Shown: positions 1 through 52,672, counted from the stretch's first letter. The stretch: DNA of 52,672 nt from Perkinsus chesapeaki ATCC PRA-425 (GCA_013115145.1 JAAPAO010000206.1:1-52672); one strand, 5' to 3'. Made by a program: numbers and translations. Notes: generated by a model from the sequence alone, not told the origin.

Positions 1-13
1 ATCTTGGCTCAAG
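1..13 (+). other. 3' part of a Perkinsus-type spliced-leader (SL) sequence, probably an SL relic; truncated by the window edge
   Basis: ATCTTGGCTCAAG equals the last 13 nt of the Perkinsus SL ACCGTAGCCATCTTGGCTCAAG as recalled. It is followed by TTCAAT, not the GT donor of an SL RNA gene. Confidence 0.6.
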
Positions 14-703
14 TTCAATTCTTGTGTTACGCTAGTAACAAATGGCGACGTCGGGCGCGGAGTTAGCATCCACCGTATCATTGCTGAATCGTTTTTTGCA
101 AATACGTTGGGAAACGTCAAGGAGAGCAAGATTTACATTTTCAAAGGTCGTGCATTTTGCTTAGGGTAGTTGGGAAAATTAGTATTATGCGGGTTTAGAT
201 AGGCTCCATACACATAATGCCTAATTGGTAAGTGAGTTACTTATAACTGTAAATGAACTAGTTGGGGAAGTTGGTATTTCCGAGAGGTCCGCAAAGGCCT
301 ACATGCCACCCCGCTTGAAGCACGGGTTCAAATGATAAATATGCAATAGCCAACACCTCGAAGGGGATCGGATAAAATATGAATAACAAGCGAGGCGGTC
401 GGATGCTATGAGTACTACACTTAAGCACGACGCTCCGAAAATCTGGATAATATGGCGGTTATAATCGATCTTGTGAGGGAGCTCCGAGCGAGTTAAGATG
501 ATGCATGTCTGGCGTTTACGGATGGAAGAATACGTAGGAGACGCTAACAGAGGGCGAGAAGGTCTCGCTGGCACTGAGAACGCAAAACCGCCCGGCAAAG
601 AGTGGATTTAATACTTTTAATAGAGATGATTTATTATGAGGATGATGTAATAAAATTTACTATATTTACGGTACCTCAGCAAGATAATAATAAAGAATGA
701 TAT

Positions 704-1975
704 CATGGCGTTTACAGGAATAATATGTTTGCTGTAAATAATGTTATAATGATTTCCTTACAACATTATACTATTAAGTTGTTAATAGTAGTAATACATG
801 TACTTATCAGGCCCCTCCCCTATTTACCATCAAGTGGCATGCTAGGTTACATATCTTACTGCAAGTATAATAATATAATAATATATCTTACATTATATAT
901 CATGCATCATAGCAACGTGGTGCATTCATGGCAATTTGACAGGTGATAATTAGATTAAGTCATATAACGTATGTTGTTATTATTAGTAAAAGTGGTCCTG
1001 AAGGTTGGGTTGAAGACCACAACTACTTTCGCTGCTTACATGACGCCCCACCTCTCAAATGGGACAATCACCTTGCAAAATTATCACAAGAATGGGCTCA
1101 GGAATTGGATGATAGAAACACATTTGGGCATTCTGATTTATCGAAAGATCCATTACCGAGAGTTGAAGTACTAACATTTTGGACCGGTAACGCAGCACCA
1201 TCGTGCAATAGTGTTAATAAAGATTATGGGCAGTCATGTGCTGTTTTGTCGTGGTATATGCAATATGATCAGTATTGGAGATGTAATAATGATGATTGGA
1301 AAAGTATATTAAAAAACGGTAAAATGTCGCACTTTAGCGCAATGATACATAAGGGGCATGATATTGTGGGTTGTGGTAAAAGTAATAATCATTTTGTGTG
1401 CCAATATGGTAATAGTAAATGCACAACGATGGACAATTGCCCCACTGGTGACAATCCCCCACCATTAGCGAGCATGAATCTAGATAATGATAAAAGATGC
1501 TCCAGAAAGGATTCGTGTATTGCATGCAGAAATCTTGATAAATGGAAATCAGGTCAATGTGGAGTACCTAAGTTCAATCTCGTAATAATAAAAATCTTTT
1601 AATTATTATCATTACTTTTATTAGTATAAAGAATATTCAGCTGGAGATGGATGGTTTACTACTGTAATAATAATGATAGTATACTTCGTATTATGTTATT
1701 ATTTCAGAAATGGGTTGGCTCGGGATCACCACCAAGTTCTAATACTGATAAATCATTAACAGTAATAATAATATTGTTATTATACTTATTCTTATTTTAA
1801 GTTATCTACGCTCCGTAAAACAGCACAATCAAATAGTAATATTGAAGGGAAAGTAATAATTATATGCTATGATATTATTCACTTTAAATTAGGATTTCAA
1901 CCATCAACACAGCTCAGCATCATTACCACCTCATTATAATATTATCTTAATACTGCTCATTGTTATCATATAATA
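704..1975 (+). CDS. CAP/SCP (PR-1-like) secreted protein, multi-exon, probably GPI-anchored or with a C-terminal TM
   Basis: Main exon in ORF 943-1602: HNYFRCLHDAPPLKWDNHLAKLSQEWAQEL...GHSD...SWY...HFSAMIHKGHDIVGCG...HFVCQY, typical CAP motifs. Spliced N-terminus MAFTGIICLL is signal-like. The last exon ends in hydrophobic YNIILILLIVII*. Confidence 0.85.
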
Positions 1976-2183
1976 ATCGTGTTTTGCACTTGTTATATTA
2001 TATTTAATGTAATACCGACATGTACTACTAAAAAGCACTATTCCGTGTATTCGGTTGTATATACTATACTGTTGTGTAGTAGTAGTAATAGTCTAATCTG
2101 AATAATGAGTGTCAGGTCCATTGGTAAGTGGCGAGGACTTCCAACGTGGCCTCCCTTGGTAGGAGTTTAAGTTCGAATCGGCG

Positions 2184-2224
2184 TGTTTGTGACCTTAACT
2201 GGATTTCAGTTAAGGTCACAAACA
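2184..2224. repeat. Perfect inverted repeat, 18-bp arms, 5-nt loop
   Basis: TGTTTGTGACCTTAACTG-GATTT-CAGTTAAGGTCACAAACA. Confidence 0.95.
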
Positions 2225-2399
2225 ATGCACTGTCGAGCTTGATAGTGCTCCTCATCCGAGACCTGACCCTCTGTCTAACATAAGAATTCACACGGCTTGA
2301 GTAGGGAAGCTTGTATGCTAGCGGGAGAGGGACTCCATAGAGCTTGTAGTTCAAAGCGAGCCTATCGTCGAAGGGCAGGACCAGAGAGAGAATGGTAAT

Positions 2400-2690
2400 G
2401 GCTGCCCAACGGTGTTGGAAGAATATATAACATAATGCGAGAATTGTACAGAATAAACTTTAGGCACTTGCGGAATGGACGCCTGATCGAGTGTAGCTGT
2501 GTGGCAAAACTAAATACTTCGAGTCCTATAGATGAAGCTTGTGGTCTCGCACCTTGGGAGCCATTGTTTCTTTGATAGTTATACACAGGCCCTTGGTCGC
2601 GTAAGTGAATTCTGCCAGGAGGAGTAGGATCTCTTGATACTAGTTACATTCTTCTGGGTGAACCATACAGTGACTATAACAGTTTAGGTA
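2400..2690 (+). mobile_element. Decayed 3' fragment of a non-LTR retrotransposon (second copy at 29899-30563)
   Basis: About 200 bp nearly identical to 30360-30563. Upstream it translates INFRHLRNG, matching IYFRHLRNG at the end of the other copy's ORF. It has a roughly 40-bp deletion relative to that copy. Confidence 0.7.
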
Positions 2691-3128
2691 CTAGACTCTC
2701 GCTCTGAAGCTGCACATGGAGTGGATAGTCTAAATAAACCAATCTTGGCGTTTGACTATCAACTCACACTTGGCAATTTCGAGCTGAGATTCTCAGTAAT
2801 AAAGACACACGCTTTTTCTGTTAATCAACACAAGGCCAGAATGGTGATTGAGACTGCTATCAGCGAGTGATAATAGCGAGTGATCGGCTAAAACCAATGT
2901 CGTTCTTATATGGAAAGAAGCGCAATACTCTTGACATAATCGCTTCGGAAGGATTGATTGAATACATATTCTGGATACAATAAATCTTAGAAATCGAGGC
3001 TTGAATGCCTCTGAATACAAATACCCTCAACTACTTGTTTCGAGTACAAAGATTCTGAAACATCTGCTTTCGAAGAGAAACAAAAAGCAGTTTGTAACTT
3101 CAGATGACATGATAGGGAGGCTTGCGTC

Positions 3129-4019
3129 CTACTGATAAGGTTCAATACCCTCAAACAGGAACTTGACGCTGATATCTTCGGGATAGACACCATGGATATC
3201 ACGCCAATCCAGATGATGCCAGTGGGAAGCCCCTGTAATGTAGAACATAACCACTTGAACACCAAAACCCGTAGGGCACTTCAGTCTCCAGAAACCAGTT
3301 ACTTTCTCTGTACTGACCCATTCATCCTCAGAAAGGCAACCAAGTCTCTGACCCCAACGGAGGAAGCTTGTCCACTTATTAGGGAGGCTGAAGATATTAG
3401 TGTCGCCTCCCCAGGGCACAATGCCATCGACACTGGCTTGGAGGCTGAGGAGAGCCCTGTTATAAATTAAGCTTTTATCTCCCATCTTTTGATCACATGT
3501 GTTAAGCCCCTCATCACCACCTTTCCCAATAGCCAGAACACCAGCGGCGCTTACCGCTTTCTGAACAATACCTTCGCATAGGAGAGCCTCAATAAGCATT
3601 CCACCATTTGAGAACCCATAGCCATACACAGGAATATTCCCATAAACTTCACGGCGAGCTTCGACGATGGATCTCATGTAACCAATATCATCGTTCGATG
3701 AATGGCAGCATCCGCCAGCATTTCACCCCGAACCTTTTGCTTCGGGAAGGATGATCTCGTACCCATACTTATTGGCATACTTGCGGAAATCAGTGTACCA
3801 GAGGAAATAATCTGAGTCTTCACCAAAACCATGCAGGGCAAGGAACAGGTAAGAGACCTCCTTCCTTTTTGGAGTGTAAACTGTATAAGTTCTTGGGCCA
3901 TCAGTAGTGTCGGTTGTCACCGTCTGGTGGATGACCTCGTCCAGATAAGGTGACTCTCTGGAGTGCACGGCGGTAACGAGAGAGAAGTAGAGGGGTAACT
4001 TCGATACCAGACACATCAT
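3129..4019 (-). pseudogene. Secreted LpqC/PHB-depolymerase-like serine esterase with one in-frame TGA (3723-3725)
   Basis: ORFs 3723-4073 and 3129-3677 are in one frame: LALHGFG...PEAKGSG*NAGGCCHSSNDDIGYM...GFSNGG...DGIVPWGG...GASHW. The stop replaces the W of the WNAGxCC motif. Ser/Asp/His triad candidates are intact, there are no introns, and MMCLVSKLPLYFSLVTAVHS is signal-like. Confidence 0.75.
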
Positions 4020-4479
4020 CTTGAGTATGCAAGATAAAACTGACCAATTGAAACCGAATTTAGAGTTGTTCATCGCGCCTTGCAGGGTGTCATGATAATA
4101 TTGTCGCTCGCCTAATGTCTTCTCACAAGACGAGATGTGTTGGCAAACATTTGGTTGTTGTGAGCGTTATAGCGAATGCAAGCAATCCTGTATAACTGTG
4201 GGTTCTAGAAGTATCACAGTTACAGCCTTTAAGACATATTAATCAGGGTCGGCTAACATTAAGAATCAACTTTCTTCATGTGTACATGCGTGTGTGACAC
4301 ACAGTGTGTGACACACCTACACTGTAGGTATTACAGTAGAGTAAGTTCACCGATCGGCTTGAGGCGAATATCTCCCGCAGCAACATCCCCGGGGGGGTAA
4401 GGGATTAAACAAGAAGTCGAGTTTACACGGGCTCTTCAGTAAACTTGGACAAAATACATTTCACTGGAATGGATTTTGC

Positions 4480-7070
4480 TATCTACAAAGTAAACGGCGG
4501 GCAGAACTGGACGAGTTAATGTATAGTTAACGCTTGCATGTCGTTGCAAATGCCCTTTGCAAATCTCCCTCATGGGGAAGCGTTATTAAATTCGCTCTAA
4601 CTACAAATATGCGTTGTATTTCATCGAGTCATTCTCCGAATGATTGAAAATGGGTATGTTAACTTCCTACTATTAGTAGTAATAACACTCAGAGAGCCCC
4701 TACCTATGTGGTTTCGTGTACTGTTACAATTTGACAGTGCAATTTGTACTGCTAGAACTACATCATCAACAACCACGTCGGACCCTGTGGCTCGCGGGCT
4801 GTAAGTAGTATCCGCATTCCTGCTTTCATCTGATTCAGTTCGTCATGCAGCAACTTCATTCACACATGATGGGTGGCGTAATACAGCCTGTATTATGCAG
4901 GTGTGTTGTATTTCTGTAATGTCGAATTGATAAATGAGTAAATTGCTACAAGTAACTGTTAGGTCAGCATTACTGATCTCCTCAGTATATAATACCATGT
5001 ACCACTCATTGAGTAGTTTGTATTCTGCTTCTATACCGTTTTGTATTTACTTCTTCAAGTAAACCTATTGTTGTGTTTTGCTATTCTAATTCGTCTCGCA
5101 CTTTCGCCGCACGTGTGGCAGAGCTCCTCTGCAACAAACTACATTAACAACATCCCTTGCTTCTTCGGCTCAGCTCTAAGACTTGGTCCTTAGATATATT
5201 ACACAGCATTTATCTCATATGATGGGTATTACACAATACCGGTTTTGCCGGCTTCAAAGTCCTCCGAGATCACCTTCTCTATGTTTTAAGAGAAGACGCA
5301 TCATCCACTGTAGGATACACTTGGTATCCTATTCACTTGGTTCATTCGGTACTCCTTATGTAAGCTTCATTGTTAGTTATTCTTATGATATTCTTCCTCA
5401 AATAACTCGAAGTACGCAAACTACGGATGACAAAAAGTTAAGATTCAGACGTAAGGCATGTCGTATTAAGATGTAATATTCGTGCTCTGAGACAGTGGCA
5501 TCTATAGCCACGTCACCTTCTGCTACCATGCTTCAAGCACGGCATGATATTCTAATCATGTTACTTGTGTGTTAAAAGTGTTTTTAGTGTTGTGTTAAGT
5601 CATTCAAATAGCCTATACAGAGCTTTATCATTTGCTCTACTTTACCGTTATATGGTATATCTTATACCAATACGTACATAGGTACACATGTTACGGTGCA
5701 TCATGAGTGTACTATGCCACTGCGTGTTTACCGTCGTGTGTCCTATTTTATGTAAGATATCCGCATCTGTCTTGTATAATATTTATCTAATACCAGATAT
5801 CCATATTCCATACATCGCACATTTAAACTTCTCTTAACCTTCTTTACATGGTCCTTCTGACAAAGAGCTATGCAACACTACAACAGCGTCTCATTCGGAA
5901 TTTTGTGGCGCGTGACTATTTTTAAAATCCAATGCAGCTATTCTCCTTTCGTGCCATGAAAGATAGGCTAGTTCTTAGGGAATTGCATATTTAATAGTTG
6001 TACTAATAATAATGACTGCCTCTGATGCTGCATCATCTATATATACCATGGATACTACAGATACTGAGGAACATATAGGTAATATAAGGATAATATTGTA
6101 CTAATCGGTAAGGGACCTTGTGTTTTTAGTAATATATTATTATTAATACATTATATGTTATTAATATAATATATTGTATTTGTATATAATAAAGTATTTG
6201 TATTTAATGCATTTCTTCCATTTTAATAATATATAGCATCCGTGTATAATTCGGTAGGGCAGTTTTAATAATATATAGCATCCGTGTATAATACGGTAGG
6301 GCAGTTTTAATAATATATAGCATCCGTGTATAATACGGTAGGGCAGTTTTAATAATATATAGCATCCGTGTATAATACGGTAGGGCAGTTTTAATAATAT
6401 TTTTAAAACAGTTTTTCTTCAAGTTGCTTTTCCTTATCGGTAATGGAAAGACAAAGTGACATGCAGTTGGAGGGAACTATAGATATCAAGGCGAACAGCA
6501 AGATTATTCTTCGTCGTAAATGGATTGACTATATAAATGAAAATGTACCATATATAGCTTTAAAAGTACGTAACTCATTCATGGCCATATTAAAGCATGA
6601 AGGTTTTCGCATTAGGCTTTGTACTAATCCCTAGTAAATGTACTCATCAGCATTGATGCCTTTTTGCAGAAATACTGCAAAATCGCGACTTAATAATTGA
6701 TTGAATTCTTTATTTCTTTGCCCTATCACGGCACACTGTCAGTCCGACACAGGTATTCTCCTTTATATTTTATAGTAGACATATTTGTTATCTATTTCAC
6801 ATGTAATCTCTTCAGGTAGTAAACCTAGTCGAGCTTCATCGCCGGCTTTGAGGTAATAGGGCCCCCCGCCTCAATTCCGTCTCATCTTGGGTATCACTTT
6901 CAACTAAGGGCTTTAAATGGTGGAAATGTATTACTACTTAACATTATTTTGACAGTTTACAGATCCTTGCTTTCCAAATGTAAAGTCATTAAAAACTGAT
7001 ATTGCAGACGTGAGTTTGAGCCGAAGAGAATTCGGCCTAAATACTTGGCAAAATCTCTCGGCGACGGGGA
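4480..7070 (+). CDS. Possible multi-exon hypothetical gene, structure unresolved
   Basis: A series of short GT-AG-flanked open segments (e.g. VRHAATSFTHDGWRNTACIMQ, MTASDAASSIYTMDTTDTEEHI, ORF 6443-6634) separated by AT-rich stretches. No recognisable domain. Confidence 0.25.
6221..6400. repeat. 42-bp tandem repeat, about 4.3 copies
   Basis: Unit TTTTAATAATATATAGCATCCGTGTATAATWCGGTAGGGCAG. No unique spacers, so not CRISPR. Confidence 0.95.
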
Positions 7071-7123
7071 CGTTTCTAGAACCGTTGTTAGTGGCCGTGC
7101 GGATGGAGGAAATGAGAATTTTT

Positions 7124-9014
7124 ATGGGTTCTCCGGAACACTTGTGATTTTCGCCAGATTGTTCGGATTCTTAATTTGCATTATATGGTATTTTTTCAGT
7201 GACGGCCTGACACCTTCAATAGCGGACGGATCAAAGGCGATACGGGAAAAGGTATCTTAGCTCCGAGCATGCATGATCTATATGCAGCTCCTTTGTAGAC
7301 CGCTAGTAGTCTGGCAATTATTGAGGAGGCTTATAGGAAATATAAAATAGATGAGCTTTGCCTGGCATTTAATGGAGGTAAGGAAATTCGAATTTTCTAT
7401 ATTTATATAATAACATATATTGTTCCTATCACCCACCCCCTCTCTCAGGTAAAGACTGCACAGTCCTATTAAGAATGGTACATTACGTTTTACGTCAAAT
7501 ACATCAAACTGATGACCTACCATTAAAAACCCTTTACATAGCCGATCCAGAAAATGACACTTTTGATGAAGTTGAAAGTTTTATAGCGGAAATGCAAAAG
7601 GAATATAATCTCGATATTCTTCGGGTAGGTTGGGGAACTCTATTTAACAAACAGATAACGAACCTGAAATTTTACGGCTAATTAGAGGTATCAATATATG
7701 TTTTATTATATTATCTATAAAGACTATATTTATTATATGATTACTTATATTTATTCCTTATTATAGATAATTGTATGAGATGTTCCCATACCCCTAACTA
7801 TTAATAAAATATAGAATTAAACCTAATAATATATATTAATTAGATGTACTATAGAGTATATATAAGAATATCTACTAATAATGTGTATATAATATAAAGT
7901 ATAATATTACAGCAAGTTCTATTTTCTGTTTTTCCCACATTTTTCGTCCAAAATTTTCAGTGAGCTGGAGGACATTTTGGAATGAAAGTTTCGATATGAG
8001 TTTTCAATATAAAAATAATAAATATGCTTTTTCGGATTATCTCGATTTTCTACCACTTTTTCTCGGGAAAATTAGTAATTTTTCCCCTCGTGTTTTTACG
8101 TTGATTTTGATTTTCCGAATCGTTGACCGTTTCTATATTAATTCTGTAGATGGATCTATTTTAGATATTTCAGAAATTTGTAAAGATAATTTTTTTGTTT
8201 TTAGGTGGTCGGAGGTGTGAAGGTTGGTCTTGAAAAGGTTAAGGAAGAGCATCCTGAGGTTAAAGCAATTTTCATGGGGACGCGCTCCACTGGTGAGATG
8301 GAAAAATAATATGTTTTAAATGTTTTTCCAGATCCTTACTCCGCTGATTTGTTACCGTTTTCGCCGACTACCGCGGGATGGCCGGACTTCATGAGAGTTA
8401 ATCCTATTCTTGATTGGACTTATGAAGATGTTTGGGAATTTATTGACACGTAATAGAGGAAAGGAGATTTCGTTTGGGAAATACGATGGTCGCAGAGGAA
8501 CGCCAGTTACTAAGTAGGAGTGAATGCTTTCTTTTCACGGTCAAGGAAGATATTACCAGAACTTCCACGGTATCCCCTTCGAACAGTTTTCGATTATGGA
8601 GGGATATAATGTCGTGGATAGGCAGCTGGATGGGTCCCCGAATTTGTCAGCAATTAGATGTCCGTAGATTAGTGGTTGTAATATCATATCAGGTTTGATG
8701 TTAAATATTGCGAACTATATAAATATGGTTACACCAGTGTTGGCAGGAAAAGTGACACAATACCTAATCCTGACCTAAAGATACCTCTCAGTAATAAATA
8801 ACTCGTGCTTCGCTCCGCTAGGATGTTTTTCCCCAGAGGACGGTGGAATATCATACAGGCATGCTAGAGAGCTTCAAGATGGGTCTCGGGAACGTTGTGG
8901 CCGGTATGTTAAACGATAAAGTGTTTATATTGTTATTTACTATCGTTACAGTTCCTTTTTGTATTATACCGCTTATTAAGACAATTGCTCGTAATGAGAG
9001 CTTTAGGGGATTGA
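7124..9014 (+). CDS. FAD1: FAD synthetase (PAPS-reductase family), multi-exon
   Basis: Spliced exons give [74 protein letters not shown]. The start exon is uncertain. Confidence 0.9.
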
Positions 9015-9079
9015 CTCAGCGTTGAGTTTTTTGGTGGAAGAATATCTGACGGTGTTGGAGTTTTTGTTATGAGAATTTA

Positions 9080-10093
9080 ATGGCAAGCTCATCGGTATCA
9101 ATTTTATTAAAGCATCAGAAGCAGCCGACAAGGCCAAAGGTTATTATAGAGCCACCTGTGACTAAAGTGGAGATAAGGACTATGGAGTAAGGAGGAGCGG
9201 TGTGGGATAGTGCGACACAAAAAAGGGGACAGAATTGCTGGCGAAGGTTGAGAAGTGTGAATCTGTTCTGGTATCTGGACTTTAATTTATGAGCTACGGA
9301 ATTGAATCCTCCTGATGTTGAATTTACGGTATGAGATTGTGACACAAAAAAGGGGACAGAATCTCATCGCGTACTTTTCACTGTTGGAAGGTGGGAATTT
9401 CCGTCATGCTTTGGATAAATATCTCCGGCAATTCAGTTGTGCAATTTCACGTGGCTAGCGGGGAACTCATATTAAGAAAATGGTTGATAACGAATCGATG
9501 TATAGGAATTTTGGGAGTAATACGGAAAAACGTATAGGCAAATTTACGAAGGGCATGAGTGAAAAATGTGGTTGCAAATGCGAGATTAAAGAGTCGGAAA
9601 GACGGAATCTAACAAGAGCATTTTATGAAGGGTATTGATCTTGATATAGATCGGGCTCCTTGGGAGTTTATGGTGAAGTTTAAGAATGCAGGGATAGAAT
9701 GCAGTGAATCGAGAAGGAGGTTAACGAGTGTAAATGAAAATCCAGCTTAGTAACACGGGAATGGTGGCATGCTGGCTGATGGCTAAGCCGTTATCTCGAC
9801 TGAGGGAACGAATCCGCGCTATTAGCAGAGTTTCGGTCACTTCTGGTCCTGACGCACTAATTTTGGGGGGGATATCCGGAGATATTGTTGTTTTCCCTCT
9901 CAGAGAGGCGATGTGGGAGGGCATGGATGACATTGAATACTTATTATTTAATAGTAGGACAGTGACGCCAGATAGGAGCTCCTCAGAGGGTGTTAAACCA
10001 GCGTATTTGGATTTGGAAGGGATGCTGTATGGTGCTATGAAATGGAGTGATTATGAGAGAGATAAGGTTATAATGGGGAAAGGGAAGTCATAG
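9080..10093 (+). CDS. Hypothetical multi-exon protein, possibly the 5' exons of the downstream hydrolase-like gene
   Basis: MASSSVSILLKHQKQPTRPKVIIEPPVTKVEIRTME|LLAKVEKCESVL|NLIAYFSLLEGGNFRHALDKYLRQF... splices in frame, plus ORF 9734-10093. Confidence 0.5.
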
Positions 10094-10264
10094 AGGGAGG
10101 ATCTCTTTAACTGGTTTTGTATTTAATCGTATTTTACTTGTTGTATTCTTTAATTGCCTATCAACTCGTCTATCGCTCCGCAATAGTTCCTGGTATTAAT
10201 ATTAGATATTCTATCAACAGTATGTTGTAAGAGACAATAAGGGCTCGTTTTAACTACTCGAATA

Positions 10265-12744
10265 TTGACATGTGCCGGGATCGAACCAGTGTGCCATGTC
10301 TTCTGTCAGGTGCTCCCTCGCTTGTGTAAAGAAGAGTATAAAGTATCCTCCAATACCGGGATTGATGTCACCGTTACTATCAGAACACTTTGTCTGTCAT
10401 CGCACGTTTGCCCTGATAAGGCATCTCGGAAAGTTGCTGGTGGTAAAGGTCCGGAGAGCCAAAAGCTTTACCGTTTTGAAAGTCGGCCGTGCATTTTGAT
10501 GCTGCACGATTTGGGGGAAGGAAGAGCGAGTTGGCTGCAGTGGATGAGATTGGCGGTTGATATTTTCAAGGATGGTATCTTTGATATTATCATGTGCGAG
10601 GTCGACCTCTGGCGAAAAGATCCTTCGCCTTGGTTTGCTCACTTTCCTGTGATTTTGCCGGAAATTTTGGGGCATTTGGAAATCGATAAGATACACGTTT
10701 TGGCGGACGGGTTTGGGAGTGGCTGTTTTATAAGGTGTTTGACGGAGTGGCGTATCCGAAACGACCAGACCGCACTGCGAAGATTTTCGGGAACGACGCA
10801 TCTTTTGCATAATTGTGATTATGCTCCAGCAGTTCATCTAGAGGAGGGAAAACTGAGCGAAATTTTGAGGCGCGCGGTCGAGGAGAGTCGAATGCAGTTG
10901 TGGCTCACCTGGCAAGATTCGGTTATTCCATCAAAAGTTACGAGAACTCGCAAAAGTGTCCGAAATCGGATGACGCTATTACATGGAGCGTTCGAGGAGC
11001 TTGCCAAGGAGCTGCAAGCTCAAAGGCGAATTCTGGGGATGGATTTCGATCTGATAATTTCGAGCGAGTTGCCCTACTCGGTGATGAGCACGGAATTGGT
11101 GGGAAGCTCGGCGAAGAATATTGCGAAAACGAATTTAGTGAATTTGATTGCGAATGAGGATTTCACGGATTCGGTGAAGACATATTTTGGCGAAGGAGAA
11201 AAGTGCGGGTTGAGGTTGATAAGGGAGTGTTTTAAGGAGGATCTGTTTATAGATTTGGATATCTTTGGAGCACTGAATAGGATTATTAACGAGGTAATAG
11301 AGGGAATCTTAGCTTGAAGCGTGCATGGTTTTGTTGAAGTTGATAAGCGTTCCAATGTTTCATATTAGTGCGGCTCGAAGGCGAAGTGATGAGACGCTTT
11401 AACTGAACTAGGAGCGCATTGTAAATTATCATACTTCCTACTGCGCTGTATTTATCATTTATATAACGTATTGAATGTTCTATAACAATTACATTTATAC
11501 TTGTAATATATAGTGTAGTTTTATAAAATATTACACTATAATAGCACTTGTACGCTTCTATTATAAATGGTATCATACTGACTGATTAGTATTAATAGAA
11601 GGAGTAAGTTGTATATCTCACGAATATATTGTAATGATAAGTATCATCTGGAAACATGTTAATTTTCAGGTACCCGAAGGAGGAGCGGTATTACCAGCTT
11701 TGATGACTGAAGAAGAACGAAGGAAAAGGTAATAGGGAGGCATCTGCTGGCAGACTCACAGAAATGTGTGCTTAATGCGGAGATGCAATCTCGTTGGAGT
11801 TCTTTGTGGGAAGGTTTCCTCCGAAGGAAGAGTCAGTAGCACTGGTGTTGGAAAATGAAGCGAAGGAGGCAGCTGCGATGATGAGGAAAAGTGAAATCGA
11901 TCAGGTGATCGATTAGGATTATAGCTATTGTTTTAGTGGCGAAAAACAAGGCTGTCGAGCTAGCATTGAGTGGTTTAAGTGAGGATTATGAGGGAGAGCG
12001 GTCATTAATAAAGAAGGTTATAATGAGATGGGGATGGGCCATGTGGATTTGACGGAAATTTGGTATCAATTATGAGAAATGTGAATAGTGATGTAAAAGA
12101 TTATAAATACCTTTGGTAATCTATTGAGCTGCGAATTAATGGATCAAAGAAGAGCGTCTATTTTATATTGTAATTGATAGACTATTTCGTTGGGTAAAAT
12201 AATAAGGGATTCAGTAAACATTCATATTTAGTGTGATTATTCAGTTCCGTGATCATTATTGTTATGTGGGCATGGTAGGAGCATGTGAGATATTTGTGAT
12301 AAATTACTTACTTTACCATACTCTCTCAATAGCGCATTTACGCTAGGTTATGGATACCGTATTATTCCAATAGGGCAGGCAACTATAGATTCTGTATATC
12401 TTATAAGCCATTATAGTGGGAAAATTAGCCCATATTGAAATTAGGGTTTGTCGTAGAAATTACTGGGTGATTAGTGAGGTAATTTTTATTAGGTGCTGGC
12501 GGACTCTATTGAGACTGCCGATCATGAAGAAAGGATAAGGCTGAGGAGGGCAACTACGAAGAGTTTGATGGATGATAAGATTGATAGTATACGGTAATAG
12601 GGTAAAAGGGGAAGGTGGAGCTAAATAAAAATATCATATTGTCATCTTACTCATCACCTACATTATAAATTAAGGAAGTATTTGGGCAAACGTAGAATTG
12701 GTGAGTTTCAAAGCACTTCAGCAAGGACTTCCTTTGGACTGTAG
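10265..12744 (+). CDS. Alpha/beta-hydrolase-fold-like protein lacking a canonical nucleophile, with further C-terminal exons
   Basis: 350-aa ORF with PCILMLHDLGEGRASW and IHVLADGFGSG (hydrolase-like strands, no GxSxG). Downstream exons splice in frame (LISVPMFH..., VPEGGAVLPALMTEEERRK, MAKNKAVELAL..., RKYLGKRRIGEFQSTSARTSFGL*). Confidence 0.55.
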
Positions 12745-13403
12745 ACTTTACTACTTGTATATATTGCAAACTTGATCGGTGTGTCACGGCTTGTCCGCCT
12801 CCCTCACTCACCATTGTTTGGGTAAGCCGTGACTTCCGAGTATAGTTTTGCAGCGCATAACCTGTAGCTTTTAATGATTGGTATTTTATTCAGAATAGAC
12901 CACGTTATTTAAGACGTCGGCATTCGATAGTGTTATCTACATTGTGAATATCCGACAAGGCACTTTTCAAGTATATCATTTATGATCTGTTAATGTTCAG
13001 ATTGAATAGAGGGATTGAAAAGAGTATCGCAGACAGATAACCGACTTCTGGCCTTCTGGAAATTGAATTCTAACTCATCACGATTTCAACATGCTGTTGT
13101 TGTTGTATTAAGTGGTGTTGAGTTTGATGGGGCTGGACAAATAGGGATGGTCTCAGCTATGAAGGATATTCTATTTGGATTCCTCCACGTCTGTTTAGGA
13201 GGGTGTTTTTATTATTCTTTTAGATCCAATTTTTAATATATTTGCGGGTTGTGATGGGTACTGATAGGCGATGCGAAGTAGTAATAACCTTTATATTGTT
13301 ATAATAGCAATCACATAACATCAGTGTAATTATTGTTATTATTATATGAATACTACTAACAACACTCGCTCGCCTCTCCATTTCATAGCCTATGAATGAA
13401 AAT

Positions 13404-13457
13404 AGCAGCTGAAGCCCTATGAATCATAGGGCTTCAGCTGCTGCTGCTGCTGCTGCT
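13404..13457. repeat. Perfect palindrome (19-bp arms, 1-nt centre) running into a CTG tract
   Basis: AGCAGCTGAAGCCCTATGA-A-TCATAGGGCTTCAGCTGCT followed by further GCT repeats; about 130 bp upstream of the ATG at 13573. Confidence 0.95.
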
Positions 13458-13572
13458 CAGCCTCGATCATTATACAGCTATACTCCTGTGTTGGCTACTC
13501 TCTGATGCCCGGTGAAAGGAGAAGTGCTGCCCGAGAAAAAATACTAATTTTATTCAGTATTATTACATTTGT

Positions 13573-16500
13573 ATGGCAGAAGCAACATCATCATCACAGC
13601 AGGCGGCGACGGCCTCTAGCAGCGCCGGTAAATGGATATGTTTCGGCTTAGATGAATTGAAGAAGTTCCAAAGCTTGCCCAATTGCACTGAGAAACCGAA
13701 AGACTTTCCTGTCATTATTGATAAGGATAATGAGGAATCACCTTTATTGGGGGGTAATAAGAATGGGAGTTGGAGGAAATGTGGTATTAAAAGGGCGCAT
13801 GAATTTGCTGAAGTGAAAGTTGCAATGACCTTGTCGGTTTCGTTGTTATGATAGTAAAAAGAGGAAAGATCGGTAATTGTACTTCTGAAAATGACTGACT
13901 CGCTCGAGTTTGTCGTAGAACTTCAAGCCCTATGAAACATAGACCGACACTGCAGTGTGTTCGTATACAGCAGGAACGGAGCTTAATGACGGTAAATCTG
14001 ATGAAGTATATTCACGGTGATATCTATTAGTATTGTAGTGTGGAGAACTTGAACTTGGTTTGATGGGAAATATCCCTATTGAAAATAGAAGCACTCATTT
14101 TTGGTAACAGCATTCTTAGGTTGGATATCTTTTCTGGATAGGGGGACAGCAATTGTGTTGCAATAGGTTACCGCGGAGATCAGCGTCGAGGCCAAGGAGG
14201 AGGGGGGCGTCCAAGGGTGACAAGCGCAACGGCATCTGGGTGGACAGGGTAGGCGAAATCGATCAGCTGATCGATTATGGTTAGCTAATATTATTCAGGG
14301 ATTATCATGATCGTTCTGGTGCGAAGGAGGTTGGAAAACCGGGCCAATGGAGGTATGTGGGGGACAGAATTGTGTCAAGGAATATGATACGATGGGAGAT
14401 GATAGGTTGTAGCAATAAACAGGTCTGACTATGCTGAAAACTCAACAACCTAGAAGTGTAATGCTCCTAATCGCTGGATTGATGAATTATAATGTTGTCG
14501 GCCTGTCCGCCATATAGTTGATGTTATGAGGTTTGGCAGGTGACGGTCGAAATTGCGTTGTTGGTTAGCTTCTGGTGAAGTGTTATTGTTTTTGTTTATT
14601 ATATCTTTGATGATGTATTTGGAACCAGCTTCGCCTCTCGGGTTATCAACAACCTTTATTTGAGCAGCAAGCAAATTCTGCACAGTGATTTATTTACGCA
14701 ACGATTATTGGAATCATCTTAATGTACGAAATGAATGTGATGTCTCAGGGATGGTGAAGAGGATCGAGCAGGGGATAAGCATCATCACCAAAGGGGAGCT
14801 AGAAGGTGGTATCTTTAATTCTATATAGTGCGGTATTAGGGGTTATCAGAGATGATGATCGTGGTCGATACTCATCTGGTGGTGGGCCTTCTTATAAGGG
14901 CGGTGGTGGCGGCCCTCGGAAAGGTGCATCCCAGGGGTAGGGTAGATGGTGATGGGTGTTAGATCGAATAGGGGTACTGTTAATAATAATTAAACTGCAC
15001 GCTAGAATGAAGCGTCATAATTTTCAGTTAAATTCATAGCTGTTGTTCATATTATATGTTGAGCAATATTAGTATTTATAGATGAGCATCGGTATGGGGT
15101 ACGGTTCCAGGAAAGTGCTCATGGTTATTAGTGATGGAGAATAAGGGTGCAGCAGCAAAGCTATGTAGAGACAATGAAATGTTTGTCAATTTCTCATCTT
15201 CGATATATACCAAGTCAGAGCGATCTTGCCGGTCCTCAGAGTATAGACGTGGTAGAAGAAAAGGGAATTATTTGGTGGAACTATTGGTTTTTAGGATTTT
15301 AGAAACTATTTACAATTATTGGTTTGATTTAATTAGAATCGAAGTGCATTCGTGTTGATCCACCTCAGTTTGATCTGATAGCTTCAACGGAGCTATCGGA
15401 TCAAACTGAGGTGGATCAATGATAGCGTCATCGCATGGTTCATAATAGTTAAACCAGTGCAATAATTATTTGGTCTTCTCTTAGAGATGGCACGTCACCA
15501 AGTAGCCCCCCTCCGGGTCGCGGTGGTGGTGGTAGGAAGGGGCCTTTGCCTACTGTGGGCGGGGGAGGCTTAGATCAATTTACTTTGGGTGATATCAGGA
15601 AGGCAGAAAAGACACTGGAAAAGGTGAGAGCAGTTTCATTTTGTTAGTTGCCCAGGCAGATGGGAAGTCGCTTTGTAAAATATTGTACAGCTCTATCCGA
15701 TAAAAACAATGTGAAAATTTTCGAAATTTTCTATATTATTGGCCATGGTTCGACTGCTAAGTTTGAGAAAAACCTTATTATTGTAATTTATGTGTATTTC
15801 GATGTCAGTCTCATATGAGTCTTGGACAGTATGCTAGGAAAGTGGCCCAAGGCGAGATTGCTAAGACATCTGATGAAGACGAGAAGTAAGTTATCTAGCA
15901 TCATGCATGCATCAAGCTGAGATTCCCTTTTAGTAATTTCCTCGCTGATGATGACGGTTTCTTTGCGAGTGAGTTGCCGGGTGGTGAGAATGACGGTGGA
16001 AGAATGTCGAAGTGGTTGAAGCCGACCGAAGGGAATGCAGGGCCACCAATAGTAAGTTGGTGCTCCGGAGGGAACTGAGGGGGAAGTAGTAGCTGAAATA
16101 TTTCACACAAGTGCTGCTGCTTGAAGGAAATTATGATTAAGAATTCCGTGGAAACTACTCCTTTTTTGCCGCTGGTGTGTATGAGTTTATAGTCCAACGC
16201 CGAAAATGGCTTAGTTGGACTATATATTCCATGGGCAACTGCTGCTGACGGGAGAGTTTAATACGCATACTGATTTTCCACTGTATGTTGCCTGTGTGGC
16301 CGCTGGTACGACTTATGTGTGAAGCTCGTTCGTTTCGTAATAAACGTCTATTATTTATTTCTGGAGTAGTAATACTTCAATAATTATTTTTCTTTCCTTT
16401 ATAATATTATTCTCCGAATTAATTATTTTCTGTAATATACTTTATTTTCCTTTATTAGCCTTCATACCTTCCCTTTATTCTGTAATATACTTTATGTTCC

Positions 16501-18990
16501 TTTATTAGCCTTCATACCCTCCCTTTATTCTGTAATATACTTTATGTTCCTTTATTAGCCCCAACCCCATTTACCAGCCGGAGCCAAGACCCTGGAGGAG
16601 TTGGAATCATCTCAAAAACAGAAGCAACGGAACGCTGCTGCGGAGTCTGCGAGATTGCAGCAACAACAACGACATCAAGGCTCCACACCTGTGAGTCGGC
16701 AATTTCGTGGCGCGTGAAAGTAAATTCACATCGAATAGAGGATTATTAATTGCAAAGAAACCAAATGATGAAAAGGAGTTTATTGAAGTTGAAAAATATT
16801 GCTGTGACACTCGGAGCATCACTATTTCTTTGACAGAAATTCTATCGGACAATTTCCTGAGACGGCGAAATATATCGTGAAGCTGGCGATGGCAGTTTAC
16901 AGAATATTATGGATGTTTCAGGGCAGCAACCAAGCCGGATTGCAGTTGTTATCGATGTTGCACTCTAAGGGAGCTGGACAGCAAACCAGGGCTAGTCAGC
17001 CGCCTCCACCTCCTCCTGTTGGGGTGAGGCCACCTCCACCACCACCGATACAATCATCGCAATATATGCATCCATCAGCTCCACAAGTTGGGCAGGTGAG
17101 AAGTGAAGGGAAGTAGTTGTGAAGATGGATTCAGTGCAGAGAGGCATTAGCCTAATACTAGAACTGGCAGAATTGGCGTCTTTGTTGTAGAGATATTAGT
17201 TTGCTACCAATCGATTATATGCAAAAATATTTGATAAAGATTAATAATATTGAATAGTATTTTCCAATGTAGATCACTTGTACATGTTTGCCGTATAATA
17301 AATTGAAGTCTGCTACATCCCATACAGGTATAGTTGTTCATCTCTGTCGTGTCTCAGGGCCAGGCACAACAGAGTAGGTTTACTCCTCAACAAGTAGCTG
17401 AAATGCTTCAACAAGGAAGGCATCAACAGCAGGTGCAGGAGGCCGCAGCCCAGAGAGCTCGACAACAGCAGGCCGATGCGAGACAACAGCAAATTGAAAG
17501 CTTGCTGAGATTACAGCAAGAACTAGCAAAGGTGAGCAAATCAGCTCAGAACTTTTCGAGAGTGGATTTTTTTGGCCGCCGAGCTTTTGATAAAGTCGGA
17601 TGGTTTTTAGTTTAATCACTTTATTTTAACTCTATAAACATTTTTTCTCAGATATAATATTTTTCCTATCAATCTGTTCTATATTTTTGTCATAAAATTC
17701 CTATGATTTTTCTCAACAGCTTCTTATTAAAGGCTGGCCAACACCTTAAAGAACCTCCAAGTTTATCTTCATAATATCCTTTTCTGTGTTGTTTCGAAGA
17801 CAATAATGCATCGCCGAGAATCCTAGTAGATTTAGCTTTTACCCGAAAATATCAATTTTTGATATTTTTTATTAACATCACAGAACTTGGTCCTTCTTTG
17901 TCAGGCAAGAGCTCGCCAACAGCAGACTGGTCAACAACCCCCAGTCACTCCTCAAATGAGAGCTTTACTGGAGCAACTCCAGAGACGGCAGGTTGGTGGG
18001 CAGAAGACGCAATGCATAGATATGACCTTATTCACTGAATGAGAATAGCCTGGCTTAAAGGAAGGAGGCAATGGGATTTTCGGAAGTGGTTCATAGCAGG
18101 TCGAAGCGTGCAAGTTGGATGGACTAAAGATACGCTAGAGGAAATGTTGTTATGAAACCTTGGTACAGCCGTTGAGTTTCTACTAGGCATTCTCTAGATT
18201 TGCTTTTGAAATGTCCTGTCGTATAGTAAGTTTTCCGTCGGGGATAACAACGTGGGATTGTGGCTTTTTGGTCGTCGCTTGCATTGGTCGGGAAATGCGC
18301 AAGCGCGTCTCAGCGCCACTGTACAGTGAAAACCGTATGTGTTCAGACTGCTCGGCGATAAAAAATGCGCATTGACCAAGTTAACGGTTTCATTACACTT
18401 TTTCGGTAATTTCAGGCTCAGCGTCAGCAACAGCAACAGCAGCAACAACAACATCAGCAACAACAGCAAATGTTGGCTGCTGCGATAGCTCAACAAAGAG
18501 CGGCTCAAGAACAACAGCAAGCCAGCTCCGGTGGATATCCTCCTCATCACCAACAACAGCAGACTCAACAACAGTAAGGCAATTTTATAGGGGACAGAGA
18601 CTTACACGTACTTTGTCATAAATATGATAACAAAAAAATTATCAAGTCGATTAAACGTTGAGTAAAACTTTTTATCTTCCCCAAAAAAATTTGTCTGATA
18701 ATTCGCCCGACAGTAATGGTAATTTATGGATTTATTATACAAGTTGAATTTTCCCCTTATTTAGGATTGATCCCGTTTTGTTGGCCCGTCTACAGCAGCA
18801 ACAAGCCCAGCTGAGAATGCAACAGCAGCAACAGCAACAACAGCAGTGGGCAGCCGCTCAGGTAAGAGTGCATGCGAGTAGCGCTCGCCCGATCGATCGA
18901 TTTGGTTATTGACTTTAGCAAAATCCGGCAAGCTATGGTGGTTCGCAGCAGAATCAGCAGTCGGAGTCAGAGCAGTGCAATCAGCAGTAG
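13573..18990 (+). CDS. Long low-complexity RG/P/Q-rich protein, eIF4E-transporter-like candidate, multi-exon
   Basis: N-terminal ICFGLDELKKFQSLPNCTEKP resembles a YxxxxL-phi-type eIF4E-binding helix. It also has RG/GG-rich exons, GRMSKWL, GAKTLEELE, AGLQLLSML, poly-P, poly-Q exons, and ends SEQCNQQ*. Confidence 0.6.
15355..15419. repeat. Intronic inverted repeat, 29-bp arms (1 mismatch), 7-nt loop
   Basis: TTGATCCACCTCAGTTTGATCTGATAGCT-TCAACGG-AGCTATCGGATCAAACTGAGGTGGATCAA. Confidence 0.95.
16428..16560. repeat. 50-bp tandem repeat, about 2.7 copies, at an intron 3' end
   Basis: Unit TTCTGTAATATACTTTATKTTCCTTTATTAGCCTTCATACCYTCCCTTTA starting at 16428, 16478 and 16528. Confidence 0.9.
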
Positions 18991-19149
18991 AGGGTATGTT
19001 TTCCAATTGTCGAGTCTGGTGGGAGATGTTGATTTTCCTGTGTGCTATGTGGGTTGAGTAGTTAATTTGAGCTAGTGGTGAAACTGTTGGTAAAAGAAAA
19101 GAATTTGGTAACGTGGAGGCATCCTGATAAGAGGGCTTCGGACATCCTC

Positions 19150-19990
19150 TGACTCGTACGAAAGAAATGACATGTTCGCGAATATGAAGCTGGAAATTTC
19201 AAAGTGAAATATTATAAGATAGTAGAAGTGAGTTCGGAAGGAGTGATTTTACAGGTAAAATAATATAATAAATATATAAACTGATGTTTATATTAATTTA
19301 TGGCTCATTATTATATATTGAGAATTTTAATTGATTAATATACAAATATTAATATTATAGATGGAATCAGAAGTTTCCCTAATTGTTAGAATCGTGTGGT
19401 AGATAAGCATGCTACCATGTGGTGATGACAACAACGGATGTGTTGTATTTCCTCGTTTGCACTCTGACAGTCTAAGCCGCCACTTCACCATATATGAGAT
19501 TAATAATGTTACAGACTCTCCCAATCATCATTCATGGTTCGGAGCCCGAAATTGAAGCTGAAGTTGATTGTTGTTGTTAATGTCAAATGATAGCGGAGAG
19601 AGGCCACATATCGGTTGGGAGATAGAGAAGATGACAGAGTCGGTAGATAGCACTCATCACAACATTCAAGATCTTAAAACTAAGATAACGGCTGTTGTGG
19701 GCCGATTGAACCAAATCAAGTTGGCAGTGTCATTGGCGTTGCCAGCGGCAAGTAAGCCACGTATGGGAAAGGCAAGCTGGGAAATGAACCGAGAAAATGC
19801 TGCGCCGCCTGGAGTGATCGCAACTCGGCGAATTTCCTCGTCGATGGCAGATGACGGCATTGCGCCGAAATCAGGCACGCGGACAGGAGGGTTCAAACGG
19901 ATGGATGCGGAAGTGACGAGGAGAAGATTGGAGCAATTGAGGAAGGAGATAGCGGATTATAAATCACATGTGGGAGGGGTGGTATGTTAA
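19150..19990 (+). CDS. Hypothetical protein with coiled-coil-like segments; 5' exons uncertain
   Basis: Terminal exon in ORF 19568-19990 (HNIQDLKTKITAVVGRLNQIK; RRRLEQLRKEIADYK), with upstream short GT-AG exons. Confidence 0.4.
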
Positions 19991-20128
19991 GAAGTTGAGG
20001 TTAGGCGAGGGTTCGGAATGAAGGGAAATAGCATTGATGGTATGGGGAAATAAAATAAATAATAAAGGAGAAAGATACATGGTTTTGATAATAATATGGT
20101 TATAGGACTCTACAGTGGAAATTTCAGC

Positions 20129-20535
20129 TCAAAACTCGGCGTAGTTGATAAGGACATCTCGCACTGAATAGCTCCGACCTCTCCAGATTGCGCGAACTGT
20201 ACAAGAACTGAATTTATATGGACATTTATAATGTGAATGTGTTATATAAGGAAAAAACAAAAAATTACACAGAAACCTAGTTTGAGATCGTAGAGCTTCT
20301 AAATTGGTATGAAGTTAACAGAGGTATCCAGGCTACTAGCCATAAAATACTGGAACAATACGAATGCCTCCACGGAGCGTTGTTGGTAGGTATATGAGAT
20401 GGCGGAGACTGCCGAGACTAGAAAAGGAGGGTTGAGAGGGACTATACGGAAAAAAGGGGCAGTTGATGATAAGAGCAAATCACTGTGAGTCGAAGTTGTC
20501 GGGTTGTCACAGTTGGCGCAATGTGAAGGACACAT
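20129..20535 (-). CDS. Possible small multi-exon protein, divergent from the globin gene
   Basis: Manual splicing gives MCPSHCANCDNPTTSTH...VSAVSAISYTYQQRSVEAF|KLYDLKL|VRAIWRGRSYSVRDVLINYAEF*. No homology recognised. Confidence 0.3.
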
Positions 20536-20710
20536 GCGGAATGTTTACTAGTTGATACTAGGTTACTAGGTTGTCAACATTAATCTGGAATCGCGTATAG
20601 AAATCCGACTAGAATAATATTATATCGTTTCGATTTTCTATGGCTTGAATTCAAGACTGAATTTTCTGTACCTTTCCTTTGCCGAATGAGATCCAAATTT
20701 CCACGATCAA

Positions 20711-23700
20711 ATGGAAACGGAGGTCTGTCAAGTGAACGTATTCTGAATCGAATTAAATATCGTCACAGAATTTAGAAACATTCTGCAGTCAACTACTCGC
20801 ATCCAGTGTAAAGCTATCACTTCCTGTATAGCCTTCACCATGAAGATAGTTGCCGAATGTAGGTATGAAAGGCTGGGTGGAGTCTCTGACATCGAAGCTG
20901 CGGTTGACCTGCTGTATGATAAGGCGTTAGCTGATCCACGTAAGTTGATAGCATGTGGAAACGAGGTGTTGTTATGATGATATGCTGCGAAAGTCACTAC
21001 CCGGATTTGAACTGGGGTTGTCTCGGCCACAACGTGACGTCCTGACCACTAGACGATAGCGACTCCAACTATTTTAATAGAGCGGTTACCTCGGCAAAAA
21101 GTCGGTAGATTTGAACCGTATAGGTACACGCGCTCACTTTGACAAAACTCAGAAGAAAATGGGACATATCAGAAAACGCATGCAGACCTTCCTTGTGAGC
21201 TACGTTGGAGGCCCGGCCACCTATGATGAGGAGGATCTAAAACCTGTAGAGACGGCAGCAACGAACTGGGGCTAAAATGGGGGCAGGTTCATTACAATAT
21301 GAATATTATGGATTATCACTTCGATGCCATGTTGGAGCATTTGGGCTCCTCGCTGGCTGAGATGGGAACTCATCCCGAGGCCATTGCAGATTGTATGCAG
21401 CTTCTGGGGAGGGTCCGGAAGTATATCACTACCGGATGTGAGAAGGCAGTTATGAGGTTAGTGTTGAGCATCAACTTAGGCACGGTGCGAAGAGCGTTGG
21501 CGAGGAAGGCACGAGAGCAAGGGAGAGACGAACTGTTTTTGGAATTGGGAGAAAGTGGAGGAATTGAGAATTTTATGACTAGAACGTAAGTCAGTCCGCA
21601 GGTGAGGGTCTCCATGGGGAACTTTTGAGGAGTTGGATTCATTTTCGGAAGATATTAGTTATACTATGATAATAGTTTTCGTACAGTACTGGTGAACCTC
21701 GCTATGCAGTTGGTGCGAAGTCCTATGGGTTAGATTATAATGAATCTTTATGATGATCTGACCCATAGGACTTCACGCCTATTAATGAATGACAATGTAA
21801 CGTATTAGATATATTATAAGTAATAATTATATTAATAATATCATTGTCAATTTATAATGGTATACACCCATGGTGTTGTTGGATTCATAAACTTCCTCAT
21901 CGAAGCTCTGCGGTATTCCAGCCTGCCGTTGTATAAATTTCATTCGTCACTTCTTCTGACTCATATAGCTATACGTTTCTCATCGTGGCGCCCGTAGCAT
22001 CCCTCGAACTATCCTGAGCTTTGAGCGGCTCCTATAAATCCAGAAGTAGATATTCGACTGATGGTGTTGTTCATACCGATTTTTTGGTAAGGTACGATAT
22101 CGTTAAGGTGGATGACAGGCTGAGGACATTCTTCAAGGGCAAAGACTTGGACGCTATCAAGCACCGGCAAACACTGTAGGCTAATTTCGAGTGTATTACG
22201 ATCCAGCATGTGCCCCCATCTTACGCATTATTAACTCAATTCACAATGTTACGGCAATACAATTCAACCGTGATGAACTGATGCAATGATAATCTTTAAT
22301 GTTGTGGAATGAGCGAGTGTGAATTAGATGCTTGTCTATGATTGTCAAGATATCATTGAACGTTCTGGTCAGGTATATGTGCGAGCTTCTGGGTGGCCCT
22401 CGCATGTATGAAGGGCGAAGTATGGTAGAAATACACGATAATTTGAAGATCAACGATTATCTATTTGACTGCTTCATAATGGACGCGGAGAGAGCACTGC
22501 ATGGTGAGCTCTTGGGGATGGGAGTGGTAGAGAATAGTTTAATCTTTTCATAATCCCGAGGATCTATTTTCCGCAAGGGTCATTTCCGGTCGATCGGAGA
22601 ACGACAGAATCGCGGTCATCAGTGAGCGAAGCTGCTGAATTAGCTATTTACTTTTCTCGAAGGAGCCGATAAGCGAGGCTTCTCCGCCCACTAGTACGCG
22701 GGCTGAGCTGATAAATAACAGCCATCATCATCACCACCGTCAAGTTTCGCGAAACAAGAGCTGCTGCTGGGCTGATTTGAGCCTTATTTCCTGGCGACGA
22801 TGCTCTTGGTAATATCCAGCAGCTCAGTCCAATCCTGCAGGGTCTTTGAGAAGCTGCCTTTGGAGCCTTCTTTTTGGTATTAAATTCGTGCTTTACATAA
22901 TTTCGGCGTTAATTAGAAAATTAAGTATTCCAGGCTGAAGGGTTTGAGTTAATTTCGTGGTATAGCAGTTGCGATATCGCCGTTCATCGTTGGTGGTAAT
23001 TGGCAGGCCTCAACCTGACTGAGGATCTTCACGACATAGTTGTATCGACACTAGAAGATCAGCGGAAATATATAGTCAAAGGGCACAACGACGGGGATAC
23101 AGTCAAACTAGTCGACGGAAAAACGGTATGAAAAATCAAAGCTGATCTTGGAATATCGTCTAGATTCTCGAACGAGTTGGCGGGGAGATGAACGTCGAGG
23201 CGGTCGTGGAGACGATGTAAGGAGCTCGGAACAATCTAATGACTGAGTTGGTCAGGTATTTCGGAGCCCAACGAGATCCGAGGATCAAATTCTTTTTTGT
23301 GATGGAGAAGGAGAAGTTGACTGCCGTTAAGAGGAAGGTTTCCGAGTTCCTTTGCGGAGCTTTGGGAGGCCAATCTTCGTAAGTATAAAAAATAGCTCAA
23401 TTGTGCTACAGGCTGAGTAGGATTGACGTGAATATCGTTCGAGCCGCTCACTACCCTATGAACATCGGAGATCATCAGTTCGATGCTCTGGTTGAAAACT
23501 TAGCAGCGGCGATGGAACTGATGGAAGTAGAAGGTTCGGTTAAGTCGGATGTGTTGGACGTTGTCAGTCATGTAAGCTGGGATCGTTGTAGGGTTTGTAG
23601 TTTGCTCTGAGCAGTTGCGGGGAGAGATTACCGCTGGCGCCACAAGTCGATTGGAGATCGCTCGAAAGAAGACAGAATCGGCAGGTGAGGTCGTTCGCGT

Positions 23701-26700
23701 ATCTTAGTGAGTGTTGCTGCGTGTTGGATATCTCTGTACCGAACTTGGCTCAATGTTCTCGAAGGACGTTTTTCAGGCACCGATGGGTTATATAAGACTA
23801 TTGGAGGAGATGACGGTGTTGTGAAGCTAGTCGATGAGCTGTAAGTTCTCCGTTAAAGAGAGGAGCTTCGGACTCTAGGATATTTAATATTTATTTGCCA
23901 AATTAAATTAGGTCTTCACTGTTACTAAATAGATCTTGAAACGGTGTAGAAGAATTGAAGCCTGTATAGACTCCATACATGCCCCAGCTCTTCTACGTTA
24001 TGTCAAGCCTCCATACTATGGAGGCTGCTTTAGAATTATATTAAAGGTTGACTCTTTACTAGTAAGGTTAATGCTGTAATTGAATGCACATTGTGGTATA
24101 GTGGTAAATGAGCTCTTGTTACTACTTATTGCAGATCCTTTAATAATTTCTCATCACTGTCCTATGAGTTGCTCCTTGTCATTCACTACTTCGCATCCCT
24201 AATAAGGATACATTGTTATTGGAGATTATGTTCAATTTCTCTCGGAATTTGAGGCCATAGAAGCGTTTGTTCAGCAGTGAGCTACACGTTGGGAAACCTA
24301 GATTGTAAAAACGCTAACGACCATAAGCGCATTGCCTTTTTTGCCTTCAAGCGGCGATTTTCAGGTATAAAATATGTCTTGTGGATGATCGCATTAAAAA
24401 GTTCTTCCAAGGGGAAAAGCTTGAGAGTGTAAAAGCGAACCAGACAGTCTTCCTACAGCAATTGCTGGGTGGATCGGCAGAGTAGGTCATCCGAAATCTC
24501 GCATAGCAGAAGCCAGCGGTCGGGATATCGAAGCATTCGGAGCTTTTTCCTGAGGGATTCCCTCGCAATAGACTAAGTTTGATAGCTCCCCTTCGGGCGT
24601 CGTTACATGTGATTTGAACTCCTTCCTCCCATCACCGCAGATGGTCCAGAGTCTGGACCATTCTGCCGATAATGGGCAGTGAGCTGCTGTAAAGTTTTAA
24701 ATTGAACGAGGTAAACTATCAGTGATTTGATAGGACTAAATCCATCTCCGCTAACGGTTGAAACGGTCCTTAGTAATGAGCAGTACATGCTGCAGCAATC
24801 ACGCTGGTCTATTTTAGGGCTACGGCCCGTAACATTGCCTCCTGATCCTTCAATCCCGTCTCGAGGCTCAGAGCGCCTCAAGTCAATATTGCTTGACGCT
24901 GCATCTGTTAAAACATTTTCGCGCGAATCTCTCAATGGGTGGGAGTTGGTCTCGAGTATGGAGGCATCTCGGTTCATCAGGTACAATGGCCGGGACTTAC
25001 CAAGAATTCATCAAACCATACAGATTCAAGATTGGCAATTCGACGCCTTCATGGATAATGCTCGGAAGGCGTTCGCGAATCTGGGGTAAGCAGCACCGAT
25101 TTCAGTCGTGGTGGAATCATTATTTTCAGAACTGATGACGATACCATCGACGAGTGTACGGTTTTGATGGAGACGACGAGGCGGGTGAGCTTTGGTGAGA
25201 AATGTTGGTGTAGGAAAATGGTCCGCAATAGGATGTCGTTTCGGAGGAGAACAGACAGTTTGATGTACGCCAGATGATGCATGATGCCCACAAGAAGGTT
25301 CTGTATGAGAGAATAGGCGGCGAAGTTAGTAAGTGGAGGAGGCGTAGTTAATTTTCACTAGAGTCATAACACATTACAATATCCCGGTATTTGTATGTTA
25401 TATTGCTTCCAATTGATAAGGCGAAGGTGCCTTTATGGTAAGGCGGAAATAGTGAAGGGTATATCGGGCATGCCTCCCATTGGAGGCGTGCAACGGAACT
25501 AATTGCATTGTGTGCGCTGAACAACTTTGAGTTTGATTATCACTTTGCTCTCAGCCATTGCCAGACTCTGCGACTCCATGTATGCTGCTGCACTGGATGA
25601 CGATCGGCTACGGTTCTTTTTTGAGAAGAATAAGGCAAAGGTGAGGAGACGTTCTTGAGCGGAGCGAAGCATTTTACAGTCGGAATTAATTTGTGCAATC
25701 TTGAGATATATCTCAATGTGTGTACGAATGTATAGAATGTGTGGTGTATGTACGAAACAGAAGATCTTGTATTTTATCAAGTCCTTATGACCTCATAATA
25801 CCGATTCAATACATACCAACTACTATCCTATTATATATATTTATAGCTTATGCACCACCTTCATAGTAATCCCTTCTTCGGAAATGCGAAAAATTCAGTC
25901 TCCTCGGTGGTGATCAGGCAGTAGTGCACTGCCTGGCTGGTTGTCTAGTCCAGCTCTGGTAACCATAGTCTGGGACCAGTGGGTCGACTAATACTCCGGT
26001 CGAAAAGCGTTTTGACCCTATACGTGCCAGGCACTAGCTGCATTTGTCATTTATTATTGGTTATTAGGTTCAATCAATCAAGAAGAAGATGACCCAGTTC
26101 ATTTGCGGTGCTCTTGGTGGTGAGTCCACCCCGTACCAATCCCGAAGCTTTTTAATATTGGTTTGTCACTCTGAATTATTGTATAGAAGGCTGCATAACA
26201 TGCCCTAGAAAACTCCTTCACACCGAAGTCAGTCTAACTCTGGTCTCGGTCCGAGAAAATTCGAGCCTTCTCGAACAATCCATAACACTAAGCTCTTTCC
26301 CAACCTACTGATCGCCTTATCAGGCCCGACAACGTACGACATAGCGGACCTACGACCAGCCCATTACTCTATGAACATAACATCACATCACTTTGACGCG
26401 ATGCTGTCTATCGTGAAGGAGGTGACGGATCTCTGTTGATGGATTGTTAGTTGATCGTCAGATTCTTATAGGAGAGTTAGAATTTAACAGAACTGATGCC
26501 CGAGAAGTACTACGAGCACTTCAGCCAGTCAGAGGCGATATCATTAATGGATGTGAGACGCTTAATTGAGTCGTATCTTATCTTCTATTTTCAAATTCAA
26601 GAGAAGTTGGTTCTGATTCTGAATTTCTGAAGCTCCGTAAAATATCTTCTCAAGTAGGGTTTATATTTCACACTGCCGGTTCTTGAAACCGTTACAGTGT

Positions 26701-28815
26701 CGCCGTGAAACACCCAAAGCGGCGAGTGTAAATTGTCCGTATATCTTTCCGCTCACCTTCACAATACACGATGTGAATGGTGTTATGCATCAGCCAGAAC
26801 CGGTTTGGTATGTCCCAGATACAGTACGTTCAGAGATAGCCAAGCGGGCGACCGAGAAGGGCCTTGATCAGATGTTCCTCAGAGTTGGTAAGTGGATTGT
26901 ATAATCGCTGTTAGCAGTATAACGATCAGGGGAGTCCGAGGGCATCACAAGGATAACTGCATCACTCTTCTCGATTCTTGGAACCGACGCTAGATTGAAG
27001 CAGTTCTTCAAGCCGGACAAGCGTGATCGTATCAAGGAGGGGGTAACAGTATTCCTAGTGGATCGGTTTGGTGGCCCCAAAAACTACCAAGGTGAGGTCA
27101 TCTCAAAGGTGAGGTAGATGAATGTTCCTGATAGGCCGCGACCTTGCTGCAACCCACGCTGGCCTTGACATTACAGACTATCACTTCGATGCCTTTGTTG
27201 CTGATTTTTTGAGGTCACCAAAATCGAGTCTGGTATACTGTGACCATATTTTTCAGGGCGTTGGGGGCGAGTGGTATTGATGAGACTGTTGTGGATGAGC
27301 TACTCGTGACACTGGAGCCTTTGCGCTCGCAGGTCCGCGTTATTCCTGTTATCTCTGACGTCAGCAGTTGCTCAGGTTCTCGGACAAAAAGATGAAGTGC
27401 CGGCTGCTTTGATAAAGAATGGTCAAACCATTATCGAAAGGTTAGGAGGAGATGATCAACTTGAAACTCTTGTCGAAACTTTGTAAGCTCTCTACTTCTC
27501 ATCATGTAGTGTGCCCATCATTTGAACAGTGCTTTCCGATCGGCAGACAGCATTTACTCACAGTGACGCTATGACATATCAAATCTTTGGTCGTAGTGGT
27601 CTAAGCTTTTCTGAGACAAAAAGACTGCCGAGCGGAATTTTCAGTACCAAAAAACGACATAGTAGCCAACCGTATTTTAAACGCGCCTATGTGCGGCATC
27701 CAAGCATTATAATAACCGTGATGTATACAAACCTCCAAGTGCAGATTTGGTCGATGAAAGCTATCCTGGATGGAGCCGCCTTGTGCATCACTCGTTGTGT
27801 TTTAGAATAGAAAAGGTTGGGAATGACAATCGACTGGAGTTCTATTTCGAGAAGGGCCACTTTAAGCTGAGAAATATCCGCCGACGGTTGTACCAGTTCA
27901 TGTCCGGAGCATTCGGAGGGCCAGTTCAGTAAGCTCAGTTTTTTATCCAGAAAAATACAATTCACTAGATACGACGCTGATCGGTTGAAGCCAGCACATT
28001 ACGATATGAACATCACCGATTTCCACTTTGACGCTTTCATTTCCGTCTGGACGGCCACATGTGAGTTGGCCAGAGTAGTCGACTCCTATTAGTCTCTGAC
28101 CGCAGGTAAGGAGTTCGACGTTGATAGTGAGTCCACGGAAGATTCAATCGAAGTGCTGAATGGAGTTAGATCGGCAATAACAGGAGGGTGCGTTATACGG
28201 ATGGAAATGTCACGCAAAAAGGTATATGCCTCGAAATGCTGATGCTGGCCGAAGCTGGTGGCAGGCTCAGCTGGAAAGCCCTGAGCAGCTCTTTGAACGT
28301 CTTGGCAAAAAAGAGGGTATCATAAAGATTACCGATAAGCTGTACACCATGGTTACCAGAGACCATCGTGAGTTACGCACCATTGCGATGTTTGAGGTGC
28401 TCTTATAGGTATTAATATGTTCTTCGAGGGTTCTAAATTGAAGGCCTTATGGAAGGGATTCACAACATATTTTATACAGGCTCTTGGAGGACCACAAGAG
28501 TATCGTGGGCGAGGCCTTGGTGAAGTTCACGGAGTAAATGACTAGGAGATTGATCGTCATCTGCACATGTTATTTCAGACCTTAGCGATCAATGACTATC
28601 ATCTAGACTGCTTTTTACAGCTACTTAACAGATCACAGCTTCAGCTTGGATTTGACCGCGAGACTTGTGATGATACTTTCGTAACATGATGCACGGCTTC
28701 ACCGGCTCAAGGCTTTTCGGTTTAGGCACAATTCGAGAAGCTTCGCCCTCAAATACTTCATGCACATTATGTGAGATCTGGTTATGTTCACACTGATGCT
28801 TCCTTTGATATCTAA
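20711..28815 (+). CDS. Polyglobin: eight tandem group I truncated hemoglobin (2/2, TrHb1) domains, roughly 30 exons, on the order of 1,100-1,200 aa
   Basis: Hand-spliced exons stay in frame from YERLGGVSDIEAAVDLLYDKALADPR to ...HTDASFDI*. Eight repeats of the LYERLGG / D.R...FF / LGGP..Y / H...I...HFD pattern, each with the proximal F8 His. The first exon is uncertain. Confidence 0.9.
20992..21063 (-). tRNA. trnH: tRNA-His (GUG), probably degenerate, antisense in a globin intron (20940-21123)
   Basis: GTCGCTA TC GTCT AGTGGTCA GGAC G TCACG TTGTGGC CGAGA CAAC CCCAG TTCAAAT CCGGG TAGTGAC T forms a full cloverleaf with GTG anticodon. It has one mismatch in the anticodon stem, one in the T stem, and U at position 73. 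Confidence 0.8.
21620..27760 (-). CDS. Putative nested antisense multi-exon gene with exons inside the long globin introns; boundaries unresolved
   Basis: Long globin introns contain minus-strand GT-AG-flanked open segments: ORF 24603-24986; 24457-24561 ESLRKKLRMLRYPDRWLLLCEISDDLLCRSTQQL; 21866-21922 LEYRRASMRKFMNPTTPW; about 26125-26290 LWIVREGSNFLGPRPE|ACYAAFYTIIQSDKPILKSFGI. Confidence 0.45.
21717..21774. repeat. Intronic inverted repeat, 22-bp arms (2 T/C differences)
   Basis: GAAGTCCTATGGGTTAGATTAT...ATGATCTGACCCATAGGACTTC. Confidence 0.9.
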
Positions 28816-29898
28816 TGCTACTCATCTGCAGCATTCATGCAGCCGTACAAGTGGTGTTCGATAATGGGATGTTGCGTTGAATGAAGTACAAGAATGCTTG
28901 ATAGCTGGCAATATATCCAATTGTCTGATCCAAGCTATATCCAAGCTGACAATAGCTGACTTCATTGATAGTGAGAGAGAGCGAGAACTTCAACACCAAG
29001 GCATCTCTGAGCAAAGGCTTACATTGTCCGTCTCTACAAAAACTAACGACCCTACAGTAGGGTCCCTACCACTAATTTGGTAAAGGCTTCACTAGTAGTT
29101 ATCATGCCGCAACCTCGTGAACGAAACACCGAGCTAGTGGTACTAGCTGGTACTAGCCTAGTACGTATGCCTGTGCAGACATTTAGCGAAGAAAGAACCG
29201 CGCAAGGACGACATGGCTAATATTTAATCGCCCATGGGCCATGATTCACGGAGGTAACGCTCTACGTCATAACGGTAACGCTCTATAGTGACAACACTGA
29301 GAACATAGAGCCTCAGGAAGTCTATTACTTCAAGATATTACTATCAAAGGCAGCATCTTCAGAGTTATGCTTATGGTAAGGACCAATCAAAAGCCCCCCC
29401 CGCGTGGTTCTCCAGTTCCCAGCTACATCTTCCTCTCAGAATGACGCGGCACGCAGGTACTTTTAACCTCAACAAGCAGAAAATCTTTGTGGCAAAAAGC
29501 ACCAGAAAAAACAGAGTCATGCGAGAACCTCTTCGGGGCGTTTTATAACTTCATAAAATGAGAACTCTAATGACGCATCCGAAGTCTCAATCAAACGCAG
29601 GATGGCAATTTGTCAAGGGAGGGCGCAAAGACGCACTGCATTTCTGCGTCTCAAGGTCGTGTACAAGCCCAGACTCAATTGACTCGCCGTTGCTGAATAA
29701 TCCAACATTCAACAGCAACGTCAATGAGCCAGCTGATGGTTACTAACTTAGTAATACTAAGATCTGTAGCTCTCCCACAGTCTTATGAATCATAAGCTTA
29801 TGATACCAGACAAGGGCACCTTAGCATTTGTCGACTGCTGTTATACTTAATAGACTTACGTCTGAACTTTTTAGCTATGTGCCTCATGTCTAAGAGTT

Positions 29899-30563
29899 AT
29901 GTGGCTTGGTCAGGCACCGCATTCGACAGGTTCATTACAGTCGACTTACAAACCCTTACAAAGGGCTGTACGAAGTTCGAGGCAGAGAGAATGCTTGCAG
30001 TGCGTTGTGCGGACTAGCAAGAATGGTGCATTTTTACAACTCTTATCTGGGCACTCTCCTTTGTTAAACGCCTATGTGTATCGCCCTGGCATAAATGTCG
30101 AGGCTCATGATACAAACTGTAACCACTGTGGAGTGATCGATGATAGCTCACGCTTACTGCTTGATTGTAGGCGACCGGATCGGTCACGTTTTCGGCCTTC
30201 CTTTGTAGACGAGAACGGAACTCTCGGGCAGATAACAATCAGTGTGAATCGTTGTGCAGCGACCGCTAACTTTTGTGAGAAGATATATTTCAGACACTTG
30301 AGGAATGGAGGTTGAGAGCATTGAACAGCCTTACTGGGTTCATGGGGGGGCGCCTGATTTGAGTGTAGCTGCGTGGCAAGACTGAATACTTCGAGTCCTA
30401 GAGATGAAGCTTGTGGTCTCGCACCTTGGGAGCCATTGTTTCTTTGATAGTTATACACAGGCCCTTGGTCGCGTAAGTGAATTCTGCCAGGAGGAGTAGG
30501 ATCTCTTGATACTAGTTACATTCGTATTCGGTGAACCATACAGTGAATATAACAGTATAGGTA
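29899..30563 (+). mobile_element. 3' end of a non-LTR retrotransposon: C-terminal zinc-knuckle region plus 3' UTR
   Basis: LLSGHSPLLNAYVYR...CNHCGVIDDSSRLLLDC resembles the L.TGH..LN.YL.R...Cx2Cx7Hx4C tail of LINE ORF2 (His replaced by Arg). The 3' part is repeated at 2461-2690. Confidence 0.7.
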
Positions 30564-31496
30564 ATACCTATTAGGTTACCTATTTGCAGTGCTACATGCA
30601 TAAGCCATGCTTTTGACACCCCTTGATGTTATGGTGGCAGAGTCTGCCAGGCAGACCTGCTATTCCCGCTGGTGGCTCGCAAAAGTAAGTATAGTGATTC
30701 AGGGAATAGTTTTTCGGAAAAACTTTTTCCTGTATTAAGATAATAAGATGAATGCAATAACTACCGCACTCACAATGACTACTAACTGAATGCACTTCAG
30801 GCTAGTTGACACCGACCTAGGGGGGGCACAGGAAAAATATGTTGGACCTTAGTGTGCTTATTTGCAACGATTATCGACATTCTGATGTGCTTTAGTAAAG
30901 CCGGAAATATACCGAAATCGATTGGCCTCAAACTTATACGGTGAGTGTCTGCTGATTGATAATTGTTATGCTGGGGTTTAATCGGAGCGGTGGGAGATCT
31001 AGCAGACACTAGACGAAGAAGGAATGCTGAGCCTGCCTCAAATGAGTTTATAGTTACAGCGCTTTATGCTGATGTCATATTTAGTGTAAAAGCTTTCTGA
31101 ATTACACGAAGCAATCATTAACCGTCAGATGACAGGTAAAGTCGTTTGTATAGCCGACAAGGATCAATTCGATCAACATACATTGTGATAAGGTTAATAG
31201 CATGCCAATCGCTGGTGCCGTTATGTTTGCACTTGATCTTGTTTTGTTATCGTTTGAGAACCCCAGTAGTACATAAAGGGTTCACTATAAACTAAACACA
31301 CTGAAGCGTGAAATGGAGCAACAAGAATAAGCCCAGAAGGCGAGTATGGCGTAGGGTCAAGAATCAAAAGGCGAATGATTGGGACACACAACCCAGACAG
31401 TTAGTCATCTCTTAAGTGGCGTGAAGACCAATAGAAGTCATGGACTCTTCCTGTGCGCTACTGAATATCATCGTGTGATCTTCTACTAGTACAACT

Positions 31497-32157
31497 TTAC
31501 TCTTCGCAGCTCATAGCATCATACATTTCACCGGCAGTGACATGGTCTATTATCGCACCTTCAGCCGGCTCTTCGTCACCTACATATAGGTCACAAGAGT
31601 CACTATCCCCGGGGAATTCCAAGATATTTAAACCTCTAGACTCTACTCCTCCAGGGATGATATTCCTGTCGTTCAATGCTTGTACGAATTGTTCAAGGTC
31701 CTCGAGATCCCAATGAAACTCAAAATATATGTCCCCATCGCGTTCGATGTAATCAGAGGAGACTGTAGCACATGGACCATTTGCAATAAACATGCGGGAA
31801 GGTTGGGTATCGTCATTAGGATATAGGATGGTGAGCCTCTCGTTGCCATTTTCCCACACTCCCCCATACACCAAAGGTTGACGGTCAATATTTTGTTGAG
31901 CCGTTACGACAATGCTGATTGTTGTATCTTAATTTTAGTTATTCATCGATAATTGTTATCAATGCCCTTCGCCCAATGACAGGCGTGCTGTTGTTGAACA
32001 GCAGGAACAGCTTGTTGAACGAAGGAACAACAGTTGTTCCTTCGTCCCCTAGGGGAAAGTCGTATAGACTCAGCACATAACAAGCGAGATCCTTTAGTAA
32101 GGGCTGGACTGTTGTACTGGTAAGTAGTTGCAGAGCAGGACAGCTACTGGTCAGCAA
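31497..32157 (-). CDS. Hypothetical protein, at least two exons
   Basis: ORF 31939-32157 splices (GTCATT...AATTAAG) into the frame of ORF 31497-31874. The start is unresolved. Confidence 0.45.
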
Positions 32158-32680
32158 AGGAGTGGGTCACATTATTGGGCAATAAATGCTCAGAATAGAC
32201 GATCAATAACTGTTAGCTCACTCTGCCACCCATGCGCACTGAGTGGAGCTAAACGATACTACTTTGTATGAAATGGAACACTGTCTTGAATAAGCAAGAA
32301 TCTATCGATGGGCCACCTATGGTGGTCGATTGCTGCAAGACGTCACGCCGTTGGTCATTGTATCTCCGCCTACTTTGCCTTTAATCGTTTCCTTCTATCG
32401 TAGTAGCTTTGAGTATTATTATAGGCATCACTGTTCTGAATAATTGTCGTCTGTTACAGTCATTAGCGTACATATCATGTCGTCGGTAATGACGTGAATT
32501 CTTAGTTCGCTTACCCGTTTCGGCCCTCGCCGGCTGTACACAGAATTCAACTGATCTCGTATACGCATGTGCACTCACATTTTAGCTAAAAAGGGCATGC
32601 AGGCACATGTGGTAGGCTGGTTATTGAAGGTTTATTACAATGTCTATAATAACAAATGCTATAGAGAAAGGGAAGGGACA

Positions 32681-33607
32681 GATGCAGGATAGAAGATATC
32701 ATGATAATATGTGAAGAGCAATAACTCTTCAAAGCTCCGAATTTAAACACCAAACTCCTACTGCATGGTCAAGGCTTCACAAGAATGTGTGATCTAAGCC
32801 AATACTGTAACGTAAAGTTCCTAAGTCTAGACTTCAACATGATAAAGGAAATACAAGGTCTAGAGTATCTAGTAAATCTTACATCACTTCATCTGCAAGG
32901 CAACCATCTTACTAAGATATCGGGCCTAGATCGAAATATAAACCTAAGGGTACTCAATCTTAGCGATAGTCATATAACTGAGATTGGGGACGGCTTAAAG
33001 CACCTTACTAAACTCACCAACCTAAATCTGGCCAATAACTACCTGGTAGATTTCCACGAGGTGGTGGAGGACATTAGTGTGTGTCCACTAACAAGCCTTG
33101 ATATCAGTAACAATAGACTGGAGGACTTTGGAACGTCTCTCGACGATTTTTACGATCGACTGGGGAGCTTACGCTGTCTTTATTTGCATCGGAACCCAGG
33201 AGCGCGAAGAGTAAAAGGCTTAAGGAAGAATCTTATCTCGAAGCTTGCTGATCTGAACTGCTCGAACGATAGGTAGTGGAATCCGCACCGAGCCCAGAGG
33301 CCCATAAGATACATAATTAGACCTGTTACGATATATGAACGCCGTGGAGATGAGATTGACCGCAGAGAGTTGATGAAGGCCAATGAGATGAGAGATGATG
33401 AGTGGGAAAAGAGACAAAGGAAAATTACACAGTAATTATATTAAGCACTCCTACCACCGCCAAACATACCTTAGACGACGTAACATGGCATTGGAGAGAA
33501 TTGCTAGAGAGAACCTTGCCAGGGGGCTGAACCAGACAGTACAGAGAGACAGTACAGTATACCGCATACAAGACTGGAGAGAAACGAAGATCAAAGTGAA
33601 CACGTAA
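32681..33607 (+). CDS. DNAAF1: LRR protein of the DNAAF1/ODA7/LRRC50 (dynein assembly factor) type, possibly pseudogenised
   Basis: APNLNTKLLLHGQGFTRMCDLSQY, SDS22-like LRRs, LYLHRNP...LRKNLISKL...NDR|PVTIYERR. In-frame TAA at 32722-32724 upstream of the main ORF; the 3' end is uncertain. Confidence 0.65.
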
Positions 33608-34048
33608 ATGGTGACGCGAGAAGTAGATTGGTATAGGTGTCGCTGTGGGAGAACAGATAAGACAAAGAACCATTCATACACCATCAACAGGCCAAACAGT
33701 GACAGAGCCTCTGTCACAGAGGTAGAACATACTCCTATTAGGCTTATTGACGAATAATCGACATAGCTGACAATATATAGTAATCCTATGCCTATAATAG
33801 TATTATAATAATACCTTTTAAAGATACCATGGAACGATGAACAACTATGGCAGTCGGTCGAGGTTGACAGAGAAGCTCTAATTGCCGATGCTAATCTCAT
33901 AAGAAACACGAGACACCACACCTCAGTGAGAAATAATATAGAATTGCTTGTTCGAAACTCCTCCTGTAATAAGAGTGGAATGTACGATCCTCCTCCATCA
34001 CCAACATCTTTTCCCGTCATAAGATTCTCGTCCAATCGCTCGCACCCA

Positions 34049-34237
34049 CGGATATTTGAATAATAGTCGGATAATTGAGATGCGCGAATTGGTCGGATAT
34101 AAGAGTGCGCGCATCCGGATATTTGGGTGCGGTTTTTCGGATCCTCTTCGTGATAGAATCGGATAATTGATGCGGGTCGAGCAAGTCGATGATTTTACGG
34201 ATACTTGATGCGCGCCAGTCGGATATAAGAGTGCGCG
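34049..34237. repeat. Degenerate CpG-rich array of about 8 CGGATA...TGCG units
   Basis: CGGAT(A) recurs near 34049, 34068, 34094, 34116, 34138, 34160, 34198 and 34220. GTCGGATATAAGAGTGCGCG is exact at 34092 and 34218. Confidence 0.7.
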
Positions 34238-34651
34238 AGTCGAAAACATGACCGGGAAATGCTGTAGTACCCTTTTAGAGTATGATTATGATATTGTTTT
34301 AACTACACAGTCAAATTCACTGCTATCGAGTTTGAGTTACCCATATCGAATACCAAGCTGGAGTTTGAAGAATAGAGCCTTGACTCACCCCTGTGTATAG
34401 CGACTTTCTTCCCAGGGCACTTTGTATTTTGGCGCCACCGTGCGGCGTTATAAACATGAGCGAGTACGTTCTATTTACCGCAGCGGGATCATTCCGCTTT
34501 AGAAATGACTGCTCATTGACGGATCGAGACTCAACTTAGAAAGGTGAACTGATGTGTAAATAATCACCGAAGATGTAGTGATTCCTTTAACGACTTAAAC
34601 GAACCAGATGAGAAAAGTCGCTTGACGGATGAGAAAGGAAGCTTACTACAA

Positions 34652-35779
34652 TTATAAGGGACTACCGATTAATGGCCGATCAGAGTAGCGAGCGAGTTTC
34701 ACCAATTTACGTTGCATATCAAACGATGACAAATAGGTGGTGAAAAACGGACGACCCAGAATAATCACCGCGCTAGAGCTTTGATGAGAGATCATTTTGA
34801 GCACGTACCATCCATCATCATGCTTCTGAGCATACTTCTTTGGTGGGATACGTATGACGAGTGGGCTTAGGGGATAAGAACCAACGTTGAACGTCAAGGT
34901 AGGCAAGAAGTTGTATGCTGCCTTCTCGATCAGCCAAAAGAGTCCACTTCTTTCGATTTTCGGATACCTACCGGAGTCATTGTTTACTGACTGACGTATC
35001 TCTTCCAGAAGGTAACCTAACTGCACTTGTGGGAAGCTGAGCGTGTATGTCCCGGTGTCGTATACAGCAACAGCACCAGACAACTGTTTCGTGGAAGCTT
35101 GACCTCTAGAGCTCACCAACCCAAGACTGTGCAGATTTGTAGCCAATACACTGGGGTATTCACCGTTCATTGGAACTGTCATAGTAGTTGCAGCTTTAAT
35201 AGGACATTTATCTTTCCACTGTCCCAACAGAAGGTGGCCACTGAAGGTTGCCACGCCACTAGCCGAGATGCTCACTGAAACAGAGTACTCCTGCACGATC
35301 TTATTATTAAATAGATCTAATGGTACTGTGTGAGGGTTATCAGTGTCAGCGAAGGCCAGACCGAGAAAGTTCACAGGCTTCCGAGTAGATACTGATCTAG
35401 TGAAACCGATGATGAGGCGGAATCGGGTTTTCAGTTTATGGCCACTCACATCAATCTCCCCCTCGTGCTGCACGGTAGTGATAGTCGAACCGTCCACGAA
35501 GCGGGTTGTATGATTCTTCATCTTGAAGGGGTCGCACGCACTTGTGCAAACATAGCATAGTCTGGGCGGGCATGAGCCTTTCCCATAGACCTTTTCGTAC
35601 CAATCTTTGTAAATAACTGAAGTTCCGCTCACGCCCGTGTCCATGAACAGGTCCAATGGTTGACCATCGAAGCTGATTCCGGTAACAATGCTATCGCCGA
35701 AGGGCAGGGAGATTTGGCCGATGACGAAGTGTAGACCAACCGAACCTACGAGATAAGATTCGATAGCCGTGAATTGCAT
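34652..35779 (-). CDS. A1-family (pepsin-like) aspartyl protease, intronless
   Basis: Two catalytic motifs FMDTGVSGTS and AVYDTGTYTL, FLGLAF, and IILGRPFFTTYLSSFD. Confidence 0.9.
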   Translation of the reverse strand: MQFTAIESYLVGSVGLHFVIGQISLPFGDSIVTGISFDGQPLDLFMDTGVSGTSVIYKDWYEKVYGKGSCPPRLCYVCTSACDPFKMKNHTTRFVDGSTITTVQHEGEIDVSGHKLKTRFRLIIGFTRSVSTRKPVNFLGLAFADTDNPHTVPLDLFNNKIVQEYSVSVSISASGVATFSGHLLLGQWKDKCPIKAATTMTVPMNGEYPSVLATNLHSLGLVSSRGQASTKQLSGAVAVYDTGTYTLSFPQVQLGYLLEEIRQSVNNDSGRYPKIERSGLFWLIEKAAYNFLPTLTFNVGSYPLSPLVIRIPPKKYAQKHDDGWYVLKMISHQSSSAVIILGRPFFTTYLSSFDMQRKLVKLARYSDRPLIGSPL

Positions 35780-37547
35780 TGAGAGATTGGGAACTTTGAC
35801 AGTGTCCGAGGAGATGATTTACCTCAGGCGAACAATAAAGTAGAGTCACAATGAACTACCACTTTGAAACGCACGCGAGAACATCTTCGGGCGCCACGCG
35901 AGAGTCGTGTCGCGGATCATTATATAGGCTAAAGCAGTACTGCCGGGCCGGCAGTGCTGGAGATGAAGCCGAGCTTTACGGGCTTATTTCCTCAAACTGC
36001 CCCACCGAGCTTCCTACCACAGTGCGAGTGGTACTACTGCTGTACGATCTATTCCATAGGTTCTATGGAGAGAAACTGCGAACCGGAGGAGCGGCTCCAC
36101 AGAAAAGCGCCATCGGTCCCACAGGAAAGATAATGAAAATATGATGATACAATTTGCCACTGGGCCAACAGCGCGAAATTGGACAAAACGCGTTTGGCTC
36201 GGCCAACACAGCCAGCGACTGGCACAACTGTTCCATGGCGGCGCGAGAACTATTTCATAGACAAAGCATTTCTGTAGCGACACGCGAGTCATCGTTCAGT
36301 ACGTAATATTATTGCGTGTAGTAGTGGTACTTCTAGTGTAGTACGGTACTACACCTATAACTATTTGCAGTACACATTCTTCTATCACCCTTGTACTTTA
36401 TGAACCATTTTCGCCCCCCGGAGATTCTCGGTTCTCGTTGAGTTCAACTCGCCCCATCGTCGATGTGACATACGTTTGTAGCGTGAATGAGGATTCCTAA
36501 TAAAAACGATATCGGTATTCGGGTCTTTGAGAACGCCCTCTGAGTACACTGCTAGAATGGCTACTACAAATATCCTGTAGTACGAAGTTCGGTGAGCACT
36601 GTCGTCGGTTCACCTGCTGTTTGCTAAGAGAACCCCCCCCCCCCCCCCAGGAAAGTGTCCATAACAGAAGTTTCTCTGATTGGTAGATCAACAAGACTTG
36701 TGCGGCCCAGTGCCGCTCAAGAGGGGCGTAACTGCAATTAGGAGAGAGCCGAAATACCACGGGTCGTAGATTTCTTCACTGCTGAACATCTGTGTCGCAG
36801 TATTCTCGCGGACTTTATGAGTCCACGAAGAAGTCAGAGGCCCTGTGAAACCGGGATGACTCTGACTTATCCGAGGTTGCTCCTCATTCGGCCTTCCAAC
36901 ATCGAGCCGTGTAGAAGCACCGTTGCATTCGTAACTCTGGCAAGGAGTCTGCCGAGTAGCAGTCATGAATAATACGACGACCATAGAAGTTATATTTGGG
37001 GTTCGCTCTCCAACGAACCGTTCATGATAGGATATGACCCACATCAAGCTGATTCATTCCCTGCAAGGGATACACTCCAATCCACTTTTTGAAAGCTATG
37101 CATTCTGACGGACCCTTCCCACGCCGATCGCCGACGTGTACAGCATACGTGACGCCACCGACGTCCGGGCTTATGGCTACACCCCAAACCCTTCGGAGCA
37201 GGTAACAGGGAAACAGTTGCCTGCAGCGAAACTGTAGCAAGGCTAGATTTTGCGCATGGCTCAGCATTATATAGGACCTTGGAACCTGCCAATTCGGATA
37301 CCGACAGTTTGGGCGTTGTTGTGCGAGGAGACTCCTCTCGCACAACAACAATTCTCCGACGGGCGCCACGCGCCATATTTCTGTCCGTTCATTGAAATGC
37401 GCACAACCGCAGATAAACGGGAAGCTGAGTTTGAATGATCCACTATCAATTTGTCACTATCTACTAAGTTGACTCGCTTTATACGCCCTTGTGAACATAT
37501 GAGAATTGCATGTTTAGTTTTTCCGAATCACATAACAGTCTACTGCC

Positions 37548-38315
37548 ATGTGGAACCACATGCTACTCTCCGTCTTCCTTGAGCTGTTTGTGGTATCTTA
37601 CAGTGAAACTGGAATTCCTGGTGGCGAATATTGCGCGAAAGTGTATGGCCCTTATGTATCTAAGGTGTTGTCCTCTCCTTCTGGTACGGTATCGCTCTAT
37701 TTCGCTAGTCAGACTACAACTATCAGCATTAGTGATGTCGCGTATCGTCTGGACGAATCCACGGGGCTGATAAAGATGGATATCGAGGCGCTGAGGTACG
37801 GTGCTCGAAGATTCCCGTTCATTGCCCATCTCTGGAATATGAGGTATGACTCTATCAAGAATGAAGTTCAGGTCTTCAGCTCTGCCGCCGCGGAGAGTAT
37901 AGCTTTTGAAGCCCGGTGCAAGTTTGGTACACACCCTCTGAGAGCTCCAAGACCTGAAGGTTTAATCCATAAGCCTCTCCCTCACAAGCAGTTCTGCATT
38001 TCTCCCCGTCACGGGATGTATGGCCGCTTCACGTTTATGGGCTACGCAGGCTTCAACGCCGAGTTTAGGTTAAATAGTACGACCATATCGCTATACCATG
38101 TGAAGTATAGAACAAAAGGTCCCAACATAAGAGGCATCCGGAAGATCCGCTACGAGATTCCTGAACATCTTCCTGAGCTCTCTGAATTCCCTCATCTCGG
38201 TTATTACTTCAGGCTCAGATATAATATCACAGCTGAGACTATGTTTATTTTCGGTCCTCCATTTGGATCTCGCATGGAGATGACCTCAGAACATTGTCGG
38301 CTACATAGTATATAG
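37548..38315 (+). CDS. Secreted hypothetical protein with two internal repeats, intronless
   Basis: Signal peptide MWNHMLLSVFLELFVVSYS. The halves PGGEYCAK...TISISDVAYR and LPHKQFCIS...TISLYHVKYR resemble each other. Confidence 0.75.
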   Translation: MWNHMLLSVFLELFVVSYSETGIPGGEYCAKVYGPYVSKVLSSPSGTVSLYFASQTTTISISDVAYRLDESTGLIKMDIEALRYGARRFPFIAHLWNMRYDSIKNEVQVFSSAAAESIAFEARCKFGTHPLRAPRPEGLIHKPLPHKQFCISPRHGMYGRFTFMGYAGFNAEFRLNSTTISLYHVKYRTKGPNIRGIRKIRYEIPEHLPELSEFPHLGYYFRLRYNITAETMFIFGPPFGSRMEMTSEHCRLHSI

Positions 38316-39470
38316 AGAGATGTCAGTGGTACCGTTACGTTGCCGATATCTGGGCGCCGACAATTGGTTACCCTGCAACATGAGGGATAACTTCTACCTC
38401 TCTTTTATGACTTGTGAATCTACAAGTACAGAATGTTCTCATTTGTTGGGCAAACCGTGACATGTTGTGAGCGTGCGATCTTACGTGGAGAGGTTTGAAT
38501 GTTCAAACATTTCGTATTACTCTCACTGACTCACGTACGACGCGCTTACGTCTTGCCTTCGTCAATTAGCTAGAAACACAAAAGGTGTAACTACGAACGG
38601 GCACATTATATCAGCGAGAAGTAAATTATAAAATAGTAAATAGTAAAATATCTTTCCAAAGATATTAGTAGCAGTAAAAAAACAAATTTTTTTTACTTAA
38701 ACCGCTCAGCAATACCCACACCCAATAACTCTTAAAAGAGTAAATGGATCATCGAAGTCGAATACATTATTGTATTGACTAAACCTCCATTAGGGTGGAA
38801 AGGTATACAACTCCTCATCACGGCTTAGGGTTTTGTCAAGAGTACTCTTGTGAACGAAAGGAAATCACTACATAAGTGATCCTGTTCGAGTACGGTCGAC
38901 ATACATTAATAGCACGGAGACGCGTTATTGGGGTGAGAGTTGAGGGAAGTGTGGTATGACGCACGACACAAAGATCTGTCCCATTAACATAAAGAGCATA
39001 AAGAGCGACACGCCCGAGACCGACTACAACGGCATGGGAACTGCTATCGACATTATGTGAAGACTCGCAGCTTCATGTGGTGGAACAGACAGAGTTCACG
39101 TACAATATGGCGCATTGTGCTACATGAGGAGTGATATTCATGAACATACACGATCTGTGAGCTCAAATCAATGATTTGAAATCATTGACTTCATAGATTG
39201 GCGACAAAGATTTGACGGATTGGGACAAAGTAGACTAGCGAAGACGTAGCTGCGAAGTCATAGATAGAATTGCGCTGCTTCAGCTGAATAGCCCAGTTCG
39301 GTTGGTGTAGCACTTGACAGTCGAGCTAGCAGGTCATTGTTACCTCGAATCGCAGGCTTGGATTCGAAGACTCGTGTTTATTAACTAAACAAGTCAGTAT
39401 TAGATACGTCAACAGACGTAGAAATAAAATCTAAAATAATCCTTGGATGCCTAGAGGATATAGCTACTAA

Positions 39471-42400
39471 TTATTTCAGTGAAAGATAATACGTTTGGAT
39501 GCAGGAAGAGAACAGTAGTTCACAGAATGAGGCGATTGTGACAAGTCGACGACAAGAATAAAGTACGGAATGCTGGGAATGGAAATTAGTCTTCATGACG
39601 CCGCGCGCTGCTGTGCAAGCAACAGTGTATCTAAAGTAAAGATCATTCCAGTTTATGTTATGAGAAATCATACGCAGCTTGAGCTCCATGTCATCTAGAA
39701 TAGGCAATAGATCATCTTTCACCTGAAGAAGGCGGCTTCCCGAACGCGGATGACAAATCTTACGAGCTTTAACAACAGTTCTTGCCGTTTTGCTAGTCGC
39801 ACTGAACTCTCGTACGGTGAAGCCGAATCGTCACTGTCATCAGCCTGAGCAACAACACCTTCTCAGTGACGCAGCCGAGCCTACTTACCAGCTCACTCTT
39901 CCCTAGTTTACCTTCTTGGTGGTAAGATGATCCTGGAAATTAACACCTTGCTTCTACTTGGAAGTTCCAACCTCACCTCGGGAAAATTCTCGTCGGTGCG
40001 AAACTGGACCAGAGTTGTCAATATTTTCCTTTCGCATTCCAGAGGCCAAATCACTCATATCGCTCACCCCACGGCTGTCTTGATCTGAGCATATCAAAGA
40101 AGATCCTCCAGCGCTGTCAAGTGCTCTAGTGCCCACGATGTGCAACAAGAGTCCGACCAGCCTTAAGCGAGGCCCTGAATCGATCTGCCTGAAGCCCGGG
40201 GTGATCGCAGAACTAAGCAGGCGAAACTGAGTCGATTCTCTATAAGCCAATGATACTTACATATTTAAGCTTCTCAGTTGCGTCCCGCTGCATGGCATGG
40301 AGTAAATGAGGGAACGCACAAAAGGTTTCTGACCAAAGACAACATTCCAACACTTCACCGGAAAACTGCGCAGTACGAAATAACGCCGCAGCGTCCAGGG
40401 AGAATAACTCAGCATCGCTGTAAGCTCTGACGGTGAACTGTCGATGCTCCTAAGACAGAAACGGCAAATTAGACATGTCCAAATGTCACATGGCAAATGG
40501 GGAAAACAGCGAGGCGATTGCGTCGAGTGTCCCTTTTCCTATTTAATCAACTGTCGCGTAGATTGCTGTGTTGTTCCGTATTGTCTCTTGAGGATTGTCA
40601 GTTCATTCTACCGATTCGGTTGCCCAAGCCATGAACTACGGAGACTGAAGTGCAAATTGGAGACATTCCAGCTACCGACCATTAGAGCTTCCACAGTGAA
40701 TTGATGGGGCGATGTCACTCACCTGGCAAAATAGCTCGACCTCACCGAAGTAGCATCCTTCCTTGTAAAACCAAAGCGGTGGACGTGGTGAATCTGAAAC
40801 GTAATAGTAAGTAATCAGTTCGCACACTTCCTTTAATATCCTGTACCTCCCTTCGTGCCTTCATCCTTTATGCTATCCAAAGGGGCTGCTTCCACACCAA
40901 CTTGACCCTTCACAAGGAATAACACTTGGTCAGCAATATCACCTGATGATAATCCATCCACAGCCAGAGCATGCGACCAACCGTACCGATGTTCCAGAAG
41001 ACGCCCTTTTTCTCATCTGTCGGACTTTTAACGACACGCTGCAGTAGCGGGGCGAGATAACATATCTATCAGCCACATAGAGCTTTCGAACGCCATTGCA
41101 GGATGATGCTCACCAAAGCGTTCCTGTTTCGGGAATCAGAGAATATGTCAAGAGAGAGATGGCGACCGCCGTGCATCGAATAAGCTAATTTCGTCCTGAC
41201 CTGAATGAAAGTTCGACGTGGGTGGGCCGGCCAAGACTTGCCTCCACCGGGAAAGTGGCCATAATAATGGCGACTTGCCGAGGGTTCACCAAAGTCTCCA
41301 TTTCTGAGTGCGCCAGCATGAGGTCATCTGCATTGATAGGATGTGAAATAACTTAAGCTAGAAGTGTACTTAAGTCCTTCACAAGCTTCAAATCGATCTC
41401 GGCATTGGAACAGAACTCGACCAAACGAGAAAGACGCTGATTGCGCATCTTCTTTTTCTTGTCTCGAAGTGCCAGAATATCTATCCAATAAAAACCAGTG
41501 CTCACTGAGAGCCTACGCAACTTACTGCTGACTCTGCTGATAATCTGGGCGTAGACAGCAACGCCGAGACACATGATTGCCATAGCGAAGACCTAGAGAT
41601 GGCGAATGAAGCACCAGAGGGGACAGACATCGCACATATTCGGCCGGCGTGTTGGGAGTGATGTCACCATACCCGACAGTTGTGACTGTTGTAACAACCC
41701 AGTAGACCGAGGCCACATATCTGAAGATGAGGGTTCAAGTTACAAGAAGTAATGATGAAAATACCCCACCGAACTCCAAGCGGCCTGATACATTGATTAA
41801 CTAATTCTTCGGTGTCGAGGTAGGGAAGATCGTAACATGTCTCATCCTGAGAAAGCCATCGGAAATAGTTCAAGTCCGAGCACTACGTAAGCATATAGCT
41901 GGCGACGGGGCCAACTCCTCTTTGAGAACTCCTCCGCTCGAGCGATCAGGTACCTCAAGAGGACGGCTCAGCAGCGAAACGAGGGTGTGGCGGGCTTTAC
42001 CATATGCAAGCAATCACGTGGATGGCTGTTGCTAGAAACACACCAAAGAGGGCAAACTCTGCCCATGCCTCACTTAAGAATCTGTAATAGCAAATGAGGC
42101 AGAACTAATCCTCTATGGTAGCACTTACCGATGAAAGACGCCACTCAAGAGAGCGCGATGTTGAAGTACTTTAAAAAGTCGAAATAGCCTTAGTAGACGC
42201 AAGAGGCGTATTGCATCGAACTCGGTGCTAGCCTGAGTTGATATATTAAAGTCAATATCAGCATTCTCAAGCAGCTTACCGTATCGAATTGTGGAATGGC
42301 TATCGCGATGAGCGGAAGACATGCCAGGAGATCGAAGATGAACCAAGTACAGAGGTAGTGATAAAATATACGGCTAAGTGAGGAGATCACAAAGGCAGTG

Positions 42401-43834
42401 CCGAAGTGGATCCTACTTGCCATGCTGCTCCAGCATCCCATCTTCGGACCTTCGATACATGAGACGGAAGTTTAGAAATAAGTCAATAACAAATATTATA
42501 TCCACGAGGACTGTGATGACCTGATGAAGAGGTGTGTCTACCGAGCCATGGTTGTAGGGATCCAGAATAGAGCCAGAGGTTTAGTGTGAGCGAGGTATTT
42601 GTAGTGTATCGGGCTGTATATGAGCTCCTACTTATAGGAAAAGGTTAGATGCAGTCAAACAAATTTACTTCGTTTTGCCTGTCCAACGGTTCTATCATAT
42701 CTCCGCCCAAGGAGTTAAGTTGGGTTTCTGTTGTCTGCCTGCCTTACTTTCCAGAACATCCGTGAGTCACCGGGTGTAAGAAAGCATAATTTAAATGTTT
42801 CAAAAGTCGCAGTGTACATCTGCCACAAGCATGAAGAAATAAATAATAATCTGCCTCCTCACCAGAACCGTGAAAATAAGTGGTATCCATCCGCGAATAT
42901 ACCACTTCCTCTCCGGCGAGCTAAGAGGAAGTAGGTGAAGGAACGGCCAAGAACGATTGAATATTACAACACAGGAAGCCAAGGCATACAATCATTATTG
43001 GGATTCACGCACCCCTTCATCGATTTACAGTATCTCTTCACGCAGCTTCGTGGCGGAGTTACTTCCTCACCAGAAGAGGGTCTGTTCTCATCGGAGCCCG
43101 GCCTGCATAGCAGAAATGAACAACTGGAGTAAAGGTTGATCGAGAGACTTTTTATAAAGCAAGCCTGGCAAGTACAATCTTACGTGGTAGCAACCTCATC
43201 CTCCACATCATTCGGCGAGGGCTCTATCAGGAATCGCTCCACTGTTCGAGGACTGAGAGACTTTGAATGATAATAGTGAAGTGTGGAAACTAATCACTCT
43301 ATTTTCCGCTTCCAGCGACGCCGCTTTTTCATCGCAACCTTAGCCTGCTTCACCGTTCGGTTCACATCGGATGCTCGACGTGCCTTCAGGACAAGTATAT
43401 CGAAGTGACCCACTCACGTAAACAGTTAGTGTTCCGAAACGTCTCTGAGAAATAATTGACCGGTCACCGACCTCTTACCTCATCTTCGAGGCCCTGCATT
43501 GGATCAGGGAGAGCCTCGCTGGTTGTGGGTGTGACAAGGTTGTCAAAGAACCGTGTGTGCGCCCTTGTGGTACCGTTGAGTGAGCACATCGATGCAGGCG
43601 GCGAAATGAGCTCGAAATCACGTCTTAAAAATTGACTGACATGTACTGAGGGGGAAATCAGTTAAATGGCAACTGATACTCGCTTGCTGGCGTACACTGG
43701 TTCCGCAGTTCGTGAAAGTTTTCAAACTCCAATGAATCATCCGCCGGCTGCTCGGCCTGCTGTCGCTGACGTCCACCGCTGTTATCCACATCGTTCTGCT
43801 CGGAAACGGGAGGGACATCAGGATCACTTGCCAT
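39471..43834 (-). CDS. Voltage-gated/cyclic-nucleotide-binding K+ channel (EAG/CNG-like), multi-exon
   Basis: VDIIFVIDLFLNFR (S2), WFIFDLLACLP (S3), RLLRLLRLFRLFK (S4), YWVVTTVTTVGYGDITP (pore), and C-terminal CNBD-like LFLVKGQV. Both termini are approximate. Confidence 0.85.
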
Positions 43835-44712
43835 AATGAATGCTTCAAAAAATATATATTAAAAATAAAACCTGCTAAGCGATAGGCAACTCACGTAATA
43901 CGATAACTCAATAACTCTCGTCTGCAACTATCCGCGAAGCAGCTAGTCATCAACGAAGCTGTCAAAACACTTTCCCCAGAGTGGAGCTCCACTACTGGAA
44001 GCTAGTAGTATTCACACATATCCTAGCTGCATCATGCAGCCTGCATGGTGCCGAATGGGACATCGAACATCTAACAATTTGATCCGCTATCGCTCAAACG
44101 AATTGTTGTGGGTAGCAGTCTAAGTAATGTTATGGGAACGAGACGTAAATTGTCCTTTGACATTACGGTATGAGCATTATCGACAAACTCCAGCTCTTTC
44201 ACCGGCGATGAATCACCGCCACGCGTGCGGACCTAGAGCAGAGAGCAGCTAGAAATAAGTCGTGTTTAATCATTCGATACAAATTCGTTAGTATTTTCGG
44301 AGCGGGACTCGACTCGAAAGGACAACCTTTACAATACGGTTTTATATAGAGACCAAACTTCGAGAGTCGGGACCTGAGATTGGTGGTCACCAGAATCGCA
44401 CGATATCGTGGCACTCAGAAGCCCCCTACTTGCCACTGACAAGTTTTCAGGCAACAAGAAGATGATAACTCGACACCGTCGGTGTCACACTGAAACATAA
44501 GACTGCCGAACCACAGAGCCGCGTTTCATGTCCACCAAGCACATTCTCATCCTATTCCAGAAGTCTTACGCTACTATGGCATTGTCACACCTTTGTGTGA
44601 CGGCGTGAATCATGTTTAATCAAAGGTATGGTAACTTCGCACCTATTTCATAACAGAACTGTGACGAATGATTCGTCCATAATATGAGCTTCATAATATG
44701 AAGCTGAAACAG

Positions 44713-45330
44713 TCATATGAAGTTCATATGGCTGTTGTTTGACTCCATACCGTTATTGGCAGTTGGGAATCTGGGAGCGAAGCCCTCCCACCACCCACAG
44801 TACAATTGATTCCTCAAGCATGTCTTCATCGACATGTCCGCTGGAGTCCATTTTGGTGGCGATTCAATAATGAAAGTATTAGGATCTGGTTTACACAAGT
44901 CGTACAGATCCACACAAATAGTTCCAGTACTGGTGAATGGAGGGAGAAGATGAAGAGCTTTAACTTTTACAACATACTCTTCAACATGATATCTTGAATA
45001 CAAAGCTCTTTTTAAACAGTCATGGATCTCTGGGGTGCAACCTTCGATGGAAAGTAAACACATTTAAATTGTTTTTACCAACTCCAAGCAATAGTCTACT
45101 TAGTAGACTCAACTATTTACACTGACAATACCATAGCTGAGGATAGCATTCTGTGTTCTCAGCTCAGCCGAGTCAGCTGGTCTCATGTATACTCGGTATA
45201 CGGTCGTCGCTTTGCCAAACTTTCAAAGGCCTAGCCTGCTACGGTAGAAAATATAGTAATCGTGACCGTCCATTTTGGATCGCGGTGATCAGATCGGTCA
45301 CATTTTGGGAATACTGTGCCCCACTGGGAA
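44713..45330 (-). mobile_element. Degraded MULE (Mutator-like) transposase fragment
   Basis: WWEGFAPRFPTANNGMESNN resembles the W..G.A...P.TNN..ES.N motif of MULE transposases; the upstream sequence is disrupted. Confidence 0.5.
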
Positions 45331-45339
45331 ATTCCTGGT

Positions 45340-47574
45340 TCCCCTCATAGTTATGGCGTCCCTGTTCAGCCAGTGATAACCTGGCAAGACATTGGCTGCA
45401 TCGTGGAAGCGCTATGCAGTGTAGCGATTCACATTCCGTTTCGGCTCAGCTTAACCTCGAAGAGGAAATCCCTCTTCGATTATCTGAACAAGATTCCTCT
45501 GAGAAATCTAAATCATTCAGTGAGTGAACTCCACTTCCCAACGGCCAACGTCCCTTCATTCCGAAATGTGAGGAAAACATGATGGATGCGTCTCTCGCCC
45601 TAGCGTCGAGATAACTTACCTTAGTTGAGCATTATGTAGACGACCGCCCGAATGTGCTTGCCGCATATTCTTCCCTCAGCATTTTCGACTCCAAAATTGA
45701 GAGACAAACAACCAGACTCATAGCTAGTATTGATCAGTGACTCAACACAAGCCGCGCTCTAGTTGCTTCAATTCTTATAACAAGAAATGACGGTTCCTAG
45801 CATGCCCGTGCTGCACTAAGACTACCCTACGAGGCTTCAGCTTCCGCGTACTCCTCGGCTACTATCGCAGAGCTCAAACGGTATCTCTAGTAGTAATGGT
45901 CTAGCGCTTGCAATACCTAGGAGCAAATTGGTTGCTTTGCAGTCCTTAATTATACGCCCACAACACTCGCCATTTCCTTTCCCAAAATTCTCCGCTTCGT
46001 CTGATCCTTCATCCTCCTCATCAAACAAGCGTGAAGCCGTGCCTACCTACTAATCGCCACCCAACCAACAAGCATTGAGCTCACTCGGCAGCTCCAGCAA
46101 AGAACCATACCGACTCGGAGAAGAACCCAAAGAGCCGGAGGAGCGCGATCTGGGCATCCCGTCAGAGCCTCGCCGATATTACATCTTACCGGAAGTACCG
46201 CGCTACCTCGCCATTTGCTCCCGGAGTCGGCACAATCGATGGTGTCACAGACAACCCAAGACTATCGGTCTGAACATCGTTCTTAAATTATCGCCTGGGA
46301 TGTTTTTGGCTCACCTCGCCTCCATCAGTAGTAAGATCTTCATCCTCGGTGTCTTCCTCGAATATCGGTGTCAAACGGAATACCTCTGAATCCGGCCGTT
46401 GTGAAGCGAACGAAGACTGAATGGAAAGTGATTAGGAAAAGGCCAGCTCCGAATACACCTTGTCGATTTTGTCGAGTCTGTTACGCATCCCTTCATTTGA
46501 AAATAAAGATTTATCAGCATTCACACTGCTTACGAGCACACATGTCCCGCCACTCACTAAGTAGGCTTCGTTACTCCGAATGGAAGTATCGCATTACTAT
46601 TTTTCCGAATTTATCTGCTCTGTCCAGATTAAAAGTTCACAGGCCGAAAACGCGACTAGGTAATTTTGTGACGGTTTATATTTTAAAGGAGTGACGGAAA
46701 GCATCCGACTTTGCGTAGTTACGTTTGAAAAGTAACGATGCTCAGACTCCTCAGATCTCCGATATGTCCGCCATCGCAGTGATGCCCCCTGCCACAGTCT
46801 TTGGCACTTGGTTTTGAACCAAGAGCAAATATCCGAGCACAGTAACATAGGCGATATTTTAGGGAGGCAAAAGCAGCAATAAACAGCAGGCTCTTGTGAG
46901 TATACCTGTAACATGAACAAGATACTGAAAACCAATGAGCATGCCCGAGCTTTGAAAACGTTGATAACAAGATATAATATATATTACAATACGATATATA
47001 TATGGTAATAGTCTACAAAGATACTTTGGAGGTCAAATTACGAGCGTTTGAACGCTGCCGTGTAGTGTAAATTAGATAAATTCTAGGTTGAAGAACCAAG
47101 AACAATCCATAAGGAGACGACACAAGGGAGCAGGAAATCTATTCGCTTTTTGTGTCCATAGCAGTGATTATATAGCGTAGCTTCATCAACATCATTTGTG
47201 GATTTGTAGAGGTAATCTTCTGGTAACTTAACCCAGAACCCAATGAGACTGTCCAACACTGTTTGTGTGGTAATAGCCTTACTGATCGTTGGTTATCTTC
47301 CTTCATTCCTATTGTAGAATTCATTTAAAGACTCACTAAAGGGTGCTTCGGTGTGCGATACGCAATAATCTTGGGCACTTCGGTCGACTTGTGAACTCTC
47401 AGTACTCCGCATAGAACGCACTGTCAAGCAGTTCCTTCCTAGTGGTGAAGAAGCTCATTTTCAGCAACTTATTTCGAATTTAGGAAAATAAATTTATAAA
47501 AATTTGATAAAGAAGGTAAAAGATACTACTTCGGAGAAACGGCTGGCAGGAAATCTATTCCTCGAATAAGCCAT
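45340..47574 (-). CDS. Hypothetical multi-exon protein with one hydrophobic segment and an acidic/Ser-rich tail
   Basis: Spliceable segments: MAYSRNRFPASRFSE, LPEDYLYKSTNDVDEATLYNHCYGHKKRIDFLLPCVVSLWIVL, FRLTPIFEEDTEDEDL, RSRSSGSLGSSPSRYGSLLELP, LFDEEDEGSDE. Confidence 0.35.
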
Positions 47575-47734
47575 TCGACTATTACTGCTACGCTGCATTA
47601 TTATTGAGGGAAGTCCAACTGGTACTTTGCCGCTGGGCAAAGAGAACGAGACTGTTTTACGCGTGTGTCATGTGGTGGCATACGTGATTATTGCCATTTA
47701 GCCGCATGCCTTCTAATGGCTTTACCCTCCCCCG

Positions 47735-49066
47735 ATGCTACCGTCAAATTTAACAGATTATTCACAGTGCGCTGGTCAAAGATTCTCCGAGCTTGAATCT
47801 ACGAATCCCGGCTCACCAACAAGTACATGCGATAGCCTAGGAGCTGGTGAAGTTGCTAATGGTATTGATGCCATGATGTTGGATAGCCTGTCTGAGCCGG
47901 GGACTCCGAAGGGGGGAAGTTCTGATGTAATATCAGGAATGTCTGGGTAATTACGATATTAATATTATTTTTATGCCTCCACTTCCTCATTAAATTTATA
48001 TCTTTAAGCCGTCTCAGGTTAGCGAGTCCGATCTCTTCAACGATCTCCTATGCCTGGATGTTTCACCACCCTCTCCATCCCTAGGCCTTCTCAACATGCC
48101 CGATGAGCTTGTATGTGCAGTTCTATCCTTCTTACCAGCCGTGTCTATAATTAACACCTCTAGAACCTGCAAGTACCCCCCCCTAGACCGCTCTTTTTGC
48201 AGTTATCGCGTCAGATTTCTCCAGCTATGCGCCAATCGAGACGAGCTGTGGTATTGGGTTTATCACTACCGTTGGCCTCCTCGGAAGGATCGCTACGGTC
48301 GAAGGGTAATTCCATTGGCCAAATTCACTCCAGTTTAATTATTCAGTCAACTTTGCGCTACAAGCCGCTCGTACGGTGTTGGAAGGAAGAACTACAGCTT
48401 CGGTCCGATTCGGAAGCAACAGGGGTGGCCAAGGAAGAGGTGGTTCATCGGAGTTGGGGAGATCTAGACGCAGCTGTGGCCATGAGGAGGCGGGCAGCAA
48501 CTCAACTGAACGTTCGGAGCCAAACGAGCAGCTCTTCGTTTTCGCTGGCTTCGCGTTCGCCGTTCTCCGCGTCCCGGGCGGCACAGCTGGATCGTTATCG
48601 TCGAGTTTGTAATGAAGCTCGAGATGAGTGGATGTTATGGAGGGTTGTTTATCGTAATATTGAAGACCATCCAGACCCCAAGGATTCGCCCAATCACACC
48701 TGCGATAATACCAGGTTGAAAAGCCGAGAAAAAATGGGTTTGAATTGTGAATTTCAGATGCACCTTGTGGAGATGCCGAATGTTGCGAGACGTGTTTGTG
48801 TGTGATGAGACCGGGCACGTTCATGAATGTAACGGACGGACGATGGAGGACTCCGCCTGTGACAGTGCTATGTGGGACCGAGAGAATCAGTGCTGGGTCT
48901 GCCCGATAAGCATGAGAATTTTCCGGTAAATTTTCTGTTTTTCCCCTCTGAATTTTTCTACAGGTATGCGGCTCCGAGTAATGCTGCGGTTGAGCAAGGC
49001 ATCGAGCCTGGTGGAGAGGACTTCGGGCTGCTCAACCATGTTGGAGAGTCGGATTCTCGAGGTTGA
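47735..49066 (+). CDS. F-box protein with a C-terminal Cys/His zinc-binding module (SKIP31-like)
   Basis: F-box LLNMPDELVCAVLSFLPAVSIINTSRTCK|RFLQLC...LW; later FVCDETGHVHECNG...CDSAMWDRENQCWVCPISMRIF. The 3' end may extend further. Confidence 0.75.
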
Positions 49067-49229
49067 ATTGACAGACGAGATTGAGATGAGCTTTGTTGGG
49101 CGGCAGGTATAATTGATCCTCGGGCAGGAGAGGGTGAATGCGGAGAAGTTGAGGGCCAGGGGGGAGATGGCGGCGTCGCTGTTGGGAATAAAAAGTAACA
49201 AGAATCAACGGGGAGAAACTTGTGCTACT

Positions 49230-50090
49230 TACAGCCGATCGTGCTCCGGAATACCTGTCCTCGATTACTTGGATCTAGAGCCATCGGAGATGAGCCGTGG
49301 TTTTTCGATTGGTGCATTCCCGTGGTGCTTAGTTGTTACGAACCATAGTAGACATTGATAGCTGGATGGTATACAAGGGAAACTGGACTCGGCAATTTCC
49401 GACAACGGGCTGTAGCTCGCCGGGAAATTTTTCCCCGCTTAAAGCCAATAATCTGGCCAGTAGGGATACTAGTTTCGCGGATAGGGACTTGTTCAATTTC
49501 ATGATGAAGGATTACAGCTCCACGAGCAAAGGCATCACTCCCGGGTTGGACTTTCAACAACACCAGAGAATCTGCTAAAATTGCACAATCTGTGAAACTT
49601 CTTCGCTGCAACGTAGAGCCCTACTATAAAACCTCCTGGAAGGATCTTCGAGTAGGATATGTTTGCGCAACGCGGAGGATACGTTCGCACAATATCCTGC
49701 GATTTTAGCAGTACGAAGGTTTCCCTATCCGATCCCAACCGCTAAATTTATGGCCTTGAGCGCGAAAGCGAAGATTTCTGAATGGTATAGTCTGGATAAA
49801 TGGCATCTCACCAAAGTAGGGAGTTTCCCCGTTTTTCGTCGACTAAGAAGGTTCTGATGACACTGAGAGTCGCAGCATTCACGCTCCTTCATTCTGGATG
49901 AAAATTGATTGGAGAGGATCGAGCGGAAAGCAACGTAGTTTTCGCAGTGATCGTTCCTCCTTAGTTGTTTTGTTGACTGGTATTACCAAGGTTACGAGGC
50001 ATCGATGGCAGATGAACGCCGAGAGGCTGAGGCGGAGCGAAGAAATTTCGATAGGATGGGAGAAGCAAGATTTAGGGGGGTGAGGCATGC
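49230..50090 (-). CDS. Possible multi-exon hypothetical gene, unresolved
   Basis: Coding-like minus-strand segments (ILCERILRVAQTYPTRRSFQE; LVLLKVQPGSDAFARGAVILHHEIEQVP) with GT-AG-flanked gaps. No consistent full model was built. Confidence 0.2.
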
Positions 50091-50437
50091 GATGTTGATC
50101 AATCTCTAGTCACTGGAGCAAGCGCGAAAGTTAACCGGGATAACCATATTTAGCACCAACTTCGACTCCACAAATCGGTTCATTTAAAGGCTTCCCGGCA
50201 TTGCTCTTGTCACCTTCTTAGGCCGAGTTGCGAGGGCACAGATGCAGCGGCGCCAGCAGTAGCACTGTCAGACGGAAACGCAGTCATCCTACGAGAGCCT
50301 TCGAAAACAGCAGTGAAGAGATGCCCGATGATAGGCCATGTGCTCTTCGTCGATTGTTATGATTGTACATCTTCATCAAGTTGAGTTTGTTTCCAGTTGC
50401 TGTTGTGCAGTTAATCACGCCAGTGAACTGTCGTTAG

Positions 50438-52243
50438 ATGGAGTGGCCTCAAATGATCAAAATAATGGCTTTGTTATTTCAAGTCAAAGCATCAGCGAAT
50501 TGCTGGAAGAATCGTTACACAGACTACTCTAACTCATCAGTGGGCTACTCACATTGTTGTAACCCATTAAATGGACCAGAGGGCCGCGCCGCATGCTTCG
50601 ACGGGAGGGGTTACACTTTTCGGGACTGTTGTTCGGCAAAGCCTGTTGACGGTTTCTCAAATCTCACAGAAGAGGCAAAGGAGGTCGGTATTGACAGCAA
50701 GTTCAATGTGGTGGAGTTTCTCACTGCGCCACCATTTCATGATCGGTTCGTCGAGCTCTACCCCTTCGTGTGCTCCCTACTTAGAGAAGGCCGTTATTCC
50801 ATGCAGTGTGATATTCTCGCAGTGAAGTGGTTCGGACATGCACCGTCAACCGAAGAGGAAGCACGCGAATTCAGCCCAGCTTTGGTGTGTTCAAGGCTAG
50901 ATATTAACGCCGACTTTTGTATGACCATTTACGGCCGAATGTGGCAGCACAGTGTTTGGCGACGAGACCTTCACCGAGGCCGACTTAACATGGCAGAATG
51001 CACCTATATGATGCGACTCATTTACTCCCTCGGCATCTCATTGGCCACGGACGTACCGCGGAAGAGTTACGATGAGAAATCTTCGAAAATGAAGGAATGG
51101 TTTTATTGGTGGTGGTCGGACAGAATGAGGCGATGTGAAGTTATTAATCAACGTCAAAGCTCCAACTTTACCCACAAGCTTCCAAGGACACCGCCAGGGT
51201 CTACATCACCTCATCGAACTGCGATTTTGATGTCGGTGGCGTATAATACAAAGGGAACCCCAATCGTGAAAGCAGCTCTGGAAATGTGGAAATGCTATGC
51301 GCAGTTTCACGGCTATACATTTTTAGTTGATGAAGAGCCTTATGACAGCTATGATGGTTTATACGCAGTCAAATTTCCGAGCATGAAAACCGAAGTAGCG
51401 CATCGTATTAAGAATCATGAGCCGGTTGACGTCAATCTTGGTAGCCCACCATCGGTTGGGTGGATGAAGTGGCGAGCGGCTCGTCGATGGATCGATGAGT
51501 TTGATGCCATCATCATCGTGGACCCTGACATGTTGGTCAGCTTCACATGTTATCATATTGCATTGCATCATTTACTTCGTCAAGGAGCCGATATCGTACT
51601 TCGAGACTATCCCCCGAAGGCCGAGCTGAACGCAGGGTTCGCAATAATACGAAACTCACCAAACGGTCGATACTTTCTCGATTCATTACTCACTAAGGCT
51701 AGATGGTACGGTCTAACACTAGCAGATCAGGACGCTCTAGCCGAAACAGCACTTCAGTTCGTTAGCAGTGAGGTCAATGACGAGCTTCCTCAGGAATCAT
51801 CTAGCACGGTGCTGAACCCTGTGCGATATACCGGACAATGTCTGGACACAATGATACTATACAAGACAGGTTTATATAGTGAAGCTGATCAGGTTGTCTG
51901 CTTTCAAAAACACCTGTCAATGTTGGCTGGCCCATGGGGGTCGCGAGGAAGTCGATCGCTGAGATTCGTGGATCCAAGAGAGATTGATATCAATTATCGA
52001 GTCACATTGACTTCGAGGATTAGCGGAACACCGATGATCGTTCACTGGGCAGGAAGCGTATCAAAGTTCACAGATATGTCAACATATGTTTACCGATTGA
52101 TCGGTATGAACCTCTCAGCCATGGTTGAAGGTTACGACTGGGCGACTGTGTGTCACGATGTCATCTGGGATAGCGCCTCTACGGCCTCTTGCGTGGCTGG
52201 TAGCTCCGAGGACCTTTGGTGTGATTCATATTTATGCGGATGA
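50438..52243 (+). CDS. GT34-like (GMA12/MNN10 family) glycosyltransferase with an N-terminal Cys-rich module
   Basis: 601-aa ORF with signal/anchor. WKCYAQFHGYTF, WMKWRAARRW...IIIVDPDM (DxD), ELNAGFAIIRNS...YFLD, DQDAL, IVHWAG. Confidence 0.8.
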   Translation: MEWPQMIKIMALLFQVKASANCWKNRYTDYSNSSVGYSHCCNPLNGPEGRAACFDGRGYTFRDCCSAKPVDGFSNLTEEAKEVGIDSKFNVVEFLTAPPFHDRFVELYPFVCSLLREGRYSMQCDILAVKWFGHAPSTEEEAREFSPALVCSRLDINADFCMTIYGRMWQHSVWRRDLHRGRLNMAECTYMMRLIYSLGISLATDVPRKSYDEKSSKMKEWFYWWWSDRMRRCEVINQRQSSNFTHKLPRTPPGSTSPHRTAILMSVAYNTKGTPIVKAALEMWKCYAQFHGYTFLVDEEPYDSYDGLYAVKFPSMKTEVAHRIKNHEPVDVNLGSPPSVGWMKWRAARRWIDEFDAIIIVDPDMLVSFTCYHIALHHLLRQGADIVLRDYPPKAELNAGFAIIRNSPNGRYFLDSLLTKARWYGLTLADQDALAETALQFVSSEVNDELPQESSSTVLNPVRYTGQCLDTMILYKTGLYSEADQVVCFQKHLSMLAGPWGSRGSRSLRFVDPREIDINYRVTLTSRISGTPMIVHWAGSVSKFTDMSTYVYRLIGMNLSAMVEGYDWATVCHDVIWDSASTASCVAGSSEDLWCDSYLCG

Positions 52244-52672
52244 AAAGTATTTGATGATTCTTCATCATGAATGTCTCCAATCCAGCTCGTTAAGTTGCAG
52301 CGTTCATAGTTCAACCAGTCACTGCTCCGTGTGAAGTTACCACGCCTACCAGACATCAATTCTAGATTCATACCTTCATGGTTAGGGGATTATTGTACCA
52401 GTGTAGCGTTTGTGAAATCCAAGAGTAAGTACTCTGAGAGTACCCACGGATGGGCAAGTTACAATGGACAAGTTTAACACAACGCACAAAGGATATAATT
52501 GAAATCCCAAAAGGCACGGGAGTGTGGGTAGGGCGCACTGTACAGGCATAGCCTGTGCAGCGTGCTAGTGCCTCATCAACCACTTGGAGGGTATCGACTA
52601 CCTGATGCCTACAGGCCGATGACTCAAGTGATTGGTGGGGCACCTCCGTACCTAGGGTATTAATTTAGAGAA

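What the first reader, a model, noticed from the sequence alone, without database searches (positions are those of the whole stretch)
20711..28815. Octameric truncated-hemoglobin chain with strict (AB)4 alternation
Seen: eight TrHb1 domains, all with F8 His. Odd domains share D...[LV]..[AV]HY.MNI (KPVHYNMNI, RAAHYPMNI, RPAHYSMNI, KPAHYDMNI) and a basic pair before a hydrophobic residue at the probable E11 (KRM, RKV, KKM, RRL). Even domains share Y.GR....H (YEGRSMVEIH, YNGRDLPRIH, YQGRDLAATH, YRGRGLGEVH), with probable E11 Gln in 2 and 4. A conserved helical linker joins each A to B (ITTGCTVRRALARK, ITAGATSRLEIARK, IINGYTVRSEIAKR, ITGGCVIRMEMSRK). Known: TrHb1s are usually single-domain NO dioxygenases or O2 binders, with TyrB10/GlnE11 tuning the ligand. 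Inference: an obligate heterodimeric globin module was amplified, giving a multi-heme NO/O2 sink, sensor or heme wire relevant to host nitrosative defence. I cannot check whether it has been described.
Basis: partly seen in the sequence, partly recalled or inferred. Interest (0 to 1): 0.8.

Follow-up and report, generated by a model that had tools for sequence, protein, structure and literature searches.

The report
Eight-unit alternating truncated-haemoglobin chain
One intron-rich gene of the shellfish parasite Perkinsus chesapeaki encodes a single protein of eight small bacterial-type haemoglobin units of two kinds in strict A-B alternation; the design is real and ancient and is shared with free-living relatives, but it has never been tested at the bench, and multi-unit globins of this general kind have been noted before.

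Summary
The window is a Perkinsus chesapeaki contig. The gene is FOL47_003438, annotated as a hypothetical protein. It runs from 19580 to 28815 on the + strand, with 35 exons and 34 GT..AG introns, and encodes about 1,185 aa: a conserved helical N-terminal extension of about 120 aa followed by eight group-I truncated-haemoglobin units. All eight units keep the proximal His F8.

Odd (A) and even (B) units form two well-supported clades across 12 of 13 octamers. Each class has its own pocket signature and a conserved A-to-B linker. The A-only and B-only trees agree: (D1,D5|D3,D7) and (D2,D6|D4,D8). This points to AB -> ABAB -> (AB)4 by block doubling, before Perkinsus and Oxyrrhis diverged. AlphaFold2 predicts a rigid AB module (pTM 0.89) and a looser BA junction (pTM 0.65).

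An AB module was amplified, but long ago and not only in parasites: free-living Oxyrrhis marina and uncultured protists carry the same octamer. Function (haem-based O2/NO chemistry) remains inferred.

Multi-unit truncated globins were already described in silico (Hade et al. 2017), and this scan already found a paralogous octamer on another piece of this genome. I rate it a new variant of a known kind, of moderate interest.

The parts
19580..28815 (+). Whole gene FOL47_003438: 35 exons, 34 GT..AG introns (19 of 38-47 nt, 15 of 92-524 nt), CDS about 3,558 nt, 1,185 aa, stop TAA at 28813-28815
   Evidence: My own spliced model matches the deposited protein P0038 except for the D4 insert.
19580..20863 (+). 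N-terminal extension, aa 1-121 (exons 19580-19751, 19875-19969, 20390-20484 and the first base of exon 4): two helix-like segments with heptad-like hydrophobic spacing, a Gly-rich loop, and a conserved DDKSxSL lead-in to the first globin
   Evidence: It aligns with the roughly 100-116-aa extensions of all octamers, including Oxyrrhis transcripts and intron-less metagenome genes. There is no Pfam family; only faint coiled-coil-type hits.
20864..21532 (+). Unit D1 (class A), aa 122-255; His F8 codon 21290-21292; includes the A-to-B linker ITTGCTVRRALARK (21425-21508)
21533..23125 (+). Unit D2 (class B), aa 256-384; His F8 codon 22434-22436; TyrB10/GlnE11. The acceptor of intron 21586-22091 was chosen by homology; the alternative is 22043.
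23164..23787 (+). Unit D3 (class A), aa 385-520; His F8 codon 23449-23451; linker ITAGATSRLEIARK (23627-23668)
23788..25300 (+). Unit D4 (class B), aa 521-653; His F8 codon 25009-25011; TyrB10/GlnE11; spliced directly across 24482-24980
24587..24939 (+). Three exons in the deposited annotation (24587-24676, 24724-24771, 24820-24939) that insert 88 aa into the E-F loop of D4; probably not coding
   Evidence: No homologue has the insert. The P. olseni orthologue P0047 aligns at 77% identity over 919 aa without it.
25301..26871 (+). Unit D5 (class A), aa 654-789; His F8 codon 26362-26364; linker IINGYTVRSEIAKR (26540-26847, split by an intron)
26872..27429 (+). Unit D6 (class B), aa 790-918; His F8 codon 27155-27157; apolar pocket (Phe B10, Val E11)
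27430..28288 (+). Unit D7 (class A), aa 919-1054; His F8 codon 27997-27999; Ile B10, Leu E11; linker ITGGCVIRMEMSRK (28177-28218)
28289..28812 (+). Unit D8 (class B), aa 1055-1185; His F8 codon 28528-28530; Tyr B10, Phe E11

Best explanation
This is one gene for a soluble, probably cytosolic, polymeric group-I (N-type) truncated haemoglobin. A conserved helical N-terminal domain of about 120 aa is followed by four AB modules. Each module is a class-A globin joined to a class-B globin by one long continuous helix (the H helix of A running into the conserved linker), which gives a rigid two-haem pair. Successive modules are joined by variable, flexible hinges. Every unit keeps the proximal His F8, Phe CD1 and the EF Gly-Gly hinge, so each most likely binds one haem b, eight per chain. 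B units are the canonical type: across the family they have Tyr B10, Gln E11, Y-x-G-R before F8 and Phe G8. A units have a different pocket: basic E10, apolar (usually Met) E11, and an invariant H-Y-x-M-N-I after F8. The architecture arose by AB -> ABAB -> ABABABAB block doubling before Perkinsus and Oxyrrhis diverged, and has been kept position by position since. The most likely job is haem-based handling of small gases: O2 binding or buffering, and O2-dependent NO detoxification by the canonical B units. A parasite could use this against host NO, but the protein did not evolve for parasitism. Shown here: gene structure, family membership, the two classes, the duplication order and the distribution. 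Predicted: fold and module rigidity. Inferred: haem binding, ligand chemistry and physiological role.
For: - Gene structure: a continuous 1,185-codon frame across 35 exons, with six of the seven unit boundaries inside exons. It agrees with the deposited protein P0038.
- Family membership: PF01152 x8, 352.8 bits. The best solved relatives are group-1 trHbs: M. tuberculosis HbN for an A unit (E 1e-9) and Tetrahymena trHb for a B unit (E 1e-13). The model superposes on 3AQ5, 1DLW and 1IDR at TM 0.91 and 1.3 A rmsd.
- Haem residues: His F8 in 88 of 88 units across 11 octamers, with class-specific signatures.
- Two classes: odd and even clades at 99 and 95. Strict ABABABAB in more than 20 proteins, including ones not used for HMM training.
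- Module duplication: congruent splits (D1,D5|D3,D7) at 99/99 and (D2,D6|D4,D8) at 100/98. Intron positions shared by D1/D5 and D3/D7.
- Module rigidity: AB didomain pTM 0.89 with a continuous helix at residues 100-133, against pTM 0.65 for the BA didomain at equal alignment depth.
- Single mRNA: complete ORFs of about 1,158 aa on single Oxyrrhis transcripts, and intron-less ORFs of about 1,160 aa in uncultured eukaryotes.
- Constraint: the orthologue in P. olseni is 77% identical.
- Redox-detoxification context: distant ciliate multi-globin chains are fused to peroxiredoxin domains.
Against: - There are no expression data for this particular gene, and haem binding has not been tested.
- In this paralogue only D2 and D4 carry TyrB10/GlnE11. 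D6 (Phe/Val), D7 (Ile/Leu) and D8 (Tyr/Phe) have apolar pockets, which weakens an NO-dioxygenase reading for most units.
- No reductase partner is identified.
- The rigid-AB inference rests on one AlphaFold2 prediction per junction, without PAE or coordinates.
- AU tests do not formally reject the alternative pairings of module positions (p 0.08-0.17).
- The peroxiredoxin fusions are in distant (23-26% identical), homotypic ciliate chains.
- The D2 acceptor site (22091 or 22043) is unresolved without RNA data.
Confidence: 0.6

Rival explanations
1. Division of labour within each AB pair. The A unit is not a gas-binding globin. It is a redox or electron-relay (or allosteric) haem site, possibly six-coordinate through Met E11 or Lys E10, that re-reduces or tunes the adjoining canonical B unit. 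This would make AB a self-contained catalytic heterodimer.
For: - A units have a family-wide distinct pocket: Met-rich apolar E11, Lys/Arg E10, Tyr F9, and Asn at F8+4 in 44 of 44 units.
- The A-to-B linker is invariant at Arg, Gly and Arg.
- The AB pair is predicted rigid (pTM 0.89).
- No free-standing A-class globin was found.
- From general knowledge: single-domain trHbN NO dioxygenases need an external reductase, and Lys E10 or His E10 ligate iron in Chlamydomonas THB1 and Synechocystis GlbN.
Against: - Met E11 is not universal. It is M, V, M, L in this protein and is replaced by V, I, L or F in other members.
- Lys E10 is also common in ordinary trHbN.
- No coordinates were available to measure Fe-ligand or Fe-Fe distances.
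- The search for free A units was word-limited, so it is only weak evidence.
- The idea is entirely inferential.
Confidence: 0.2
2. The protein is mainly an oxygen store, buffer or facilitated-diffusion protein. It would be a covalent polymer that packs many haems into one molecule, as invertebrate multi-domain haemoglobins do, with no special role in NO chemistry.
For: - Eight haem sites per chain with mostly apolar distal pockets in this paralogue.
- The family occurs in free-living heterotrophs and plankton that face fluctuating O2.
- Several paralogues per genome, at least five in P. chesapeaki.
- From general knowledge: Artemia and other invertebrates use concatenated globins for O2 binding.
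Against: - Characterised group-I trHbs with TyrB10/GlnE11 generally have very high O2 affinity and slow release, which suits them better to catalysis than to delivery (general knowledge). This pocket predominates in B units across the family.
- Distant relatives are fused to peroxiredoxins.
Confidence: 0.25
3. Annotation or assembly artefact: the locus is really several adjacent single- or two-domain globin genes that have been wrongly joined.
For: The deposited model contains at least one doubtful feature, the 88-aa D4 insert.
Against: - Six of the seven unit boundaries lie within single exons, and the frame has no stop across 35 exons.
- Full-length octamer ORFs occur on single Oxyrrhis transcripts and as uninterrupted ORFs in intron-poor genomes.
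- Units are orthologous position by position across species.
Confidence: 0.03

Closest known systems
Multi-unit (multidomain) group-I truncated haemoglobins described in silico (Hade, Kaur, Chakraborti & Dikshit 2017, IUBMB Life 69:479; summarised in PMC7475203), e.g. ciliate chains such as Tetrahymena thermophila 'protozoan/cyanobacterial globin family protein' and Pseudocohnilembus persalinus 'Globin-like protein'
   Same: Several PF01152 group-I units are concatenated in one eukaryotic (alveolate) polypeptide, and none has been characterised at the bench.
   Different: The ciliate chains recovered here are homotypic: 7 or 12 B-like units with no A class. They are only 23-26% identical, lack the conserved N-terminal extension and A-to-B linker, and some are fused to peroxiredoxin or CRAL-TRIO domains. 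I could not read the Hade paper itself, so I do not know whether it lists Perkinsus sequences.
Single-domain group-I truncated haemoglobins: M. tuberculosis HbN (1IDR), Tetrahymena pyriformis trHb (3AQ5), Paramecium caudatum Hb (1DLW)
   Same: The same 2-on-2 fold (TM 0.91, 1.3 A), His F8, Phe CD1, the EF Gly-Gly hinge and no Trp G8. B units D2 and D4 share the TyrB10/GlnE11 pocket.
   Different: Those proteins are single domains of 116-136 aa. Here eight units of two diverged classes are covalently linked, and six of the eight lack the Tyr/Gln pair.
The paralogous eight-unit A-B globin genes of Perkinsus (P. chesapeaki FOL47_010479 and FOL47_008915, P. olseni FOZ60_015921, P. marinus PMAR024802), Oxyrrhis marina (MMETSP0469) and uncultured protists
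   Same: N-terminal extension plus ABABABAB, with units orthologous position by position and 40-50% identity over the full length. The P. olseni orthologue FOZ63_003368 is 77% identical.
   Different: This paralogue has lost the polar distal residues in D6-D8. Some Perkinsus paralogues have 10-11 units, though those records are partial.
Invertebrate multi-domain 3-on-3 haemoglobins (Artemia nine-domain chains, two-domain Daphnia and Ascaris globins) and the vertebrate alpha-beta dimer (general knowledge, not tested here)
   Same: Concatenation of globin units into one chain, and pairing of two diverged globin types into a stable heterodimer-like unit.
   Different: They have a different globin fold class (3-on-3) and an independent origin. 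Artemia units do not alternate between two classes, and vertebrate alpha and beta chains are separate polypeptides.

Membership tests
Truncated haemoglobin, Pfam PF01152 (Bac_globin) | Significant match to the family profile above the curated cut-off | tested here: met
   P0038: 8 stretches, 352.8 bits against a cut-off of 21. Isolated exons hit the expected colinear parts of the profile.
Truncated haemoglobin, Pfam PF01152 (Bac_globin) | Proximal His at F8 | tested here: met
   8 of 8 units in the window protein and 88 of 88 units in 11 octamers. Both His columns are invariant in the didomain alignments.
Truncated haemoglobin, Pfam PF01152 (Bac_globin) | 2-on-2 helical fold | tested here: met
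   The AlphaFold2 AB model (pLDDT 94) superposes on 3AQ5, 1DLW and 1IDR at TM 0.91 and rmsd 1.3 A. This is a prediction and not an experimental structure.
Truncated haemoglobin, Pfam PF01152 (Bac_globin) | Gly-Gly hinge motifs (AB and EF corners) | tested here: met
   EF Gly-Gly in 8 of 8 units. The AB Gly-Gly is intact in D1, D3, D4, D5 and D7. In D2, D6 and D8 the first Gly is kept and the second is Glu or Lys.
Truncated haemoglobin, Pfam PF01152 (Bac_globin) | Binds haem b | not testable with these tools
   Inferred only from the conserved His F8, Phe CD1 and fold.
Group I (N / T1) as opposed to groups II and III | Closest to group-I sequences; no Trp at G8 | tested here: met
   The top PDB sequence hits for both classes are group-1 trHbs, and group-II HbO scores only E 0.09-0.4. 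G8 is Met, Phe or Leu.
HbN-type NO dioxygenase (works-like test, not a formal family) | Tyr B10 plus Gln E11 distal pair | tested here: not met
   The pair is present only in D2 and D4. The other units (B10/E11) are Y/M, Y/V, Y/M, F/V, I/L and Y/F. Across the family, Gln E11 is the commonest residue in B units.
Multi-unit truncated haemoglobins (Hade et al. 2017) | Two or more trHb units in one polypeptide | tested here: met
   Eight units in one reading frame, with exons spanning the unit boundaries.
Multi-unit truncated haemoglobins (Hade et al. 2017) | Expressed as one mRNA | not testable with these tools
   No RNA data are available for this gene. Homologous complete ORFs occur on single Oxyrrhis transcripts.
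Perkinsus/Oxyrrhis-type (AB)4 octamer subfamily (defined here) | Strict A-B alternation of two unit clades | tested here: met
   Domain trees and class HMMs.
Perkinsus/Oxyrrhis-type (AB)4 octamer subfamily (defined here) | Conserved N-terminal extension of about 100-120 aa, and a conserved A-to-B linker (VRxDITTGCTVRxExA) | tested here: met

The most novel reading that the evidence does not exclude
Each rigid AB pair is a covalent heterodimer with division of labour. The A unit (apolar/Met E11, basic E10, invariant H-Y-x-M-N-I) would be a specialised redox, electron-relay or allosteric haem that services the neighbouring canonical O2/NO-reactive B unit. The chain would then be four self-sufficient catalytic modules, which would be the first hetero-oligomeric 2-on-2 haemoglobin and a solution to the 'missing reductase' problem of truncated haemoglobins.
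Probability: 0.2. Interest if true: 0.75.

Novelty: new variant of a known kind. Interest (0 to 1): 0.5.

Why it matters
Truncated haemoglobins are nearly always studied as single domains, and their multi-unit forms are known only from sequence surveys. This family shows a precise design: two diverged unit types locked into a rigid pair, doubled twice, and then held unchanged across deeply diverged alveolates. That implies the pairing itself has a function. It offers a natural system for asking how two 2-on-2 globins cooperate, whether by ligand tuning, electron transfer or allostery. Perkinsus species are costly pathogens of oysters and clams whose hosts use reactive oxygen and nitrogen species against them, so an eight-haem NO/O2-reactive protein family with at least five paralogues per genome is a reasonable candidate for parasite stress tolerance. 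Its presence in free-living relatives shows, however, that it was inherited and not invented for parasitism.

Tried and rejected
- **Start codon.** I first took ATG 20840 as the start. I rejected it once the deposited protein and 19 homologues showed a conserved upstream extension.
- **D2 acceptor.** My first choice, 22043, gave a 16-aa excess in the A/B helix. The homology-supported acceptor 22091 restores the canonical length.
- **Apparent stop.** An in-frame TAA after '...KAFANLG' suggested a split or broken gene. Two tiny introns resolve it.
- **Motif classification.** Regex-based A/B calling was too crude. I replaced it with trees and class HMMs.
- **Pfam on exons.** Single exons gave only borderline scores. 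The full protein settled it.
- **Hade et al. 2017.** The paper is not held in the library, so its exact taxon list is unknown.
- **Literature searches.** Searches for Perkinsus or Oxyrrhis globins found nothing relevant.
- **Free-standing A units.** The search returned only one fragment. It is word-limited, so this is weak negative evidence.
- **B-box remnants.** I found none in the tiny introns of this gene. The only matches are in the tRNA-bearing intron.
- **Haem-haem distances and the A-B interface.** These could not be measured, because the structure tool returns no coordinates or PAE.
- **Other globin units.** None lie elsewhere in the window.


Full report
**What is in the sequence.** No long ORF covers 20.7-28.8 kb, but globin-like fragments lie in all three + frames. 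I joined them with canonical GT..AG introns, using the equal length of paralogous units as a guide. This gave one uninterrupted frame. An apparent in-frame TAA at 25087 disappears once two tiny introns (25086-25129 and 25185-25231) are recognised.

**Identity of the gene.** A search with the longest exon opened up a family of long multi-globin proteins. A follow-up search returned P0038, 'hypothetical protein FOL47_003438 [Perkinsus chesapeaki]', 1,273 aa, on a contig of 52,672 bp, which is the window's length. My independent model is identical to it over almost the whole chain. The differences are as follows.
- The annotation starts at ATG 19580 with three more 5' exons. This extension of about 120 aa aligns with the extensions of 19 other family members, including Oxyrrhis transcripts and intron-less genes, so it is real.
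- In D2 the annotated acceptor (22091) restores the canonical helix length.
- In D4 the annotation inserts 88 aa into the E-F loop. No homologue has this insert, and the P. olseni orthologue (P0047) aligns at 77% identity over 919 residues without it. I therefore favour the direct splice across 24482-24980.

The final model has 35 exons, 34 introns and 1,185 aa. Six of the seven unit boundaries lie inside exons.

**Family membership.** Pfam PF01152 matches in eight stretches totalling 352.8 bits. An A unit (D5) is closest to M. tuberculosis HbN among solved proteins (E 1e-9). A B unit (D6) is closest to the Tetrahymena group-1 trHb (E 1e-13). Group-II globins score far worse. An AlphaFold2 model of D5-D6 (pLDDT 94.2) superposes on 3AQ5, 1DLW, 8TLS and 1IDR at TM 0.91 and 1.3 A rmsd. 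No solved structure covers both units.

**The A/B alternation.** The eight units align with His at F8 in every one. Identity is 31-41% among odd units, 29-34% among even units and 21-29% between classes, and odd units carry a 2-residue insertion between the C and E helices.
- In a 105-row domain tree of 13 octamers, the odd units of 12 proteins form one side of a branch (SH-aLRT 99). Their even units, together with a single-domain globin (P0022), form the other (95). The exception is the divergent P0050.
- Units cluster by position: 17 label changes against about 73 expected by chance.
- Class-specific HMMs give strict ABABABAB in more than 20 full-length proteins, many of them outside the training set.
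- Ciliate chains are all B-like, so alternation defines a subfamily.

**Class signatures over 11 octamers.**
- A units: Lys/Arg at E10, mostly Met (always apolar) at E11, H-Y-x-M-N-I after F8 with Asn in 44 of 44 units, and Met/Val at G8.
- B units: Gly/Ala at E10, mostly Gln at E11, Y-x-G-R before F8 with Gly in 44 of 44 units, and Phe at G8.
- In the window protein, B10 reads Y,Y,Y,Y,Y,F,I,Y and E11 reads M,Q,V,Q,M,V,L,F for D1 to D8. Only D2 and D4 have the canonical Tyr/Gln pocket.

**History.** Careful trees built separately for A units and for B units give congruent splits: (D1,D5|D3,D7) at 99/99 and (D2,D6|D4,D8) at 100/98. This is the pattern expected if AB doubled to ABAB and that block doubled again, with A and B always copied together. 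AU tests do not formally exclude the alternative pairings (p 0.08-0.17).

Intron positions are shared between units far more than chance: 11 position-and-phase pairs against 1.0 expected, and 0 of 20,000 randomisations reach 11. The shared positions include the D1/D5 and D3/D7 pairs predicted by block doubling. Parallel insertion at conserved sequence is not excluded.

**Module structure.** The A-to-B junction is among the most conserved parts of the unit (consensus VRxDITTGCTVRxExA, with invariant Arg, Gly and Arg), while the B-to-A linker is variable. With alignments of equal depth, AlphaFold2 gives the A-to-B didomain pTM 0.89, with one continuous helix (residues 100-133) running from the H helix of A through the linker. 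It gives the B-to-A didomain pTM 0.65, with a lower-confidence, non-helical linker. This supports rigid AB modules joined by hinges. It rests on one prediction per junction, without PAE.

**Distribution and prior knowledge.** The octamer occurs in the following.
- At least five P. chesapeaki loci, plus P. olseni and P. marinus.
- Oxyrrhis marina, as complete ORFs of about 1,158 aa on single MMETSP0469 transcripts.
- Compact, intron-poor uncultured eukaryotes, where two multi-globin genes sit in tandem beside mitochondrial-carrier and MCM genes.

Distant ciliate chains are fused to peroxiredoxin domains. A 2020 review cites Hade et al. 2017 for in-silico multi-unit T1 globins 'in ciliated protozoan parasites'. 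That paper is not held in the library, and nothing on Perkinsus or Oxyrrhis globins was found.

**Interpretation.** The architecture is established. Haem binding and function are inferred. The most economical reading is a cytosolic polymeric trHbN that carries out O2 binding and O2-dependent NO chemistry. The conserved pairing of two pocket types suggests cooperation within each AB pair. The link to host nitrosative defence is plausible for Perkinsus, but it cannot explain the origin of a protein shared with free-living relatives.

Noticed in passing
window 20991-21064 (- strand), inside intron 20940-21123 of the globin gene: A complete tRNA-His(GTG) gene lies antisense within an intron (ARAGORN; Rfam RF00005, 47.2 bits against a gathering score of 29). 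A second B-box-like remnant (GGTTCAAATCT, at about 21107-21117, - strand) sits right at the intron's acceptor. This fits earlier notes on tRNA-derived introns in this genome.
   Followed up: partly
window 19580-28815, all 34 introns: Intron lengths are sharply bimodal: 19 introns of 38-47 nt and 15 of 92-524 nt, with nothing in between. None of the tiny introns here carries a B-box remnant.
   Followed up: partly
window, globin units D1-D8: Intron positions and phases recur between units: column 17 phase 2 in D2, D3, D4 and D7; column 58 phase 2 in D3, D4 and D7; column 118 phase 1 in D1 and D5; column 26 phase 1 in D1 and D8. That is 11 shared pairs against 1.0 expected, and 0 of 20,000 randomisations reach 11. 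Either the introns pre-date the internal duplications, or introns were inserted repeatedly at conserved sequence.
   Followed up: partly
window 24587-24939: The deposited annotation places three exons here, adding 88 aa inside the E-F loop of globin unit D4. The orthologue and all paralogues lack the insert, so it is a probable mis-annotation.
   Followed up: yes
window 8001-16000: A long stretch has unusually strong positive GC skew (0.20-0.30 in 2-kb windows, against about 0-0.1 elsewhere). It contains a 350-aa ORF at 10265-11317 (+). This is unexplained.
   Followed up: no
L001:6110-13501 and L002:3146-10537 (uncultured eukaryote contigs): Two multi-globin genes (1,265 aa and 1,166 aa) lie head-to-tail in an intron-poor, gene-dense genome, flanked by mitochondrial-carrier genes, MCM and an M16 peptidase, in conserved order across samples. 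The organism is unidentified.
   Followed up: no
P0064, P0065 (Tetrahymena) and P0067 (Pseudocohnilembus): These ciliate proteins fuse an N-terminal AhpC/TSA-Redoxin (peroxiredoxin) domain, and CRAL-TRIO in P0067, to seven B-like truncated-globin units. The domain fusion hints at peroxide or peroxynitrite chemistry.
   Followed up: partly
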